Origin: a phage
Reading direction: 5' to 3' (one strand)
Sequence record: NC_107013.1
Length of the DNA stretch: 41,265 bases
Part shown: piece after piece, positions 1 through 41,265 of the stretch
How the letters are laid out: the number at the start of each line of letters is the position of its first letter
How positions within the stretch are numbered: position 1 is the stretch's first letter
The notes under the pieces: generated by a model
Told to the model about the DNA's origin: nothing
Seen by the model: the letters and a program-made list of their open reading frames with translations, nothing else
Databases searched by the model: none
Program-made: the position numbers and the translations under genes

Positions 1-127
1 GCGTGAAATCGCGGGCCTGGGCTTCATTATCGCTGTTCTCTGGATGCCTATCTATTCCCGCCTCTCCGGTATCGTCGCCGGAGAATACATCGCACGTCGA
101 GGAGGCCCGGATGAATGAATTATTCTG
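1..127. repeat. Terminal direct repeat: 1-127 is identical to 41139-41265 (wrap-around of a circular or terminally redundant genome); carries the 3' end of holin 1 and the start of holin 2
   Basis: Exact identity of the first 127 nt with the last 127 nt, read directly. Confidence 0.9.
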
Positions 128-383
128 GTTCGGCGGTATGCTGGCAATTGGGGGCACATCGCTGTTTAATGTATATCATCCCAGCGTGGACGACGGGCTA
201 TTTGGCCGGGTGCTCTATATCCTGACTGCTATAGTCTGCGCCGCCGGATGTATCCACCTGTTACAGGGCAGCATGTCACCGACGCTGCCTGAGACATTAA
301 TCACATTAGTCGCGCTGCGTCAGATTCGTCAGGCGTGGCTATCGTACGGAGGGCACAAGCGTGTCTCGAAACATTTCAGATAA
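111..383 (+). CDS. Holin-like small membrane protein (2 predicted TM segments, basic C-terminus); possible second holin or antiholin
   Basis: ATG at 111 overlaps the upstream holin stop (ATGAATGA); hydrophobic stretches LFWFGGMLAIGGTSLF and VLYILTAIVCAAGCIHLL; immediately precedes the endolysin. Confidence 0.6.
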   Translation: MNELFWFGGMLAIGGTSLFNVYHPSVDDGLFGRVLYILTAIVCAAGCIHLLQGSMSPTLPETLITLVALRQIRQAWLSYGGHKRVSKHFR

Positions 384-849
384 TGGATTGCATTTTACCG
401 CTGCATTTGAGGGATTCCGCGGAACTGCGTATCGTGCTACGCCGAACGAGAAGTACCTGACTATTGGCTATGGTCACTATGGGCCGGACGTAACACCCGG
501 CAAGACCATCACCCCCGGACAAGGCCTCCTGTTACTGAATCGCGATATGGCTAAGGCCGTAGCTGCGGTCGATGCAGCAGCACACCATTCGCTGACACAG
601 GCACAGTTCGACGCTGTGTGCGACTTGGTCTATAACGCAGGTGCTGGTGTGATAGCAGCTACTACCGGAACCGGTAAGGCGCTGCGTTCGGGTGATATTA
701 CGACGCTGCGGGCTAAGCTGGCGCTGTTCATCAACCAGAACGGCAAACCGTTACTTGGCCTGCGTCGCCGTACCGCAGGACGTCTGGCATTGTTCGACGG
801 TAAACCGTGGCAGGAGGCTGAGGCAATCGGGCGTGCGGTGAAAGGTTGA
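361..849 (+). CDS. Endolysin, T4-lysozyme-like (GH24) muramidase
   Basis: GTG start with GGAGGG RBS 8 nt upstream; N-terminal motif FEGFRGTAY...TIGYGH typical of GH24 lysozymes; overlaps holin 2. Confidence 0.8.
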   Translation: MSRNISDNGLHFTAAFEGFRGTAYRATPNEKYLTIGYGHYGPDVTPGKTITPGQGLLLLNRDMAKAVAAVDAAAHHSLTQAQFDAVCDLVYNAGAGVIAATTGTGKALRSGDITTLRAKLALFINQNGKPLLGLRRRTAGRLALFDGKPWQEAEAIGRAVKG

Positions 850-915
850 CACCTAAGACCAATCAGACGATACTTAAATCACCTCCTGTTCCATCCCTCT
901 GCTCTCCAGTTTTAT

Positions 916-945
916 CCCGGCCCTGACCCAGCCGGGATTTTTTTT
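916..945 (+). terminator. Rho-independent terminator after the lysis cassette
   Basis: CCCGGC...GCCGGG hairpin followed by a T8 run. Confidence 0.6.
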
Positions 946-967
946 ATCTGTTTTCTGTAATGGCTAG

Positions 968-996
968 TTGACTATTACCTTAGACCCTATTATATT
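968..996 (+). promoter_or_regulatory. Sigma70-like promoter (TTGACT-N17-TATATT)
   Basis: -35 and -10 hexamers with 17-bp spacer, upstream of the small-ORF cluster. Confidence 0.45.
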
Positions 997-1029
997 TACT
1001 CCATCGACAACGAGAACGGAGTAGAGAAA

Positions 1030-1179
1030 ATGAAAATCACAGACATCGAAGCATTCAAAGACGCACAACTGATGGCACGCATCGCCGTTAGTAACCTGAG
1101 CAACAGCATTCCAGCGGACGCGTTCTGGTTCGCTGCGATGCAGACACTTAAAGCAGCTTACGCAGGAGAGAAGAAATGA
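1030..1179 (+). CDS. Hypothetical small protein (49 aa)
   Basis: GGAG RBS, ATG start, stop overlaps next ATG (ATGA). Confidence 0.4.
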   Translation: MKITDIEAFKDAQLMARIAVSNLSNSIPADAFWFAAMQTLKAAYAGEKK

Positions 1180-1334
1180 GCGAGTCAGAAGGAAATATCA
1201 CGACACCATCCGCCGGGAAGAAAGTCAACCGCACCCCGTTCCCGACACGAGAGGAACTGATGAAACGTAACAGTTTCCCTGGGCCGGACAAGAACAAGTA
1301 TCTTAATCGCATGTGGGGAGAGCGTAAAGAATGA
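1176..1334 (+). CDS. Hypothetical small protein (52 aa)
   Basis: ATGA start/stop coupling on both sides. Confidence 0.4.
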   Translation: MSESEGNITTPSAGKKVNRTPFPTREELMKRNSFPGPDKNKYLNRMWGERKE

Positions 1335-1516
1335 CTGACCGCGAATACGAAAAGATGATGGTAGAGGCTGTTAACGGCGGCGTAGACATCGGACACGTGA
1401 TGCACGTCCTGAATACTAAAATCGCGGTAGCTGAGCAAATGGTTGAGTCGCTATACGAGACACGCCGTGAACTGATTAACCGCTTCAACCTGAACAAAGG
1501 TGACACCAATGCCTAA
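1331..1516 (+). CDS. Hypothetical protein (61 aa)
   Basis: ORF in a tightly coupled operon. Confidence 0.45.
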   Translation: MTDREYEKMMVEAVNGGVDIGHVMHVLNTKIAVAEQMVESLYETRRELINRFNLNKGDTNA

Positions 1517-1757
1517 AATCACAATCGCATCGCTCGAGCGCCGTATTCTGGTGCTTGAGTCGGAGAAACAGACGTTAGGCGGGCAACTGTCAATTAACGG
1601 TGAGTACCAGTTAGCCGCATTTAAGGTTCTTCTCATGTTGTTGAGAGGAGAAGAGGAAAAGATGAACGCCTGCGAGCATGATTACCGCCTGCATTTAGTT
1701 GATGGGGTGCATCGAGCCACATGCTTAAAATGCGGTAAAGCGTATGAAAGCGCCTGA
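1509..1757 (+). CDS. Hypothetical protein with C-terminal Cys/His cluster (possible zinc ribbon)
   Basis: ATG at 1509; C-terminal CEH...H...CLKCG. Confidence 0.45.
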   Translation: MPKITIASLERRILVLESEKQTLGGQLSINGEYQLAAFKVLLMLLRGEEEKMNACEHDYRLHLVDGVHRATCLKCGKAYESA

Positions 1758-1926
1758 ACCCGTAGTTATCGATGGCGTCCTGTGGAAACCCTACTCGGTT
1801 AACCATATCGACGCCGACGGGAAGAAGTTTAGTTTCTACATTTTTGCAATTAGCCGTGAGCACGCCGCTTGTGTGGTCGACGATATACGAGAAACGGCGT
1901 GGCTCGGTGATGAGATAGTGGGGTGA
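1744..1926 (+). CDS. Hypothetical protein (60 aa)
   Basis: ORF overlapping neighbours in the operon. Confidence 0.4.
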   Translation: MKAPEPVVIDGVLWKPYSVNHIDADGKKFSFYIFAISREHAACVVDDIRETAWLGDEIVG

Positions 1927-1928
1927 AT

Positions 1929-2099
1929 ATGTTCAGTGACATCAACGCAGCAATCGAAGAGGCAATCTGGCGTCGTTACAACGGCGAGCAACAACGGCAC
2001 TTTTGCCTGGTGCAACGCGGTAACATGGTTGCCGTAGTGCAGGACCGCGATAACAAATATCCGAATGCGATGTGGACAACGAGGAATTTCTTAGGATGA
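1929..2099 (+). CDS. Hypothetical small protein (56 aa)
   Basis: ATG at 1929; stop overlaps next start (ATGA). Confidence 0.4.
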   Translation: MFSDINAAIEEAIWRRYNGEQQRHFCLVQRGNMVAVVQDRDNKYPNAMWTTRNFLG

Positions 2100-2332
2100 T
2101 TACCAGCATTCCAAACCTGATTAAAGAATACGGCACGATGGCTGAGACATGCCGACAAACCGGCATCAACGAAATGACGATTGCCAAGTACAGCAAAGAC
2201 GTTAACTGCGAGCGCCATGTAATTTATAACAATCGTCTGATGACGCACGTTAAGACAAGCCCGGTGTTATTCACGCGCCGGGGTATTACTAAAACAGAGC
2301 AACGTATTGCTAAAGAGGGGAGTGGGGAATGA
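2096..2332 (+). CDS. Hypothetical protein with HTH-like segment
   Basis: ATG at 2096; segment ETCRQTGINEMTIAKYSK resembles a helix-turn-helix. Confidence 0.4.
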   Translation: MITSIPNLIKEYGTMAETCRQTGINEMTIAKYSKDVNCERHVIYNNRLMTHVKTSPVLFTRRGITKTEQRIAKEGSGE

Positions 2333-2487
2333 TTAGTATTCTGGAGTTCATCGACAACCAAGTTTGGTACGAGCCAGAGTTAAATAAGTATTCAGTTAAT
2401 GGGAAAATATTTCGGCGCAAAGGCCAGGCAGAGCGTTACGCAGCTAAACTATACCGTCAGCTTGTCAAGGATGGTTTCTTCAAATGA
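2329..2487 (+). CDS. Hypothetical small protein (52 aa)
   Basis: ATGA coupling on both sides. Confidence 0.35.
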   Translation: MISILEFIDNQVWYEPELNKYSVNGKIFRRKGQAERYAAKLYRQLVKDGFFK

Positions 2488-2590
2488 GACTACTAATCAT
2501 CCCTAACGCCCGGGCCATTCCCGTAGCTAACGACCATTACGGCGGCGACGGTAAAAGAGCACCACGCCACGGCCTATACAACTGATACAA

Positions 2591-2612
2591 GCCCTCTACC
2601 GAGGGCTTTTCT
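2591..2612 (+). terminator. Rho-independent terminator
   Basis: GCCCTC-TACCG-AGGGC hairpin followed by TTTT. Confidence 0.5.
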
Positions 2613-2706
2613 GTACATCCTGCCCAATCACCTTATATAATCCCTTTAGACGCGTAGGGCGCGTCTGATGCGCTCTGATGGTCAGACGCATATGCAAGGG
2701 GATTCT

Positions 2707-3252
2707 ATGAAGCTGAAACTCAAGCAGCCATCGCCAGAGGTGGTGCAAGCTGCACATGAAGAAGCTGTTAGTGCAAACCGCCGTCGTAAACGACCGCGCG
2801 GTAAACAGAGCCTTTATCAATCATCCAGTAATTCCGCCGCGCTGTGGGACCCGGATTATTGCGACGCGCTAATCGAGTTCTTCGACCGCACGTCGTGGGA
2901 ACTCGTGCCTACGTCTAAGGGTGACGAACGCCCGCTGATTCAGGATAAACCCCCGTCACTGGCCCGCTTCGCCCTGCACATCGGCGTCACTATCCCGATT
3001 ATTAAGCTGTGGTTGCGCGAGATTCCCGCATTTGCGGAAGCCTGGGAGACGGCGCAGGCACTGGAAGAGGCCTATTTCACTGAGACAGGGGCTGCTGGTA
3101 TTTCTGCTACGTTTGCTGCCGCGAAGCTGGGCCTCAGCAAAGAGAAACCGGTTGAGTCCACAGAAGAAACAGCACCGACTGAGATTATTTTTAGTGTTGC
3201 AGAGCCTGTAGGTAAAATTGTAACAACGAATATGGGTGAGGTAGAGGAATGA
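2707..3252 (+). CDS. terS: Terminase small subunit (putative)
   Basis: AAGGGG RBS before ATG 2707; basic N-terminus; directly upstream of and overlapping the large terminase; HTH-like segment. Confidence 0.55.
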   Translation: MKLKLKQPSPEVVQAAHEEAVSANRRRKRPRGKQSLYQSSSNSAALWDPDYCDALIEFFDRTSWELVPTSKGDERPLIQDKPPSLARFALHIGVTIPIIKLWLREIPAFAEAWETAQALEEAYFTETGAAGISATFAAAKLGLSKEKPVESTEETAPTEIIFSVAEPVGKIVTTNMGEVEE

Positions 3253-4499
3253 GTATTCAGCTATCCGCACCGCAGGCACTGTTCCTGAATTGCGATAACA
3301 AATACAAAGCCTATGTCGGCGGCTTCGGCAGCGGAAAGACATTTGTTGGCTGCCTTGACCTGCTTACGTTTATGCTCAAGCATCCAGGTACGCGCCTGGG
3401 TTACTTCGGCCCGACATACCCGGCTATCCGTGACATCTTCTACCCGACATTTGAGGAAGCCGCTAACCTGCTCGGCCTCGATGTGCTGGTTAAATCTGGC
3501 GACAAAGAAGTCGTGGTTACTCGCGGTAAGACGGTGCTCGGTACAGTTATCTGCCGTTCTATGGATAACCCAGGCTCGATAGTCGGCTTCAAAATCGCTG
3601 CTGCGGTCGTGGATGAGCTTGATGTATTGAGCCGTGAGAAAGCTGAGCTGGCGTGGAACAAAATAGTCGCCCGTATGCGTCTGGTTATCCCCGGCGTAAC
3701 TAACCACATCTCTGTCACCACGACACCGGAAGGGTTCAAGTTCGTCTACGCCAAGTTCAAAGAGAACCCGACGCCGAGTTACTCGATGGTGCAGGCTTCT
3801 ACACACGAGAACGCGCGATTCCTGCCGCCTGACTACATTAGCTCACTGACCGAGACTTACCCCGCGCAACTGATTAACGCGTACCTGAACGGTGAGTTCG
3901 TTAACCTGACATCCGGCAGCGTGTATTATGCGTATGACCGTCGCAAGCACCGCAGCAAAGAGACAATTCAACCGGGCGATACACTGTACATCGGGCAGGA
4001 CTTCAACGTTACGAAGAACGCCAGCGCCGTGTATGTGCAACGTAAAGACGGCTGGCACGCGGTGGCAGAACTGAAAGGTCTGTTTGATACGCCGGACACC
4101 GTGCGTGTAATTACTGAGAAGTGGAAGTCGCAGGGCCACCGCATAGTCGTTTACCCGGACGCCAGCGGCAAGAACCGCAAGACCAACTCGGCGTCAATCT
4201 CAGATATTGCGTTACTCCAGCAGGCCGGTTTCGATGTTCGCGCTAAATCCGCCAACCCTCCGGTTAAAGACCGTGTTTTAGCCGTGAATACCGCACTGGA
4301 AAAAGGTAAGCTGTGGGTTAATGACCACTTATGCCCTGAGATAGCGAAGACGCTGGAGCAGCAGGCATACGATGATAACGGAGAGCCAGCTAAAGACGGC
4401 ATCATTGACCATATGGCGGATGCTCTCGGCTATCCTGTAGTTTACGAGATGCCGGTGGTTAAACCAGTAATCAACATCCCGGTGACTTTCGCACTTTAA
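3249..4499 (+). CDS. terL: Terminase large subunit
   Basis: Walker A-like VGGFGSGKT near N-terminus; 416 aa; followed by portal. Confidence 0.8.
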   Translation: MSIQLSAPQALFLNCDNKYKAYVGGFGSGKTFVGCLDLLTFMLKHPGTRLGYFGPTYPAIRDIFYPTFEEAANLLGLDVLVKSGDKEVVVTRGKTVLGTVICRSMDNPGSIVGFKIAAAVVDELDVLSREKAELAWNKIVARMRLVIPGVTNHISVTTTPEGFKFVYAKFKENPTPSYSMVQASTHENARFLPPDYISSLTETYPAQLINAYLNGEFVNLTSGSVYYAYDRRKHRSKETIQPGDTLYIGQDFNVTKNASAVYVQRKDGWHAVAELKGLFDTPDTVRVITEKWKSQGHRIVVYPDASGKNRKTNSASISDIALLQQAGFDVRAKSANPPVKDRVLAVNTALEKGKLWVNDHLCPEIAKTLEQQAYDDNGEPAKDGIIDHMADALGYPVVYEMPVVKPVINIPVTFAL

Positions 4500-4510
4500 G
4501 AGGACAACAA

Positions 4511-6004
4511 ATGGTTTCCGCAAACATTAACGCAGGGCAAGGGCAGAACGTTAAAACCCGCCACCGCCAGTACGAAGAGTATTTCCCTAAGTGGCAGAAG
4601 GTGCGACATGCGCTTTCTGGCGACCTGACATCGTATCTACGTGACGTCAGTAAGAACGAGCCGGACCCGGTTTACGGTCGCCAGCGTCAGGCTGAATACG
4701 AAGCGGGGGCAATTTGCTACAACTTCACCAAGCGAACGCTTTCAGGCATGGTCGGCAGCGTAATGCGCAAAGACCCCGAGATGATTATTCCGTCTCAGAT
4801 GGAATACCTGACCACTAACTGTGACGGGTCGGGCGTTGGCCTGTGGCAGCACGCACAGGATACTCTGTATGAGATTGATGCTGTTGGTCGCGGTGGCTTG
4901 CTGGTTGACGCCCCCGCGGTAGAAGTAGCTACCATGGCAGAGCAAAACGAGGGTTTACTAAACCCAACAATCGCTTTCTACACCGCAGAGAATATCATCA
5001 ACTGGCGTCTCCAGCGCGTCGGGTCTGTTAATCGTGTGGTTATGGTTGTATTGCGTGAGGAATACGAGTACACCGATGGCGCGGATGAGTTCAGCCCCAA
5101 CTACGGCGAGCAATACCGCGTCCTTGATATTTTCGAAGGCCAGTATCGCCAGCGTCTGTACCGCTTTAACCAGAAAGGTGCACTGATGGAAGGTGGCTAT
5201 ATCGAAATATTCCCGAAACTCGGTAATATTCCGGTCGGGGTGATTCCGTTCACGTTCATCGGCGCGGGAAATAACGACTCAACCCCTGACGATGCACCTT
5301 TGCTGCCGTTGGCTGAACTTAATATTGGGCACTTCCGCAACAGCGCGGACAATGAGGAGTCCAGCTTCGTCGTAGGCCAGCCTACTCTGTTCATCGCCCC
5401 CGGTGAGAACATGAGCATGGGACAATGGAAAGAAGCCAACCCTCACGGAGTGCGTATGGGGTCACGTTCTGGCCATAACATCGGTTACGGCGGCAATGCG
5501 TTTCTGGTCCAGGCCGGTGAGAACAACCTAGCCAAGCAGAACATGTTGGATAAAGAGAACCAGGCAATCCAGATTGGTGCACAGCTTATTACCCCGACGC
5601 AGCAAATCACCGCGGAATCGGCACGCCTGCAACGCGGCGCTGATACGTCCGTTATGGCAACAATCGCACGTAACGTAAGCATGGCGTATACCGATGCGTT
5701 GCGCTGGGTCGCGGGTATGCTTGGGATTAGCGACAGCACTGAAATTGAGTTCAAACTGAACATGGAGTTCTTCCTGCAACCAATGACCGCTCAGGACCGC
5801 GCGCAGTGGATGGCGGATATTAACGCGGGCCTGTTACCGGCTACCGCTTACTATGCTGCGTTGCGTAAGGCGGGGGTAACTGACTGGACAGACGAGGACA
5901 TTCAGAACGCTATCGAGGATGCGCCTCTGCCATTAGGTGCTGTTGCTCAGGTGGCTGGGGAGATTCCGCAGTCGGCGCAGCAAAAAGACCCCACCCAGCA
6001 GTAA
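4511..6004 (+). CDS. Portal protein
   Basis: 497-aa ORF directly after the large terminase with strong RBS. Confidence 0.75.
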   Translation: MVSANINAGQGQNVKTRHRQYEEYFPKWQKVRHALSGDLTSYLRDVSKNEPDPVYGRQRQAEYEAGAICYNFTKRTLSGMVGSVMRKDPEMIIPSQMEYLTTNCDGSGVGLWQHAQDTLYEIDAVGRGGLLVDAPAVEVATMAEQNEGLLNPTIAFYTAENIINWRLQRVGSVNRVVMVVLREEYEYTDGADEFSPNYGEQYRVLDIFEGQYRQRLYRFNQKGALMEGGYIEIFPKLGNIPVGVIPFTFIGAGNNDSTPDDAPLLPLAELNIGHFRNSADNEESSFVVGQPTLFIAPGENMSMGQWKEANPHGVRMGSRSGHNIGYGGNAFLVQAGENNLAKQNMLDKENQAIQIGAQLITPTQQITAESARLQRGADTSVMATIARNVSMAYTDALRWVAGMLGISDSTEIEFKLNMEFFLQPMTAQDRAQWMADINAGLLPATAYYAALRKAGVTDWTDEDIQNAIEDAPLPLGAVAQVAGEIPQSAQQKDPTQQ

Positions 6005-6014
6005 GTTCACATAT

Positions 6015-6036
6015 AGCCCCGAAAGGGGCTTTCTTA
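6015..6036 (+). terminator. Internal hairpin terminator/attenuator between portal and head morphogenesis genes
   Basis: AGCCCC-GAAA-GGGGCT then TTCTT; same hairpin as at 7584-7604. Confidence 0.45.
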
Positions 6037-6073
6037 TAGTATGCTATTAACTTTAGCGCCACAGGGTTTATCT

Positions 6074-7117
6074 ATGAGCTTACTTACATCACTAATCAGC
6101 CACCAAATATGGCTGCAACGCACCGCATCCGGTGAGGTGAAAGACCTCGCGCCGTTCATTAAGGAGATGCGGGACGAAATCAAACGGCAGGTGCTGCTAT
6201 TCGGCGACGACGGTCGCAGCACTGCGCGACTGAATAAACTGTTACGTGACCTTGAAGAAGTACTGACAGGACTTACTGGTGACTGGCAAACAAAGCTGGC
6301 AGAAGACCTCAAGGAACTGGCGGTGTATGAAGCTGAGTGGAACGTAAAGACCCTGACCGCCAACGTAGATGCGGAATTTGTTACGCCCACCGCCGAACAG
6401 GTGTGGGCCGCTGCTGAGTTTCAGCCATTATCATTGAGTGGCAAGCCAGTTGATTTCACTAAACTGATGTCAGGTTGGGGTGAAACGGAAGTAGCACGTC
6501 TTGTAACCGGCGTTAAGATGGGCTTTGTACAAGGTCAAACAACACGGCAGATTGTTAAGAATGTAGTAGGCGCCGGTGGGCTGGCTGACATCTCTGAGCG
6601 TAACGCCGCTACCGTCATCCGCACCGCGCTGTCTCACGTGTCCAACGAAGCCCGTAACGAGACGTACCGCCAGAACGACGACATCATAGAGAAGTACGAG
6701 TGGGTGTCAACGCTTGACAGCCGCACCAGTACGATTTGCAGGGTCAGAGACGGGATGACGTGGGAAATTGGTAAGGGGCCGATGCCCCCTGCCCATCCGA
6801 ACTGCCGGTCGTGCACGGCTCCGGTAATCAGTTCCGAGTTCGACTTCCTCGATAAAGGCGCAAAACGCGCGGCTAAAGGCGCGGAAGGTGGCACTCAGGT
6901 AAGCGTAGACACCACTTACTACGAGTTCCTTAAACAACAACCGGCGTGGTTTCAGGACCAGGCGCTCGGCCCGGTGCGAGGTAAGATTTTCCGTAACAGC
7001 GGTATATCGCCGGAAGAGTTTCGCGTAATATCTGTAGATGGTTTCGGGAATCCGCTCACGCTTAAGCAGATGGCGGAACTCGATAAACGTGTTGCTGATT
7101 ATCTGAAAGGGGATTAA
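6074..7117 (+). CDS. Head morphogenesis / minor capsid protein (SPP1 gp7 / Mu F-like); start ambiguous (6041 or 6074)
   Basis: Position after portal and size. Confidence 0.6.
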   Translation: MSLLTSLISHQIWLQRTASGEVKDLAPFIKEMRDEIKRQVLLFGDDGRSTARLNKLLRDLEEVLTGLTGDWQTKLAEDLKELAVYEAEWNVKTLTANVDAEFVTPTAEQVWAAAEFQPLSLSGKPVDFTKLMSGWGETEVARLVTGVKMGFVQGQTTRQIVKNVVGAGGLADISERNAATVIRTALSHVSNEARNETYRQNDDIIEKYEWVSTLDSRTSTICRVRDGMTWEIGKGPMPPAHPNCRSCTAPVISSEFDFLDKGAKRAAKGAEGGTQVSVDTTYYEFLKQQPAWFQDQALGPVRGKIFRNSGISPEEFRVISVDGFGNPLTLKQMAELDKRVADYLKGD

Positions 7118-7578
7118 TGATGGGCTTTTTCAAAGTAACTGATGTACCGTCACGTCGCGTAGTCCAGTACGCCCGCGTGTCTGGCTCTGGTGAGAACGTG
7201 GTGTTTATTGATGATGAAAGTGTACTCGGTACACCCGAAGACGATATGCCGTTTGCAGATAAAACCGGTATTGCGTTACCCGCGGCGGGCATGCTTTATG
7301 AAATTCCGTATCTGGCGGATGCAGGTGACGTGTATTTCTCGGTGCAACCGAAAGACACCGAGCTGGTCGACGGTAGCGCCACCATCACCGTCGAAGTTAA
7401 GGCGGGTAAAGCGCCGTGTGTACTGACCTGGTACAAAGACGGCAAGGAAGTGGTAAACGCCCCAGAAGAGGCTTTGTCTCTGACGGTTAATGCTGTCGGT
7501 GAATACTTCGTTAAAGTCACCGATGCCGATGGGGTAGAGGCCGTAAGTAAAGCAGCGAAGGTTACTAAGCCAGAATAA
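7117..7578 (+). CDS. Virion-associated protein with Ig-like C-terminal domain (putative)
   Basis: TAATG coupling to upstream gene; beta-rich C-terminal segment. Confidence 0.4.
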   Translation: MMGFFKVTDVPSRRVVQYARVSGSGENVVFIDDESVLGTPEDDMPFADKTGIALPAAGMLYEIPYLADAGDVYFSVQPKDTELVDGSATITVEVKAGKAPCVLTWYKDGKEVVNAPEEALSLTVNAVGEYFVKVTDADGVEAVSKAAKVTKPE

Positions 7579-7583
7579 ACTGA

Positions 7584-7604
7584 AGCCCCGAAAGGGGCTT
7601 TTTA
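7584..7604 (+). terminator. Rho-independent terminator
   Basis: AGCCCC-GAAA-GGGGCT hairpin followed by TTTTT. Confidence 0.65.
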
Positions 7605-7667
7605 GTGCCTGTGATTATTCCAGTTATTCCACTCAATTGTAAATGTTGGAATAAACTATTCGAATAG

Positions 7668-7696
7668 TTGACTTTTCACCAAAAATGTGCTAAGCT
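7668..7696 (+). promoter_or_regulatory. Sigma70-like promoter TTGACT-N17-TAAGCT (TG-extended -10), copy 1; overlapped upstream by the 16-bp palindrome AACTATTCGAATAGTT
   Basis: Same -35, -10 and spacer length as the promoter at 38053-38081. Confidence 0.55.
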
Positions 7697-7699
7697 CCA

Positions 7700-7810
7700 C
7701 CTGAGCTTGTGAAGTATGAACAAGCGACCGCGGCGCGGGCAGGTAACGGAGCGGGACGTAAGTCCTGAGTGTAGTTACGCTGACGCGTTCGGAAGGGCCA
7801 TACTCTATTG
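7700..7810 (+). ncRNA. Conserved promoter-proximal element, copy 1 (candidate small RNA or cis-acting leader)
   Basis: 5' 34 nt identical and 3' ~33 nt nearly identical to 38085-38197; conserved GCUUGU/ACAAGC hairpin; no conserved reading frame. Confidence 0.4.
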
Positions 7811-7875
7811 CTTGTGTAAAAAGTAACTGGTTTACTGAGATTACGCCGTTTCTATGTTTAAATGATAAGGACTAG

Positions 7876-7905
7876 CGCCCCGCTTTAAGGCGGGGCTTTA
7901 CTTAT
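7876..7905 (+). terminator. Intrinsic terminator/attenuator downstream of element copy 1
   Basis: GCCCCGC-TTTAAG-GCGGGGC hairpin then TTTACTTAT. Confidence 0.45.
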
Positions 7906-7920
7906 CGAGAAAGGGGAAAC

Positions 7921-8307
7921 ATGAATCTTAAAGCAACTGTCGTAGCGGGAGCATGTTTCATCATCCTGGCTTACGCACACGGCATCTACCAGTATCGCAG
8001 CGGCTGGAACGGAGGCCGGGCGAATCTCGTTTCTCAGCAACAGCAGAAAGCACAGGCTGAGTTAGCTAAGAAAACACAACGGCAGCAGCAGGATGAATCG
8101 AAGGCCGCCGCCGCTGATAACGAAGGCAAGACGAAATCAGAGGTAATCACCCGTGAAGTCGTTAAGTACATTAAAACGCCTGGCCGCAGCGTGTGCACTT
8201 TTGACCCTGAGCGCGTGCAGCTCAAGTCCCGCGCCGTCGCAAACGCCAATTCCATCCCCGGATACGACGATGATGCAGCCGCCGTGCAAACTGGCACTGC
8301 CAAGTAA
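7921..8307 (+). CDS. i-spanin (Rz-like): N-terminal TM, Gln/Ala/Lys-rich predicted helix, periplasmic Cys
   Basis: GAAAGGGG RBS; TM VVAGACFIILAYAHGIY; Rz-like architecture; contains an overlapped lipoprotein gene. Confidence 0.6.
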   Translation: MNLKATVVAGACFIILAYAHGIYQYRSGWNGGRANLVSQQQQKAQAELAKKTQRQQQDESKAAAADNEGKTKSEVITREVVKYIKTPGRSVCTFDPERVQLKSRAVANANSIPGYDDDAAAVQTGTAK

Positions 8308-8416
8308 CGACGCGGACGAGGATTTAGCTATTGACGTCCAGAACGCAGAATGTGTACGGCAACTGAGACTTAAAGTGTTCATGTTGCAGGATTACGTGAG
8401 GAATATTCTGGAATAG
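8153..8416 (+). CDS. o-spanin (Rz1-like) outer-membrane lipoprotein, overlapped with the i-spanin in the +1 frame
   Basis: GTG start with AGAGG RBS; signal peptide with lipobox LTLSAC; proline-rich mature part. Confidence 0.55.
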   Translation: MKSLSTLKRLAAACALLTLSACSSSPAPSQTPIPSPDTTMMQPPCKLALPSNDADEDLAIDVQNAECVRQLRLKVFMLQDYVRNILE

Positions 8417-8427
8417 TTGCCTTGTAT

Positions 8428-8473
8428 GTTGGAATAATTTATTCTTGACATGTAAATCCGGGTGGCCCGGATT
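8428..8473 (+). promoter_or_regulatory. Regulatory region: palindrome GAATAATTTATTC, -35-like TTGACA, then perfect inverted repeat AATCCGGG-TGG-CCCGGATT
   Basis: Inverted repeats read directly; no good -10 at the expected spacing. Confidence 0.3.
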
Positions 8474-8495
8474 CCAACGTCCAGGGGACATACTG

Positions 8496-9122
8496 ATGAG
8501 CGAAGAAGTGAAAGACGAAACTATCGAACAACAAGAGACTAAGACCACGTTTACCAAAGAAGAAGTTGACGCGCTGGTATCCGGTCTTAAAGCTAACAAC
8601 GAGAAGCTCTTGTCTGAAAAGAAAGCTGCTGCCGCTGCTGCGAAAGAAGCCGCAGATGCGAAGCTGAAAGCCGAACAGGAACGCGCAAAACAGAACGGCG
8701 AACTTGAGGCATTCGAGAAAACGTTGCGCAGTCAGTATGAGCCAGTACTCGCCGAGAAAGACGGTAAGATTAGCAAAATGGCTGAGCGTATCCTCGGCGC
8801 AGAACGTAAATCAGTTATCAGCCAGTTGTCTGGCATGTTGATTGATGAGAGCGCAGCGGATATTATCGCTATGATGGTCAAGACCGAATTTGACGGCGAT
8901 GACGTTGTGACCAAGTTCACAGGTGCAGATGGTAATGTCATCACCACCGACGCAGAGCAATTTAAAAAGTATCTGCGTGAGCACAAAGCATTTTCGCATC
9001 TGATTAAAGCAGATGCAGCAACCGGCGGCGGGGCTTCCGGTAACAAAAATTCTACTGGCGGGGCCGGTGGTGCGGACGTAATCCAGCAAAAACTTAACGC
9101 CAAATACGGCAAACGAGGATAA
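8496..9122 (+). CDS. Scaffolding protein (putative)
   Basis: Acidic, Ala/Lys/Glu-rich ORF directly upstream of the major capsid gene. Confidence 0.55.
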   Translation: MSEEVKDETIEQQETKTTFTKEEVDALVSGLKANNEKLLSEKKAAAAAAKEAADAKLKAEQERAKQNGELEAFEKTLRSQYEPVLAEKDGKISKMAERILGAERKSVISQLSGMLIDESAADIIAMMVKTEFDGDDVVTKFTGADGNVITTDAEQFKKYLREHKAFSHLIKADAATGGGASGNKNSTGGAGGADVIQQKLNAKYGKRG

Positions 9123-9128
9123 CAGAAT

Positions 9129-10097
9129 ATGTCTCTGTCAGATATGAAGGTTTATAACGACGATATCGTCGGTACCACTATCGAACTGCTTGGTCAGAAA
9201 ACTGACCAGTTTAACGCAGCCTCCGGTGGCGCAATTGTACTGTCTACCGCTTCATGGCGCGGTGACTTCTCCCGTGAGTCTTTCTTTAACCAGATTGCCT
9301 CCGCTAAACGCCGCGTTGACCGTTACGCCGCTATCGCGTCTCAGGCAGCTACCGCGCTGACTCAGGGCGAGCGTGTAGGCGTTAAAGTCGCTGGCGGCTT
9401 CGGACCGGTACTGTTCGAGCCTGCGCAAATGACCTGGCTGAACGAAGACCCGGCGAGCGCGATTCGTGCTATCTCCGAAGGGTTCTCTGACGCACTGTTA
9501 GCTGACCAGCTTAACACCGCTGTTGGTGCCGCCGTTGCCGCGGTATCAGGTCAGACTGCACTGGTTAACGATGTATCCGCGACCGCTGGCTTGTCCCTGA
9601 ACGTGCTGAACAACAGCCACGCTAAATTCGGCGACCAGTCTCAGTTGTTGGTCACTGACATCATGACCGGTGCTGCTTATCACACGCTGGTAGATAAAGC
9701 GCTGACTAACGCGAACCAGCTGTTCGTTGCCGGTAACGTTATGGTTGTCGATGTTCTCGGCAAGCGTTACGTAATCTCTGACATTCCTGCGCTGTACGAG
9801 GCCGGTACTCCGAACAAGACTAAGGTTCTGTCCGTAGTTGCGAACGGCATCATCGTTGATAATGCTTCTGACATTATCAGCAACATTGACACCAGCAACG
9901 GTAACACCCGCATCCAGACCACCTGGCAGGCGGACTACAGCTTCGGCCTGAAACTGAAAGGCTACAGCTGGGACGTTACCAACGGCGGTAAATCTCCGCT
10001 GGACGCAGAACTGTTCACCGCGACTAACTGGGACAAAGCTGTTGCCGAGAACAAGCACACCCTCGGTACTCTGGCAATCGCCGACGCAGACCTGTAA
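9129..10097 (+). CDS. Major capsid protein
   Basis: 322-aa ORF after scaffold, followed by a strong terminator. Confidence 0.7.
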   Translation: MSLSDMKVYNDDIVGTTIELLGQKTDQFNAASGGAIVLSTASWRGDFSRESFFNQIASAKRRVDRYAAIASQAATALTQGERVGVKVAGGFGPVLFEPAQMTWLNEDPASAIRAISEGFSDALLADQLNTAVGAAVAAVSGQTALVNDVSATAGLSLNVLNNSHAKFGDQSQLLVTDIMTGAAYHTLVDKALTNANQLFVAGNVMVVDVLGKRYVISDIPALYEAGTPNKTKVLSVVANGIIVDNASDIISNIDTSNGNTRIQTTWQADYSFGLKLKGYSWDVTNGGKSPLDAELFTATNWDKAVAENKHTLGTLAIADADL

Positions 10098-10116
10098 CAC
10101 GGTTAGTAGTAAAAAC

Positions 10117-10139
10117 AAAGGGGCTTCGGCCCCTTTTTA
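10117..10139 (+). terminator. Strong rho-independent terminator after the capsid gene
   Basis: GGGGC-TTCG-GCCCC hairpin plus TTTTT. Confidence 0.7.
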
Positions 10140-10155
10140 CTAGGAGAAATTAAAG

Positions 10156-10323
10156 TGGAAATTAAATACGTACCAATGCCAATTACCATCGAGCAGAAGC
10201 GCGAGTATAACCGTCAGGGGTTCCGTGTGGTAGATGCTCGTTTCGCACCAGAAGGCACCGTGGTAGAATCGGCTAAAGAAGAGACACCACGCCGCCAGCG
10301 CCGGGCGAAATCAGAGGAATAAT
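10156..10323 (+). CDS. Hypothetical small basic protein
   Basis: AGGAG RBS then GTG; ORF below the 60-aa track cut-off. Confidence 0.3.
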
Positions 10324-10325
10324 TT

Positions 10326-10838
10326 ATGCCGCTAATCGTGGAAGATGGGTCGATAGTACCTGATGCCGACAGTTACGTTAGTCTGGCCGACGCCCGCGCG
10401 TTAGCGGCTAATTACGGTCTTGTGTTGCCGGCAGACGATACCGCCGCAGAGGTGGCCCTGCGCAACGGTGCTACTTATGTTGGGCTTGCAGAACCTCAGA
10501 TGTGCGGGCGTCGCGTATCCGCTGAACAGTCTCTGGCGTACCCACGTACAGGAACAACACTAAACGGCTTCACCGTAGCGGATAATGTTATCCCGTCGCA
10601 GTTAATCCGGGCACAAGTAATCGCTGCGGTTACGTATGGTGCGGGTACCGATGTTCGGGCTAACTCAGATGGGCGTTCCGTGCAGACTGAGCGTGTTGAG
10701 GGTGCTGTGACAGTGACATACTTCAACAACGGCAACAGTGGCGCCACAACCGCTATTACCGCTGCGGACGACGCATTACGCCCGTTACTGTGTGGTGGTC
10801 TTAACAATGGCTTCTCGTTTAACGTGTACCGGGGTTAA
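10326..10838 (+). CDS. Head-tail connector / head completion protein (putative)
   Basis: GAGGA RBS; position immediately after the capsid gene. Confidence 0.45.
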   Translation: MPLIVEDGSIVPDADSYVSLADARALAANYGLVLPADDTAAEVALRNGATYVGLAEPQMCGRRVSAEQSLAYPRTGTTLNGFTVADNVIPSQLIRAQVIAAVTYGAGTDVRANSDGRSVQTERVEGAVTVTYFNNGNSGATTAITAADDALRPLLCGGLNNGFSFNVYRG

Positions 10839-10840
10839 AA

Positions 10841-11455
10841 ATGGCGAAGACTAAAACAGAGATGTTCACCCTTATCGGGACAAATCTCGCCGATAATACA
10901 ACTGGCGCTATAACCCCTGAGTTGTTGCGCGAGGTAAATACCCAGTTAGCGGACTCCATGCTTTACGCTGCATCCGGTGTTAAAGAGGTAGAAGTTCTCC
11001 GTGCCACGTCAACCGTGGCGCAAGCGCCTACCGCAGTAGATACAGCGTTACAGTTAACTTTCGGGGCTGCGCAGGGAGGCGCGTCTAACCCGGTAATGAT
11101 TAATGCCGCAGGGCTTGTTACATTCAACACCGCGGGTAACTACGCCGTTCGCATCAAGTTACAGGCGAGGCGTACTGGCGCTAGTGGGACATCAATCCTG
11201 CTATCACGTATTTTAGTAAACGGTGCTCAGTACGGCTCTCCCGCAGCAACTAAGCTGGTAAGCGCCGACATAACAATTCCTATTGAGTCCCGCGTTGTTA
11301 TTAGCCCAACCGCAGGCCAGACGTTTGCCGTTCATATTATGCGGGATAGCTCCGGGGCTAACTTTGGTGGCGTATATCCGCAAGTTGCTACCGTAACCGC
11401 ATGGGGTACAGCACCATCCGCATTACTGGTTATTTCGAGACTGGAGGCCGCTTGA
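10841..11455 (+). CDS. Virion structural protein (unknown role)
   Basis: Coupled to the upstream gene in the structural operon. Confidence 0.4.
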   Translation: MAKTKTEMFTLIGTNLADNTTGAITPELLREVNTQLADSMLYAASGVKEVEVLRATSTVAQAPTAVDTALQLTFGAAQGGASNPVMINAAGLVTFNTAGNYAVRIKLQARRTGASGTSILLSRILVNGAQYGSPAATKLVSADITIPIESRVVISPTAGQTFAVHIMRDSSGANFGGVYPQVATVTAWGTAPSALLVISRLEAA

Positions 11456-11549
11456 TGAATAAGTTCACATGTGGTGTAGTTTTTGGTTTTCTTACCGCGG
11501 TAGTCTTGCACAGTTACGGTGTTCTTTTGACGCTGCAAGAGGTGCTAAA

Positions 11550-11909
11550 ATGAGCACCGCTTTCAGTAAACGTATGCAAGGCGTGGGTACGCGCCTGCTA
11601 ACCAAATTCGGTAGCACGGTATCTCTGATTCGCGCTGGTTCAAAAGTATGGGATGAAGTTCTCGGTGAGTACGTCTGGTCTGCGGATGAAGTGTTGCCGT
11701 TGAAGGCCGTTCCGGTTCCGGTAAACGCGGGACTGGTAAACGGTACGACGATTCAGGCTGGCGACATGATTGTTAAAGCCGATTACAGCGTCGTTCCGAA
11801 GATGGAAGACAAGGTGCAATTCGGCGGCGAGCAATGGTCCATCGTAGCTATTGAGAAGAAGATGGTTAACGATGACGTCGTGGCGTACTTTATTCAGGTG
11901 AGAAAATGA
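11550..11909 (+). CDS. Head-tail joining protein (putative)
   Basis: AAGAGG RBS before ATG 11550. Confidence 0.4.
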   Translation: MSTAFSKRMQGVGTRLLTKFGSTVSLIRAGSKVWDEVLGEYVWSADEVLPLKAVPVPVNAGLVNGTTIQAGDMIVKADYSVVPKMEDKVQFGGEQWSIVAIEKKMVNDDVVAYFIQVRK

Positions 11910-12301
11910 GTTTCGCGCTCGATGTCTCTAAGTTCGTGGAAAAGGCGAAGAAGAACCCTGAGAAGGTGATGCGTCGGGTGTCTATCAAGCTGTTTTCCGC
12001 TATTATAAAGGCGAGTCCGGTAGACACGGGCCGCTTTCGTATGAACTGGATGGCATCTGGCGGTACTCCTGCTTCCGGGATTACGGACGCTACGGATAAA
12101 TCAGGAAACACAGCAACCGGAAACGCTACGAGTTTCGTGCTGAAAGCCGCTGACTGGCATGAGTTCACGCTGACAAATAATCTGCCGTATGCGCAACGGC
12201 TGGAGTATGGTTGGTCGCAACAGGCGCCAGCCGGGGTTGTCAGGACTAATGTGTCTCGCTTCCAGCAACTCATTAACGAAGAAGCCAACAAGGTGAAATG
12301 A
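11906..12301 (+). CDS. HK97 gp10-like head-tail joining / tail completion protein
   Basis: Motif PVDTGRFRMNW resembles the HK97 gp10 family signature; ATGA coupling. Confidence 0.45.
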   Translation: MSFALDVSKFVEKAKKNPEKVMRRVSIKLFSAIIKASPVDTGRFRMNWMASGGTPASGITDATDKSGNTATGNATSFVLKAADWHEFTLTNNLPYAQRLEYGWSQQAPAGVVRTNVSRFQQLINEEANKVK

Positions 12302-12714
12302 TGGGCTACTTTGAGGACTTAACAAAAGCGTTCGATGTTCCGCTGGTAGCCTTCGGAACCGCCAACGGCATCAAGGTCGCGCTTGAAAACATCGACGCGC
12401 CGACGTCAACCGATACGCCATATCTGGCAAGTTACATGTTACTGGCGGATACCGAGCAAGCAGATTTGTTCTTCACGGAACAACGCGCGGGTGTTTATCA
12501 GGTCGACATTAACTACGCATCGGTGAAAGGTAGCGCGCCAATCAATAAAATGGCAGACTTACTTAACACGGCATTCAAAGCAGGTAAGTCATTTTCTCGT
12601 AACGACATCTGCGCCGAGGTTCAATCGGTTAGCCTGGGGCCGCTGATTGTAGAAAACGGATGGGCCAAACGACCATTGTCAATTAACTTTATTGCATTCA
12701 CCAAGAGGCTGTGA
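12298..12714 (+). CDS. Tail terminator / tail completion protein (putative)
   Basis: Position before the major tail gene. Confidence 0.4.
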   Translation: MMGYFEDLTKAFDVPLVAFGTANGIKVALENIDAPTSTDTPYLASYMLLADTEQADLFFTEQRAGVYQVDINYASVKGSAPINKMADLLNTAFKAGKSFSRNDICAEVQSVSLGPLIVENGWAKRPLSINFIAFTKRL

Positions 12715-12716
12715 AT

Positions 12717-13883
12717 ATGGCTACAACTCCTTTTAAGGGCGCGAATACTGCGCAATTCTATGTGGCAGAAACTACCCCCGGCGTAACACCGACTAACCCG
12801 GTCTGGTCGCCATTGCGTAACACAGGTGGCGTTCCTGCCATTACCCGCGACACGCTGACCTCCAACGAACTGGACGGCAGCCGTGAAACTACGTCAATCC
12901 GCACCGGTAACAAGCAGGTTAGCGGAGAATACGCTATTGAGCTTAGCTCGAAAAGCCAGGACGACTGGCTGGCGGGTGCTTTAGGCTCTACATGGCAATC
13001 CGGTAGTTCTCTGACCGGGCTATCAATTACCGTCGCGCCTGCAGGCAAGACCTTTACCCGTGCCGAAGGTAGCTTTATTTCTGACGGCGTTGAAGTGGGC
13101 GACCTGATTGCGTTTACCGACTTAACCGGTGACAACGCAAAACCGTTTATCGTAACTGCAGTAGAGGCGCTGGTAGTGACCGGGGCGGGTATCCAGCATA
13201 CCCTGACCACAGAGACAGTAACTACCGCCGCTAAGACAGGGGATAAACTGGAAACGGGAAGCCAGTGCAAGACGTTCTCTATTCTCACCTGGTACAAAGG
13301 CCAGTGCGGCGGGACTGACGCGTACACACTAACCAAAGGCGTGGAAGTTTCTGGTTTTACCATCGAACAGGCTGTTAACGCTATGGTAACTGGCAGCTTC
13401 CCGTTCATCGGTCGCAGTCAGGAGATTCTCACCACGCAGCCGTCTGGTTCTGATTTCTCCTCTGTTACGTTTGGTGACGAGCCATTCTCCTCGGTCGATG
13501 TTTCTGTGTTCGACGGTTCTACGCCGTTGCGTTGCGACAGCCTGACCATCACCAACGACAACAGCGCGTCCGCACAGTTCGAACTCGGCAACACTAACGT
13601 AGCGTTTGTGGAGCGTAGCCGAGCAGCTAACACCTTCTCCATCTCCGGTAAGCTGTACGACATGGCGATGATTCAGAAGTTTATCAACGAGCAGCAGGTG
13701 GAGATTAACTCTATTCTGGCTGGGGTAAACGGGGCTATGTCTTTCAGTTTGAAACGTGCAGAACTTACGGCGGTTACACCTGAGATTGGAGGACCTGAGT
13801 CAATCACTCAGTCTATTGAAGGTCAGGCTACTGGCAACCAGTACCAGTCGTCTATTGTTATTCAGCGTATCACATACGCATAA
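12717..13883 (+). CDS. Major tail protein (putative)
   Basis: AGAGG RBS before ATG 12717; Thr/Ser/Gly-rich 389-aa ORF at the expected position. Confidence 0.55.
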   Translation: MATTPFKGANTAQFYVAETTPGVTPTNPVWSPLRNTGGVPAITRDTLTSNELDGSRETTSIRTGNKQVSGEYAIELSSKSQDDWLAGALGSTWQSGSSLTGLSITVAPAGKTFTRAEGSFISDGVEVGDLIAFTDLTGDNAKPFIVTAVEALVVTGAGIQHTLTTETVTTAAKTGDKLETGSQCKTFSILTWYKGQCGGTDAYTLTKGVEVSGFTIEQAVNAMVTGSFPFIGRSQEILTTQPSGSDFSSVTFGDEPFSSVDVSVFDGSTPLRCDSLTITNDNSASAQFELGNTNVAFVERSRAANTFSISGKLYDMAMIQKFINEQQVEINSILAGVNGAMSFSLKRAELTAVTPEIGGPESITQSIEGQATGNQYQSSIVIQRITYA

Positions 13884-13887
13884 AACT

Positions 13888-13912
13888 AAGGCCCCGTTTG
13901 GGGCCTTTTTCT
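13888..13912. terminator. Bidirectional terminator at a convergent junction
   Basis: GGCCCC-GTTT-GGGGCC hairpin flanked by A-run upstream and T-run downstream; near-identical to 26459-26484. Confidence 0.65.
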
Positions 13913-14466
13913 TACAAACCTAATCTTAAAGCAATGCCTATAGCGTTCGATTTAACGTAACCCGGTATGATGTAGGTGTCATAATCTTTTACACCATTAA
14001 TATCGTACAGGTAACCGCGGCTGTCCCCTTCAAACGTATGGCCGTCTCTGTGCAAGCGGACGATTCTCACATCATGCCCCGCGGCAACGATAGGGGCTAC
14101 TTCGCTGGCGAACCCGCCATCAGACACCACAAAAACTTCGTCGCCGTCGGGCAAGTTTCCGGCAAGATACTTACCGAAATAATCATCACCGAATACCGGT
14201 TTAATGAATTGCTCGGAAATGGCAATCATGAACTGACGCCGAGACAACCCGTTAAGGAAACCCTCTGGCTTTTCTTTCCGCGCCCGGTCGTCGTAGCCGT
14301 CGAGAAACTCGCGGTAAGCATCCTGGCCTAACGCAGCCATAGCAATATTGAACATCGGATTCTTGAAACTGGCGACACCCTTCGCAAAGCCCATTTCTAC
14401 CAGCGCCCTAGCAAGTGTGTCTTTCCCGCAGCCCGCAGGACCATTAAGAATAATTACCTTAGCCAT
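13912..14466 (-). CDS. P-loop kinase, dNMP-kinase-like (T4 gp1-type GKDT motif)
   Basis: Walker A NGPAGCGKDT; TAATG coupling to upstream gene. Confidence 0.55.
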   Translation of the reverse strand: MAKVIILNGPAGCGKDTLARALVEMGFAKGVASFKNPMFNIAMAALGQDAYREFLDGYDDRARKEKPEGFLNGLSRRQFMIAISEQFIKPVFGDDYFGKYLAGNLPDGDEVFVVSDGGFASEVAPIVAAGHDVRIVRLHRDGHTFEGDSRGYLYDINGVKDYDTYIIPGYVKSNAIGIALRLGL

Positions 14467-14951
14467 TATTTATCACTCCCATGTGGTTTTAAGTGTGTAG
14501 AGTTCCCGTTACAGTCGTATTCAGTAACTGCGTGAGTGGTTATGCCGAGTTCGCGGAAATGCTTTATTACCGCTGGAGAGTCGTCGAATGCACACAAGAT
14601 TCTCTCCGGCCCAATAGCACGCAACACCTCTTCTTTAATTACGATGTCTTTTCTGTTGTCGTGTTTGCTGCGCATGATTAACTGATAAAATTCGACGCGG
14701 TGGCGCTGCAACCACATTCTGGTTTCTTTTTCCGCGTCATCACTACGGCCTGTTAAGATAATAACGGCATAGCGACGATTAAGGGCGTTACACAGTTCGA
14801 TGTTATCTTTAATGGGTGCATCGTCTTTGCACGCCATGTTAAATGGTTTCCACGCCCAGGTTTCGCCGTAGTTATCTTTCGGCAGCAGGTGTAAACGATG
14901 AGTACCATCTGCCAATGTCCCGTCTAAATCGAAAATCACAATATCTTTCAT
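14466..14951 (-). CDS. HAD-superfamily phosphatase
   Basis: N-terminal FDLDGTL motif; further HAD-like Asp motifs. Confidence 0.65.
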   Translation of the reverse strand: MKDIVIFDLDGTLADGTHRLHLLPKDNYGETWAWKPFNMACKDDAPIKDNIELCNALNRRYAVIILTGRSDDAEKETRMWLQRHRVEFYQLIMRSKHDNRKDIVIKEEVLRAIGPERILCAFDDSPAVIKHFRELGITTHAVTEYDCNGNSTHLKPHGSDK

Positions 14952-16078
14952 CCAAGCATCTCCGGTGAAATAGTTAAACGTGCGACCTCGCCATATTCGG
15001 CGCTATAAGTAATTACGTTTGCACTGCGGCCAGACATCCACCCACCGCGGGAGGCATATGCATCTTTAGCCGCGAGAGTGCGGTGTTGCTCAACAATCAT
15101 GTTACGGCTTTCTACAATCTTTTGGTGGTGCAGGTGACCCACGTGGGCGTAGCTGTAAACACTCTCGCCGAACGCTTTGCGGAACTTGGCGATCATAACC
15201 GGTTCGATAGCGTCGAATCGTGCTTTATGCCCATGATGGAAGAACAGCGTCGTTTTGCCGTGTTGCACCATCTTGTAAACATCCGGCGACGTATCGACGA
15301 ACACACGCGGCTCATTGTCGTACAGCGTACTAAACATCTCAGCTAACCAAATCATTCCGCTTTCGTCGTGGTTACCTTGCACGATAAGCAAGCGAACATT
15401 TTTATGTTTAACGAGAGCCATATCAATGACACGGCGGACCATACGAATCATGTAGCGTACAAGTTTCTGATAGCGGGTGTCAGCGTCAAGAACATGACCA
15501 CTGGCAGGTGTAACGGCGTCCAGACTATCGAAATGCGCAAGGTCGCCCAGCAGATTAATAACTCCTGTTCCGGCATCCGGTGCTTTCTGGAACGCTGCGT
15601 CGAACCAGCGGGAGAACAGGTCTTCCGCAATCTTCATGTCCCAGTCGTCTCCGCTCTCGTCAGCCCAGGCCAGCATACCGAGATGGAAATCAGACACAGT
15701 GTAAAGGTTGAGTAGATTGTCGTCTCGTTTGGCGCGAACGGCTTTAACAGGTGCAACTGGTGTAATCTCCGACTTCATGCCTTCGATTACGGCTTTCATC
15801 AATTCAACCTGACGTTCGGCATCGGTGTCGGTCTTAACCCATTGCAACTTGGTGTTGCCAAACTCATCCACCAGTGATGACGTTCCTTTAATCTTGTAGC
15901 CGTCCGGTACAAGGTAACTAACGTCACGCCCGTGGCCTACACCTTTCTTAGCCAGCTTCGCTTTACGGATACGAATAACGCGGTCGGAGATGCCGTATTT
16001 ACGGGCGATGTCGATATTCTTCATACCGGCGTTCAATTCTTCCTGTAACTGTTCGTCGGTTATTTTCTTCCTGGCCAT
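14948..16078 (-). CDS. Calcineurin-like metallophosphoesterase with N-terminal HTH
   Basis: Motifs DFH, GDLAHFD, GNHDE, HHGH, GHLHH; N-terminal NIDIARKYGISDRVIRIRK. Confidence 0.7.
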   Translation of the reverse strand: MARKKITDEQLQEELNAGMKNIDIARKYGISDRVIRIRKAKLAKKGVGHGRDVSYLVPDGYKIKGTSSLVDEFGNTKLQWVKTDTDAERQVELMKAVIEGMKSEITPVAPVKAVRAKRDDNLLNLYTVSDFHLGMLAWADESGDDWDMKIAEDLFSRWFDAAFQKAPDAGTGVINLLGDLAHFDSLDAVTPASGHVLDADTRYQKLVRYMIRMVRRVIDMALVKHKNVRLLIVQGNHDESGMIWLAEMFSTLYDNEPRVFVDTSPDVYKMVQHGKTTLFFHHGHKARFDAIEPVMIAKFRKAFGESVYSYAHVGHLHHQKIVESRNMIVEQHRTLAAKDAYASRGGWMSGRSANVITYSAEYGEVARLTISPEMLG

Positions 16079-16115
16079 GCTTATTCCTCGTGTTTAGGAT
16101 TTGTCCTATACTAGC

Positions 16116-16307
16116 TCACTTCTCTTTGACATTCGAGTTGCACGCCCAGATTAAGATAAATACCCACGGCAGCAGAACCCAACCAAGAAACAGATTAGCC
16201 ATGAATATCGCTAACTTCGCTTTATGGTTACGGAAGTACGCAACCAGGAAAGGCGCGAAATAAGCGAGCAGTGCAAACAGAATTAAGGAAACTGGTAAAC
16301 TGGACAT
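16116..16307 (-). CDS. Superinfection-immunity (Imm-like) small membrane protein
   Basis: Two TM segments with YF...N-LFLGW...LIWA pattern; AAGGGG RBS before internal ATG (16307). Confidence 0.55.
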   Translation of the reverse strand: MSSLPVSLILFALLAYFAPFLVAYFRNHKAKLAIFMANLFLGWVLLPWVFILIWACNSNVKEK

Positions 16308-16337
16308 TTTAAACCCCTTCATTGTTGGTGTAAGTGA

Positions 16338-16366
16338 ATAGTACCCTATTATATTGGGGTGTGCAA
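16338..16366 (-). promoter_or_regulatory. Class II promoter TTGCAC-N17-TACTAT with conserved spacer, upstream of the Imm-like gene
   Basis: 33-bp near-identity to the plus-strand promoter at 38351-38383. Confidence 0.5.
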
Positions 16367-16381
16367 GTAATGTGATAGAAT
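16354..16381 (+). promoter_or_regulatory. Putative promoter (TTGGGG-N16-TGaTAGAAT) for the tail operon, back-to-back with the minus promoter
   Basis: TG-extended -10; location upstream of the chaperone/tape-measure genes. Confidence 0.3.
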
Positions 16382-16474
16382 AAGTTTGCGCCTAGTGTCG
16401 CACACGAAAAGCGGGTGGTTCCCGTCTGGCGCATTTATCGTTAACCTGTAACCTCTTAACCAAAGGATTAAAGA

Positions 16475-16891
16475 ATGAAACTTTCTGATTTTTATTTCGA
16501 AGAGAAAGCACTGGTAGGCAAGAAGATGCCCATTCTGCTGCCAAACGGCGAAGACTCCGGTGAATGGCTTAACGTTGTAAGTCCCGATGCGGATGTCGCC
16601 GTTAAAGCGGGGCGTGCTTTCATTATTGCGTACCGTCGCGGACTGGCGCGTTTCGAAGAACTGGAAAAAGCCGCCAAAGAATCCGGCGACTATACTGAAT
16701 ATAACCTGGCTATTAACGAACTGGCGGAAGGCCTCAACCGGCAACTCGCGGCAGAAGTCGTAAACGGCTGGAGCTTTGATGAGCCTTTCTCTAAAGAAGC
16801 ATTTAACAAATTGCTGGACCAGTTCAAGGCATTAGGCACACAGGTAGCAGCGTTCCATAACGCTGAGCGCAAAGCATTACAGGAAAAGTAG
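16475..16891 (+). CDS. Tail assembly chaperone (putative, by position)
   Basis: AAAGGA RBS; acidic 138-aa protein two genes upstream of the tape measure. Confidence 0.4.
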   Translation: MKLSDFYFEEKALVGKKMPILLPNGEDSGEWLNVVSPDADVAVKAGRAFIIAYRRGLARFEELEKAAKESGDYTEYNLAINELAEGLNRQLAAEVVNGWSFDEPFSKEAFNKLLDQFKALGTQVAAFHNAERKALQEK

Positions 16892-16923
16892 ACGCGCTGT
16901 ACAGGTTCGCCACCTATGAGTTT

Positions 16924-17256
16924 GTGGATAAGCATAAAATCAGAGAGTTTGATTCTATAGCCGACGGACACGAACAGGCGCTTATCGCGATGGGTGTAAT
17001 CGATAAGAAAAAACGTGCAGCGCGACGGGGTGGGCCAGAATGCCCGCCCCTTTTTATATCCACCTTCGAGACGTACTGCGACATTAAGTTTACGCGACAC
17101 GTGCGCGAGGACGCTGTAGTATTGTTTGCAAGAGAATCCGTTACGTGGCAAGACCTGAAAGCCTATCTCGATGTTACGCAAAAACAGCTTAGCCTGTTCG
17201 AGATAGACATTATCATGGGCTTAGAAGCAATCTTTGAAGGTAGAAATCATGGCTGA
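16924..17256 (+). CDS. Hypothetical protein (possible second chaperone component); start uncertain
   Basis: ORF in -1 frame relative to 16475..16891; stop overlaps tape-measure start; no canonical slippery heptamer seen. Confidence 0.35.
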   Translation: MDKHKIREFDSIADGHEQALIAMGVIDKKKRAARRGGPECPPLFISTFETYCDIKFTRHVREDAVVLFARESVTWQDLKAYLDVTQKQLSLFEIDIIMGLEAIFEGRNHG

Positions 17257-19522
17257 TACCGCTAGCTTGATAGTACGAGTATCTTCGACCGGCGTCGATA
17301 AAACCACATCACAACTGAACGGGCTTACCAAAGCCGCAGGTGCTGCCGCGGCTGCCATTGTCAGTCTGGAAACCGCCAAACAGGTGTTCAGTGCGCTGGT
17401 GGACTCTCAGCGCAACTTCGATAAGCTGAATTCCGGCCTCATCACAATGACCGGAAGCGCCGAGAACGCGGCTAAGGCTTTCAGCGTCCTGCAACAGTTC
17501 GCAAAAGAAACCCCGTATGGCCTCAATCAGGCGGTAGAGGGTTTCACTAAACTTGTAGCCCTCGGCCTGAATCCCAGCAAAGAGGCGTTAATCTCCTACG
17601 GCAACACCGCGGCGGCTATGGGTAAAGACCTTAATCAGATGATTGAGGCTGTGGCTGACGCCAGTACCTTTGAGTTTGAGCGGCTGAAAGAGTTCGGCAT
17701 TAAGTCTTCCCAACAGGCAGATACCGTTTCGTTCACGTTCCGCGGCGTAACGACTACCGTTAAGAAGAACTCCGAAGAGATTCAGAAATACCTGCTAAAC
17801 ATCGGCAACACTGATTTCGCCGGAGCTATGGAGACGCGTTCGAAGACCTTAGATGGCCAGTTGTCGAGCCTCGCCGACTCCTTCGATGGTCTTGTTCTTG
17901 CGGTAGCGCAATCCGGTTTTGGTGACGCCGTAGGTGAGCAAGCCGCGAAGGCAGAAGACGCTATTTCGGCACTCACCGACGCCATTGCGTCTAATGAGAT
18001 AGCCGCCACGCTCCAGGATTGGGTGACACTGTTCAATGAGTCGTTCAAGTTTATTTCTGATGCCCTGAATGACCTGGCATACGACACCGAGGACAAATCC
18101 GTTGATATGTCAGACTCGCTGGGGGCTATACCTGATGCTATCCGTGAGTGGTTGCCTGACATTCAGCAGACGTTCCACGAGGTTATTGCGTGGTTCCAGC
18201 GCATTGACGATTACGCTGTAGCGTTAGGTCAGACCCTTGCTGATGTGTTTGACCCGAGCAAAACGGCAGCGCTCACATTTAAAAACCTGACCGCAGAGGC
18301 TGACGCCGCATACGCCGCCAGCATAAAACGCGCAGCGGCGGAATCCCAGGCCATTACCGACAGGTCTAAGCAGCGTAAGAAAGAAATTGAGGAACAGCGC
18401 AAGCAGTATGACGAGCGCAAGAAGCAAGAAATTGACTTAGCCAGCCTTGTTAATAAAAAGGGCGGAACTGGCGGCACCGGAAACGCCGACGATAAAGCGG
18501 CAAAAGCCGCCGCTAAGAAGGCGGAGCAATTGCGCAATCAGGCGCAAGATTACCTCGACACTTTGGCCCGTCAGAACAACGACGAGTTAAAGGCTATTGA
18601 CGCCCAGGAACAGCAGAAACTGGCTAAAGCAAAAGAGTTTTACAGCCAGGGCGCGTTGTCTCTGAAAGAATACGAGCAAGCAAAAACGGCTATTGTCCTT
18701 GAAGCAGGGCAAAAACGGCAAGATGAACTGGATAAACGTCAGAAAGAAGCCCAGGAAAAGCAGCAGAAAGGCGACGACTTCATGACTCAAATTATGGGCC
18801 AGAATGCCACTGAGCTTGAGCTTCTCGATATCCAGGAACAGCAGAAACTGGCGGTAGCTGATAAGTACCGCGAGCAGGGTCTGATTAAAGAGGAACAGTA
18901 TCAAGCGGCACTTAACGCCATCAACGAGCAATACGCCACCAAGCGTGCTGAGGCAACGGCAACGGCCTTTGGTAACATGGCCTCAAATATCGGGTCCGCG
19001 TTGGGCGAGGCTTCTGGCGCGTATAAGGCATTCGCTATCGTACAGGCCACTATCGCCACGTACACCGCAGCTATTGAAGCGTATAAGTCAACGGCCGCTA
19101 TCCCTGTTGTTGGTCCGTTCCTGGCACCTGTAGCCGCTGCTGCTGCCGTTGGGGCGGGTATGGCGCAGATTTCCGCTATCAGGTCCGCCCGTGAACAAGG
19201 CGGTCAGTTATCTGCGGGGCAGGCTTCTACTATCGCCGAACGTGGTAAACCAGAAGTTATCATGCCCGCGGGCGCATCGCGTGTTCGCACTGCACAGCAG
19301 ATGAAAGAAATTATGGGGCAAAACGGCGGCGGTACCGGGCCGGCCAATATCAGCATTATAAATAACACCAGCGCACAAATTGGCAACACCAGCGTTGAAC
19401 AGGACGAAGAAGGCCGTTTGCGTATCATCATAGAGGAGCAAGTTGCTGCTTCGCTGCAGAATAGTAACAGCAAAATATCGAAAGCTAGGAAGGCTACAAG
19501 AAACGCACCAGGCTTTAAGTGA
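17249..19522 (+). CDS. Tail tape measure protein
   Basis: 757 aa, Ala/Gln/Lys-rich predicted helical protein with Gly-rich C-terminus, upstream of distal tail genes. Confidence 0.8.
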   Translation: MADTASLIVRVSSTGVDKTTSQLNGLTKAAGAAAAAIVSLETAKQVFSALVDSQRNFDKLNSGLITMTGSAENAAKAFSVLQQFAKETPYGLNQAVEGFTKLVALGLNPSKEALISYGNTAAAMGKDLNQMIEAVADASTFEFERLKEFGIKSSQQADTVSFTFRGVTTTVKKNSEEIQKYLLNIGNTDFAGAMETRSKTLDGQLSSLADSFDGLVLAVAQSGFGDAVGEQAAKAEDAISALTDAIASNEIAATLQDWVTLFNESFKFISDALNDLAYDTEDKSVDMSDSLGAIPDAIREWLPDIQQTFHEVIAWFQRIDDYAVALGQTLADVFDPSKTAALTFKNLTAEADAAYAASIKRAAAESQAITDRSKQRKKEIEEQRKQYDERKKQEIDLASLVNKKGGTGGTGNADDKAAKAAAKKAEQLRNQAQDYLDTLARQNNDELKAIDAQEQQKLAKAKEFYSQGALSLKEYEQAKTAIVLEAGQKRQDELDKRQKEAQEKQQKGDDFMTQIMGQNATELELLDIQEQQKLAVADKYREQGLIKEEQYQAALNAINEQYATKRAEATATAFGNMASNIGSALGEASGAYKAFAIVQATIATYTAAIEAYKSTAAIPVVGPFLAPVAAAAAVGAGMAQISAIRSAREQGGQLSAGQASTIAERGKPEVIMPAGASRVRTAQQMKEIMGQNGGGTGPANISIINNTSAQIGNTSVEQDEEGRLRIIIEEQVAASLQNSNSKISKARKATRNAPGFK

Positions 19523-19567
19523 TAATATGGGTGTTAGGTTAACATCCAATCTATCGAGGTTCAAATA

Positions 19568-20068
19568 ATGAGCGACTTATATTTCCCACGTAGCCTTAAG
19601 CCGGTGGTGTCAAAAGGCTACTCAATGACCAGACGTAACAACGTCTGGAGCGTCGATTTAGCTGGCGGAGGTGTACGTCAGGGGCGCGACACGTATTACG
19701 ACGTGTTCCCGATAAGCGTAACCCTGATTACATCGGCGCTAGGACGGCAGGCGTTTCTGTCGTTCCTTGAGAAAGTCGATGGCGGTGCGTCAAGTTTCTG
19801 GATGGCACATGACTTCGGCATGGGTATCGAGGATTACCAGGTAACAATCACGTCAACCATCGCTGAGTCCACCGAAGACGGGATTAACTGGACAATTACT
19901 TTCACGGCAACCGCTGAGAAATCGCCGTTCCAGGATCTTGAGAACCAGTGCCTGATTAACAATCTGCCGGATTTGTACGGTTGCTATGGTGACGGGCTGG
20001 GGTGTTTCCTTAAAGCCTACGGAACTGCACAATCAACGTTTCCACGAATTTGGGACCCGATGCAATGA
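19568..20068 (+). CDS. Minor tail protein (putative distal tail component)
   Basis: Position immediately after the tape measure. Confidence 0.5.
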   Translation: MSDLYFPRSLKPVVSKGYSMTRRNNVWSVDLAGGGVRQGRDTYYDVFPISVTLITSALGRQAFLSFLEKVDGGASSFWMAHDFGMGIEDYQVTITSTIAESTEDGINWTITFTATAEKSPFQDLENQCLINNLPDLYGCYGDGLGCFLKAYGTAQSTFPRIWDPMQ

Positions 20069-20580
20069 GCCAGGAATCAGTAGAAGCAGCCTATCGCCGT
20101 AAGCTGGCGTCTAACCCGGACGGCGAGATGGACTACGTAACGTTGCAAATCAGCCACCCGTTGCTGTCGAAGACGTACTATCTTGTGCGCGGGCTGCAGG
20201 AACTTACGGCGACACTGGAAACCGGCGAAACTATCACATTCGAACCAACCCCGATGGAAGCGTCGGGGGCTTCTAACAACAGTGATATGGACCAGACTAC
20301 CACGTTTACTCTACCGGATATTCTCAATCAACTGGATGATGAGATGGATAAAATCCCGATGAGTAACACCGAGTTGCCGAAATTCGTCTTCCGCCGTTAT
20401 GTCAGTACCGACCTGTCTTATCCGGCGGACGGCCCTGTCGTGTACGAGTTACAGGCTATCAACCAGGAGAAAGGCGAGTTCTCCGCAGATGTCGGTACAC
20501 CTATGCTGAACCAACGGAGCACTGGTATACTGATGACACCTAAAGAGATACCGTTATTGCGCGGCCTGTTGACCACATGA
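20065..20580 (+). CDS. Minor tail protein (putative)
   Basis: ATGA coupling; position. Confidence 0.45.
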   Translation: MSQESVEAAYRRKLASNPDGEMDYVTLQISHPLLSKTYYLVRGLQELTATLETGETITFEPTPMEASGASNNSDMDQTTTFTLPDILNQLDDEMDKIPMSNTELPKFVFRRYVSTDLSYPADGPVVYELQAINQEKGEFSADVGTPMLNQRSTGILMTPKEIPLLRGLLTT

Positions 20581-20942
20581 ATATTAACGACTACACGGGA
20601 ATACCTTACGACTTTCGCAAACGTAATTGCTGGCACCATGTGCGCATTGTCCGCGCGGATGCCGGGTTAGAAACCCCGGCGTTCGACGTTACAAGCCCAA
20701 CGGCAATTAACGACGCGTTTGACGAAGGCCACCGCAACACGAAGGGGCTTACGAAAATTGATAAGCCTGAAAACTTCTGTGCGGTGCTTATGGGGTATCG
20801 CCGAGGCGGTCGTATTGTGTGGCACGCGGGAGTTTACTTCGACGGGATGGTTAGCCATTGCGAACTTGCTTCACGTCAGGTACGGCTGGACAGGCTGGCG
20901 GACCTCAGAGACACGTACACGGAGATTGAATTTTGGCGATAA
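20577..20942 (+). CDS. Tail assembly protein with NlpC/P60-like Cys/His motifs
   Basis: Candidate catalytic Cys in NCWHHV and His in HAGVYFDG. Confidence 0.55.
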   Translation: MNINDYTGIPYDFRKRNCWHHVRIVRADAGLETPAFDVTSPTAINDAFDEGHRNTKGLTKIDKPENFCAVLMGYRRGGRIVWHAGVYFDGMVSHCELASRQVRLDRLADLRDTYTEIEFWR

Positions 20943-20998
20943 TTCTGCACTACACGCGAAACGCTGATGGCGCTTTCGGCCGTACAAAACACGTCGGG

Positions 20999-23488
20999 AT
21001 GCCGATGGAGTTTGTCGTTAGTCGTATCCCTGACGGCGTGCCGGTGCGCGTCTACCTCGGTGAGATTGGCGATGATACAGACGTAACGGACGACTTCGAC
21101 GCGCTTAAAGATGAAGACGCTGTGTACCACATTATTGAGGGTGCGGGTAGCGGGGCGCTCGGTGCGGTTAGTAAGGTGTTTGGTTTTATCCTTAAGCCAA
21201 TCGCCAAGTTGTTTGGCCTGAACACGGCCGCCAACGCCAACTACACGGCGACTAACAACCAGACAACATCACCAAATAACAGCCTCACAGACCGCTCAAA
21301 CAAGCCACGCCCTTACGAGCGCTCCTATGACATCTGCGGGACTGTGCAGACAATCCCTAATGACCTGATGCAGACGTATAAGGCGTTCAACTCCACTGGT
21401 GCTTTGCTGGAGTATTCGTACTATGACGCAGGGCGCGGACATCTGCATATTGAGGCTGATGGCGTCACAGAGGGCGACACCCTGATAAGCGACATCACAG
21501 GTTCATCTGTTGCCGTATATGCGCCGTATACGTCACCGAACAACACCGCATCTCCGCAACTACAAATCGGCGACGTCATTGACCAGAAACTCTATGTGAC
21601 ATACTCCAACGACGACGTTGACGGTATTGTGCTGAAAGCGCCAAACGACATCGGAGCTAACCCAAGCGCCGACGGCACAGCTAAACGTATTTCAAACACT
21701 GGCTACATCTATGATCCGTCAGGCGACTCTGCTTTTTCTGAGTTTCTTAGTGTTGGTGATGTCGCAGTGTTGAGCAATTTCGACGTTAAGGACGTCACTA
21801 ACCTGAACGGCTCGTTTGAAGTTTTATACGTCGACGACTTTGAGGTTCGGTTGTACGTCGGGGATATAGGTAACTGGGGCAACCTTAATAACGGAGAGAC
21901 TTACGCACTTACAGAGCGTTCGGATACGTTTATAGGCCCAAGCAACACCTATGACGTATCTCTTACGGACTGGTATTACATGGTGCGCGGAGAGGTTGAC
22001 CAGGTACTTGCTAACGTTGCCGGGCAGAACGGCCTCTACAAATACGACGGAGGCTATAACCGCACCAGTGTAACGGTGGAACTCCAGTACCAGATGATTG
22101 ATTCTCAGCGTAACCCGTTGAGCGATATTTACACGGTACAGGCCACAATTACAGGCAACAATACGGATTACGTCGGTACGTCTATCTACGGGCAATTGCC
22201 GACCGCGTCCCGTTTCCGCGCCCGTATGCGTCGTGTAACGAATTTTGATAAAGACTACGACGGAACGGTAAGCGACGAGATAACCTTTATCAACCTGTAT
22301 GGGCAGTCACTGGACACTACCTCACATTACGGCAACAGGACAACGGTGCATTGCGCCCGTAAACAGACGCCGCGTGCCGCCAGCATAGACAACCCGGAAC
22401 TGCGCATGATTGCAACCGAGATGTGTTACAAATACCTCGGCAATGGAGTATTCGATACAGTAATGACACCGAACACGCAAGCCGTACAATCTCTAATTCG
22501 ACTGGCGCGCGACCCCGCAGTAGGCAATCTGGAACTGACAACGGCAAACATGGACAAGTTACTTGCTGTGCAAGAAGAGATTGAGTCCTATTTCGGAAGT
22601 GAATTAGCGGGGCAGTTCTGCTACACGTTCGACGACTACGACACCACGATGCAGGACATCGTTCAGACTATAGCGGAAGCCGTGTTCTGTACTGCGTACC
22701 GTAAAGGCGCGGACATTATGCTGCGTTTCGACCGTCCGGTTGCTGGGCCCGAGATGGTGTTCACCCACCGCAGCAAAACTACTGGTACAGAGAAATGGAC
22801 GCGCACATTCAACGATTCTACGACCTACGATAGCCTGTCGTTCTCATACATCGACCCGGATACTAACGTACAGGAAACGATTTATATCCCGGAAGAACTC
22901 GGTGCAAATACGGAGGAATACGAATCGAAGGGCGTGCGCAACTACCGGCAGGCGTACTGGCTTGCGTGGCGTCGATATCAGCGCAATGCGTTAAGTAAAG
23001 TTGTCGTAGAGTTCGAAGCTACTGAAGAAGGTGCGCTCGCTACACCCGGCGGCGTAATCAGCGTGGTTAAAGGTTCACGTATTGCTCCGCAGGATGGTTA
23101 TGTTGTTGCCGTTAATGGGCTTATGCTGACGCTGTCGCAGCCTGTTACGTTTACCCCTGGCGATGACCACTCCATCATTCTTAAGAAGCGCGACGGCTCT
23201 GTGCAGAGTATCTCTGTTATCAAAGGAAGCCACGACCGCGAAGTGATTATGCTTTCTGCCCCAGAGGAAGCAATCTACACAGGGAATAGCGCACTAAAAA
23301 CTGAGTTTTCATTCGGCAACGAAGCAAGGCATAATGCTCAGAAGATAGTTGTTTCTTCAATCGACCCTGGCGACGACCGCACGGTCAAGATTACTGGCTA
23401 CAACTATGACGACGGATTCTACAAATACGACGGCGTCGCGCCATACGGCAGCGGTTTCTCCGACGGATTCAGCAATGGTTTTAATTAA
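20999..23488 (+). CDS. Tail tip / host-specificity protein (J-like central fibre); start ambiguous (TTG 20933 or ATG 20999)
   Basis: ~830-aa ORF after the K-like gene. Confidence 0.6.
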   Translation: MPMEFVVSRIPDGVPVRVYLGEIGDDTDVTDDFDALKDEDAVYHIIEGAGSGALGAVSKVFGFILKPIAKLFGLNTAANANYTATNNQTTSPNNSLTDRSNKPRPYERSYDICGTVQTIPNDLMQTYKAFNSTGALLEYSYYDAGRGHLHIEADGVTEGDTLISDITGSSVAVYAPYTSPNNTASPQLQIGDVIDQKLYVTYSNDDVDGIVLKAPNDIGANPSADGTAKRISNTGYIYDPSGDSAFSEFLSVGDVAVLSNFDVKDVTNLNGSFEVLYVDDFEVRLYVGDIGNWGNLNNGETYALTERSDTFIGPSNTYDVSLTDWYYMVRGEVDQVLANVAGQNGLYKYDGGYNRTSVTVELQYQMIDSQRNPLSDIYTVQATITGNNTDYVGTSIYGQLPTASRFRARMRRVTNFDKDYDGTVSDEITFINLYGQSLDTTSHYGNRTTVHCARKQTPRAASIDNPELRMIATEMCYKYLGNGVFDTVMTPNTQAVQSLIRLARDPAVGNLELTTANMDKLLAVQEEIESYFGSELAGQFCYTFDDYDTTMQDIVQTIAEAVFCTAYRKGADIMLRFDRPVAGPEMVFTHRSKTTGTEKWTRTFNDSTTYDSLSFSYIDPDTNVQETIYIPEELGANTEEYESKGVRNYRQAYWLAWRRYQRNALSKVVVEFEATEEGALATPGGVISVVKGSRIAPQDGYVVAVNGLMLTLSQPVTFTPGDDHSIILKKRDGSVQSISVIKGSHDREVIMLSAPEEAIYTGNSALKTEFSFGNEARHNAQKIVVSSIDPGDDRTVKITGYNYDDGFYKYDGVAPYGSGFSDGFSNGFN

Positions 23489-23500
23489 AGAGGACTCTAT

Positions 23501-26455
23501 ATGTCAAGCGGATGCGGTGACGTTTTAAGCCTGGCGGATTTACAAACCGCCAAGAAACATCAGATTTTCGAGGCCGAGGTTATCACTGGCAAATCCGGCG
23601 GTGTCGCCGGTGGTGCCGATATTGATTACGCGACAAATCAGGTTACTGGACAGACGCAGAAGACACTCCCCGCCGTGTTGCGTGACGCAGGTTTTAAACT
23701 GGCAGATTTTGATTTCACGTCAGGCGGTACACTATCCGCTAACGACCGAAACACCGCAGTTTTGTGGCCGTCGTCCTCTGGCGGTGACGGGGATTGGTAC
23801 TATTGGTTGGGTGCTCTACCAAAAATTATCCCAGCGTCATCTTCTCCGCAGTCCACCGGTGGCGTGGCAGATGGGGCGTGGCAGCCTGTCGGGTCGGTCA
23901 TACTGCGGCAGCAAATATCTGATGTAAACGGCGCAATTCTGTACCCAGATTTACATGTGGCGCGATGGAAGGACGAATACGACCCGCGCGCATGGGGCGC
24001 CGTGGGCGACGGCGTAACTGATGATACTCAATCTATTTTTAATGTATTAGCAGCTTCCCCCAACAATTGGATTATAGACGGCAGGGGTTTGACTTATAAA
24101 GTTTCCCAATTACCTGACATTAGTAAATTTAAGAATGCTGCATTCGTTTACGAGCGCGTAGCCGGGCAACCGCTTACTTATGTAGCTGATGGCTTCTTTA
24201 ACGGCTCACTAACTAAGGTGACGGATACCCCGTTCTACAACGCATGGACGCAGGATAAAACTTTCGTCTACGACCATGTTATTTACGCCCCGTTTATGGC
24301 GGGCGAACGACATGGTGTTCAAAACTTACATGTAGCTTGGGTTCGCTCTGGAGACGACGGGCAGACTTGGTCAATGCCTGAGTGGTTGACTCCAATCCAT
24401 GCTGACTATAATGCTAGTGTTTCTACGGACAGAGTTAACTACCACTGCATGAGCATGGGTACGTGCGGCAACCGATTATATGCAGTTATAGAAACCCGCT
24501 ACTTATCTAATATGCGGATGAAGAAGGCAGAACTTTGGTCACGCCCAATGCCGTATTTTAGACACCCAACCGGCGGAATAACTATTAGTTCTGGCTCCAC
24601 TACTGCTACCATTGTCATAGAAAATCATGGCCTAAAAGCAGGAGATGCGGTTAACTTCTCTAATACATCGGCAACTGGCGTATCGGGTAATATGACGGTT
24701 TCGTCTATAATTAACCGAAATACGTTCACTGTTACGCTCTCAAGACCGGCGAGTTCCACCATAAACAATGCGGGTGTTACCTGGAACTTCGCAACGCGAT
24801 TCTGGGACAGCCCGTGGGAAATTACCGAATTGCCTGGGGTAGCATACTCCACTAACGCTGATTTGTGTGTCACGGAGACACATAGTTTTGCGGTTATAGA
24901 TGATGTTAACTACACTATCGCTGTCGGCTATCACAACGGCGATGTGTCCCCTAGGCGTCTCGGTGTCTTGTATTTTAGTAACGTGTATGACAATCCTGGC
25001 GTATTCGTTCGTCGCACTGTCGCTCAGGCATACGCTGATAACGCTTCTGAGCCGTGCGTGAAAAGCTATGGTGGTGTGTTATACCTTACCACACGCGGCA
25101 CATTACCTACTTCCCCTGGCTCTACACTGGCGATGAGCACCGATTCTGGGCAAAACTGGAGCTACTTGCGATTTCCGAACAATGTACATCACTCCAATCT
25201 TCCGTTCGCTAAAGTAGGTGACTATCTCTACATCTTTGGTACAGAACGTGCCTTTGGTGAGTGGGAAGGTGGCGAGCAGGACAGCCGCTATGAAGGTTCG
25301 TATCCGAGGACCTTTATGTGCAAAGTTAATGTGTCGTCATGGCCTTCATCTTTAGATGATGTTCAGTGGTTTAATATTACCGACCAAATATACCAGGGTC
25401 ATATCGTTAACTCTGCTGTCGGCGTCGGCTCGGTCTGTGTTAAAGATGGCTGGTTGTACTATATCTTTGGTGGGGAAGACTTCTTCTCTCCCTGGAGCAT
25501 AGGGGATAACAGTGCGAAGTTATGGTACAAACATGATGGGCATCCGGCTGACTTATATAGCTACCGGATAAAGATTGAAGACCACCCGTACGTATCACGT
25601 GATTTCAAATACGGAGCAACTCCTAACCGTACAATACCTGTCGCCATGGGGGTAGATGGTGTACGCCATGTAGAAGCACCTTTAACGTTTGACAATGATG
25701 TAAGCGTGTACTCCCTGCATGTAACGGGGCTGGAATACGATGGTACACAACAGTCTGCCGTGCGCGCACGGTTTGATGGTGATTACGGGCTGATTTCAAA
25801 AACAGTCCCCACTAAAACCCCATCGAGTCAAAGACTGATAGTTAGCGGTGGTGATGGTGCATCCAGTTCCGATGGTGCGTTGCTGCAACTGTACGGGGCA
25901 AACCATGCAAAGCCTAACATGGCTATTATGTATGCGTCAGGAGGCTTCTACTCATACAACAATTTTCTTCCTTACTTAGACTCGCAAGTGTCTTTAGGTT
26001 CGGCAGGTAATAGGTGGACTACGGTGTACGCGACCACCGGTACGATAAACACGTCTGATGGTACACTTAAGACGAACAAAGAGGAAATTGAGGGACAACT
26101 CCTTACCGCATGGGAGGATATACATGTAATATCTTTTAAGTGGCTTGAAAGCCTAGCAATCAAGGGTGACACTGCAAGGATACACTTCGGTGTGATAGCC
26201 CAAGATGTGCGAGACATCTTGGTCAACCATGGGCTTATGGAGAAAGATTCTACCGATTGTAAATATGCTTTCTTGTGCTACGACTCAATTGAAGCTGCGT
26301 ATGATATTGATGAAGATGGCCAGACTGTACAAGTATCCCCTCCCGGCGGCAGATGGGGGGTTAGGGCGGACCAGATGTTCTTCATAGAGATTGCCTATCA
26401 GCGTAAGAAGATGCGCGAGTTCGAGAAGAGGCTGGCAGCACTAGAAGATAAATAA
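23501..26455 (+). CDS. Tailspike: endo-N-acetylneuraminidase (endosialidase)-like with C-terminal intramolecular chaperone (peptidase S74) domain
   Basis: Two Asp-box motifs (SGDDGQTW, STDSGQNW); many segments matching my recollection of K1F endosialidase; C-terminal TSDGTLKTNK and ARIHFGVIAQ typical of S74 domains. Confidence 0.8.
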   Translation: MSSGCGDVLSLADLQTAKKHQIFEAEVITGKSGGVAGGADIDYATNQVTGQTQKTLPAVLRDAGFKLADFDFTSGGTLSANDRNTAVLWPSSSGGDGDWYYWLGALPKIIPASSSPQSTGGVADGAWQPVGSVILRQQISDVNGAILYPDLHVARWKDEYDPRAWGAVGDGVTDDTQSIFNVLAASPNNWIIDGRGLTYKVSQLPDISKFKNAAFVYERVAGQPLTYVADGFFNGSLTKVTDTPFYNAWTQDKTFVYDHVIYAPFMAGERHGVQNLHVAWVRSGDDGQTWSMPEWLTPIHADYNASVSTDRVNYHCMSMGTCGNRLYAVIETRYLSNMRMKKAELWSRPMPYFRHPTGGITISSGSTTATIVIENHGLKAGDAVNFSNTSATGVSGNMTVSSIINRNTFTVTLSRPASSTINNAGVTWNFATRFWDSPWEITELPGVAYSTNADLCVTETHSFAVIDDVNYTIAVGYHNGDVSPRRLGVLYFSNVYDNPGVFVRRTVAQAYADNASEPCVKSYGGVLYLTTRGTLPTSPGSTLAMSTDSGQNWSYLRFPNNVHHSNLPFAKVGDYLYIFGTERAFGEWEGGEQDSRYEGSYPRTFMCKVNVSSWPSSLDDVQWFNITDQIYQGHIVNSAVGVGSVCVKDGWLYYIFGGEDFFSPWSIGDNSAKLWYKHDGHPADLYSYRIKIEDHPYVSRDFKYGATPNRTIPVAMGVDGVRHVEAPLTFDNDVSVYSLHVTGLEYDGTQQSAVRARFDGDYGLISKTVPTKTPSSQRLIVSGGDGASSSDGALLQLYGANHAKPNMAIMYASGGFYSYNNFLPYLDSQVSLGSAGNRWTTVYATTGTINTSDGTLKTNKEEIEGQLLTAWEDIHVISFKWLESLAIKGDTARIHFGVIAQDVRDILVNHGLMEKDSTDCKYAFLCYDSIEAAYDIDEDGQTVQVSPPGGRWGVRADQMFFIEIAYQRKKMREFEKRLAALEDK

Positions 26456-26458
26456 AAC

Positions 26459-26484
26459 TAAGGCCCCAAACGGGGCCTTTTCTC
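26459..26484. terminator. Bidirectional terminator at a convergent junction
   Basis: AGGCCCC-AAAC-GGGGCCT hairpin; same stem as 13888-13912 with complementary loop. Confidence 0.65.
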
Positions 26485-26621
26485 TACTCTTCTGATAGCT
26501 TCTCCAGTACAAACGCCAGTTGTGCATTAGCGGCATCCCTCTGTTGTCGTAGTCGTAGAACCTCCTCTTCGAGTTCCTTGATACGTTTTTGCAATGCGGG
26601 AATCGGGGCTATGATGTTCAT
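26484..26621 (-). CDS. Hypothetical small predicted-helical protein (45 aa)
   Basis: ATGA coupling to the helicase stop; below the ORF-track cut-off. Confidence 0.3.
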   Translation of the reverse strand: MNIIAPIPALQKRIKELEEEVLRLRQQRDAANAQLAFVLEKLSEE

Positions 26622-28042
26622 TTCTTACCTCTTCTCTTCATATAATTAAGCAATTCTTCCTGGACCGATTTCTTCTCGTCTGTACGCGCGGCAACAACCT
26701 CGTCAAGAGTGTCTTTAGCGACTATGTGATAAAGGAACACCGGGCGCTCGTGGCCAGCCTGTTTCTGGCGGACCGGGCCTATACGCTCGACAACCTGCAA
26801 ATAGTGCTCAAGATTCCAGCCTTGCGAAATAAACGCCAGATGATGTCCGCCGTCCTGTAAATTCAAACCATGGCCGGCTGACGCGGGGTGCACGCATAGG
26901 ATTTCGATTTCGCCACGGTTCCACGCTTCCATCTGCTTATTGCCCTTCGCGCCTTTTGCAAAAGCCTGCGCCTGCGGGAAGCGCTTGAGGATGCGCTCCA
27001 GTTCGTGCTTGAACTGATAGGCGACTAGTAACGGCGCACCCTGCAACTCCTCGGCAATGGACTCCAGCGCGTCCAGTTTCGTGTCGTGTACTTTCTCCCA
27101 GTCTTTGGTTGCTTCGCCGTCTGGCCCCGATACATATACGGCACCGGACGCAATTTGCAAGCACTTCGACGTCTTCGCCGCAGCGTTAGCAGCTTCCACT
27201 TCCCCGCTCTCAAGTTCCGCGAATAACTTCTCCTCCATATCGATGTACGCCTGACGTGCTTTCTTCGGCAGGTCGATTTCAACCGTAACAATAATCGGCG
27301 CTTCACACCCGAACCACTCAGCGGCGTCAATAGTGAGGCTGATGTCCTTCATCTTCTGGTGAATTTCATTATCCGCGCCAGGACGGGCGTGGTATTCGCG
27401 CGCCATCGCCGACTTTCCTTTCTGTACCGAGTTAAACCAGCGGTCGGTGAATGCCGTGTACGACGACCCCAGGCGCTCACCCGCGTCGATAAACCAGTTC
27501 TGACCCCACAAGTCTTTGAGGCCGTTTGGCGAGGGCGTGCCGGTAAGGTTTATAAAACGCTTAACCTTTCCAAACGCCACCTTACTGAGCGCCTTTGCCC
27601 GCTTGCTACCACCCGAACGGCTGCGGAATGATTTCAGCTTCGTGCTCTCATCGGCAACGATAACCGTAAAAGGCCAGTCATCTTTGCCGTAGTAGTCGAT
27701 CAGCCACTCGATAACTTCGTAGTTCGTGCACACCACGTTAGCATCTGACTCCAGCGCCGCGATGCGGCGCTTCTCTGAACCTGTCGCGTCTACGACACGC
27801 AGACATGGGAAATTCCATTTCTCTTGCTCTGCCGGCCATGTGCCGGACGCAACACGTAAAGGAGCCAGAATTAACACCCGGTCGCCATCATTAAGTTGGC
27901 CGTTGCGGAACAGTCGGTTTAAGACCCACAGTACGCTGCCAGTCTTCCCGGCACCCATACTCGCCCAAATATTACAGCGATGGTGTTGCAACATGAACGA
28001 GGTCATGAGCTTCTGGTACTCGCGCCTTTGAAACTTACTCAT
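26618..28042 (-). CDS. SNF2/DEAD-like superfamily 2 helicase
   Basis: Walker A SMGAGKTGS; DExx box VIVADEST; helicase C-terminal motifs. Confidence 0.8.
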   Translation of the reverse strand: MSKFQRREYQKLMTSFMLQHHRCNIWASMGAGKTGSVLWVLNRLFRNGQLNDGDRVLILAPLRVASGTWPAEQEKWNFPCLRVVDATGSEKRRIAALESDANVVCTNYEVIEWLIDYYGKDDWPFTVIVADESTKLKSFRSRSGGSKRAKALSKVAFGKVKRFINLTGTPSPNGLKDLWGQNWFIDAGERLGSSYTAFTDRWFNSVQKGKSAMAREYHARPGADNEIHQKMKDISLTIDAAEWFGCEAPIIVTVEIDLPKKARQAYIDMEEKLFAELESGEVEAANAAAKTSKCLQIASGAVYVSGPDGEATKDWEKVHDTKLDALESIAEELQGAPLLVAYQFKHELERILKRFPQAQAFAKGAKGNKQMEAWNRGEIEILCVHPASAGHGLNLQDGGHHLAFISQGWNLEHYLQVVERIGPVRQKQAGHERPVFLYHIVAKDTLDEVVAARTDEKKSVQEELLNYMKRRGKK

Positions 28043-28859
28043 TTATGGTCCCCATAAACGCCTTTATAAATTCGGCGGCTACTTGCGGGACGATGGCATT
28101 GCCGTAACCGCGCAATCGTCCCACTCTTGCGGGTATCCCATTAGCCAGCGGGAATGCGCCGGGTTCAACCGGCCGGAACTTTCCATCACGGCATCCGAGC
28201 CAGTCAGCATCTGACCAGAAGCCGTGGTGCGGGTTGGTTGACTCGCTTTCAATCCCTGCTCTGTTGAGTAGTCCAGCCTGTCGAATGTTCTGTCCCTCCC
28301 GTCCGTGCGAATCACTGTCTCTCCGCTCCCTCTGAAGTCGTTCGCTGTCGGTGTAGGCCAGTTCGTGCGCGCCAAAGAAGAGTCGTTCTCTTTTGTGCGG
28401 TGCGCCGACGCTACAAGCTGGGAGTACAGCAAACCCGACGGCGTAGTCTTCTCCTTCCAGGTGAGCTTGTAAATCGCACATCCACGATTTTGCAATTGCT
28501 GCTGCAACCTGCTCCCCAAAGATGACCGGAGGGCGGCACTCGCTGATGATGTCGAGGAAGACCGGCGCGAGGTGTCTCGGGTCGAACTGTCCGAGTTGTT
28601 TTCCTGCCGTGCTAAACGGTTGGCAAGGCGGGCTTCCCGTCCAGAGAGGCGTATCCTCCGAAACTCCCGCAAGTCTGAGCGCGAGAGGCCAGCCGCCGAT
28701 ACCAGCGAAAAAATGACACTGGGTGAACCCGTCAAGGTCTTCTGGCTTAACTTCGGTAATGCTTCTTTCATCTACAACTCCAAAAGGTATGTGACCATGT
28801 TTTATTAATTCACGCAGCCACGCGGCTGCGCCTTTATCCCATTCGTTGTAATAGTTCAT
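28035..28859 (-). CDS. DNA (cytosine-5)-methyltransferase
   Basis: Motif I FFAGIGG, motif IV PPCQPFS; other C5-MTase blocks. Confidence 0.8.
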
Positions 28860-29047
28860 TTCGCCACCAGCACCAGCTCTTTACGCCCGAACGCCGTAAC
28901 GTTACCCGTTACATCTTCGATAACCAGTTTACCGTTCGACTCGACGAACACCGTATCAACGGCAACAGGTTGACGTGTCTTAACGTTGAAAATCATGTCA
29001 CCCGGTACGATGTCACGTGCTGGTTTGCGGTCATATTCGTGTTTCAT
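28856..29047 (-). CDS. Hypothetical protein (63 aa)
   Basis: AAGGA RBS; ATGA coupling to the methyltransferase. Confidence 0.5.
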   Translation of the reverse strand: MKHEYDRKPARDIVPGDMIFNVKTRQPVAVDTVFVESNGKLVIEDVTGNVTAFGRKELVLVAK

Positions 29048-29077
29048 TTCTCAATTCCTTATATTGTTGGTGTAGGA

Positions 29078-29362
29078 CTAACTATAATAGCTAGCTATTA
29101 GGTCGTCAACCTGTTTAAACGAACCAACGACAAAAACATTTGCACCGCGTTTACGCATACGCTCATGCTCTCGTAACTGGTGCGGGTCAGGCTTCGTGTT
29201 TTCGTCTTTCTTAACCTCGATAAACCAGACGATGCCGCCGGGGAGAATTACCAGTAGGTCTGGAGCGCCGGAACGCCCCTCATAAGACAGTTTACGAACG
29301 AGGCCGCCAATGGCCTCGAATCGCTCTTTCGCGTATTTCTGAATCTTGCCTTCCGGGGTCAT
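29078..29362 (-). CDS. VRR-NUC domain nuclease (PD-(D/E)xK)
   Basis: Motif PDLLVI...IEVK; ATG at 29362. Confidence 0.6.
   Translation of the reverse strand: MTPEGKIQKYAKERFEAIGGLVRKLSYEGRSGAPDLLVILPGGIVWFIEVKKDENTKPDPHQLREHERMRKRGANVFVVGSFKQVDDLIASYYS
29081..29109 (-). promoter_or_regulatory. Class I early promoter TTGACG-N17-TATAGT with palindromic operator AATAGCTAGCTATT in the spacer
   Basis: About 20-bp shared core with promoters at 32635-32663 and 34772-34801. Confidence 0.5.
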
Positions 29363-29511
29363 GAACGCAGAACCCAAGTTATAAACGCTCCGCCGAGAAT
29401 GGCAACGCCAACAAACTTAAGGAGCAGGCTGTAGCAGAACATCGCAACTATTCCCGCACCGAGTAACAGTGTGAGCATGGTTACTATCGTCCAAAATACA
29501 AACATTGTCAT
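29359..29511 (-). CDS. Hypothetical small membrane protein (50 aa)
   Basis: Hydrophobic ORF with ATGA coupling to VRR-NUC start. Confidence 0.3.
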   Translation of the reverse strand: MTMFVFWTIVTMLTLLLGAGIVAMFCYSLLLKFVGVAILGGAFITWVLRS

Positions 29512-29714
29512 AACACGCACCCCTCCCGTTTTGTATGCTCAATACCGCAGCGCGGGCAGATTCGGCAGTCTTCTTCATAGAACCAGTAAATTTTCATTCC
29601 AGCACCCACAGATAAATTGCGACTAACATACACAATACGGCGACCATCATGCCGTATTGCCCCTCATGACAGTAGACACCCGCGGCGAATCCCGCCAGTA
29701 CCGCGATAATCAGT

Positions 29715-31895
29715 TTACTTAGCATAACGCTTCATCTCCGCACCTTCTGCTACAAGAGGGAACCCCTCAGCCCATTCCGGTAATTCGCACATCAACCGCT
29801 CAAGCTCTGCAACATTGTATTCTGGTAAATCTGGTGTCTCGCAGATAATCTCATCGTGTACGTGAAGCACAATCGGATAGCCGTTTGCTTCTACGTTAAG
29901 CAGCGCATTAGCCAACAAATCACGGCACAGCGCCTGAGTGCAGTTTTCCACGAGTTTACCGGAATATGTGTACTGGAAGCCCCACTGCCGTGTTAACTGG
30001 TTTTCGCCCTGGTACTTGATGCGGACGTTAGTGGACACCTTCCCGTCTTCGTCTGTCTCTTTCGACACGCTTAGCCCAACACCCGGATAAGACATAACGC
30101 GGCCCGACGGCAACGTCATCCGCAACCACCAACCGGCGACTTTGTTGCCGTTGTTGTCCGTTTCTACGTTGCGCGAAAACTTAACTCCCCGCGGCCCTGC
30201 GGTGAACTCTTTGCCTGGATTGCGGATAGCTGCCATAGCTGCGTCTTCAATATCCCGCCAGAAAGCTACTGTTTCCGGGTGTGACTCACGCCACATACGC
30301 TTGATAGCGTCGCAGGTACGCCACACTTTCTTATCAAGAATATAAGATGGTCGGTCATCATTTTCACCTGGACGTGGTGGTCGCTTGGCTTCCTGAATAC
30401 GCGCCCACTCATATCCACGTGCGGTAGCAGCCCAGATGTGGTCGGGGAAAGTCCCGTCCATTGTTTTTGTCATATCAACAAGGTCAAGGCCGAGGTTCTT
30501 GGCGAACTGTACGAATGCGCCGACACCACCCGCGTAGCCAAGTCCAAGTTCGCATGCCTTACCAATCTGGCGTAAGTCTTTACGTTCTTTCTTAATGTAA
30601 TCCGGCTCCATGCCGAACATCTTGCCTGCGGTTACGCAGTAAATATCCAGCCCGGCACGGAACGTATCAAGCGCGGTTTCTTCGCCAGCCAGCCACGCCA
30701 AACCCCGGCCTTCAACGTTCGAGTAGTCGGCGACGACAAACTTATGTCCGGCTTCCGGGATAATGCAGCTGCGAACCGTAGATGCCGTTAGCTTGGCTAC
30801 ATCAAAACGGCGATGTGCTCGGCCCTTAAGTAATGCTGAAATACCTTTATCCAGTTCATCATCGTGATAGTACCCACGCGCCAGGTTCTGCGGCTGGAAG
30901 CCTTTACCCGCAAATCGTAACGTACGTTTAGCTCCACCATACTGGATGCAACCGCGACGGCGGTCGTCAGACGAGCGGCCTAACAGCAGCGGGTTATATT
31001 TCGTTGACGCAGTGGATGCCGCCCCGAGGCGCATTTCTATAATCGTGCGGGCGTCGTCCGGTAAATCATCGTCAGCAAGCAGGTCGTTAAGCGTAGACTT
31101 CTGCGCGTTGTGGATGCGATGCGCAGGCGCCAGTTCACGCAGAATCGGCAGGAAGTCCTTACCTGTAAGCGAGCCGCCGTATTTACGTTGGGCTTCTTCC
31201 TGTAACTGTGCCTTGTGTTTCTCCACAGCTTCAATTGCGGCTTCCGCCAGCGCAACGTCGACCTTAAACCCGCGGTCGTTAATTAACTGGTCCAGTTCCA
31301 GTACACGGTCTTCGAACTCGGAGTTACCCCAACGCGGCAACTTATGGAACACTTCACGCATCGCGGTGATGTCGCTAACGGCGTACTTGATGAACAGCGC
31401 CCACTCATCCGGGTGCGTTTCAGCAGTGTAGCGGCGAATTTTGTAGTTCTTCGGCGTCGGTTTAGAGAAACGCTGAATAAGCGCTTTGCCTCGTTTGTCT
31501 TTCGCGTTGTCTGCAGACACGCCAAGCACTTCGCACAATGCGTCGAGTGAACCCGGCAGCGCGTGACGAAACGCCCAAATCATCGTATCAATGGTGTTGC
31601 TTACGGGAATATCAAAACCCCAGCAGTGCTTCATGATGAGTCTGTCGAACATTGAGCCGTTGTGCCACACCATCTTAATACGGCTGTTTGGTTTCACCAG
31701 ACGGCGTAACGCGCGGTGCAAATCACCCGGCATGTCGCTGCCGTTGGTGCAATCCCATACCTGCACAGGCTCGTCGTCAAAAGCATATGTGCAGATTAGA
31801 ACTTCGGTGGTTGGATGTTCGGCGTAAGCGTAGGAGCCGACTTTCTTCAAATCGGCTTCGGAGAATGTTTCAAAGTCTAAGAACAGGTAACTCAT
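29715..31895 (-). CDS. DNA polymerase, family A, with 3'-5' exonuclease domain
   Basis: N-terminal DFETFS (Exo I); C-terminal VHDEI (motif C). Confidence 0.85.
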   Translation of the reverse strand: MSYLFLDFETFSEADLKKVGSYAYAEHPTTEVLICTYAFDDEPVQVWDCTNGSDMPGDLHRALRRLVKPNSRIKMVWHNGSMFDRLIMKHCWGFDIPVSNTIDTMIWAFRHALPGSLDALCEVLGVSADNAKDKRGKALIQRFSKPTPKNYKIRRYTAETHPDEWALFIKYAVSDITAMREVFHKLPRWGNSEFEDRVLELDQLINDRGFKVDVALAEAAIEAVEKHKAQLQEEAQRKYGGSLTGKDFLPILRELAPAHRIHNAQKSTLNDLLADDDLPDDARTIIEMRLGAASTASTKYNPLLLGRSSDDRRRGCIQYGGAKRTLRFAGKGFQPQNLARGYYHDDELDKGISALLKGRAHRRFDVAKLTASTVRSCIIPEAGHKFVVADYSNVEGRGLAWLAGEETALDTFRAGLDIYCVTAGKMFGMEPDYIKKERKDLRQIGKACELGLGYAGGVGAFVQFAKNLGLDLVDMTKTMDGTFPDHIWAATARGYEWARIQEAKRPPRPGENDDRPSYILDKKVWRTCDAIKRMWRESHPETVAFWRDIEDAAMAAIRNPGKEFTAGPRGVKFSRNVETDNNGNKVAGWWLRMTLPSGRVMSYPGVGLSVSKETDEDGKVSTNVRIKYQGENQLTRQWGFQYTYSGKLVENCTQALCRDLLANALLNVEANGYPIVLHVHDEIICETPDLPEYNVAELERLMCELPEWAEGFPLVAEGAEMKRYAK

Positions 31896-31897
31896 TA

Positions 31898-31928
31898 TTT
31901 TTGACCCTTAGTAAAAAGGCCCAATGAA
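31898..31928 (-). terminator. Terminator on minus strand between the DUF2815-like gene and the polymerase gene
   Basis: AGGCCC-TTCATT-GGGCCT hairpin followed by TTTTT on the minus strand. Confidence 0.5.
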
Positions 31929-31954
31929 GGGCCTTAGTTAAATTGATTCAGATA

Positions 31955-32581
31955 TTAGCGACGACGACGCTCGCGGCGCGGTGCTTCATCTTCTTCGTCG
32001 TCTTCCAGGTCATTTACGCTGGCAGCGACTTTAGAACCGCCAAACGCTTTGCCTTCGCCAATGTATTTAATCGCCAGCAGGTTAACGCCGAGGACTTTAT
32101 ATTTCTGACTGAACCAGATTTCAACGCTTACGTTAGCGACGCAGCCGCTGTAAACCTGTTCACCTTCAATCTGTTCGCCGTCTACATTGAAGTCCTGTTC
32201 TACCTGAGTCTCGCCTTTTTTAGAGGTTACAATCAGTGGCTGTTTCTGTGCCTTCGCCTTGAAGTAGAAGCCTTCCGGGAAGTCTTCAAACGGATTGTCG
32301 CGCTCGGCAATGTCTTTAATCGCACATTTATCCATGTGCTTACCTTCGCCGTAGTTGGACTTCATCCACTTCTCAGCGGCAGCTGCGCCCAACGCTTCTT
32401 CAACCACAGCGTAAACGGTGTCGTAGAGCGCGTCGATTTGTGCGTGGTCAGACGGCAGGATGATAGTCGCGCTGTACTGGCCTTTAGTGATTGAGCCATC
32501 ATCGTTTTCACGGTCTTTTTCGCGTTCGAATACGTTAACCCATGCAGTGTTTACTTTACGCAGATTCAGTTTAATACCCAT
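31955..32581 (-). CDS. DUF2815-like protein (putative ssDNA-binding); acidic C-terminus
   Basis: Paired with DUF2800-like gene upstream; C-terminal DDEEDE. Confidence 0.45.
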   Translation of the reverse strand: MGIKLNLRKVNTAWVNVFEREKDRENDDGSITKGQYSATIILPSDHAQIDALYDTVYAVVEEALGAAAAEKWMKSNYGEGKHMDKCAIKDIAERDNPFEDFPEGFYFKAKAQKQPLIVTSKKGETQVEQDFNVDGEQIEGEQVYSGCVANVSVEIWFSQKYKVLGVNLLAIKYIGEGKAFGGSKVAASVNDLEDDEEDEAPRRERRRR

Positions 32582-32634
32582 CGTGATTTCTCGCTTTTCA
32601 GTTTACTCCGGGAACTGCCCGGCCAGTGATTAGA

Positions 32635-32663
32635 ACTATAATAGCTAACTATTCAGGTGTCAA
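32635..32663 (-). promoter_or_regulatory. Class I early promoter TTGACA-N17-TATAGT with AATAG-N4-CTATT operator
   Basis: Core AACTATAATAGCTAACTATT identical to 34772-34791. Confidence 0.5.
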
Positions 32664-32667
32664 CACT

Positions 32668-33918
32668 TTATTCCGAATCTTCTTCACTAACCTGATTCCA
32701 CTCAGGACGTTTGTCGTCTGCCGTTGCGACACATGGTGCGCCTGGCTTACGGGTAATAAACGGCTCAAGCGCTGCCATCTCATCCGCCGAAAGAACTTTT
32801 GCTGCCTCCGTAGGGGTCATCAATACCTCTTTTTTGAGAATGTCGCCGTGTGACACTTCAATCGCATCGGCATCTTTCCACGCACGATTACCCTGGCGGC
32901 CTTCTACCAGTTTGTACCCTGGCACTTTCTTACCGGAATGCAATGCGGCGGACATCGCTTTCTCAACCTTGTCGATGTGCTGGCGCAACAGCGGCAACTT
33001 CTCATACTCAACTACGAGTTGCTCCGTCGTCAGTTCCAGCACAAAGTCGTCTTCAAGTTCTTCCGCCAGTACAGAATTAACCGTCTTTGTACGCGCGGCA
33101 CACTGTTCAGAGAACCGGCACCACTGGCAACCATCTACTGACGGCTTAAAGTCTGACGCTTTCAGGTTCTTCTTACCGCGGAAATATGCATCAAGTGCTA
33201 ACAGTGCTCGTTTTTGTGCGAACTTAGCGAACAGTTCCAGGCCTTCAACCGAGATATCCCACTCCGACGCACCCCCAGCGTACGGCTGGAAGATGACCAG
33301 ACGAACAGTTGTTATGTTATAACGTCTCTTGAGTCGGCGATAGACACCGAGCGCGTAAAGCATAAGCTGCTTGTTTTCTTTCGCTTCGACGCGATGCCGT
33401 CCTGTTTTCAGGTCACCAATAATGAGCATGTGCTCGTCGGTGTTTGCCAGTTCCTGTACGGCAACAAGGTCAGCAGTTCCGAACGTTTCAACGCCTTCGT
33501 AGCCTGGGTGCAACACCTCAGTAAGATTGACGCGCATTTCCAGCTTAGCGTAAGTCGCTACATCAATAATCGCTTTGCAGTAGTCGGTGTACTTGCGCAC
33601 CTGCTCAATCATGTCCGCCGTAATCAGTACCGCGCCTTTCATCGGGCTGATTAGCGCCTTAATCTGGCCTTTACCCTCATCCAGCACATAAGCGCCAACT
33701 TCACGCTCTAATGGCAGAGCAGTGCCTTTGATGTACTGGTTAAGGTGCATCTCCGCTATGGTGTGGCATGCAGTCCCTGTAACGGCGGCTTTACCAGACG
33801 TGTTGGGAATATCTTTCTCACAGGCCAGTGACGCACTGCACGCCAGCCACTTTTTAGCGCCAGACGGCGACAGTAAGGCGTGCACATCGTTATTGCCGCC
33901 GCGTTCCTTTAAAATCAT
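32668..33918 (-). CDS. DUF2800-like PD-(D/E)xK (Cas4/RecB-like) nuclease
   Basis: N-terminal LLSPSGAKKW...C motif; C-terminal Cys cluster; GGAG RBS before ATG 33918. Confidence 0.55.
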   Translation of the reverse strand: MILKERGGNNDVHALLSPSGAKKWLACSASLACEKDIPNTSGKAAVTGTACHTIAEMHLNQYIKGTALPLEREVGAYVLDEGKGQIKALISPMKGAVLITADMIEQVRKYTDYCKAIIDVATYAKLEMRVNLTEVLHPGYEGVETFGTADLVAVQELANTDEHMLIIGDLKTGRHRVEAKENKQLMLYALGVYRRLKRRYNITTVRLVIFQPYAGGASEWDISVEGLELFAKFAQKRALLALDAYFRGKKNLKASDFKPSVDGCQWCRFSEQCAARTKTVNSVLAEELEDDFVLELTTEQLVVEYEKLPLLRQHIDKVEKAMSAALHSGKKVPGYKLVEGRQGNRAWKDADAIEVSHGDILKKEVLMTPTEAAKVLSADEMAALEPFITRKPGAPCVATADDKRPEWNQVSEEDSE

Positions 33919-34187
33919 ACCCTGCTCTCCCACTGGTCAATTAAATGTCGTGTCTTATGGTCGCAGTGCATAGCCCAGCCATACATCGACTCGAAGACGT
34001 AAAAGTCCGGTTTGGCGAAAGTCGTGCGCTTAATATGTGACACGTGGCGGCCTATGTCTTTAGGCCGTGGCACTTTGCCTAAGTACGCCATATCTTCCAT
34101 CTGGTGCGAGCCAGACGGCGCACGTAACAGCCATAGCGCCTCTGTGCTATCCCGCCTGTCTACGGCGCGGTAGAGTTGGTAAATCAT
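33915..34187 (-). CDS. Hypothetical protein (90 aa)
   Basis: ATGA coupling with the downstream gene. Confidence 0.45.
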   Translation of the reverse strand: MIYQLYRAVDRRDSTEALWLLRAPSGSHQMEDMAYLGKVPRPKDIGRHVSHIKRTTFAKPDFYVFESMYGWAMHCDHKTRHLIDQWESRV

Positions 34188-34202
34188 AATTCCGACCCTC
34201 AG

Positions 34203-34230
34203 TTAAAGCGGCCCGAAGGCCGCGGGATAG
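34203..34230 (-). terminator. Terminator on minus strand
   Basis: GCGGCC-TTCG-GGCCGC hairpin then T-rich tail on the minus strand. Confidence 0.45.
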
Positions 34231-34740
34231 TTATTCTTCTTCGAAATACTTGTTCTTGATTGCTGTCAGGCGCTCCAGATACTCAGCCAGGTCTTCGTCT
34301 TTAATCGCTGCAATCTTCATCTTCTTACCGGTAAACTCTTCCAGCAGTTCGTCAGAATCGTCGCACGCGGCATCGCTTGGGCCTTCGTTAATCGCATCGT
34401 CGATAGCCTGAATCTGGTCGCGCAGAGACTGGTAATCGACTTCTTCTTTCTCTTCTTCCGGCTCTGGCGTTGGTTCCTCTACTTTGTCCTTACGCGGCTT
34501 GCGCTTCGGCTTCTCTTCTTCTGCGGGTTTAGTGTCAACGGTGTCTTCACCTTCTACCGGGATTTCTTTCCCGACGCCAGTGCCTGGGTCGACTTCAAGT
34601 ACCTCTCCCGTAGCCGACACGTCTACAAGCATTTCACCTGCGCGCTCAGCCGGCGGCACCTGTCGTTTCACACTATTTGCGGCAATCAGTTCATGTGCAA
34701 CTACGAAACGTTCCAGTAATTTTAAAAATTGGTCTAACAT
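34231..34740 (-). CDS. Hypothetical acidic protein (first gene of an early transcript)
   Basis: 169-aa Glu/Asp-rich ORF directly downstream of a class I promoter. Confidence 0.5.
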   Translation of the reverse strand: MLDQFLKLLERFVVAHELIAANSVKRQVPPAERAGEMLVDVSATGEVLEVDPGTGVGKEIPVEGEDTVDTKPAEEEKPKRKPRKDKVEEPTPEPEEEKEEVDYQSLRDQIQAIDDAINEGPSDAACDDSDELLEEFTGKKMKIAAIKDEDLAEYLERLTAIKNKYFEEE

Positions 34741-34771
34741 TTGTTTCTCTCCTCTCGTTTGGTATATGCTA

Positions 34772-34801
34772 ACTATAATAGCTAACTATTCATGTTGTCA
34801 A
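34772..34801 (-). promoter_or_regulatory. Class I early promoter with AATAG-N4-CTATT operator (18-bp spacer variant)
   Basis: Core AACTATAATAGCTAACTATT identical to 32636-32655. Confidence 0.5.
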
Positions 34802-34805
34802 TGGG

Positions 34806-34834
34806 CTTTTCTAAAATAATTAATATGGTACTAT
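34806..34834 (+). promoter_or_regulatory. Extended -10 promoter (TGgTACTAT) for the XRE-family gene, divergent from the class I promoter
   Basis: TG-extended -10 with weak -35, upstream of 34866. Confidence 0.35.
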
Positions 34835-34865
34835 TCACATATCAACTGACTAAGGAGTAATTGGC

Positions 34866-35081
34866 ATGCAACCATCTGAACTAGGTATCCGTGTAGAGCA
34901 ACGCCGTAAAGAACTCGGTATCTCCCAGCGCCATCTGGCTGTCCTGGCCGGTGTTTCCCAAGGCGCGATTAACCAGCTGGCACTTGGGGTAACTCAGGAC
35001 GTCCGCCCAGCGACGCTGTTTAAACTGGCGGAAGTGCTGCAAGTAGACGCCAAGTGGCTGGCGTTGGGTGAAGGGGCTTAA
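34866..35081 (+). CDS. XRE-family (Cro/CI-like) HTH transcriptional regulator
   Basis: LGISQRHLAVLAGVSQGAINQL helix-turn-helix; AAGGAG RBS; own terminator. Confidence 0.7.
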   Translation: MQPSELGIRVEQRRKELGISQRHLAVLAGVSQGAINQLALGVTQDVRPATLFKLAEVLQVDAKWLALGEGA

Positions 35082-35097
35082 CGCCCCTTTATTTTTA
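35072..35097 (+). terminator. Rho-independent terminator ending the single-gene XRE transcript
   Basis: GGGGC-TTAAC-GCCCC hairpin then TTTATTTTT. Confidence 0.6.
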
Positions 35098-35098
35098 C

Positions 35099-37360
35099 CT
35101 ATTCCAAATCCTCCTCTGTCACTGTCAGCATTTCATTCGGTTCGTATATTGTCTTAGGAATTTTGTTGTCGTTTATACCCCACGGCAACCTGTATTGCTT
35201 AGGGATGGGCCTGTTGTTGTTATCCAGCCCAGAGACGATAACCCCCGCCTCGTGCATCTCTTCCAGTTTCTTTCGAAGGTCGTTATTAGCGTTAATCGGT
35301 ACGCCGTAACTATCTTCTTTCGCCGCTTTGACGATAGCTGACATAGAGAACCCTCGCTTGTCGTCGCCTTGCTCCTGCAATTTACCTAATGCGTAAATAA
35401 CCGTAGCCTCTTTGGAATCCAGTTTCTCGAACTGGCCTACCTTTTCTTTAACGGCTTCCTTCTGTTCGTCAGTCATACCTTCTACTTTCTTCACAAAGAC
35501 AGAGAAGGCGTTGAAGTTGACAAAGACATCAATATGCGGATTTCCCGCGTCAAAATCGCGCACATCATCACTGCTATACCCTTCCGGAAGCCCCATGAAG
35601 TTGTGAGTTGGTTCTTTCTTTTCCGGCGGCTCCGCTATCTGAATCTTCTGTATTACGAATCCTCTGGCTTTCTGCCGTTCTCCATTTCGGTTCTTTATGT
35701 GATACAGGTTTATCTCTAAGTTATTGTCGTTGTCTGGTTTATGCAGGAACATCCCGTTATCGATGGAGTTGTGAAAATCACTTCCACCCTTCGGCATCAT
35801 GCCGTTTTCAGACGGCACAGTTTCGTCGATGTTTTTAGTCGGGTGCACCATAGCGCCTACCGCAGCGTTAAGCGTCGACGCTATTTCGTTAAGCGCCTGC
35901 GCCGCTTCTTTCATAGACCGGTTGTCGTTCTCGTCGAAGCCCGGTATGCAAGTTTGTAGAGTATCAAACGTAACCTTTACAATTTTCTCTTCACCGGCGA
36001 CACGGCGCATCATTCTCACCGCCTGGCGGCGCCATGCTTCATCAAGTAAATTACACCCATCCGCAACACAATCGATAATGTGCAAGCGGTCGAGGCTATC
36101 GCCAAGTGCAATCTGCAAAGATTTTTTATGTCTCTCGAACGACTGCGCACCTTCGCCCGCGAAGATAAATGCATGACCTTCTGCGACCTCAGCACCACCG
36201 AACGCATATCTTTTTTCGGCGGCGATAGCAGCGTCAATCGCCATACTAAATGTTGACTTACCAGTGTGGGACTTTGCGCAAATGTAGAACGATTCGTTGG
36301 TCTGCATAAGGCCGTCTACTACGGGGTAAGCAGGTTCTTTTTCTACTTCCGGCTCGTCTTCGAGGTCTTCAAGCGTACAAGTTACAGGCTCCTCGTTCTC
36401 TGTGCGGTGCAGTTCTTCAATCTCTTCGTCCGGTAAGTCAGGCAAAGCCGCACGAATGCTGTTAATACTGATAGGTTGCTTGTCTATGTTAAGCTCGTCG
36501 GGCAGGCCGCACATACGCAAGGCCAAATGTTGCCGACGGTTAAGCTCGGTACAAGCGCCGTTGTTTGTGTGCTGGCACACGAAGCGCACCTCTTTACCGT
36601 CAAGCATGATGCTGGTGGAGCCTTTGCCTGTATGCAGATGTTCGTTCGGACATGGTACTTCGTACCCACGACCTGACGACAGCGCATCAAGACCCAACTC
36701 CGCTTCGCAAAAATACGCTATGTCGGCATTCAGCCCACGCTCATCGGCGGCAAGTGTCTTAGCTTCACGTTTACGCAGACCCATCTCTTCGGCTTTCTTG
36801 ATGTACCGCTCAGCACGGATAACACGCCCTTCTGTGACCGTTATCTTCGACTCTTTATGGGGAAGGTAGATAAGACGGTTGCCGTCTTCCGTGCAGTGGT
36901 CGCGCAATGCTTCGTCTATTTCCAACTCTGCGCAAATAGCACGTTGTACCATCCACGCATCGTTAGAGTTGAACGGAGTGCGGGCCGGAACCAGAACGCG
37001 GAATGCGTAATCGCCGTTTTTACACGCATGCTGATGCGACGCCGTTGTGTGCAGGATATTGAAGAACGGCGCGTTCTTGAATTTGCGTGTCAGGTCGCGG
37101 TACTGAGTACGGTTGAGATGGTCGAAGTCGAACTTAACCACACTGTCTTCCAGAATAGCGTTTTTACGGCGACCGCCAACAGGTGCGATAGCCTTCTGCT
37201 TAATCTTGGCAGCGTCGTACTCTTCCTTAGTCCACGACGGGTCTACGGATAAACGCTTCGATGTATCGCACACAAACTCGACAAACTGTTCCAGCGGCAT
37301 CTCACGAGCCACAGGATTTTTATCGAATGTGTTACGCAGCGTTGCAAAAACAATATTCAT
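35099..37360 (-). CDS. Bifunctional primase-polymerase / helicase
   Basis: N-terminal FDFDHL acidic motif; Cys/His zinc-binding segment; Walker A SHTGKST. Confidence 0.75.
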   Translation of the reverse strand: MNIVFATLRNTFDKNPVAREMPLEQFVEFVCDTSKRLSVDPSWTKEEYDAAKIKQKAIAPVGGRRKNAILEDSVVKFDFDHLNRTQYRDLTRKFKNAPFFNILHTTASHQHACKNGDYAFRVLVPARTPFNSNDAWMVQRAICAELEIDEALRDHCTEDGNRLIYLPHKESKITVTEGRVIRAERYIKKAEEMGLRKREAKTLAADERGLNADIAYFCEAELGLDALSSGRGYEVPCPNEHLHTGKGSTSIMLDGKEVRFVCQHTNNGACTELNRRQHLALRMCGLPDELNIDKQPISINSIRAALPDLPDEEIEELHRTENEEPVTCTLEDLEDEPEVEKEPAYPVVDGLMQTNESFYICAKSHTGKSTFSMAIDAAIAAEKRYAFGGAEVAEGHAFIFAGEGAQSFERHKKSLQIALGDSLDRLHIIDCVADGCNLLDEAWRRQAVRMMRRVAGEEKIVKVTFDTLQTCIPGFDENDNRSMKEAAQALNEIASTLNAAVGAMVHPTKNIDETVPSENGMMPKGGSDFHNSIDNGMFLHKPDNDNNLEINLYHIKNRNGERQKARGFVIQKIQIAEPPEKKEPTHNFMGLPEGYSSDDVRDFDAGNPHIDVFVNFNAFSVFVKKVEGMTDEQKEAVKEKVGQFEKLDSKEATVIYALGKLQEQGDDKRGFSMSAIVKAAKEDSYGVPINANNDLRKKLEEMHEAGVIVSGLDNNNRPIPKQYRLPWGINDNKIPKTIYEPNEMLTVTEEDLE

Positions 37361-37485
37361 TTCTTTTTCTCCGCACGTTCTAAGGCTTCCTGCATACGAC
37401 GCATTGCGCGGTTCATCTTTACCTGTGCGAAGAAATCAGCGCCGTGTTTCTGTCGGCGTAGCTGTGGAACTATTAACTTCGTCAT
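37357..37485 (-). CDS. Hypothetical small basic protein (42 aa)
   Basis: AAGGA RBS; ATGA coupling to primase start. Confidence 0.35.
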   Translation of the reverse strand: MTKLIVPQLRRQKHGADFFAQVKMNRAMRRMQEALERAEKKK

Positions 37486-37553
37486 TGTATAATCCTTGTG
37501 CTTACTTTGATGATTTGTACCTTAGCCCCGACGTTCTGGCGTTGGGGTTTCTT

Positions 37554-37766
37554 TTATTTACAACCAGAAAACCACGCGCGCTCGGAATCATAGAAACGGC
37601 ATTTACTTAACACATCTACTGGCATCTTAATAATGCGCGTCGGTTCCGACAAATGGTTAGGCTTACATATTTCTGCATAGAATCCGCTGTCAGTAATTTC
37701 TGACGCAAACTTAAACCAGTATTTAACTTTACCGTTTTCAAAGTAACAACCCATACGCCCAATCAT
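37554..37766 (-). CDS. Hypothetical protein (70 aa)
   Basis: ATGA coupling to the upstream HTH gene. Confidence 0.45.
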   Translation of the reverse strand: MIGRMGCYFENGKVKYWFKFASEITDSGFYAEICKPNHLSEPTRIIKMPVDVLSKCRFYDSERAWFSGCK

Positions 37767-37945
37767 TTCACGTTCTCCTTAATCCACTCTTCAACTTTAT
37801 TACGGTCAAATGTTCCAGGCAAACGGCGGCCCATAACCTTAATACAACAATCCGGGAATTTACCACTGCGCAACCAGTTATTAATTGTCTGACGTGTCAC
37901 CCCGATACGCTCGGCTACTTCATTCTGGGTCATGTAATGTTGCAT
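37763..37945 (-). CDS. Small HTH DNA-binding protein (first gene of the leftward early operon)
   Basis: AGGAGA RBS before ATG 37945; motif EVAERIGVTRQTINNW. Confidence 0.6.
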   Translation of the reverse strand: MQHYMTQNEVAERIGVTRQTINNWLRSGKFPDCCIKVMGRRLPGTFDRNKVEEWIKENVK

Positions 37946-37976
37946 TTTTAAATCTCCTGTTTGTTTGGTGAAGCCA

Positions 37977-38005
37977 AGTATAGGATAGCGGGAATGTAAA
38001 AGCAA
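37977..38005 (-). promoter_or_regulatory. Sigma70-like promoter TTGCTT-N17-TATACT for the leftward early operon
   Basis: Hexamers and 17-bp spacer on the minus strand, divergent from 38053-38081. Confidence 0.45.
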
Positions 38006-38052
38006 CCAAAACACCACACAAAGTTACTAAGATGCAAAAGATGCTACTGGTA

Positions 38053-38081
38053 TTGACTTTTACTGAGAAATATGGTAAGCT
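38053..38081 (+). promoter_or_regulatory. Sigma70-like promoter TTGACT-N17-TAAGCT (TG-extended -10), copy 2
   Basis: Same -35/-10/spacer as 7668-7696. Confidence 0.55.
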
Positions 38082-38084
38082 CGT

Positions 38085-38197
38085 CCTGAGCTTGTGAAGT
38101 ATGAACAAGCGACCGCGGTGCGCGGCAGGCGAAACGAGCACGTCTCGACGTGTGGAGTGAGTCTCGCTGACGCATTCGGAAGGGCCATAGTCTATTG
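38085..38197 (+). ncRNA. Conserved promoter-proximal element, copy 2 (candidate small RNA or cis-acting leader)
   Basis: Paralogue of 7700-7810 with identical 5' 34 nt and conserved 3' block. Confidence 0.4.
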
Positions 38198-38268
38198 TAA
38201 TTCCCGCCTAAATATCTAAGTTACTGATTTGCCGTGGGTTATATCCGCAAGCTCACTCACTCACTCTT

Positions 38269-38302
38269 GGTGCCTTCGGCACCACGTTCGTTTCGTTTCG
38301 CT
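38269..38302 (+). terminator. Intrinsic terminator downstream of element copy 2
   Basis: GGTGCC-TTCG-GGCACC tetraloop hairpin then T-rich tract. Confidence 0.45.
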
Positions 38303-38350
38303 CGCTATCCCATTAAACTAAAGAACCACAACGGCAACGTAACTAATCTC

Positions 38351-38379
38351 TTGCACGCCCCAACATAATAGGATACTAT
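38351..38379 (+). promoter_or_regulatory. Class II promoter TTGCAC-N17-TACTAT with conserved spacer
   Basis: 33-bp near-identity with minus-strand promoter at 16338-16366. Confidence 0.5.
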
Positions 38380-38413
38380 TCACTTATCGAAACGAGACAG
38401 AGGAGTGAGGGTT

Positions 38414-38602
38414 ATGTTTAAGAATGGTCAGTTGGTTAAAGCTGTAAATAGCTATTATTGTGTTGTTGAAAGAGAGTCTGTCGTTTTTCTCGGAACTTAT
38501 AGGGTGCGTTTTCTCGGGAAAAGATTAGGCGCGGTAGATTGGTTCCGTGAAGACGAGCTAACACTCATCGGCAACAATTTTAAATTCAAAGGGGCGAAGT
38601 GA
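38414..38602 (+). CDS. Hypothetical protein (62 aa)
   Basis: GAGG RBS before ATG 38414. Confidence 0.5.
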   Translation: MFKNGQLVKAVNSYYCVVERESVVFLGTYRVRFLGKRLGAVDWFREDELTLIGNNFKFKGAK

Positions 38603-38802
38603 TGGAAGAATTATTTGAAGAACTGAAACATCATGATTTCGAGGAAATATATTTCGTAGCTGAACGCTACGAGGTGCATTTATCGGACGGGATTACAATT
38701 ATTACGATGGATAGCCAGCAAATGCTAAATAGCTTACAGGCAATCAAAACGGCATCGAATCGTGATGCTTGTGCCGACGACTCTGAGGGAGGTTGCCGTT
38801 AA
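38602..38802 (+). CDS. Hypothetical acidic protein (66 aa)
   Basis: TGATG coupling; AAGGGG RBS. Confidence 0.45.
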   Translation: MEELFEELKHHDFEEIYFVAERYEVHLSDGITIITMDSQQMLNSLQAIKTASNRDACADDSEGGCR

Positions 38803-38981
38803 TGCGAATCCGTATAACTGACCGCAGGCTTGTCCGTATAACTGACCGCAGGCTTATAGATTTCGGTATCTCGGTAGGTGATGTTTTTCCGGCGTTCAGC
38901 ATCAACCATTATGGTTTTATGATTGAGTACAAAGGGTCGTTATTGTTCGTGTATCGGGATGAATGTGAGGTTCTGGTATGA
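38802..38981 (+). CDS. Hypothetical protein containing an in-frame 8-aa duplication (RITDRRLV / RITDRRLI)
   Basis: TAATG coupling; ORF spans the 24-bp tandem repeat. Confidence 0.4.
   Translation: MRIRITDRRLVRITDRRLIDFGISVGDVFPAFSINHYGFMIEYKGSLLFVYRDECEVLV
38809..38856 (+). repeat. Tandem direct repeat, 2 x 24 bp (TCCGTATAACTGACCGCAGGCTT[G/A])
   Basis: Two adjacent copies differing at one position. Confidence 0.85.
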
Positions 38982-39133
38982 GAGAAGCATTTGAACGGTG
39001 GGCTGTGGTCGAGGGTCTGCCGGTTAACAAGGGTTCAAAGAAAGAGTACCTGAACGTTAAGACGCGTCTCGCGTGGCGGGCGTGGAAAGCTGGTGTGCAA
39101 TCCTTGATTGAAAGAGGTGTGAGGTATGGGTGA
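38978..39133 (+). CDS. Hypothetical small protein (51 aa)
   Basis: ATG 38978 overlapping the upstream stop. Confidence 0.35.
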   Translation: MREAFERWAVVEGLPVNKGSKKEYLNVKTRLAWRAWKAGVQSLIERGVRYG

Positions 39134-39326
39134 GTGGATTAAGTGTAGTGAGATGCTGCCGGGTAATGGGTATACGGATAAAGAGTTCCTGGTGTATGAA
39201 ACGTTAAATAACGCAGTTCAGCACGATTATTACATAGTTCCTGATGACGGGAGAAAGCCTTTCTGGAATCACTACGATAAGTACGTGACGCACTGGATGC
39301 CGTTACCCGAGCCGCCAGAAGTGTGA
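39126..39326 (+). CDS. DUF551-like phage protein
   Basis: Pattern W-KCSEMLPG...THWMPLPEPP resembles the DUF551 family. Confidence 0.5.
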   Translation: MGEWIKCSEMLPGNGYTDKEFLVYETLNNAVQHDYYIVPDDGRKPFWNHYDKYVTHWMPLPEPPEV

Positions 39327-39460
39327 TGTTCAATAGTTTGGGATTTTACTGAGTGACTTACGCTGCTACACAGCAGCGTACAACTTTAACTTAGTGTCGT
39401 CAAAAGGCGACACTTTCATCAAACGCAACAATCGAAGCGACTATTGCAGGAGATGCAACA

Positions 39461-39634
39461 ATGATTACTAAAGAACAGGCTGAACGACTAATCACGTTAA
39501 TCGACACGATGATTGACGTAAAAACCGATTTAGCAACGGCAACAGAGGAATCCGCTACCTGGTCGCTTGAAGAAAGAGAAGCAGAAGCGGAAAGGGGGTT
39601 ACTGGCGTTCATCGACTCCATAACACACCAATAA
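39461..39634 (+). CDS. Hypothetical small acidic protein (57 aa)
   Basis: AGGAG RBS before ATG. Confidence 0.4.
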   Translation: MITKEQAERLITLIDTMIDVKTDLATATEESATWSLEEREAEAERGLLAFIDSITHQ

Positions 39635-39641
39635 AATTTAC

Positions 39642-39670
39642 TTGCACACTAAGATAGAATAAGCTACTAT
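39642..39670 (+). promoter_or_regulatory. Promoter TTGCAC-N17-TACTAT (class II-like hexamers, divergent spacer)
   Basis: Hexamers and spacing. Confidence 0.4.
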
Positions 39671-39700
39671 TCATTTACACAAGCGAGAGGAGAGACAGAG

Positions 39701-39838
39701 ATGGGCTGGTACGGTAGCTGGACTTTAGGCGAACCGGTAGACGCTTACGAAATAATTAGTAGCACTTCGGTGTGTGACGGCGACACTAAATCGCTGCTAG
39801 TCGGGGTGGATGAGAAAAGGGGTGAAGCTGATGAGTAA
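39701..39838 (+). CDS. Hypothetical small protein (45 aa)
   Basis: GAGAGGAG RBS; stop overlaps next start. Confidence 0.4.
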   Translation: MGWYGSWTLGEPVDAYEIISSTSVCDGDTKSLLVGVDEKRGEADE

Positions 39839-40376
39839 CAAAAACGAAATATTCGAGTACCTGATCGACCAGCTACGGCAGCAGGTAAATAACAGCCGGA
39901 GCGAAGACCCGGCGCATGAGGTGCAGTCACTTAAGAATCAGTTACGTGATGCGTCGGCGCAGATTAAGGAGTTGCGGGAAGACAACATTAAGAAATCTGA
40001 GCACATATCGCACCTGACAGGGCAAGTTAAGGAGTTGCATCTGGCATTGGTCGAGGCTACTGGTGACGTGGAGGCATACAAACTTATCCGCAAAGGTGCG
40101 TACGGTTCGGAGCAATCTGGTTGCCGAAAAGAAGATACGCAGGAATGTGACCACAATTGGATTATCGCTCCAGGATTGTTTATTGCCGAAGGCCACAAGG
40201 ACAACGTGCCCGGTAGCCGGTTTTGCTGCGAATGTGGCAAGCGTGAGTGGGACGGACTTGAGTATGGGCCAACAGCCTGTACACGGGAGTGCAAACACAG
40301 TTTCTATTATGTAATAACAGATGGCTCCGCGCCGTTCGGTACGAAAGTATGTAAAACGTGCGGGGAATACTTCTGA
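39831..40376 (+). CDS. Predicted helical N-terminus plus Cys-rich zinc-ribbon-like C-terminus; candidate regulator
   Basis: C-terminal CCECG...C...C...CKTCG clusters. Confidence 0.5.
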   Translation: MSNKNEIFEYLIDQLRQQVNNSRSEDPAHEVQSLKNQLRDASAQIKELREDNIKKSEHISHLTGQVKELHLALVEATGDVEAYKLIRKGAYGSEQSGCRKEDTQECDHNWIIAPGLFIAEGHKDNVPGSRFCCECGKREWDGLEYGPTACTRECKHSFYYVITDGSAPFGTKVCKTCGEYF

Positions 40377-40579
40377 TGACCAGCATCTTATTTATCTGGG
40401 TACTGTCGGCGGGCCAGATGCAACTAGCGGCATCGGAAACGTTTTATTCGACGGAGGCGTGCCAGTCCGCGGCACGCGCCGCAGAGAACGCACACTTCCT
40501 GTTTCAGGGCGACAAGCCCAACGATTCAGAGGTACGCGCTATCTGCTCACCTAAGCGACTTGGCAATCAGGAGAAATAA
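40376..40579 (+). CDS. Small protein with N-terminal signal-peptide-like segment
   Basis: N-terminal hydrophobic MTSILFIWVLSAGQMQLAAS; TGATG coupling. Confidence 0.45.
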   Translation: MTSILFIWVLSAGQMQLAASETFYSTEACQSAARAAENAHFLFQGDKPNDSEVRAICSPKRLGNQEK

Positions 40580-40872
40580 TGTCGTTAGCAACTGACATCC
40601 TGAAACGAAGCGGCCTTGCGCCGCTGTCGCCGAGAGCGAATACGCGTATACACAAGCGCCGCCGTAACGCGCTGTACCCTGAGATTCAGGCCCGACGCAA
40701 AGCTATCCGCGCCTGTGGCTTCCAGAACGGGAAGGCCGTTAATCTCGGTGAGTTCAAAACACAGGAACGTGCAGCTATAGCTAATCGGTTATTTAATTAC
40801 TGGAAATCGCTTGGATACGATGATATTCCAACGAAACCCCAGAGACGACAATACATCTGGAGACATAAATAA
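40579..40872 (+). CDS. Hypothetical basic protein (97 aa)
   Basis: AGGAG RBS; Arg/Lys-rich. Confidence 0.5.
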   Translation: MSLATDILKRSGLAPLSPRANTRIHKRRRNALYPEIQARRKAIRACGFQNGKAVNLGEFKTQERAAIANRLFNYWKSLGYDDIPTKPQRRQYIWRHK

Positions 40873-40947
40873 ACCGTTATTAGGATAATTCCTAACCGTG
40901 CTATCCTCCAGTTACTGCATACTTAATACGCACCTGGAGGATTCATC

Positions 40948-41256
40948 TTGGATAAATTTACTGAAACAGTGACAGGCTGGCTTCTCGCTGCCGCACTAGC
41001 CGGAGGGGTCATCGGCCTACGACAACATAAGTCCGTTATTTCTGGCCCTATCGACGGCTTTTGCTTCATTGCAACTGGCTTCACTTGCGCCGTATTTGGT
41101 GCGCCTCTCGCGGCTCAATGGTTCGGTATTACCGGTGAGCGTGAAATCGCGGGCCTGGGCTTCATTATCGCTGTTCTCTGGATGCCTATCTATTCCCGCC
41201 TCTCCGGTATCGTCGCCGGAGAATACATCGCACGTCGAGGAGGCCCGGATGAATGA
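40948..41256 (+). CDS. Holin (about 3 predicted TM segments), TTG start
   Basis: GGAGG RBS 7 nt before TTG; three hydrophobic segments; immediately upstream of holin 2 and endolysin across the wrap-around. Confidence 0.6.
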   Translation: MDKFTETVTGWLLAAALAGGVIGLRQHKSVISGPIDGFCFIATGFTCAVFGAPLAAQWFGITGEREIAGLGFIIAVLWMPIYSRLSGIVAGEYIARRGGPDE

Positions 41257-41265
41257 ATTATTCTG

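Follow-up and report, generated by a model that had tools for sequence, protein, structure and literature searches.

To our knowledge, a C5-cytosine methyltransferase (C5-MTase) in which one polypeptide is encoded out of frame inside the gene of the other has been shown experimentally for one bacterial enzyme only, M.EcoHK31I, and the EcoHK31I system includes a cognate restriction endonuclease. In the published accounts, M.EcoHK31I (YGGCCR) is a heterodimeric C5-MTase that occurs naturally in E. coli HK31 (Lee, Kam & Shaw 1995, via PMC2836561, PMC3404938). Its beta chain is encoded within alpha in a different frame, with motifs I-VIII and X on alpha and motif IX on beta (PMC2836561, PMC3404938). 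These sources also report that alpha alone is inactive (PMC2836561), that the N-terminal part of beta is dispensable and alternative internal start codons are usable, and that the TRD is placed in alpha (PMC2836561, PMC3404938). A further alpha/beta C5-MTase, M.AquI from Agmenellum quadruplicatum, is split within the variable region (PMC3404938).

The locus described here is found in a window of 41,265 nucleotides (NC_107013.1), i.e., the whole stretch of DNA that was analysed, which is a K1G-like Kagunavirus genome with about 95% identity to phages ULINTec2 and K1G. An earlier, sequence-only reading had assigned a C5-MTase to positions 28035-29362, an interval that covers three genes: the methylase alone, hereafter ORF A, occupies 28035-28859, and the end at 29362 corresponds to the alternative ATG of a VRR-NUC-like ORF. 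The assignment to the C5-MTases was borne out, as FFAGIGG and PPCQPFS are both present and PF00145 and PHROG 363 both match, and the reported overlap of 8 nt with the helicase gene is exact, with the stop TAA of A (28035-28037) and the ATG of the SNF2-type helicase sharing the letters ATGAGTAA. That reading overlooked a second ORF, B (230 aa, 28079-28771). The locus (Table 1) probably encodes an orphan C5-MTase composed of two chains that share one stretch of DNA but are translated in different frames, in which the nested B most likely forms the DNA-recognition subunit that A is missing.

Table 1. Features of the methylase locus, ordered along the minus strand, with positions numbered on the window.
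Feature	Position	Strand	Remarks
VRR-NUC-like nuclease / Holliday-junction-resolvase ORF	29078..29377	minus	99 aa; alternative ATG at 29362
Sigma-70-like promoter (predicted) with palindrome in spacer	29081..29109	minus	overlies the final codons of the VRR-NUC-like ORF
63-aa ORF, phrog_4879	28856..29047	minus	function not assigned; stop overlaps the A start (ATGA)
ORF A (alpha-like chain)	28035..28859	minus	274 aa; C5-cytosine methyltransferase large domain
B start (likely)	28769..28784	minus	GGAG 28781-28778, 6-nt spacer, ATG 28771-28769
ORF B (beta-like chain)	28079..28771	minus	230 aa; wholly within A, +1 frame
B residues 75-127, helix (SASAAL..SRLQ) and hairpin (GxxxYKLTWK..TPSG..LxAS..RT)	28391..28549	minus	overprints A motifs VI-VIII; dual-coding
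A residues 165-207, low-complexity linker in A and WPTPTAND module (28337-28360) in B	28239..28367	minus	presumed target-recognition region
Second dual-coding stretch, A residues 208-252 / B residues 179-222	28104..28238	minus	motif-IX-like element 28121-28168
SNF2-family helicase	26618..28042	minus	8-nt overlap between its start and the end of A

Judged by its motifs and profile matches, A is a true C5-MTase. Motif I (FFAGIGG) is found at aa 50-56 (nt 28692-28712) and motif IV (PPCQPFS) at aa 77-83 (nt 28611-28631), with Cys79 as the catalytic residue, and these are followed by motifs VI (FGEQV), VIII (PHKRER), and X (YGNAIVPQV); motifs I (FxGxG) and IV (PCQ) are invariant across 147 homologues. 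PHROG 363, “DNA methyltransferase”, matches A over its full length (E=1.9e-87), and Pfam PF00145 scores 64.6 bits (cut-off 22, E=1.3e-17) over profile positions 65-164 only. Motifs I, IV-VIII and X are all included when A is aligned to M.HhaI (E=3e-12). [quoted passage not shown] The TRD and motif IX are absent from A between motifs VIII and X, where residues 165-207 constitute an unconstrained filler. The DNA itself retains the order VIII / TRD / IX / X of the monomeric enzymes, and the difference would be that, in the phage, the TRD and motif IX sit on a separate chain in a frame shifted by +1. The C-terminal 62 aa of A have no match in Pfam, and the AlphaFold2 model of A, built with 49 close homologues, has a pLDDT of 44, too poor for domain identity.

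The ATG of B at 28771 overlaps codon 30 of A, and directly upstream of it lies an in-frame TAG (28774-28772). At the B-frame ATGs found at A residues 30, 36, and 40, a Shine-Dalgarno match is present in 28-74% of loci against a background of 9%, i.e., a 3- to 8-fold enrichment. The position of the start is not fixed, because 26 of 146 loci carry a stop in the upstream leader of B, and the first ~70 aa of the protein are an unconstrained leader. Further along the chain, B homologues contain from 1 to ~10 copies of the WPTP module, and the copy number differs between K1G and the natural variants K1ind2/3. The motif-IX-like segment aligns collinearly with M.HhaI KLHPRECARVMGYPDSY, an alignment that is weak when taken alone (2.4 bits). 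When the C-terminus of B is inserted between motifs VIII and X of A, the resulting chimera is collinear with M.HhaI motifs IX and X, and its PF00145 score rises from 64.6 to 74.3 bits. B as such has no match in Pfam or NCBIfam, and the search of PDB sequences with the B-family profile returned a single match at chance level, LptG (E=0.61). The AlphaFold2 model of B residues 70-230 (96 homologues) has a mean pLDDT of 60, again too poor for domain identity, and the only confident part is the helix plus hairpin of residues 75-127, with pLDDT values of 80-87.

Regarding the coding status of the two frames, codon-position entropy (H1/H2/H3) was computed over 147 distinct loci, and three regimes alternate along the gene. 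Residues A1-103 and A253-274 are coding in A only (H3 about 1.4-1.6), A104-164 and A208-252 are dual coding, with 25-44% of codons having H3<0.5, and the WPTP region is coding in B only. Where B75-127 overprints motifs VI-VIII of A, the third positions of the A frame are frozen (H3<0.3) at many columns. In the linker at A165-207, all three positions of the A frame are variable (H1=1.74, H2=1.58, H3=1.63), indels are frequent, the length varies, and in close relatives 22 of the 26 substitutions are non-synonymous in A; read in the B frame, the WPTP columns have low H1 and H2 and high H3. In A208-252, 44% of codons have H3<0.5, and the sites that vary in A, including those of A229-250, have high H1 with H2 and H3 near 0, which is the signature of wobble in the B frame. 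In distant homologues from E. coli prophages, too, no DNA is better conserved than this second dual-coding stretch. Over A codons 30-125, the B frame is devoid of stops in 120 of 146 loci, against the 42% expected from synonymous permutation, and the +2 frame is open in 1 of the 146 loci, with a mean of 4.9 stops. Since the entropy regimes alternate between A-only, dual, and B-only coding, the A and B frames are both under protein-level selection.

[quoted passage not shown] The nested +1 ORF is also present in N15, epsilon15, PMG1, RcMrWorf, and Tunturi_1, the last being the weakest phage match, and the arrangement persists across phyla at about 35-45% protein identity. With a threshold of E<=1e-3, the profile search with B recovered representatives of 21,513 clusters. 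None of the 163 loci has B apart from an A gene, and single-chain relatives with the B module in frame were found neither at these loci nor among the best 120 or 150 matches. At some loci B reads on into unrelated downstream domains, and in two such fusions these are other DNA methyltransferase domains. Many annotations give only one gene at the A/B locus, and the records of the K1G group in GenBank label B either as “Mte8-like protein” or as a second “DNA methyltransferase”. ORF31 and ORF30 of K1G (“putative C-specific methylase” and “putative Mte8-like protein”) are the direct orthologues of A and B, with the C-terminal 133 aa of B being 100% identical and the surrounding DNA about 95% identical, while gp58 of N15 and the cytosine methylase of epsilon15 are homologous at 40-43% identity and share the nested +1 ORF. 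Unlike the interpretation proposed here, the records of K1G, N15, and epsilon15 present one gene or two unexplained overlapping genes, with neither a function nor a subunit relationship stated. In the literature searched on Mte8, overlapping phage methylase ORFs, Kagunavirus methyltransferases, and motif IX, no description of the nested gene in phages was found.

As for the surroundings of the locus, the absence of an adjoining type II restriction endonuclease was confirmed: the neighbours are the 63-aa ORF, the VRR-NUC/resolvase-like ORF, and the SNF2 helicase, and the small ORFs have no nuclease match. Likewise, the annotation of ULINTec2, the closest full genome, lists 68 CDS and no restriction endonuclease, and the plasmid search returned only phage-plasmids and prophages, with no restriction-modification context. 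The orphan status proposed by the sequence-only reading therefore stands, with no restriction endonuclease adjacent or annotated in ULINTec2, and its implied picture of an ordinary single-polypeptide enzyme is incomplete, given that the TRD and motif IX are missing from A. Because of this absence, and because the homologues of A reside in the early or replication modules of phages and prophages, a reasonable default for the putative function of the locus is methylation of a self-protective or epigenetic kind. Palindrome statistics point to no target motif, as no C-containing site is conspicuous and only GATC and CTAG are depleted. The VRR-NUC-like gene is indeed two genes upstream of the methylase, as a 99-aa ORF at 29078-29377 with strong matches to the “endonuclease” family PHROG 93 (E=1e-33) and the “Holliday junction resolvase” family PHROG 5702 (E=1e-20); its score against Pfam VRR_NUC (PF08774) is 18.6 bits, below the cut-off of 23.8 (E=0.002). 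The promoter-operator placed inside the 3′ end of this gene was recovered at the level of the sequence: TTGACG-17-TATAGT lies on the minus strand at 29109..29081, and its spacer contains ATAGCTAGCTAT, a perfect palindrome. The window has two more copies that are nearly identical to it, at 32663..32635 and about 34800..34772. This element is likely to be the promoter of the small ORF, A/B, and the helicase, as predicted from its sequence.

In the model that we favor, A would be the catalytic large domain (motifs I, IV, VI, VIII, and X), with the filler linker taking the place of the TRD and motif IX. B would be initiated within A, in the +1 frame, from a GGAG-N6-ATG of its own, and would comprise, in order, the leader of ~70 aa, the conserved helix and hairpin, the WPTP module, and the motif-IX-like helix. 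By analogy with M.EcoHK31I alpha/beta, A and B may associate into the complete enzyme, to which B would supply the small domain and hence the sequence specificity. Methylation of the replicating phage DNA could then blunt host restriction or mark the DNA. The best reading is that of a two-subunit orphan enzyme that protects or marks the phage DNA; A might still be active by itself. Compared on the basis of its published architecture, M.EcoHK31I has the same nesting and the same split of motifs as A/B, and its dispensable beta N-terminus with alternative starts parallels the unconstrained leader and variable start of B. The name M.EcoHK31I is absent among the homologues listed. The two differ in that the TRD is assigned to alpha in M.EcoHK31I, while here the only conserved sequence between the motifs (WPTP) is in the beta frame, and in that the former is the methylase of the EcoHK31I system, whereas the phage pair is an orphan. 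M.AquI is likewise a C5-MTase of two polypeptides, but it is split end to end (alpha I-VIII, beta IX-X) with no nesting, and its motif X is on beta, as opposed to A in the phage.

Other explanations differ in how much of this evidence they accommodate. B could be translated and selected and yet act independently of the methylase, e.g., as a DNA-binding regulator or an anti-defence protein, with A alone being a complete orphan enzyme with a short TRD. This is unlikely, although it would agree with the retention in A of motifs I-VIII and X along with its own conserved C-terminal segment, with the lack of a database domain match for B, with a variation in the number of WPTP copies that is unusual for a classical TRD, and with the read-through of B into unrelated domains at some loci. 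Such independence is difficult to reconcile with the fact that B is always accompanied by A at the 163 loci, with a B C-terminus that fits motif IX both by sequence and by its placement between motifs VIII and X, and with the lack in A of any conserved residue at the expected TRD site; the two read-through fusions to other methyltransferase domains and the opposite precedent of M.EcoHK31I argue in the same direction. Programmed frameshifting, +1 after motif VIII and possibly -1 before motif X, would instead make the ORFs portions of a single-chain methylase and not separate subunits, as the DNA order I-VIII / WPTP / IX / X, which matches a conventional C5-MTase apart from the +1 shift of its middle part, and the collinearity of the designed chimera with M.HhaI might suggest. 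We regard this as improbable, given that B75-127 overprints motifs VI-VIII of A and motif IX overprints A229-250, so that one ribosome pass cannot cover all the selected residues. Furthermore, there is no invariant heptamer around A155-170, where a +1 site would have to lie and where each codon has at least one position with entropy >0.5, B carries its own ATG and Shine-Dalgarno sequence, and beta of M.EcoHK31I arises by independent initiation (PMC2836561). Frameshifting as the sole route to B was rejected on these grounds, and a minor frameshift product may exist beside A and B.

The probability falls much further for an ordinary single-gene orphan methylase in which the inner ORF is a chance frame with conservation borrowed from the codons of A, as would suit the common one-gene annotation. 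The first 72 residues of B do behave in this manner, being conserved merely via A, with a B-frame H2 of 1.41, far over H1 and H3, but the coding signature of B and the WPTP and GxPARLTA motifs appear exactly where the A linker is unconstrained, and at A229-250 the variation is limited to the first positions of A, i.e., the wobble positions of B. The openness of the +1 frame next to a +2 frame crowded with stops and the persistence of the layout across phyla are equally foreign to a chance ORF, which is effectively refuted by layout conservation, frame openness, and codon-position entropy. Scarcely credible, and the least probable of the explanations considered, is a cryptic restriction-modification pair with the VRR-NUC nuclease as the restriction component. 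It would draw on the nuclease fold of this ORF and on its position two genes upstream on the same strand, but the nuclease PHROGs that it matches are typical of phage replication modules, its place is between the DNA polymerase and the helicase, and no such neighbour is found beside the homologues in N15, epsilon15, PMG1, and an E. coli prophage. The role of restriction partner was consequently rejected on the basis of the resolvase/endonuclease PHROG matches and of this absence.

If B is the specificity subunit of the two-chain enzyme, methylome prediction, REBASE-style assignment, and heterologous expression would mislead or fail when the annotated MTase ORF is used alone, and in practice a methylation or anti-restriction phenotype of the phage would be attributable to the gene pair and not to a single gene. 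The A/B locus also offers a clean natural case, in a dsDNA phage, of dual coding on one strand over a long distance (about 690 nt), in which the constraint alternates between the frames of A and B, and it is therefore useful for studying both the evolution of overlapping genes and the way in which they escape gene callers. On a wider scale, we put forward tentatively that a very large class of “orphan” C5-MTases of phages and prophages, with at least 21,000 clusters at 50% identity from Proteobacteria to Acidobacteria phages, may be obligate two-chain enzymes, the specificity module of which (a variable WPTP array plus motif IX) lies out of frame inside the catalytic gene. Were this the case, the module would be largely invisible to annotation, where it would figure as a single gene, as a pair of genes left without explanation, or as fragments of a pseudogene, and the textbook assignment of the TRD to M.EcoHK31I alpha would need revision. 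Moreover, gain and loss of repeats in the nested frame would retune the specificity of these enzymes, with the catalytic frame tolerating the changes as a linker.

The notable feature of this locus is a conserved nested beta-like gene, ORF B, which lies inside the gene of the C5 cytosine methyltransferase, ORF A, and was overlooked by the sequence-only reading. The features discussed here are collected in the table below.

Features of the methyltransferase locus, with the codon-position regimes along ORF A (A, residues of ORF A; H1-H3, entropy at codon positions 1-3)
Feature	Position	Strand	Observation
ORF A, alpha-like methyltransferase	28035-28859	minus	274 aa; FFAGIGG, PPCQPFS
ORF B, beta-like	28079-28771	minus	230 aa; wholly within A, +1 frame
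VRR-NUC-like ORF	29078-29377	minus	below Pfam cut-off; strong endonuclease and resolvase PHROG matches
Sigma-70-like promoter, TTGACG-17-TATAGT	29109..29081	minus	palindrome ATAGCTAGCTAT within spacer
Near-identical promoter copies	32663..32635 and about 34800..34772	minus	each just upstream of a minus-strand gene
A-only coding	A1-103, A253-274		H3 about 1.4-1.6, clearly exceeding H1 and H2
Dual coding	A104-164, A208-252		many frozen third positions; H3<0.5 in 25% and 44% of codons
B constraint superimposed on A	A240, A243		variation only at A's first position, B's wobble position
A unconstrained	A165-207		near-maximal entropy at every A codon position; indels
B-only coding	WPTP columns, B frame		H1 and H2 low, H3 high

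Across 27900-29500 the DNA shares 95.3% identity with Escherichia phage ULINTec2 and about 94-95% with K1G, K1H, and related Kagunavirus genomes (Guernseyvirinae). All the genes concerned are on the minus strand within the replication module, in the order DNA polymerase A, small ORFs, VRR-NUC-like ORF, a 63-aa ORF, methyltransferase, and SNF2 helicase. All the elements that had been read from the sequence are there: both methyltransferase motifs are in ORF A, which scores 64.6 bits against Pfam PF00145 (cut-off 22) and matches PHROG 363 over its full length (E=1.9e-87); there is an 8-nt overlap between its end (TAA) and the helicase start (ATG); the promoter-operator is present; and none of the 68 CDS of ULINTec2 is annotated as a restriction endonuclease. 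The VRR-NUC nuclease stands as an ORF with nuclease-type matches, but its family name falls short of the Pfam threshold. The proposal of an orphan protective or epigenetic methylase is reasonable but incomplete, given the nested gene. The three promoter-like elements share the consensus TTGAC(G/A)-N5-AATAG(C/T)TAGCTAT-TATAGT, and their common spacer palindrome looks like a shared operator for a regulator. Elsewhere, a 984-aa tailspike (23501-26455, plus strand) is annotated in relatives as an endo-N-acetylneuraminidase (K1 capsule sialidase), an annotation that marks the phage as K1-capsule-specific.

In GenBank records of the K1G group, B appears as a "putative Mte8-like protein" or as a second "DNA methyltransferase", and it is left out of other records. 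Sequence searches gave no match for it in Pfam or NCBIfam and no significant one in PDB. A tblastn search with its C-terminal 133 residues found matches in 253 phage records, which in N15 and epsilon15 fall inside annotated cytosine methylase genes. When A is compared directly with the methylases of N15, epsilon15, and PMG1, the alignment covers the N-terminus (motifs I-VIII) and the C-terminus, and the middle is of low complexity and variable length; it is exactly over this middle that B aligns, in the +1 frame.

Three independent tests, namely the open frame, codon-position entropy, and an internal start, show that B is really coding. Over A codons 30-125, the +1 frame is free of stops in 120 of 146 loci, against 42% expected from synonymous-codon permutation within the region, whereas the +2 frame has a mean of 4.9 stops and is open in a single locus of the 146. 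In a codon alignment of 147 sequences the coding regime shifts along the gene as tabulated, with no protein-level constraint on the first 72 residues of B. Shine-Dalgarno matches precede the B-frame ATGs at A residues 30, 36, and 40 in 28%, 74%, and 60% of cases (background 9%), and in this phage the ATG at 28771 follows a GGAG at a distance of 6 nt and is immediately preceded by an in-frame TAG.

The C-terminus of B resembles C5-methyltransferase motif IX. In a chimera of A1-166, B128-222, and A245-274, used as an analysis device and not claimed as a product, the sequence is collinear with M.HhaI, KLHPRECARVMGYPDSY aligning to B's motif and then FGNSVVINV to A's YGNAIVPQV; the chimera scores 74.3 bits against PF00145, up from 64.6 for A, the motif IX segment by itself being weak (2.4 bits). 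A would be the counterpart of the large domain, B that of the small one. A methylation-related role fits the two relatives in which the B ORF reads through into a second DNA methyltransferase domain, of MT-A70 type (DPPW) in locus L021 and of Dam type (NPPY) in protein P0357. Fusions to downstream domains past A's end occur in L021, L093, L047, L043, and P0357, the partner in L093 being a PD-(D/E)XK/Cas4-like domain with a C-terminal Cys cluster. As for A itself, YYNEWDK at its start (residues 1-13, 28821-28859) closely resembles M.HhaI motif II, YSNEWDK, and stands before motif I (28692-28712), which implies a permuted order II-I-IV; Y4, N5, E6, and D8 hardly vary across 147 homologues.

The nested layout is widespread. 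From B-family peptide patterns, 160 loci were fetched (80 viral contigs and 80 bacterial genomes), and in 159 of the 163 loci with matches the N- and C-terminal parts of A share one uninterrupted frame with B at +1. The other four carry interrupted or frame-shifted copies: three belong to insect-symbiont or insect-associated genomes (Arsenophonus, a Plautia stali symbiont, Photorhabdus), the fourth to Erwinia tracheiphila, a plant pathogen. One Rhodobacter phage and one Acidobacteria phage share the layout; in the second, the frame annotated as "DNA methyltransferase" is that of B. A B-family profile searched against 1.84 billion proteins retrieved 21,513 cluster representatives at E<=1e-3, many with up to about 10 WPTPxxxD repeats. 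In an E. coli ECCTRSRTH03 prophage (L176, 2863-4032), the NCBI pipeline splits the methylase homologue into two annotated pseudogene fragments ("missing C-terminus", "missing N-terminus"), which immediately follow an MT-A70 methyltransferase gene; the gap between the fragments (3464-3570) falls mid-gene, between the N- and C-terminal parts.

Among ten close Kagunavirus relatives both ORFs are intact, except that A has a single internal stop in one unverified record, and the A linker is the most variable segment, with 22 of 26 changes non-synonymous in A. In close relatives of 70-90% identity (P0134-P0240, K1ind2/K1ind3), A measures 274, 305, 309, 314, 319, 340, or about 354 aa, through linker-confined indels that add or remove sequence in B's WPTP region, the repeat module read from the linker DNA. 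Such changes could be a sign of target specificity shifting rapidly. The A homologues studied have a median length of 309 aa, the length also of the M.EcoHK31I alpha chain, a lead to kinship and not evidence of it.

M.EcoHK31I is a natural heterodimeric C5 methyltransferase, whose alpha gene, with all beta starts silenced, gives no methylation until beta is added; in vitro, beta can do without its first 42 residues, and its translation can begin at internal Met codons (PMC2836561; PMC3404938). [quoted passage not shown] The target-recognition domain is, however, placed in alpha in the literature, whereas the only conserved inter-motif sequence of the phage locus is in the beta frame.

Transcription would start at the palindrome-bearing promoter or further upstream, an ATGA overlap would couple translation of A to that of the small ORF upstream, and B would be initiated independently at 28771. 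The two chains may then associate into an active enzyme, with B giving DNA recognition, and phage DNA would be methylated without any cognate endonuclease. Programmed frameshifting from A into B is unlikely as the sole route, because selected residues of both frames physically overlap at both ends of B and the codon alignment has no conserved slippery heptamer after motif VIII; a minor frameshift product might nevertheless accompany A and B.

Site statistics of the genome single out no C-containing palindrome as conspicuously avoided or enriched. GATC is nearly absent from the window (1-41265; 5 sites against about 140 expected, z=-11.4, maximal-order Markov model) and CTAG is depleted (21 against 64), a pattern that points to strong selection against sites of the Dam/MboI type or targets of MutH.

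One characterised enzyme already exemplifies this kind of nested gene, and K1G-group records annotate the overlap without explaining it; the wide spread of the family and the evidence that places the specificity region in the nested frame are apparently new to the literature searchable here.

Follow-up and report, generated by a model that had tools for sequence, protein, structure and literature searches.

In the genome of a virulent E. coli phage, three minus-strand promoters resemble one another well beyond their -35 and -10 hexamers, which raises the question of whether the common sequence is an operator and, if so, which protein would read it. The window considered here, the whole stretch of 41,265 nucleotides of sequence record NC_107013.1, is a Kagunavirus genome (K1G/K1H-like, Guernseyvirinae).

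Promoters and the repeated palindrome

The initial annotation had described three promoters with a common core of about 20 bp, and this description is borne out. PA1, PA2 and PA3 (class A; Table 1) carry their hexamers in the minus-strand pattern TTGAC(A/G)-17/18-TATAGT, match the sigma-70 consensus better than any other site in the 15 kb scanned, and share the plus-strand core AACTATAATAGCTA(A/G)CTATT, which has exactly three matches in the window (29080-29099, 32634-32653 and 34771-34790) with up to three mismatches allowed and none in 100 dinucleotide-preserving shuffles. The palindrome noted in the first copy is present but is longer than the 12 bp given for it, forming the perfect 16-mer TAATAGCTAGCTATTA. 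Two further points have to be revised: the conserved unit is not the whole 20-mer but the 14-bp palindrome AATAG-N4-CTATT, and this motif is not limited to three sites but forms a set of about ten copies across the window.

Five perfect and four one-mismatch copies were found (nine at up to one mismatch, against 1.1 expected), and a further copy with two mismatches, at 963-976, brings the number to ten. Eight of these, including all five perfect copies, lie in promoter-like sequence just upstream of genes. The two exceptions are the copy at 6035, where no promoter is convincing, and the one ahead of the XRE gene, which has a -10 alone. Some relatives have a minus-strand insert with a class B promoter, of which the copy at 6035 may be what is left. 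The motif is found in three registers, from -25 to -12 (PA1-3), from -19 to -6, and across the -35 (about -40 to -27), and, judged from the consensus-type hexamers, these positions would fall within the range of about -40 to +10 expected for a repressor site.

Table 1. Promoters, motif copies and candidate regulator genes of the window (all operators are putative).
Feature	Position	Strand	Hexamers and spacer	Operator or motif copy	Genes and remarks
PA1 (class A)	29081..29109	-	-35 TTGACG 29104-29109; -10 TATAGT 29081-29086; 17-bp spacer	AATAGCTAGCTATT, 29086-29099, spanning -25 to -12, inside perfect 16-bp palindrome 29085-29100	Upstream of 63-aa ORF 28856-29047 and methyltransferase and helicase genes; kept in relatives
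PA2 (class A)	32635..32663	-	-35 TTGACA 32658-32663; -10 TATAGT 32635-32640; 17-bp spacer	AATAGCTAACTATT, 32640-32653	Upstream of DUF2815/Enc34-type ssDNA-binding protein gene (31955-32581) and DNA polymerase gene
PA3 (class A)	34772..34801	-	-35 TTGACA 34796-34801; -10 TATAGT 34772-34777; 18-bp spacer	AATAGCTAACTATT, 34777-34790, same 14-mer as PA2	Upstream of ORF 34231-34740, 90-aa ORF and exonuclease gene
Class B promoter	16337..16366	-	TTGCAC (16361-16366)-17-TACTAT (16338-16343)	AATAGGGTACTATT, 16337-16350, perfect, covering -19 to -6	Drives 68-aa ORF 16116-16322 and phosphoesterase, polynucleotide kinase and nucleotide kinase genes
Class B promoter	38351..38380	+	TTGCAC-17-TACTAT	AATAGGATACTATT, 38367-38380, perfect	Drives small plus-strand ORFs starting at about 38405
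Class B promoter	39642..39671	+	TTGCAC-17-TACTAT	AATAAGCTACTATT, 39658-39671, one mismatch; perfect in relatives (AATAGGCTACTATT)	Upstream of ORFs from 39701, which run into lysis genes
Class C promoter	963..996	+	TTGACT (968-973)-17-TATATT (991-996)	Operator-like 14-mer GCTAGTTGACTATT, 963-976, with embedded -35; two mismatches here, one in K1H and SE2	Upstream of small ORFs, NinH and terminase genes
Class C promoter	7663..7696	+	TTGACT (7668-7673)-17-TAAGCT (7691-7696)	AATAGTTGACTTTT, 7663-7676, one mismatch, with embedded -35	Upstream of spanin, scaffold and capsid genes
Operator of presumed XRE promoter	34822..34835	+	-35 CTTTTC 34806-34811, poor; -10 TACTAT 34829-34834	AATATGGTACTATT, one mismatch, covering the -10	
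Motif copy	6035..6048	.		TATAGTATGCTATT, one mismatch	Just past terminator after portal gene
XRE gene	34866..35081	+			71 aa; HTH_3 domain; transcribed divergently from PA3
HTH_17 gene	37763..37945	-			60 aa; excisionase/MerR-like; second candidate binder
HTH_17 promoter	37977-38005		TTGCTT-17-TATACT	None	

The motif itself has been published from PHIRE scans. In fBC-Eco01 such a scan recovered it, as tgAATAGTa-ccTATTat-T, at seven sites that were given as phage RNA polymerase promoters (PMC9825357), and for Golestan a number of seven PHIRE sites is reported (PMC7203180). The class A promoters went unrecognised in the fBC-Eco01 paper, apart from one site listed as PP4, and the class C promoter at 7663..7696 appears in its list as HP1 (PMC9825357). 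Against promoters for a phage-encoded polymerase stands the finding that, at most sites, the motif is embedded in a good sigma-70 promoter whose -35 and -10 are 17-18 bp apart, and the label is wrong because no RNA polymerase gene is annotated in the genomes of K1H, fKuEco01 or SE2. Contradicted by gene content, this reading has a negligible probability.

Conservation in related phages

The motif search in related phages that the initial annotation had proposed was run, and found the half-sites nearly invariant in 37 relatives. Among the unique orthologous sequences of these genomes, 3 of 1340 cells in the half-site columns are off the majority base, against 50 of 536 in the central four columns, counts that are not independent events because the genomes compared are closely related. 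In the same alignments, the bases between operator and -35 and those downstream of the -10 show 4-22% variation. Kagunavirus loci totalling 679 kb contain 167 perfect sites and Jerseyvirus loci totalling 262 kb contain 40, against 0.2 expected in each case. The position frequencies (unique sites: 125 Kagunavirus, 45 Jerseyvirus) show the dyad symmetry expected of an operator, with conserved arms, 80-100% one base, and a non-conserved centre, at most 74%; the commonest half-site variants are ACTAG and CTAGT. In the Salmonella phage SE2, a Jerseyvirus, PA2 and PA3 share the 14-mer AATAGAGTACGATT, but its orientation to the promoter is reversed between the two. AATAG-N4-CTATT is absent from the Cornellvirus loci scanned, whose promoters instead show a looser, different palindrome, TATTA(G)-N4-(C)TAATA.

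These features could also be sought in the promoters themselves, the common sequence being a lineage-specific promoter design, or descending from promoter duplication, and kept for good initiation by the host RNA polymerase with no dedicated regulator. The motif is AT-rich and -10-like, and in classes A and B its right half-site borders on the -10 hexamer or extends into it. These close relatives also show high conservation across entire intergenic regions, and at its orthologous promoters Cornellvirus has similar AT-rich spacers but no strict palindrome. However, the left half-site AATAG is as invariant as the hexamers although it sits in the spacer, a part of the promoter that sigma-70 does not contact base-specifically, while the central four positions and the bases adjacent to the -35 vary freely; moreover, the motif is seen in three registers and in either orientation, and promoter design leaves its symmetry unexplained. 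We consider such an origin unlikely. The earlier proposal that the extra identity is an operator for a dimeric regulator stands as far as a separate symmetric element over the core promoter is concerned, with invariant half-sites and a variable centre distinct from the hexamers; the dimeric regulator is its putative reader.

This reader might be a host protein of E. coli or Salmonella that couples the phage promoters to host physiology, since phages infecting two host genera share the motif even though the recognition helices of their own candidate regulators differ, and the variants ACTAG and CTAGT shift the site towards the trp-operator core, ACTAGTTAACTAGT. At position 2 of the motif, however, the consensus base is A (82-98% of the sites) in place of the C needed by TrpR, and Cornellvirus also infects Salmonella yet is without the motif. 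We know of no E. coli regulator with the consensus AATAG-N4-CTATT, and a host protein seems very unlikely.

Candidate phage regulators

The product of the XRE gene matches Pfam HTH_3 (PF01381) at 45.2 bits (cut-off 23, E=9.7e-12, profile positions 2-55 of 55), phage 434 Cro at E=1.8e-6, both proteins having 71 aa, and the P22 c2 DNA-binding domain at E about 3e-3, and it is 42% identical to DicA of Rac. Its AF2 model (mean pLDDT 78.8; helices 5-17, 21-28, 32-39, 48-57 and 62-66) shows the five-helix globular fold of the family with helix 2 - turn - helix 3, and the top Foldseek PDB matches are the 434 repressor DNA-binding domain, 434 Cro, SinR and P22 c2 (TM-scores 0.72-0.79), with 41% identity to the best of these, 434 repressor and 434 Cro.

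This Cro-like protein had been named as the obvious candidate repressor, a choice favoured by its genuine HTH_3 domain, its homology to 434 Cro, a gene placed back-to-back with PA3 and a one-mismatch site on its own -10. The latter site lies 45 bp from the PA3 operator and is invariant in 36 unique relatives, and a weaker site at the own promoter is the usual arrangement for self-regulating Cro/CI-type proteins. XRE is encoded in every motif-bearing genome, including two without HTH_17, and its helix 2-3, GVSQGAINQLALGVT, is the same in all Kagunavirus variants, even those whose overall identity is as low as 75%; Cornellvirus, without the motif, encodes an XRE about 40% identical. The candidacy is weakened by the recognition helix, which reads SQGAINQ in Kagunavirus and SQSLITH in Jerseyvirus despite an identical operator core; the helix in Jerseyvirus is nearer to TQSAISH of the motif-less Cornellvirus. 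Between Kagunavirus and Jerseyvirus XRE is 49% identical, against 74-96% for neighbouring genes, which looks like an allele replacement with the operator unchanged and counts against XRE as the binder. As a separate observation, the -35 of the presumed XRE promoter is very poor, which also counts against XRE.

The palindrome could instead be an operator bound by the HTH_17 protein, which the initial annotation had named as well. Its distribution parallels that of the motif at the genus level, since it is found in Kagunavirus and Jerseyvirus (about 80% identity) and not in Cornellvirus, its recognition helices are similar in the two genera (TRQTINNW and TRRTLNNW), and its promoter is operator-free in both the window and SE2. 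In the transcriptome of vB_Eco_K1B4, the sole annotated early gene (gene 008) encodes a helix-turn-helix protein (PMC12645636); judging from the gene order, it is probably the HTH_17 gene. Nevertheless, two Kagunavirus genomes (L004 and L018) have unrelated ORFs in place of the HTH_17 gene and keep all operators perfectly; between them, 3 of 28 centre positions differ and 0 of 70 half-site positions (Fisher p about 0.02, calculated by hand). In addition, the HTH_17 variant of K1H and L025 has a very different recognition helix, SPMTLNRW, with operators unchanged. Binding by monomers, or to direct repeats, is usual in this protein family, which counts against HTH_17, and its 60 residues lack an obvious dimerisation element; an early-made repressor of replication promoters would also make little regulatory sense. 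HTH_17 is thus a weaker rival to XRE, and fairly unlikely as the binder.

A loading site in the spacer for an AlpA/Q-type antiterminator was also considered but does not fit, as the 60-aa HTH_17 protein matches the helix-turn-helix part alone, without a ring domain. In P. aeruginosa AlpA, residues 128-142 contact the DNA, an N-terminal segment forms the ring and the element is the asymmetric GGGACG (PMC9371919).

Proposed mode of regulation

Our preferred reading, to which we give a probability of roughly 50% from sequence comparison, is that AATAG-N4-CTATT is the operator of a phage-encoded dimeric helix-turn-helix repressor, for which XRE, as a homologue of 434 Cro, is the best candidate. 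Each monomer would read one 5-bp half-site, with no direct reading of the central 4 bp, and the motif would lie over core elements of about nine promoters of the host sigma-70 type: in the spacer for the replication-module promoters PA1-3, at the -10 for three promoters of small-gene or nucleotide-metabolism operons and for the presumed promoter of the XRE gene, and at the -35 for two promoters ahead of packaging and structural genes. In all three registers a bound protein would exclude RNA polymerase. As XRE accumulated, promoters with perfect sites would be shut down first; its own promoter and the two structural-gene promoters, where the site is imperfect, would be repressed only weakly. 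In one Kagunavirus transcriptome, coarse and unsynchronised, the DNA polymerase and methylases are among the late-peaking genes (PMC12645636); this suggests no obvious shut-off of PA1 and PA2, a point against repression within the limits of such coarse data.

Comparison with known systems

The motif and its candidate repressor would form an ordinary kind of phage switch, similar to known systems. The closest parallel examined is phage 434, whose Cro and repressor share with XRE the five-helix HTH_3 fold and detectable sequence homology, and whose operators OR1-3 and OL1-3 are likewise 14-bp palindromes in a 5+4+5 layout, with conserved outer bases, a variable and presumably uncontacted centre, and overlap with promoters. 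As in 434, the regulator gene diverges from a promoter under its control, a control that is predicted here, and its own promoter also carries a site. The half-site of the operator predicted here is AATAG, however, against ACAA(G/T) in 434; the present phage is strictly virulent, without CI partner, integrase or immunity region; and it has single sites in three different registers over about ten genome locations, whereas 434 has tandem triplets at one switch.

The operators of P22 c2/Cro (core TTAAG-N4-CTTAA), to which the prophage repressor DicA is related, have the same half-site layout, xxxAG-N4-CTxxx, but are 18 bp long and clustered, and P22 c2 carries at its C-terminus an oligomerisation domain, which XRE lacks. 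The C proteins of restriction-modification systems (C.AhdI, C.BclI) are small HTH_3 proteins with a fold closely similar to that of XRE, and bind as dimers to palindromic C-boxes that overlap a promoter and regulate their own gene, as XRE would. Their action is confined to one operon, at one or two promoters, with activation at low concentration, whereas about ten dispersed sites are found here, all at positions expected to repress. The 'phage-specific promoters' of the fBC-Eco01 PHIRE scan (PMC9825357) are the same element at corresponding genome positions; this paper and that on Golestan (PMC7203180), compared for its number of sites, take it for a phage RNA polymerase promoter, and it is read here as a putative operator within host sigma-70 promoters.

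Promoters of the replication module

The 8-kb stretch around the promoters considered here shares 96.6% identity with Escherichia phage vB_EcoS_fKuEco01 and 96.5% with phage K1H, both of the genus Kagunavirus (subfamily Guernseyvirinae), and is matched more weakly by several hundred Salmonella Jerseyvirus genomes. Members of the Kagunavirus/Jerseyvirus group are virulent siphophages of ~41-45 kb. The annotations of the relatives K1H, fKuEco01 and SE2 (a Jerseyvirus) contain no RNA polymerase gene, so that transcription must rely on the host enzyme.

Three minus-strand promoters, PA1, PA2 and PA3, are situated in the minus-strand replication module, which carries a helicase-primase, a 169-aa ORF, an exonuclease, a DUF2815/Enc34-type ssDNA-binding protein, a DNA polymerase, a VRR-NUC nuclease, methyltransferases and a helicase. 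Their hexamers and spacers were read off and agree at all coordinates with the initial annotation, and within the 15-kb region scanned no other sequence matches the sigma-70 consensus as well as these three. The 20-bp core that they were said to share occurs exactly three times with at most three mismatches, and not once in 100 shuffles. The palindrome of PA1, described as 12 bp, is indeed perfect but longer, extending over 16 bp (TAATAGCTAGCTATTA). A plus-strand promoter using the perfect TATAAT within each of these sites was rejected, having no usable -35 and no upstream TG extension, and two of the three would be antisense into genes.

Several features of the module can be recorded here. 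The first gene after PA1 is a 63-aa ORF (PHROG 4879) that is missing from the related genus Cornellvirus; its Kagunavirus and Jerseyvirus versions share 96% identity, far in excess of the average for the neighbourhood. Two long overlapping minus-strand ORFs in the methyltransferase region (28035-28859 and 28079-28771) are both called DNA methyltransferases in K1H and fKuEco01. The helicase-primase (35099-37360) has only 26-32% identity to its counterparts in SE2 and in two other loci of the group (L004 and L082), against 75-98% for the flanking genes of the same genomes, which marks the segment from XRE (a 71-aa Cro-like protein) through the primase to HTH_17 (a 60-aa protein) as a hotspot of mosaic gene replacement.

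A genome-wide set of putative operators

The inverted repeat AATAG-N4-CTATT, first noted as an element common to PA1-3, is real but is not confined to them: allowing one mismatch, nine matches were found in the window against 1.1 expected, and a de novo count over the genome ranks it first among all 5-mer inverted repeats. The copies sort into three classes by their position relative to the promoter hexamers (see table). In class A (TTGACA-N4/5-AATAG-N4-CTAT/TATAGT), which is that of PA1-3, the 14-bp operator covers -25 to -12; in class B (TTGCAC-N10-AATAG-N3-TACTAT-T) it covers -19 to -6; and in class C, which precedes packaging and structural genes on the plus strand, the -35 hexamer TTGACT lies in the middle of the 14-mer. 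Among the promoter-like sequences examined, that of the HTH_17/primase operon is the one clearly without an operator.

Coordinates of the promoters, operators and candidate regulator genes in the window
Feature	Coordinates	Strand	Details
PA1 (class A)	29081-29109	minus	TTGACG-17-TATAGT; just upstream of 63-aa ORF (28856-29047)
PA2 (class A)	32635-32663	minus	TTGACA-17-TATAGT; just upstream of ssDNA-binding protein gene
PA3 (class A)	34772-34801	minus	TTGACA-18-TATAGT; just upstream of 169-aa ORF (34231-34740)
Class B operator	16337-16350	minus	
Class B operator	38367-38380	plus	
Class B operator	39658-39671	plus	
Class B-type operator	34822-34835		one mismatch; covers -10 of presumed XRE promoter
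Class C operator	7663-7676		one mismatch
Class C operator	963-976		two mismatches; one in K1H and SE2
Ninth match	6035-6048		after a terminator; without convincing promoter
HTH_17/primase operon promoter	37977-38005		TTGCTT-17-TATACT; no operator
XRE gene	34866-35081	plus	71 aa
HTH_17 gene	37763-37945	minus	60 aa

Immediately upstream of the class C site at 7663-7676, and overlapping it, a perfect 16-bp palindrome (AACTATTCGAATAGTT, 7654-7669) holds the half-sites in everted order (CTATT-CG-AATAG); in some relatives a class B promoter is situated close by, and the everted repeat may represent either another mode of binding or a scar left by recombination. L004, a Kagunavirus locus, has an additional perfect site (AATAGGTTACTATT, 14662-14675) without a counterpart in the window, indicating that sites are gained and lost together with accessory genes. 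The leaders of many operator promoters have in common, just 5' of the start codon, a stretch rich in purines that reads (A)AACGAGA(G/C)AGAGGAG or similar (34741-34770, 38381-38404, 39672-39700 and 997-1029, as well as leaders of SE2 and of the phage VSiA). It is kept even in Cornellvirus, where there is no operator, and is perhaps an extended ribosome-binding element or an enhancer of translation. Among small plus-strand ORFs, a 23-bp unit (TCCGTATAACTGACCGCAGGCTT) is exactly duplicated in tandem at 38809-38855, with 24-bp spacing.

Conservation in related phages

The search in related phages proposed with the initial annotation was run on 37 Kagunavirus loci from IMG/VR, and the class A sites do recur: all three are at orthologous positions wherever a locus extends that far. 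Their centres vary by genome (CTAA, CGAA, TTCG, CTCG, TGAA and others), AATAG and CTATT being fixed. Over the unique orthologous sequences of five sites, non-majority bases occupy 3 of 1340 cells in the half-site columns versus 50 of 536 in the centre columns, a contrast that is still large although the genomes compared are closely related and the cells are not independent events; in the same alignments, the bases between operator and -35 and those just downstream of -10 show 4-22% variation. The Kagunavirus loci (679 kb) hold 167 perfect sites and the Jerseyvirus loci (262 kb) 40, with 0.2 expected in each case. In 145 kb of Cornellvirus loci there is none, and several promoters there have a different, less strict palindrome, TATTA(G)-N4-(C)TAATA. 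In SE2, one and the same 14-mer, AATAGAGTACGATT, is present in the orthologues of PA2 and PA3, facing opposite ways with respect to transcription. When a viral collection was scanned for AATAG-N4-CTATTATAGT, the identifiable contigs with more than one match were, among the matches listed, all from Kagunavirus or Jerseyvirus; the lone matches elsewhere look like chance.

Three registers, both orientations, fixed arms and a free centre are as predicted for the site of a symmetric dimer and not for an element intrinsic to the promoter. The reading of the shared identity as a putative operator is thus well supported by register, orientation and the conservation of arms over centre.

Candidate binding proteins

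The best available guess for the protein that would bind AATAG-N4-CTATT is XRE, to which, from comparison of sequences, we give even odds. It scores above the Pfam HTH_3 threshold and matches 434 Cro (E=1.8e-6; both are 71 aa); its structure, predicted in silico, has five helices, and the closest solved structures are 434 repressor and 434 Cro, then controller proteins of R-M systems, SinR and P22 c2. The operators of 434 are palindromes of 14 bp in which the outer bases are conserved and the centre, though not contacted, modulates affinity, and the motif of the window has the same geometry. The XRE gene is divergent from PA3 and back-to-back with it, the weaker operator over its own -10 is conserved in 36 of 36 unique relatives, and helix 2-3 is the same in every Kagunavirus variant, including those with only 75% overall identity. 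Counting partly against XRE, the recognition helix is not the same in Kagunavirus as in Jerseyvirus, yet the operator core is; the protein is 49% identical between the two genera, and the surrounding genes 74-96%. In Cornellvirus, an XRE of ~40% identity accompanies the different palindrome, a weak hint that protein and site may have diverged together. In Smarc3 and VLCpiS11a, which are more remotely related, there are XRE homologues and no repeated AT-rich palindrome with perfect 5-mer arms. A search of 5.8 billion proteins for homologues in unrelated contexts returned Kagunavirus-type proteins only (at least 74% identity), and therefore no independent genomic context for XRE; loci anchored on DUF2815, collected in search of relatives without XRE, yielded the same contigs again.

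HTH_17 could bind the motif instead, since it is present in Kagunavirus and Jerseyvirus and absent from Cornellvirus, as the motif is. However, in the Kagunavirus loci L004 and L018 it is swapped for unrelated ORFs and every operator is still perfect, three centre positions and no half-site position having changed since the two diverged; in K1H, a variant of HTH_17 with a quite different recognition helix goes with the same operators. As HTH_17 is replaced or altered while the operators stay, XRE is preferred, with reservations. A phyletic profile of all ORFs of the window (present with the motif, absent from Cornellvirus) retained only HTH_17 and the 63-aa ORF; the former was rejected as partner on this profile, being missing from L004 and L018, and the latter because a 43% match to it exists in Smarc3, from which such a motif is absent. 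The place of HTH_17 in L004 (12559-13144) and L018 (3624-4209) is taken by a 149-aa ORF, without a PHROG match, that could, from its sequence judged by eye, contain winged-helix domains, and by a 47-aa Cys-rich ORF whose sole match, a weak one, is to a family of HNH endonucleases.

Two further kinds of protein were considered. A loading site for a Q/AlpA-like antiterminator was rejected, as none of the candidate proteins has a ring domain and the element bound by AlpA lacks symmetry. TrpR or another host regulator is opposed by position 2 of the motif, which is A and not C in 82-98% of sites.

Proposed mechanism and timing of transcription

A dimer bound at -25 to -12, at -19 to -6 or over the -35 would in each case exclude RNA polymerase, which makes the element a presumptive repressor site. 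None of the operator positions fits a class I or class II activator, and the 17-18-bp spacers offer no reason for a MerR-type mechanism. Perfect sites belong to the replication and accessory operons, imperfect ones to the promoter of XRE itself and to two promoters ahead of virion genes, a pattern that may reflect graded repression as the protein accumulates. In its complete form, to which we give a probability of roughly one in five, the model would be that a strictly virulent siphophage, lacking its own RNA polymerase and sigma factor, times expression by one small Cro-like protein, acting through a 14-bp operator placed in about nine host-type promoters, in three registers and with graded quality, the rising repressor switching transcription from replication to virion genes.

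The sole Kagunavirus transcriptome available, from an unsynchronised culture followed for 120 min, lists four early genes, one of them a helix-turn-helix gene, and middle genes that include a 'specific DNA binding' gene beside the primase (PMC12645636). By gene order these two should be the HTH_17 gene and XRE, respectively, and the data, coarse as they are, are compatible with the proposed model.

Published annotations and comparison with known systems

In the Kagunavirus fBC-Eco01, PHIRE had reported tgAATAGTa-ccTATTat-T at seven places under the label of phage RNA polymerase promoter, and the class A sigma-70 promoters, apart from one site listed as PP4, were not recognised (PMC9825357); for Golestan, seven PHIRE 'promoters' were reported, taken here by their number alone (PMC7203180). 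An operator or regulator was not suggested in either paper (PMC9825357, PMC7203180). We rejected the phage polymerase reading, as the annotations show no polymerase gene and the majority of sites fall within a sigma-70-type hexamer pair. The literature searched yielded no experiments on how transcription is controlled in Guernseyvirinae. Phages of the genera Kagunavirus and Jerseyvirus have been widely isolated, and their use in therapy and biocontrol against E. coli K1 and Salmonella has been proposed.

If true, the present reading would correct a label that recurs in genome papers and would provide a regulatory map that is simple and testable, with some ten operators and one or two proteins as candidates; repressor and operator, a compact pair that comes with strong sigma-70 promoters, would also be a potential reusable genetic part. 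Its worth is that of an annotation and a testable model and not of a new principle, an occlusion switch of the Cro type being ordinary. The arrangement would be that of an ordinary Cro/434-type repressor and operator, unusual only in its dispersal over about nine promoters, in three registers, in a virulent phage.

Follow-up and report, generated by a model that had tools for sequence, protein, structure and literature searches.

Two diverged copies of an RNA element of roughly 110 bases are encoded on the + strand of the genome of a virulent, K1-specific E. coli siphovirus, each directly behind a promoter and upstream of a hairpin and a set of genes. The element is a structured RNA, which has been conserved and, together with its promoter, modularly duplicated within the phage subfamily Guernseyvirinae. 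By analogy with known systems, we tentatively propose that it represents a new class of promoter-proximal leader RNA, which would make RNA polymerase resistant to terminators with or without the help of a phage factor. Whatever the mechanism, the element constitutes a well-supported new phage RNA family, which is currently mislabelled as 'hypothetical protein' in annotation.

The stretch of DNA that was analysed (the window, 41,265 bases) is a complete Kagunavirus genome of about 41 kb. Its region of interest is 97% identical to Escherichia phage vB_EcoS_fKuEco01, the annotation of which was used as the gene map. As the genome does not carry an RNA polymerase gene of its own, the host enzyme has to transcribe everything. 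An exact direct repeat of 127 bp (1-127 and 41139-41265) is most simply taken as the assembly overlap of a circularly permuted, headful-packaged genome. Near-identical GGCCCC/GGGGCC terminators are located at the ends of major operons (7574-7603, 13880-13909 and 26452-26481).

Two promoter-linked copies of the element

The two copies of the element (copy 1 and copy 2) and their surroundings comprise the following features.

7656-7696, + strand: copy-1 promoter, with the palindrome CTATTCGAATAG (7656-7667), the -35 TTGACT (7668-7673), TGC and the -10 TAAGCT (7691-7696)
7703-7810, + strand: copy-1 leader RNA element
7877-7905, + strand: terminator GCCCCGC-UUUAAG-GCGGGGC plus UUUACUUAU, with an 8-bp stem of -17.2 kcal/mol
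38053-38081, + strand: copy-2 promoter, with the -35 TTGACT (38053-38058), a 17-nt spacer and the -10 TAAGCT (38076-38081)
38088-38197, + strand: copy-2 leader RNA element, consisting of P1, the long P2/P3 hairpin and the conserved 3' tail AAGGGCCAUAGUCUAUUG
38090-38110, + strand: P1 hairpin GCUUGU[GAAGUAUGA]ACAAGC, six pairs, starting at +3
38113-38179, + strand: P2/P3, a long irregular hairpin with the lower stem CCG.GGUGCG.../...CGCAUUCGG
38198-38253, + strand: A/U-rich spacer, with residual homology to copy 1 in the alignment (AAGTTACTGATTTGCCGT at 38218-38235)
38254-38265, + strand: (TCAC)3 microrepeat, read directly
38270-38302, + strand: hairpin GGUGCC-UUCG-GGCACC plus the tail ACGUUCGUUUCGUUUCG, with the stem-loop at 38270-38285 (MFE -12.9 kcal/mol)
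38351-38379, + strand: second promoter, TTGCAC-17-TACTAT, predicted to drive the rightward early genes (start about 38405-38415)

All features that the initial annotation had placed between 38053 and 38302 are present, with coordinates within 1-2 bases of those given here, and the separate promoter at 38351-38379 was found as well. The copy-1 and copy-2 promoters are paralogous and combine the same hexamers with the same 17-nt spacer, as had been noted (TTGACT/TAAGCT at 7668-7696 and 38053-38081); the hexamers are kept in all variants. The spacer of the copy-2 promoter ends in TGG, an extended -10, and transcription would start at G38088. Promoters and start sites were derived from the sequence: a consensus promoter scan missed the copy-2 promoter because its -10 matches TATAAT at just 3 of 6 positions, and the strength of the promoter would rely on the near-consensus -35 and the TG of the extended -10.

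The transcribed parts share a 5' block of 34 nt, CCTGAGCTTGTGAAGTATGAACAAGCGACCGCGG, which is identical between 7700-7733 and 38085-38118 (two matches, against 0.00 expected in shuffled sequences). The earlier description of conserved 5' and 3' blocks with a different centre agrees with two repeat families between the copies, D2 (70 nt, 86% identity) and D9 (38 nt, 89% identity), which are separated by a divergent middle. The similarity is far beyond chance, as had been argued, and the 'different centre' proved to be the tip of a hairpin carrying compensatory changes, which is strong evidence for a functional RNA. The notion of paralogous promoter-element-terminator units had to be narrowed: promoter and transcribed element, from the -35 to about +150, are paralogous, but spacer and hairpin are not common to both.

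In the spacer behind copy 2, the junction with other leader types falls at AAGTNACTGAT. The (TCAC)3 microrepeat was recovered as described; three units precede the hairpin in most relatives and six in sequence L040 (about 4360-4385), and the repeat behaves as a slippage-prone spacer, with a length polymorphism typical of strand slippage. The hairpin that follows was correctly recognized, with a good stem of 6-7 bp and a UUCG loop, but the U-rich tail that had been assigned to it is a poor U-tract: no U is present in the first 3 nt past the stem and the U run is interrupted. A permissive terminator scanner accepted the hairpin; a strict definition would not. Because the first U comes late and the U run is interrupted, this structure would be a weak intrinsic terminator at best. 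The hairpin is kept in variants A and B, and a different hairpin is present in variants C and E. The claim that the copy-2 transcript ends as a discrete RNA of ~210 nt is weakened accordingly by its dependence on this hairpin, which is swapped elsewhere for one without an adjacent U-tract. Further downstream, an exact 23-nt tandem duplication, TCCGTATAACTGACCGCAGGCTT, is located at 38809-38831 and 38833-38855 (spacing 24) within a small ORF (38793-38981).

At the copy-1 locus, the order is an upstream terminator (7583-7600), the palindrome, the promoter, the element, an A/U-rich spacer and a terminator (7877-7896 followed by UUUACUUAU). The palindrome is perfect over 12 bp and abuts the -35, with its centre at about -41.5; it is unique in the genome, conserved at copy-1 loci and missing at copy 2, and is a likely binding site of a dimeric regulator. 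The terminator is invariant across the copy-1 loci examined. The Rz-like spanin gene starts 16 nt past it, at 7921, and the genes for scaffold, capsid, connector and tail tube come next. The sole promoter between the upstream terminator and the capsid operon is the one at 7668, and no promoter was found for this operon 3' of the terminator at 7877-7905, which means that the most highly expressed genes sit behind a terminator. A second strong terminator, AAAGGGGC-UUCG-GCCCCUUUUUA (10117-10140), is present just past the major capsid gene, and about 10 more genes follow it with no promoter between. From the copy-1 promoter to the terminator, the leader RNA element is the only conserved feature. 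Conservation of the copy-1 spacer, from -80 to +220, is above that of both flanking genes, and the element is kept even though the downstream capsid module varies between genomes, the capsid type of the window reaching at least 90% identity in just about 20 records.

The initial annotation had put the two copies at the heads of both rightward gene blocks. This does not hold, as copy 1 lies inside the structural block, between the head-decoration and the spanin/capsid genes, and no copy of the element is found in the third rightward block, which carries the tail genes from 16475. The operon of these genes has a leader (16378-16445), 3' of a TGATAGAAT-type promoter, in which a closing stem encloses two hairpins (-19.2 kcal/mol, z -1.0); it is unrelated to the leader RNA element. 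In the leftward replication block, a motif of 25-31 nt, AACTATAATAGCTA(G/A)CTATT, is present in three copies (29080-29110, 32634-32664 and 34771-34795). On the - strand, each of these copies reads as a promoter of the TTGACA type with a near-perfect palindrome, TAATAGCTAGCTATTA, inside it, which looks like an operator; one of them adjoins a gene for a DicA-like repressor (34866-35081).

Fold and covariation of the RNA

Relatives of the element were gathered by exact and degenerate pattern scans of IMG/VR and metagenomes and with a covariance model built from the element, R1, resulting in a collection of 89 copies with 40 distinct sequences. Copy 1 scores 139.1 bits against R1 and copy 2 105.6 bits (E 5e-24). 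P1 is 100% paired in the 40 variants; the changes in its stem are solely from A to G, yielding U.G wobbles, and variant E has a new loop on a stem that was kept. The distance between promoter and P1 is invariant, and the duplicated module always has the promoter. The internal loops of P2/P3 include a conserved GAGUG, and the hairpin ends in the P3 tip, CACGU[CUCG]ACGUG at 38139-38152, for which five unrelated sequences were found, each able to pair.

In a model-based alignment of the 40 variants, standard pairs occupy 95.2% of the 1,123 pair cells, against 29-45% when the partners were slid by 1-3 columns. Compensatory changes, affecting both sides, were observed at 7 pairs, four of which are in P3; pair 32-95 occurs as CG, UA or AU and pair 43-83 as UA, AU or GC. 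The covariation score was 0.201 versus 0.084 ± 0.006 in shuffles, none of the 500 of which reached 0.201, in a counting alignment that was partly fitted to the covariance model itself and in a narrow family in which the covariation derives from a modest number of independent events; a plain MAFFT alignment gave the same covariation picture. The copy-2 element has an MFE of -40.4 kcal/mol on the + strand versus -29.0 on the - strand. The better folding of the sense strand, by about 12 kcal/mol, is a consequence of conserved G.U pairs. About 55 positions of the element are invariant across Escherichia and Salmonella phages.

Several other structures and functions were considered and rejected. 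A protein-coding small ORF is annotated here in some GenBank records, and the frame that starts at the ATG of the P1 loop stays open for 36 codons in copy 1 and for 19 in copy 2; the variants differ by indels that are not multiples of three (1 and 2 nt, at alignment columns 35-36, 44, 62 and 84), for which reason a coding function was dismissed. Pseudoknots between CAUAC of the 3' tail and GUAUG of the P1 loop, or between GAGUG and the 3' tail, were discarded because the partner positions vary without compensation. An alternative P1, in which ACAAGC would pair with a second GCUUGU at +108, is seen in copy 1 alone, and an antiterminator pairing with the terminator arm is not kept between copy 1 and copy 2.

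Distribution and modularity

Using blastn, the element was found in 180 phage records, at 222 places in total; all of these records are Guernseyvirinae of Escherichia, Salmonella, Raoultella or Shigella. The copy-1 form (7703-7810) is present and near-invariant in all 180 of them, including the Salmonella Jerseyviruses, and copy 2 in about a quarter. A metagenome scan with a degenerate pattern returned Guernseyvirinae contigs and two chance hits, with no more-distant relatives among them. No chromosome matched among 5,426 E. coli genomes, on which ground a host origin of the element was rejected. The sole 'plasmid' match, CP088689.1 (H71; 44,086 bp, with two copies of the element), was deposited as an E. 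coli plasmid, and we take it for a Kagunavirus genome.

The initial annotation had asked for a comparison with relatives and had named the lack of one or both copies at unchanged gene order as refuting its reading. For copy 2, this is what was observed: K1ind2 and FSL SP-101 do not carry copy 2, yet their gene order is that of the window. The Klebsiella phage VLCpiS11a, a distant member of the Guernseyvirinae, has neither copy. At the copy-2 site, K1ind2 and FSL SP-101 have another promoter, another leader of ~300 nt and another hairpin, after which the same conserved second promoter follows, with ~60 nt around it conserved. Irrespective of the leader in front, the second promoter and about 30 nt 5' of it (GAATCACAACGGCAACGTAACTANTCTCTTGCAC.CCCCAACATAATAGGATACTAT) are kept in both Kagunavirus and Jerseyvirus, as was seen at 38320-38380 of the window, 35420-35490 of L084 and 36050-36115 of L085. 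In VLCpiS11a (L086, 35660-35935, - strand), the spacer 5' of the spanin gene has five or six TTGCGAG repeats, possibly a different regulatory or promoter motif.

Copy 2 occurs in at least five centre variants, which are joined to two unrelated downstream halves. In the 44.6-kb contig L042 (2220-2332), the variant C centre of copy 2 is found at the copy-1 locus, an arrangement that suggests gene conversion between the paralogues. A 5.2-kb metagenome contig (L050, 2133-2245) has the upstream gene and promoter of copy 1 joined to the copy-2 element and the early genes, which would be explained by a chimeric assembly across the ~65 bp that both copies have in common or by a genuine rearrangement. 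From these sequence comparisons, promoter and element together are best described as a portable cassette, with copy 2 as a replaceable and dispensable module.

Possible function and relation to known systems

In the antitermination reading, host sigma-70 RNA polymerase would start at the strong TTGACT/TGnTAAGCT promoter, with the element as the 5' leader of the transcript. The emerging RNA would fold into the short P1, from +3, and then into the long irregular P2/P3, and this nascent RNA would act in cis on its own polymerase, alone or with a phage or host factor. Modified in this way, the polymerase would pass the hairpin terminator 60-70 nt on and subsequently the later terminators of the operon. 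This would turn on the spanin gene and those for scaffold, capsid, connector and tail tube at the copy-1 site; at the copy-2 site, terminator-resistant polymerase would reach the rightward genes for early functions, lysis and packaging. Both the antitermination and a contact with the polymerase are what we infer here by analogy.

Antitermination is favoured because the layout of copy 1 matches that of HK022 PL-putL and of lambda PR'-6S-tR'. The covariation of the RNA fold, the fixed distance between promoter and P1, the terminator at 10117-10140 and the conservation of the spacer also argue for it, as does the finding that no Q-like or N-like protein was recognized among 20 small proteins. Across genomes, the element is coupled with three different, unrelated downstream hairpins, which fits a terminator-independent (processive) mechanism and disfavours a pairing switch of the riboswitch type. 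Other observations argue against antitermination. Copy 2 is dispensable and one phage of the Guernseyvirinae lives without any element; the poor U-tract after copy 2 may leave little to antiterminate at that site; and the AAGUAU of the P1 loop, -10-like as in putL, is lost in variant E. In addition, an internal terminator (6015-6030) is also present in an operon without the element, so that partial read-through may be the norm in this genome. A stricter version of the proposal, in which the element would be a second, structurally unrelated RNA-only processive antiterminator, a leader of ~110 nt that binds the E. coli/Salmonella polymerase itself, so that virulent siphoviruses would drive their capsid operon with a portable promoter-plus-RNA cassette, is by analogy conceivable and in our view rather unlikely.

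The same arrangement could yield a discrete, stable sRNA of about 200 nt with P1 at one end and the terminator hairpin at the other. Acting in trans, such an sRNA could, for instance, titrate a host protein or a defence system as a decoy or sponge, and the downstream genes would be served by leaky read-through only. We consider this doubtful. Promoter, RNA and hairpin indeed span sRNA-like distances, from 7703 to about 7905 (~200 nt) and from 38088 to about 38302 (~215 nt), and the idea is attractive for copy 2 in view of the separate promoter of the genes that follow. The whole copy-1 spacer is conserved, including its A/U-rich part and the terminator, and other noncoding leaders occupy the copy-2 site elsewhere, as would be expected of interchangeable RNA genes. 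At copy 1, however, the capsid operon, with no later promoter, would need a leak through a terminator of -17 kcal/mol. Moreover, what the copies have in common is the 5' 110 nt only, spacer and hairpin being different, and no target complementarity was identified.

An element that sets the lifetime of the late mRNA through RNA stability or processing is unlikely. Stabilizers at the 5' end require that a terminal hairpin begins no more than 2-4 nt from the start, as in the ompA 5' UTR, and RNase III sites are present in the T7 early mRNAs and the lambda N leader. P1, beginning at +3, could accordingly shield the 5' end from RppH and RNase E, and the ~30-bp P2/P3, a long helix with internal loops and a tip of freely varying sequence, could be an RNase III site. 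Such hairpins and sites tolerate change, yet the element has the 55 or so invariant positions mentioned above, and the terminator between the element and the genes would be left unexplained.

It is quite improbable that the conservation between -35 and +35 reflects a DNA signal, namely the recognition site of a late phage antiterminator that binds promoter DNA in the manner of lambda Q, with an incidental RNA fold and with P1 as a possible operator centred at +13. The region from -35 to +28 is near-invariant at the DNA level, GCTTGT-N9-ACAAGC is a DNA inverted repeat as well, and lambda PR'-6S-tR' has the same succession of promoter, ~200 nt, terminator, and genes for lysis and head. Against this, P2/P3, with its compensatory changes and its conserved G.U pairs, and P1, with U.G changes only, carry signals at the RNA level that would not be expected of a DNA site, no Q-family protein was detected when 20 small proteins were scanned, and variant E does not have the candidate pause hexamer. 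A riboswitch or attenuator, with an aptamer sensing a metabolite or an ion and controlling the downstream terminator, would have the classic order of promoter, conserved structured RNA, terminator and genes but is very improbable, as Rfam gave no match at E up to 10, the terminators lie 60-70 nt past the conserved fold and are nonhomologous between copies and variants, and inspection revealed no conserved alternative pairing between element and terminator.

If antitermination by the RNA alone holds true in this large group of virulent E. coli and Salmonella phages, RNA-mediated antitermination would be a recurrent solution, and a new interface with RNA polymerase would become available for structural work. 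To our knowledge, put RNA, which is found in a few lambdoid phages, is the only phage RNA that reprograms bacterial RNA polymerase without proteins. Such antitermination would also explain how late genes are switched on in phages without a polymerase, a sigma factor or a recognizable antiterminator. Many phages of the group that carries the element are used in phage therapy. The cassette of promoter and element would, in the same case, be a compact part with which synthetic operons could be insulated from terminators.

No description of the element was found in the literature on transcription in Kagunavirus, Jerseyvirus, Guernseyvirinae and MB78 or on put and antiterminator RNAs. The only RNA-seq study of a Kagunavirus reports timing classes at the gene level and nothing on intergenic RNAs (PMC12645636). 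A search of Rfam 15, at the gathering threshold and at E up to 10, gave nothing but two meaningless hits to eukaryotic lncRNAs. EAR RNA of the Bacillus eps operon and the LoaP and conAn leaders are likewise structured leader RNAs with processive antitermination in long operons; they belong to other phyla and to operons of cells or conjugative elements, and no Rfam model matched the element.

As with nut and N of lambda and P22, a leader hairpin near the promoter could bring a factor to the polymerase during elongation. By inspection, no boxA consensus (CGCUCUUA or UGCUCUUUAACAA) is present in either copy; the best boxA-like stretch, with 8 of 13 positions, occurs in copy 1 alone and is missing in copy 2. 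BoxB of nut is a 15-nt hairpin with a GNRA-like pentaloop, whereas the P1 loop has 9 nt (or 6-8 nt). The element is about five times the size of a nut site, and no arginine-rich N-like protein was identified. The likeness to lambda PR'-qut-6S-tR' lies in a constitutive-looking sigma-70 promoter, ~200 nt of noncoding sequence and a terminator, followed by lysis and head/tail genes. Lambda Q works through DNA and a sigma-dependent pause and does not need an RNA structure, unlike the element, in which the RNA fold covaries. AAGTAT (NANNAT, -10-like), which spans +10 to +15, is the same in most variants and is replaced by GAGATATC in variant E; by chance alone, a match to NANNAT would arise about once in 64 positions. 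When 20 proteins that are small or regulatory were scanned against PHROGs, no Q-like, N-like or other antitermination family was recognized; most of these proteins fall in families of unknown function, and the element may therefore have a protein partner.

The closest parallel is with the polymerase-utilization sites putL and putR of phage HK022, which act without phage proteins, by way of the zinc-binding domain of the beta' subunit of RNA polymerase, and suppress distant terminators (PMC9378689). HK022 putL was extracted using a primer published in that paper, with which the numbering agrees, putR was located by alignment, and a model, R2, was built from both. R2 recovers putL and putR at 87-95 bits and has no match at 7703-7815 or 38088-38200 at E up to 10; conversely, R1 does not match putL or putR. 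No match between the element and put was obtained with blastn-short, and Smith-Waterman scores were 24 and 22 (shuffle mean 19 ± 4). The one match of R1 in HK022 (16.8 bits) is on the PR' promoter, 5' of the start site, and is regarded as spurious. With models tested in both directions, homology to put RNA was ruled out, and as a consequence the mechanism proposed here is an argument by analogy. The put RNAs are ~74 nt long, compared with about 110 nt for the element, with its one short and one very long hairpin. HK022 is a lambdoid phage and the carriers of the element are virulent and non-lambdoid, and put is located at an early operon, in contrast to the universal copy of the element, copy 1, which heads the late (capsid) operon. 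What the element shares with putL and putR is the presence of two stem-loop units, from +2/+3, just 3' of a strong promoter and 5' of terminators (terminator-like hairpins lie 60-70 nt past the fold in both copies), the occurrence of two diverged paralogues per genome, and a setting in which no dedicated antiterminator protein is recognizable. The likeness of the element to put is one of logic and not of ancestry.

Follow-up and report, generated by a model that had tools for sequence, protein, structure and literature searches.

Tandem repeats that lie within coding sequence and vary in copy number (coding VNTRs, or minisatellites) occur in bacterial and phage genes and are used for MLVA typing, with slipped-strand mispairing or unequal recombination as the accepted mechanism. 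The phage locus described here shares several properties with such repeats: its units are arranged head-to-tail, the unit is a multiple of three bases and the frame is continuous, copy number varies between near-identical genomes, and the copies within a genome are homogeneous. It differs from known coding VNTRs in that its arrays are very short (1-3 copies), lie at the extreme 5' end of a 51-aa gene rather than in a gene for a surface or tail-fibre protein, and have no phenotype linked to their copy number. Iterons and tandem operator sites, a second class of described elements, likewise consist of direct repeats, about 24 bp long, in the neighbourhood of genes for replication and regulation; unlike them, this locus does not conserve two or more copies in relatives, has no extra copies and no dyad symmetry, and is constrained at the codon level. 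Taken together, the locus is very probably an in-frame, copy-number-variable tandem repeat made by slippage, in which extra copies are most likely tolerated and nearly neutral. As a short coding VNTR formed by slippage, it is an ordinary kind of feature. Searches of the literature for Kagunavirus tandem repeats, phage VNTR slippage and fTaEco01 returned nothing relevant to the locus.

The window, by which we mean the whole 41,265-nucleotide stretch of phage DNA that was analysed (NC_107013.1), matches Kagunavirus (Guernseyvirinae) phages of E. coli at about 93-97% identity, both across the repeat region and over its full length. K1G, K1H, K1ind2/3, fTaEco01 and P AB-2017 are among the phages matched, none of the records being identical to the window, which comes from a K1G-like siphophage of the genus Kagunavirus. 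Complete E. coli genomes, and thus any prophages in them, contained no match to the window, and Rfam and tRNA scans of the window gave no matches. The features of the locus are collected in Table 1. The repeat-bearing gene belongs to a rightward operon of very small overlapping ORFs that diverges from helix-turn-helix and helicase-primase genes, and its relatives occupy the same position in the early-right operons of other Kagunaviruses. It begins with an ATG at 38802 and ends with a TGA at 38979-38981. The ORF list gives a longer, TTG-started version (38793..38981), but the ATG is the likely start because a Shine-Dalgarno-like GAGGGAGG precedes it, the upstream stop codon overlaps it and relatives are annotated at the same start. 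The TAATG overlap with the upstream ORF suggests that translation of the two genes is coupled.

Table 1. Features of the repeat locus, in coordinates of the window
Feature	Coordinates	Strand	Evidence and remarks
Upstream small ORF, 67 aa; stop codon TAA overlapping the start of the repeat gene (TAATG)	38599-38802	+	Sequence; ORF list
Shine-Dalgarno-like GAGGGAGG, 9 nt before the ATG	38785-38792	+	Sequence; kept where relatives have the same upstream gene
Small early gene, 59 aa plus stop, MRIRITDRRLVRITDRRLIDFGISVGDVFPAFSINHYGFMIEYKGSLLFVYRDECEVLV	38802-38981	+	ORF list; phrog_30395 match; AlphaFold2 model; pN/pS; CDS annotation in relatives
Repeat copy 1, TCCGTATAACTGACCGCAGGCTTG	38809-38832	+	23-nt core TCCGTATAACTGACCGCAGGCTT plus junction base G; sequence, Tandem Repeats Finder (TRF), motif and repeat searches
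Junction base G (Ile to Val), marker of the G lineage of arrays	38832	+	Comparison with relatives
Repeat copy 2, TCCGTATAACTGACCGCAGGCTTA	38833-38856	+	Identical 23-nt core plus base A; sequence, TRF, motif and repeat searches
Downstream small ORF, 51 aa, phrog_15836; start codon ATG overlapping the TGA stop of the repeat gene (ATGA)	38978-39133	+	Sequence; ORF list; PHROG

Several further observations were made in the vicinity. Homologues of the phrog_15836 protein carry PF26207 (Phage_phiTE_015) in precomputed hits, and a DUF551 protein is encoded farther downstream, at 39126-39326 (Pfam E 6e-12). A terminator-like hairpin, TGGTGCCTTCGGCACCA, with a T-rich tail lies at 38268-38284, within the untranslated leader that separates the first small rightward ORF from the divergent helix-turn-helix gene. 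The segment 38760-38821 comprises approximately the last 40 nt of the upstream ORF, the ribosome-binding site and approximately the first 20 nt of the repeat gene (ATGAGAATTCGTATAACTGA, MRIRIT); in many Kagunaviruses it is conserved at 88-93% identity, although the protein sequence encoded by the rest of the gene is only about 45% identical. This segment looks like a conserved junction for allele exchange, that is, a mosaic boundary, and the repeat unit starts inside it. Upstream genes also differ among relatives (1358-1781 in G AB-2017, L007, and 1262-1740 in fEg-Eco19, L008, versus 38405-38802 in the window), small ORFs having been swapped upstream of the repeat gene with the break exactly at its start codon. 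Such swapping is typical phage mosaicism in an early operon.

A first-pass annotation of the window had reported a tandem duplication inside this small ORF, with one substitution separating the copies and an in-frame addition of eight residues to a 59-aa protein. The duplication is real: direct reading of the sequence gives two head-to-tail, in-frame copies of TCCGTATAACTGACCGCAGGCTT(G/A) at 38809-38856, and Tandem Repeats Finder agrees (period 24, 2.0 copies, 100% matches, score 94). No other tandem repeat of the 41-kb window comes near it, all of them scoring 45 or less, and a second repeat search recovered the same 24-nt pair. The copies are 47/48 identical, with a perfect 23-nt core and a single variable junction base. 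From position 38802 the gene reads ATG CGA, then two units of ATC/GTC-CGT-ATA-ACT-GAC-CGC-AGG-CTT (I/V-R-I-T-D-R-R-L), then ATA GAT. In codon register, the first unit, which begins with ATC, spans 38808-38831 and encodes IRITDRRL, and the second, which begins with GTC, spans 38832-38855 and encodes VRITDRRL.

Copy number was compared across isolates, as the first-pass annotation had proposed, using the gene from 14 GenBank phages together with contigs, viral or metagenomic, that a search with an 18-mer of the unit had retrieved; the remaining metagenomic matches to the 18-mer lay in unrelated contexts and were set aside as chance. Related phages and contigs carry one, two or three copies, and the 23-nt core is identical in every copy. 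Most relatives are single-copy: LF7074P1, NTEC3, phiEc3, G AB-2017, fEg-Eco19 and ten metagenomic or viral contigs have one unit, ending in A. Two copies with junction bases G,A were found in the window, fTaEco01, K1ind2, K1ind3, Esher4 and five contigs, and two copies with A,A in fKuEco01, fTaEco03 and L032. Three copies are present in K1G and K1H (A,A,A) and in UTI-CM001 (G,G,A). The position equivalent to 38832 is A in fKuEco01, fTaEco03, L032, K1G and K1H. More distant Kagunaviruses retain the gene at the same position in a version only about 45% identical, with unrelated sequence where the motif would lie.

A wider census was taken by exact-sequence look-up in a collection of 15 billion proteins, in which contigs, not independent samples, were counted. 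On the haplotype of the window, two-copy forms were found on 219 contigs, 126 with an Ile junction and 93 with a Val junction (the window protein itself), versus 19 contigs with the one-copy form. A three-copy form (Val-Val) was found on 1 contig. Four-copy and mixed-junction forms were absent from this look-up. The other common haplotype (...LAFSSN...) has mostly one-copy forms (119 plus 62 contigs), and the two-copy array is present there also (P0204). The two-copy excess on the window haplotype (219 versus 19) could reflect selection for two copies rather than neutrality, or simply the sampling of a successful lineage.

These comparisons bear on how old the duplication is. In contig L058 both flanks (200 nt before and 330 nt after the array) are 100% identical to those of the window but enclose a single copy, and the multi-copy phages are nearly identical across the 330 nt after the array. 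The sequencing run SRR22027981 has one copy between identical flanks. The proposal that the repeat is a recent slippage product, or one that varies in copy number, is therefore borne out by relatives that differ in copies, by the identical cores and by the single copy within identical flanks; the opposite of an old, fixed pair, with two copies in every relative and many silent differences, was observed. The comparative data speak decisively against an old internal protein repeat or an assembly artefact. The bare presence of two copies, and nothing more, would fit either, whereas the variation among relatives and the lack of silent differences between copies argue against them. The same arrays also turn up in isolates obtained by different laboratories, in different years and with different sequencing methods, as well as in metagenomes that were assembled independently, and the 48-72 nt array is shorter than a normal sequencing read.

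The pattern of substitutions separates change within genomes from change between lineages. When lineages are compared, the single unit varies at two synonymous sites, gene positions 9 and 12, giving the variants TCCGT, TCCGA and TTCGA, while the core never varies inside one genome; copies within a genome are thus more alike than orthologous units of different lineages. Among alleles of the gene pN/pS is 0.19, so that the gene is under purifying selection, and the constraint acts on the protein, because orthologous single units differ at synonymous sites only. This ratio, and the retention of the gene at the same position in distant Kagunaviruses, mark it as genuine. For copy number, a flank-based UPGMA tree interleaves one-, two- and three-copy loci in its leaf order. 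Because this tree does not group loci by state, and because upstream genes differ among relatives, events were counted by parsimony on the array states. The simplest history on this count comprises at least three unit gains (from one copy to two, and from two to three separately on the A background and on the G background) and one A-to-G substitution. Contractions are equally possible, since a G,A array that loses one unit returns to the canonical sequence of the one-copy form. The rest of the 150-nt gene shows about three point changes over the same span, versus at least three copy-number changes, so that the array changes much faster per site than ordinary sequence. In K1H (L003), an in-frame 9-nt tandem duplication (TACGAGCAA x 2.6) was also seen in the upstream gene, at 1467-1489 (about 38735-38750 of the window), where relatives of K1H have one unit fewer; slippage-type indels are therefore not confined to the 24-nt unit.

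The first-pass annotation had also raised the possibility that the repeat acts at the DNA level as a paired binding site. Such a site might consist of origin iterons or of an operator for the nearby helix-turn-helix protein, with the coding effect incidental. Direct repeats of approximately 20-24 bp are typical of iterons, and both the helicase-primase gene (about 1.3 kb away) and the divergent helix-turn-helix gene (0.8 kb away; 37763-38017, minus strand) are near the array. However, a paired site is difficult to reconcile with a motif that is single in most relatives, including the contig with window-identical flanks, and absent from the distant alleles that nevertheless keep the gene. No third copy of the core was found in the window even at up to three mismatches (100 dinucleotide-preserving shuffles gave 0 core matches), no inverted repeat or dyad symmetry was found around the repeat, and a promoter and terminator scan returned nothing at the repeat. 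In addition, units of different lineages differ at synonymous third positions only, and the GC-skew minimum coincides with the divergent-gene switch (about 38.0-38.4 kb), away from the repeat. The proposal of a paired site is not upheld by these results, and we consider a DNA-level role very unlikely.

The position of the array near the start codon raises a further possibility, that copy number tunes translation of the repeat gene, or of the genes downstream, through mRNA structure at the ribosome-binding site. The repeat starts 7 nt after the start codon, and in the minimum-free-energy fold the Shine-Dalgarno region pairs with the first copy. This fold is, however, no stabler than that of shuffled sequence (z-score 0.21), and accessibility of the Shine-Dalgarno sequence and AUG ranged from 0.16 to 0.31 with no consistent trend over one to four copies. 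Moreover, given the TAATG overlap, ribosomes finishing the upstream ORF would open such a structure. Tuning of translation by copy number is accordingly an explanation of very low probability.

At the protein level, the repeat-bearing product was compared with profile and structure databases. It matches phrog_30395 at E 9.7e-39, residues 11-59 aligning with profile positions 3-51. The profile has 51 positions, the length of the one-copy form, and the extra copy falls outside the family model. The protein also matches phrog_10916 at E 1e-5. Members of the family are few and come from phages only: among 1.84 billion representatives, a profile search retrieved 19 proteins at E <=0.001. No Pfam family reaches threshold for the repeat-bearing protein. 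The AlphaFold2 model of the window protein (pLDDT 88; 67 for the first 10 residues) contains a strand at residues 4-13, a helix at 16-21 and then four strands. In the model of a 63-aa relative with a long linker (pLDDT 94), residues 2-5 form a strand, 6-20 a loop and 21-24 a helix, before four further strands. SH3 domains dominate both fold searches and give significant structural matches, the topology is that of a five-stranded barrel, and the protein is predicted to be an SH3-like β-barrel. In a PDB sequence search with the family profile, the conserved FGVSVGDEFEV motif weakly matched the repeated LGVSVGDYVEV of designed double-psi beta-barrels (E 0.03-0.1). These matches, all at E 0.03 or more, were taken to reflect the short GVSVGD motif in common rather than homology; the element resembles a GD-box-like supersecondary element common to small barrels.

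Some GenBank records describe members of this family as 'FeoA family protein', or give an HHpred value of 95.8-95.9 to a FeoA-type structure. The C-terminal SH3-like domain of FeoA/DtxR proteins does resemble the window protein: it too is a small SH3-like barrel, its first strand is followed by a short helix, and it carries a similar L..lG..pG/vGD..v motif. PA4359 and ScaR are among the Foldseek matches. Eukaryotic-type SH3 domains, however, score equally well or better in the fold searches. Membership of FeoA (PF04023) is unsupported: long relatives score 12-13 bits against a Pfam cut-off of 23, the window and one-copy proteins give no Pfam FeoA match, and hhalign against the FeoA profile, a narrow one built from enterobacterial sequences at least 83% identical, gave a probability of 2.8% (E 0.016, 39 columns). 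Nor is the gene associated with feoB or iron-transport genes in the genome; its neighbours are the small ORFs of a phage early operon. What the protein and FeoA may have in common is the SH3-like fold class. Other names in the operon of GenBank relatives are also implausible: the 51-aa homologue is called either 'glycosyl hydrolase' or 'FeoA family protein', the 66-aa DUF551 gene 'valyl-tRNA synthetase' and a 45-aa ORF 'lactocepin', which look like propagated annotation errors.

The repeat maps to the first strand (β1) of the predicted barrel and to the start of the short helix or loop that follows it. No segment of the family varies more in length than the linker between MRIRIT and the L..FG motif, which ranges from about 5 residues to 16 or more. 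Where the 63-aa relatives read MRIRIT-DVDYVLPPGYG-DHSLRHFG..., the one-copy form reads MRIRIT-DRRLIDFG..., without 11-12 residues; these would fall directly after the first strand, exactly at the point where the repeat is inserted. It is conceivable that the expansion, by 8 or 16 residues, restores lost loop length or otherwise tunes how the early protein binds a host or defence target, with two copies favoured. The long form is modelled with a 15-residue loop at this segment, in the position of the SH3 RT loop, and the predominance of two-copy over one-copy forms on the window haplotype is in line with such tuning and would, if tuning occurs, be explained by it. However, the model of the window protein rebuilds no loop but draws both copies as one continuous strand, the distal copy with lower confidence. 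One-copy forms are, in addition, the majority on the other haplotype, three-copy forms are rare, and the contig counts are non-independent samples. We regard adaptive tuning of length as improbable. A more elaborate version, in which an ancestral RT-loop-like deletion was followed by selection of a device that samples lengths in 8-residue slippage units and so adjusts the interaction with a host or defence target, is a shade more doubtful again. The simplest reading of the models is that the extra copy would be a tolerated N-terminal extension of a complete domain, its predicted placement resting on a model that is less confident exactly there.

We therefore return to the short, slippage-made coding VNTR with nearly neutral extra copies. 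Slippage is inferred from the pattern: the unit keeps the frame, its copy number is polymorphic, its copies are identical, and the junction base travels along with it. Arrays could also be carried from one background to another when phages recombine. A single unit has AT on both sides (A-TCC...CTT-A-T), and the first duplication may have arisen by replication slippage or illegitimate recombination at this 2-nt microhomology. Once two 24-nt copies were present, slipped-strand mispairing or unequal recombination would repeatedly add or remove whole units. The junction change from A to G (Ile to Val) probably arose in a two-copy array and was then copied upon growth to three, as in the G,G,A array of UTI-CM001. 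Because the period is a multiple of three, such changes would preserve the reading frame and translational coupling to the downstream genes. Each unit adds IRITDRRL or VRITDRRL after residue 2, and in the predicted structure the barrel-adjacent copy would supply the native strand and helix while the others form an N-terminal extension. Since the position of insertion is the most length-variable part of the family, it is most likely that expansions are tolerated, are nearly neutral and do not act as a switch.

The finding corrects the misleading names 'FeoA family protein' and 'glycosyl hydrolase' for what is a phage-only protein with a predicted SH3-like fold. Near-identical K1-type Kagunavirus isolates can also be told apart cleanly at this locus, by the length of the protein (51, 59 or 67 aa) and by the A or G at the junction. 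Several such isolates are under study for therapy, and the marker could be used to track lineages or drift of stocks. Its practical value is modest, and would be greater only if copy number changes the activity of the protein. For the biology of these phages, natural isolates show at this locus the rate at which units are gained and lost in a phage coding repeat, relative to point substitution.

Follow-up and report, generated by a model that had tools for sequence, protein, structure and literature searches.

The leader of the lysis cassette in a Kagunavirus genome contains an RNA stem-loop that buries the whole Shine-Dalgarno sequence (SD) of the first lysis gene, holin 1, and that probably acts as a brake on premature host-cell lysis, new for these phages. 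RNA containing both 40903-40911 and 40934-40942 folds into this stem-loop at about -15 kcal/mol. The stretch of DNA analysed (the window; NC_107013.1, 41,265 nucleotides) is the complete genome of this E. coli phage. The assembly is circular and its first and last 127 bp are identical, so that the lysis cassette spans the assembly junction. The lysis genes are ordered holin 1, holin 2 and endolysin behind a 75-nt operon leader (40873-40947), and the cassette comes last in a block of small, co-oriented genes. The gene directly upstream encodes a 97-aa protein without a match in Pfam or NCBIfam scans and has its stop codon at 40870-40872, 31 nt before the stem. A preliminary description made from the sequence had reported a two-holin and endolysin cassette at 40873-41256; the cassette is present, although holin 2 and the endolysin lie mostly outside that range, and the sequence features described are all there, with coordinates 1-2 nt off. 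The features are as follows:

40880-40895, + strand: inverted repeat TTAGGA-TAAT-TCCTAA, in the box GGATAAWTCC(T/G)AA at the left edge of the conserved leader
40899-40907, + strand: putative lysis promoter, extended -10-like TGCTATCCT (TGnTAnnnT), overlapping the 5' arm, with a predicted start at about A40914
40903-40911, + strand: 5' arm ATCCTCCAG, the anti-SD (from RNA folding and relatives)
40912-40933, + strand: 22-nt loop TTACTGCATACTTAATACGCAC, with an in-frame TAA (40924-40926), the upstream limit of the holin 1 frame
40934-40942, + strand: 3' arm CTGGAGGAT, with the SD GGAGG at 40936-40940 (from folding and SD pairing)
40948-41256, + strand: holin 1 (102 aa, TTG start), with three hydrophobic stretches before a charged C-terminal tail
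111-383, + strand: holin 2 (its start is 41249 on the duplicated end), ATG start, 90 aa, phrog_2508
361-849, + strand: endolysin, GTG start, 162 aa, phage lysozyme (PF00959, E = 6e-27)
914-945, + strand: terminator-like hairpin ATCCCGGC/GCCGGGAT with an 8-T run, of intrinsic terminator form, at the end of the lysis transcription unit
968-1024, + strand: next transcription unit with promoter-like TTGACT-17-TATATT (968-996), a parallel case outside the lysis cassette
7921-8416, + strand: spanin pair, Rz-like 7921-8307 and an overlapping lipoprotein-type ORF ending at 8416 (Bas74 annotation, PMC9825357)

The hairpin consists of 9 bp between ATCCTCCAG and CTGGAGGAT around the 22-nt loop and encloses the entire GGAGG. 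The preliminary description had paired CCTCCAG with the SD; this pairing is real and longer than claimed, while CCTCCAG lies at 40905-40911 and not at 40903-40909. Folding of 40895-40955, the check it had proposed, gave -16.7 kcal/mol (z = -2.8), a value reached by 2 of 200 shuffled sequences, and the isolated hairpin has -14.7 kcal/mol. With a pairing probability of 0.9999, the holin 1 SD ranks first among the 82 candidate starts of the whole genome (SD, start codon and an ORF of at least 45 aa). The holin 1 leader has the form of an SD-sequestering operator, with the SD inside a stable stem. The suspected masking of the ribosome-binding site is thus borne out: it is strong by calculation, and differing stems enclose the SD in seven lineages. 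No Rfam 15 family matched 40700-41100 with E <= 1, nothing in the whole window reached a gathering score, and neither a description of the hairpin nor a start-site map was found in the literature on Kagunavirus and related genera.

Among 40 relatives, no part of the lysis region varies less than the leader: nucleotide diversity in the 40 Kagunavirus loci is 0.005-0.06 in 40878-40982, whereas the holin 1 coding sequence has 0.1-0.26 and the endolysin 0.2-0.35. In Kagunavirus 98.8% of the stem cells are paired, and the arms of the relatives carry only C->U and A->G changes that keep G.U pairs, the single broken pair belonging to a defunct copy in phage VT223. Two-sided changes are absent within the genus, since the 3' arm must also serve as an SD, and there are two one-sided changes to G.U. 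The loop is nearly invariant in most Kagunavirus; its changes in L025 and L029 lengthen the stem (to 14 consecutive pairs and 17 in all in L029), and in the metagenomic relative L043 it is replaced by 9 unrelated nt while the stem is kept. A mini-hairpin further downstream, UUACUG-AAA-CAGUGA at 40958-40972, has one pair broken in L043. The stem-loop in Kagunavirus is thermodynamically strong and probably maintained by selection.

Outside the genus, the SD or a G-run of the holin-1 homologue lies in the 3' arm of a hairpin in Jerseyvirus, the L056-type phages, Dhillonvirus, Klebsiella phage VLCpiS11a and Edwardsiella phage eiAU-183. The calculated stabilities are -14 to -18 kcal/mol in Jerseyvirus and the L056-type; the hairpins of Dhillonvirus, VLCpiS11a and eiAU-183 were folded only within a longer leader. 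Inner stem pairs differ with pairing kept between Jerseyvirus and the L056-type, and also among the L056-type loci (L056, L058 and L060); the lineages were compared separately. Three more distant members of the family were also inspected, of which L063 masks its SD and L061 and L062 are ambiguous, and a search of viral contigs for distant relatives with protein P0019 gave no match. The lineages are not independent trials, because ancestry may be shared. Every related phage group examined has its own version of the stem-loop, which is therefore probably a genuine brake on premature lysis, not described before.

The same comparisons bear on the idea that the leader has no regulatory role, being a recombination linker or a sequence of recent spread in which GGAGG and CCTCC are complementary by chance. 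The leader is indeed a mosaic boundary, with two unrelated genes adjoining it upstream; in VT223 it is joined to unrelated sequence, and two-sided covariation is lacking in Kagunavirus. However, unlike stems enclose the SD in all seven lineages, the L043 stem outlived the replacement of its loop, the arm substitutions preserve pairing everywhere except in the defunct VT223 copy, and the SD pairing is the highest of the 82 in the genome, so that we regard an inert leader as very improbable.

A promoter-like element overlaps the 5' arm. The pattern TGnTAnnnT is present in 41 of 41 Kagunavirus loci, where the n after TG is polymorphic (G in 21, C in 20) and TG, TA and T are fixed. It recurs at the same relative place in the L043-type, Jerseyvirus, the L056-type, Dhillonvirus (TGATATAGT) and Eiauvirus (TGTTACCAT), and the Klebsiella phage has TATACT without the TG; the -10-like element is thus found in six of seven lineages. 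It lies 4-9 nt 5' of the first paired base in 75 of 75 loci of five lineages, again with n variable and TG, TA and T constant, and in eiAU-183. The predicted start site drops 6-11 nt of the 5' arm and lowers the calculated cost of opening the SD from 6-15 to 0.6-5.8 kcal/mol. Unmasking in the window is the smallest of all lineages (8.6 vs 5.8 kcal/mol, with 40 nt of coding sequence), and structure in the RNA 40914-40995 does not exceed that of shuffled sequence (z = +0.4). As a -10 hexamer TATCCT is weak, TGNTANNNT is as common in the genome as chance predicts (71 copies against 71.5 expected), and the motif was picked out post hoc, after inspection of the data. The TA...T of the hexamer is partly inside the stem, and pairing alone could therefore keep these bases. 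From its position and conservation, we infer that TGCTATCCT at 40899-40907 may act as the lysis promoter.

Three other promoter candidates were rejected. A sigma-70 two-hexamer scan returned only the weak GAGACA-18-GATAAT at 40860-40889, whose -35 is not conserved over the upstream gene types and whose GATAAT is lost in L043. Visual inspection of the 22-nt loop gave no acceptable -10 hexamer, and L043 has other sequence in its place. The genome paper of phage fBC-Eco01 predicted a repeated 20-mer as the phage promoter consensus; there are six copies in the window and none in this leader.

The reading that best explains these data as a whole, to which we give an even chance, is that the leader stem-loop silences holin 1 on read-through RNA. 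As the cassette ends a block of co-oriented small genes, RNA entering from these genes would carry both arms and be translationally silent. The hairpin would quite likely block 30S binding, so that little or no holin 1 is made, and together with the TTG start prevent premature lysis. In sister lineages with a U-run after the hairpin, the read-in RNA would also be terminated. The true lysis mRNA would come from a weak promoter without a -35, the extended -10 TGCTATCCT overlapping the 5' arm, and start at about A40914 in the loop; it would lack the 5' arm and have its SD open. Holin 2 and the endolysin would use their own G-rich SDs (GGAGG and GGAGGG), with translation perhaps coupled to holin 1. 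More tentatively, we suggest that a promoter-inside-terminator switch is common to the enterobacterial siphophages of Kagunavirus, Jerseyvirus, Dhillonvirus and Eiauvirus, in which 40-50 nt would do three jobs: silence or terminate read-in RNA, provide a -10 in the 5' arm, and supply SD and spacer from the 3' arm and U-run.

Alternatively, the lysis mRNA itself could hold the full hairpin, which with the TTG would lower initiation so that hairpin stability sets lysis time. The masking and conservation of the SD would be expected here too, and the stabilities vary fairly little although the stems are unrelated (most lie between -14 and -16 kcal/mol, the extremes reaching -22), as tuning of stability would predict. 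De Smit and van Duin are said to have formulated a thermodynamic rule tying stem stability to initiation, by which a -15 kcal/mol stem over the SD would bring initiation down by many orders of magnitude; with the whole SD covered, enough holin would therefore be hard to make. The precedent of lambda, in which lysis time is set by the rate of holin translation (bioRxiv 10.1101/2025.05.14.654169), speaks for such a throttle, as does the -10-like GATAAT at 40884-40889, which would start RNA just 5' of the stem. Against this, neither GATAAT nor its -35 is retained in L043 or throughout the different upstream gene types, the U-run after the hairpin would terminate much of the RNA in Jerseyvirus, Dhillonvirus, Eiauvirus and the Klebsiella phage, and the fixed TGnTA...T is left unexplained. 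We consider a throttle on the lysis mRNA rather unlikely and prefer insulation from read-in RNA, with a confidence that falls just short of even.

The hairpin could also be mainly a terminator or attenuator of the upstream block, with the SD placed in its 3' arm through genome compactness. The form of an intrinsic terminator, with a U-run after the stem, is seen in Jerseyvirus (13 bp and U7), Dhillonvirus (12 bp and U6), eiAU-183, VLCpiS11a and L043 (UUAUUUU), and the long L029 stem would suit such a function. In the window, however, the loop has 22 nt, the tail is UUCAUCUU, and the hairpin is absent from the terminator scan; the L056-type tail UCCUCUCACC has no U-tract and its SD is still enclosed. 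Enclosure of the SD, and not the U-run, is common to all lineages. A terminator as the main function appears improbable; the idea does not conflict with the insulator model, which already covers most of it.

Other ways of unlocking the SD were rejected. RNase III needs a stem longer than 9 bp, and the window stem is too short for such processing. An RNA thermometer would have to melt at 37-42 C, for which -15 kcal/mol is far too stable, and the upstream stop codon, at 31 nt from the stem, is too distant for a terminating ribosome to couple the two genes. The 22-nt loop occurs once in the genome even with up to 3 mismatches allowed, and the insulator model leaves its near-invariance in most Kagunavirus unexplained.

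Holin 1 starts at the TTG at 40948-40950, which is the first possible start after the in-frame TAA, 7 nt downstream of the GGAGG. Its only family match is to the PHROG family phrog_2359 (E = 5e-29), labelled 'holin' by annotation, and it has no Pfam or NCBIfam match at E <= 0.1. The family is small, with 12 representative proteins (one per 50%-identity cluster, E <= 0.001) in a library of 1.8 billion proteins. The hydropathy profile shows stretches at about 7-25, 35-55 and 65-83, followed by the tail EYIARRGGPDE, and this small membrane protein with a charged tail near an endolysin gene has the form of a class I-like holin. It is encoded two genes 5' of the PF00959 lysozyme, and directly 5' of it in L043. 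A lambda-type dual start was rejected because the next in-frame start, a GTG at codon 8 (40969) preceded by ACTGAAACA, has no SD. The TTG is invariant in Kagunavirus; the Jerseyvirus homologues have GTG as their start codon, and those of the L056-type, Dhillonvirus, the Klebsiella phage and Eiauvirus use ATG.

Holin 2 matches phrog_2508 'holin' (E = 2e-33) and gave no match in Pfam and NCBIfam scans. Its ATG (41249-41251) and the holin 1 TGA (41254-41256) share the 8-nt overlap ATGAATGA (41249-41256). The junction ATGA[A/C]TGA and an upstream G-rich SD are found in 40 of 40 relatives, the SD being GGAGG in 38 and GGGGG or GGAGA in the other two. The endolysin overlaps holin 2 by 23 nt, has GGAGGG at 348-353 and keeps its GTG start in the relatives; its N-terminus, MSRNISDNGLHFTAAFEGFRG, has no hydrophobic (SAR) segment of the kind expected in a SAR-endolysin and pinholin system. 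Translation of the two downstream genes could be coupled to holin 1, given these overlapping junctions. On the gene side of the preliminary description, the GGAGG before the holin 1 TTG, the overlap of the holin 2 start with the holin 1 stop, the GTG of the endolysin, and overlaps that would permit coupling and are conserved in relatives were all confirmed. Its emphasis on weak starts stands for the TTG within Kagunavirus and fails as a general rule, since sister lineages use GTG or ATG.

The pair of holin 1 and holin 2 is conserved in Kagunavirus, Jerseyvirus, Dhillonvirus, Eiauvirus and more distant contigs, and homologues of holin 2 are present in 639 phage records. In L043 and L044, both metagenomic relatives, holin 1 leads straight to the endolysin with no holin 2 at the locus (about 5 kb of those genomes were read, and a copy elsewhere is possible), an arrangement found in no GenBank phage. 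This suggests that holin 2 is accessory, no more, and that holin 1 can apparently work alone. Holin 2, as a separate second gene, is a candidate antiholin, an idea already published: the genome announcement of Schulenberg, a coliphage similar to Guernseyvirinae, names the equivalent genes a holin/antiholin pair (PMC6763661).

The inverted repeat upstream has its arms at 40880-40885 (TTAGGA) and 40890-40895 (TCCTAA), 1 nt from where it was first placed. It is in the sequence but not maintained as an RNA hairpin, being perfect in only 5 of 41 Kagunavirus loci, with a central A.C mismatch in 17 of 41; we estimate that a 6-bp repeat arises by chance in about 1 in 10 such 75-nt regions. With up to 3 mismatches allowed, it still occurs only once in the genome. 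A related box is present at variable distance in Jerseyvirus, L056-type and Klebsiella phage leaders, and in some of these the box contains the stop codon of the upstream gene.

A terminator-like hairpin closes the lysis cassette and a new promoter-like site follows it. In this next unit, the first gene, which starts at 1030, has the SD GGAGUAGA (1017-1024), whose pairing partner is the anti-SD UUUACUCC (995-1002); by predicted pairing probability this SD ranks second of the 82 in the genome. The promoter-like site is canonical in form, and the spacer between -10 and +1 contains the anti-SD for the first gene, which speaks for the idea of a promoter in the arm of the holin 1 hairpin; RNA from the predicted +1 at about 1003 would lack the 5' arm. 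The arrangement is conserved in part among relatives. The spanin pair completes the lysis system but sits in the head gene module.

In T4 gene e, read-in RNA, its ribosome-binding site buried in a stem-loop, is not translated, and a later promoter inside the stem-loop region gives a translatable RNA without the 5' arm. Such early-transcript hairpins were reportedly described for T4 gene e, gene 49 and I-TevI by McPheeters et al. in 1986 and later. The window resembles gene e in that a lysis gene follows earlier genes, with a -10-like element on the 5' arm and a start predicted in the loop. It differs in that the masked gene is a holin and not the endolysin, and in that the motif is sigma-70 extended -10-like and not a T4 late promoter. 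In addition, the hairpins of sister lineages also have terminator form, with 3' arm and U-run supplying SD and spacer.

In lambda S, the upstream stem-loop sdi controls access to the SD (bioRxiv 10.1101/2025.05.14.654169), and here too a stem-loop just 5' of a class I-type holin would govern ribosome access. Lambda, however, partitions two starts of one gene (the S107 antiholin and the S105 holin), whereas holin 1 has one start, a longer stem that encloses the whole SD, and an antiholin candidate encoded by a separate gene. Start regions of small toxic membrane proteins are locked in RNA structure in the MS2 lysis gene and in type I toxin mRNAs such as hok and tisB, and synthesis there awaits a specific unlocking event. 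These are unlocked by ribosome termination and reinitiation or by RNA processing, and we see no sign of either here. Two adjacent small membrane-protein genes 5' of a soluble endolysin, as in the window, are known from P1 (LydA/LydB, PMC9025707), mycobacteriophage F1 (LysF1a/LysF1b, PMC13056207) and, by annotation, Schulenberg (PMC6763661). In the window family neither holin matches Pfam or NCBIfam, and the two proteins may act as holin and antiholin or as a two-component holin.

Lysis timing is a main fitness trait of phages, and its mechanism is understood in few model phages. Kagunavirus, Jerseyvirus and Dhillonvirus are frequently isolated as therapy and biocontrol candidates against E. 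coli and Salmonella, and in the genome papers of these genera the lysis cassette appears only as a set of 'class I/II holin-like' genes. The conserved RNA element, which would decide whether the holin can be translated, offers a handle, through a few point mutations, on the means by which these phages keep lysis from coming early, and engineered phages might have their lysis time and burst size adjusted through the leader hairpin. If the switch is real, holin synthesis would depend only on when the weak promoter fires, and with a promoter inside the hairpin, unrelated siphophages would have arrived at the solution of T4 gene e and combined it with a terminator.

The first and last 127 bases of the window (1-127 and 41139-41265) are identical, which indicates a circular assembly, a real genome of 41,138 bp and features near the ends that are seen twice. 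The phage belongs to Kagunavirus (subfamily Guernseyvirinae), has the K1G/K1ind phages among its relatives and is 96.6% identical to Escherichia phage vB_EcoS_fKuEco01 over the query region. The lysis cassette is split by the assembly junction, and its holin 1, holin 2, endolysin order is kept in all lineages compared. More than 100 public genomes already carry an annotated version of it.

Lysis genes and neighboring features
40948-41256, plus strand: holin 1, TTG start, 102 aa
ATG 41249 (= 111) to 383, plus strand: holin 2, 90 aa
361-849, plus strand: endolysin, GTG start, 162 aa, PF00959 phage lysozyme, without N-terminal membrane segment
914-945, plus strand: terminator-like hairpin and run of 8 T, closing the lysis unit
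968-996, plus strand: promoter-like TTGACT-17-TATATT, opening the next transcription unit
7921-8416, plus strand: spanin pair in the head module, far from the lysis cassette and in the same place in annotated relatives

Computation showed that a stable, functionally conserved hairpin encloses the Shine-Dalgarno (SD) sequence of holin 1. The 5' arm ATCCTCCAG (40903-40911) pairs with the 3' arm CTGGAGGAT (40934-40942) over 9 bp around a 22-nt loop; GGAGG (40936-40940) lies wholly inside the stem and the TTG follows 7 nt downstream. The preliminary description had proposed such a hairpin with a shorter pairing, and the sequence elements it listed are all present, with coordinates 1-2 nt off. The RNA of 40895-40955 folds at -16.7 kcal/mol (z = -2.8) and the isolated hairpin at -14.7 kcal/mol. 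SD pairing probability was scored at 82 genome sites where a start codon with an SD-like motif ahead of it begins a frame of 45 codons or more; holin 1 comes first (0.9999), holin 2 36th and the endolysin 42nd. Only the TTG can serve as the holin 1 start: a TAA within the loop (40924-40926) closes the frame upstream, and the GTG at codon 8, the next start codon in frame, lacks an SD. The hairpin probably keeps RNA that contains both arms from being translated into holin 1.

Weak starts had also been suggested for the cassette. Two of the three lysis genes do have non-ATG starts, which is only mildly unusual (about 5% by chance, calculated) given ATG in 70 of 81 genes of the annotated relative Bas74. 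The ATGA[A/C]TGA junction and the endolysin GTG are both kept in 40 related contigs, with a G-rich SD ahead (GGAGG in nearly all). The inverted repeat TTAGGA/TCCTAA (40880-85/40890-95) at the left edge of the leader did not hold up as an RNA hairpin, being perfect in just 5 of 41 Kagunavirus loci and carrying a central A.C mismatch in 17. In relatives with another upstream gene (HslV-like peptidase), that gene ends within the left half of the repeat (...LLG-stop). At the leader's left edge in Jerseyvirus, the L056-type contigs and the Klebsiella phage, a related box recurs, GGATAAWTCC(T/G)AA.

Across 40 Kagunavirus contigs from IMG/VR, scanned in 30-nt windows, the leader is the diversity minimum of the 1.5-kb lysis region (0.005-0.06 over 40878-40982; holin 1 0.1-0.26, holin 2 0.07-0.2, endolysin 0.2-0.35). 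This low diversity persists despite two unrelated upstream genes adjoining the leader; a non-functional recombination linker at this position is a minor alternative. When nine distinct leaders are aligned, 98.8% of the stem cells are paired, six pairs are invariant and two vary one-sidedly, to G.U; the sole broken pair belongs to a defunct copy of the leader carried by Salmonella phage VT223. These nine leaders gave no two-sided covariation in the stem, as expected since the 3' arm doubles as the SD. Rare loop changes extend the stem, to an outer stem of 11 bp in one contig (L025) and to 14 consecutive pairs, 17 in all (-21.6 kcal/mol), in another (L029). In the more distant metagenomic L043 (holin 1 69% identical), the loop is 9 unrelated nt and a 12-bp stem encloses GGAGG. 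We also observed that in most Kagunavirus the 22-nt loop and the opening 11-12 holin 1 codons (40908-40982) are almost invariant (0.005-0.04), synonymous sites included, for which neither SD masking nor protein coding accounts.

The holin 1 family is small, with 12 representative proteins at E <= 0.001 in an exhaustive search of a 1.8-billion-protein representative library, and includes the first "holin" of Jerseyvirus (~20% identity by profile alignment). In every lineage reached, a hairpin of its own holds the SD or a G-run in the 3' arm.

Leader hairpins in other lineages (5' arm / 3' arm; tail; start)
Jerseyvirus: AAUCUCCGAAGGU / ACUUUCGGAGAUU; U run, then AUU; GUG
L056-type: CUCCGUAUGG / CCUAUACGGAG; 11 nt; AUG
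Dhillonvirus: AGUCCCAGUGAG / CUUACUGGGACU; U6 directly against the start; AUG
Klebsiella phage VLCpiS11a: CCCCCGAAU / AUUCGGGGG; UCCUUUUUG; AUG
Edwardsiella phage eiAU-183: GGCCCUGUA / UACGGGGCC; UUUUCUU; AUG

Folded in isolation, the Kagunavirus, L043, Jerseyvirus and L056-type hairpins have calculated stabilities of -14 to -22 kcal/mol. Within the L056-type lineage, inner pairs differ in L058 and L060 with pairing retained, and one Dhillonvirus relative has a compensating C-G insertion. Among three still more distant contigs, one (L063) buries SD and start codon and two have no clear pattern. A terminator whose SD overlap is incidental is another minor alternative. Judged by the family alignment, the first holin of eiAU-183 (L081, 827-881) probably starts 54 nt upstream of the annotated position, at an ATG that restores the family N-terminus (MD...W.LLAG) and sits directly after the hairpin and U-run.

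When the leaders are aligned on the hairpin, TGnTAnnnT stands out, which has the form of an extended -10 element. In 75/75 loci of five lineages, and in eiAU-183 too, its TG precedes the first paired base by 4-9 nt; the Klebsiella phage has TATACT, with TG missing. The n position is polymorphic (Kagunavirus G 21 : C 20) and TG, TA and T are fixed. In the defunct VT223 copy, CG replaces TG.

Versions of the -10-like element
TG[C/G]TATCCT: Kagunavirus, L043
TG[T/C]TAATCT: Jerseyvirus
TG[A/C]TAA[T/C]CT: L056-type
TGATATAGT: Dhillonvirus
TGTTACCAT: Eiauvirus

The start predicted 7 nt past the hexamer falls in the loop, near A40914, and would shorten the 5' arm by 6-11 nt. By calculation, opening the SD costs 6-15 kcal/mol in read-through RNA versus 0.6-5.8 in RNA from the predicted start, and RNA 40914-40995 shows no more structure than shuffled sequences do. 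The motif was picked out after the data were seen and is as frequent in the genome as chance predicts (71 found, 71.5 expected); the hexamer lies partly within the stem, and TATCCT is a poor -10. Our literature search found no transcription start-site maps for these phages. We consider the main rival, a constitutive throttle on holin 1 as first proposed, somewhat less likely than the reading favored below.

We tentatively propose that the element insulates the lysis genes while a weak promoter in the 5' arm launches a translatable lysis mRNA inside the hairpin. Transcription from the small co-oriented upstream genes would be kept out of the lysis genes, by termination where a U-run is present and by SD masking in all lineages, and the putative promoter, which has no -35 element, would supply the translatable RNA. 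This resembles T4 gene e, gene 49 and I-TevI, whose translatable mRNA begins inside a hairpin.

The next transcription unit (968-1032) would follow the same logic as the lysis leader, with a canonical promoter match, only read-through RNA being masked. There UUUACUCC (995-1002), between TATATT and the predicted +1, pairs with the SD GGAGUAGA (1017-1024) of the gene starting at 1030, which ranks 2/82 for pairing (fold z = -2.6); RNA from +1 is unstructured. The pairing is partly conserved, with wobble pairs in L003 and L027, and is broken in L029 and VT223.

VT223 (L041, Jerseyvirus) carries at 2500-2765 the Kagunavirus leader and first 20 holin 1 codons fused to unrelated sequence as a 48-codon ORF, followed by its own Jerseyvirus leader hairpin and holin. 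The fusion marks a recombination joint within holin 1; the relic leader has lost both the TG of the -10-like element and one stem pair. In Bas74 (L045, 40332-40436), holin 2 is followed by a 34-codon ORF and then by an endolysin of another type with an ATG start; the ORF opens with the 5' part of the GTG-type endolysin and is a relic of an endolysin module swap. A near-consensus extended -10, TGCTATAGT (227-235), lies inside holin 2, ~130 nt ahead of the endolysin, which might be transcribed separately from there.

The 20-mer TGAATAGTAnCCTATTATnT, which contains the palindrome AATAG-N4-CTATT, occurs six times in the genome versus 0.01 expected by chance. Two copies lie within strong minus-strand TTGACA-N17/18-TATAGT promoters, three are followed by GTGCAAG, and that at 39654 precedes the lysis cassette by ~1.3 kb. 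In a published genome paper, such a consensus was predicted to be a phage promoter; the 20-mer looks more operator-like, common to early promoters.

Copies of TGAATAGTAnCCTATTATnT
16335-16354, plus strand
32636-32655, minus strand
34773-34792, minus strand
34818-34837, minus strand
38363-38382, minus strand
39654-39673, minus strand

Holin 2 contains a single strongly hydrophobic stretch and a second, weaker and Gly-rich one at the N-terminus; its tail is basic, and 639 phage records contain homologues. It is absent from the lysis cassette of the metagenomic contigs L043 (2394-2830) and L044 (both ~41 kb), where the endolysin SD and GTG directly follow the holin 1 stop, an arrangement found in none of the GenBank phages. 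This absence fits an accessory role, antiholin or second holin alike. In both contigs, where the loop has lost its stop codon, the holin 1 frame extends 34 codons further upstream, to an ATG. Our literature search found no experiments on this holin family. Equivalent genes of phage Schulenberg are already labelled antiholin (PMC6763661).

The proposed leader mechanism is readily testable. RNA structure is established as governing lysis-gene translation for T4 e and MS2 L. Such control is also established for lambda S (bioRxiv 10.1101/2025.05.14.654169). The SD-masking leader hairpin conserved in Kagunavirus, Jerseyvirus, Dhillonvirus and Eiauvirus appears to be new, possibly together with a promoter-in-hairpin/terminator composite in these genera.
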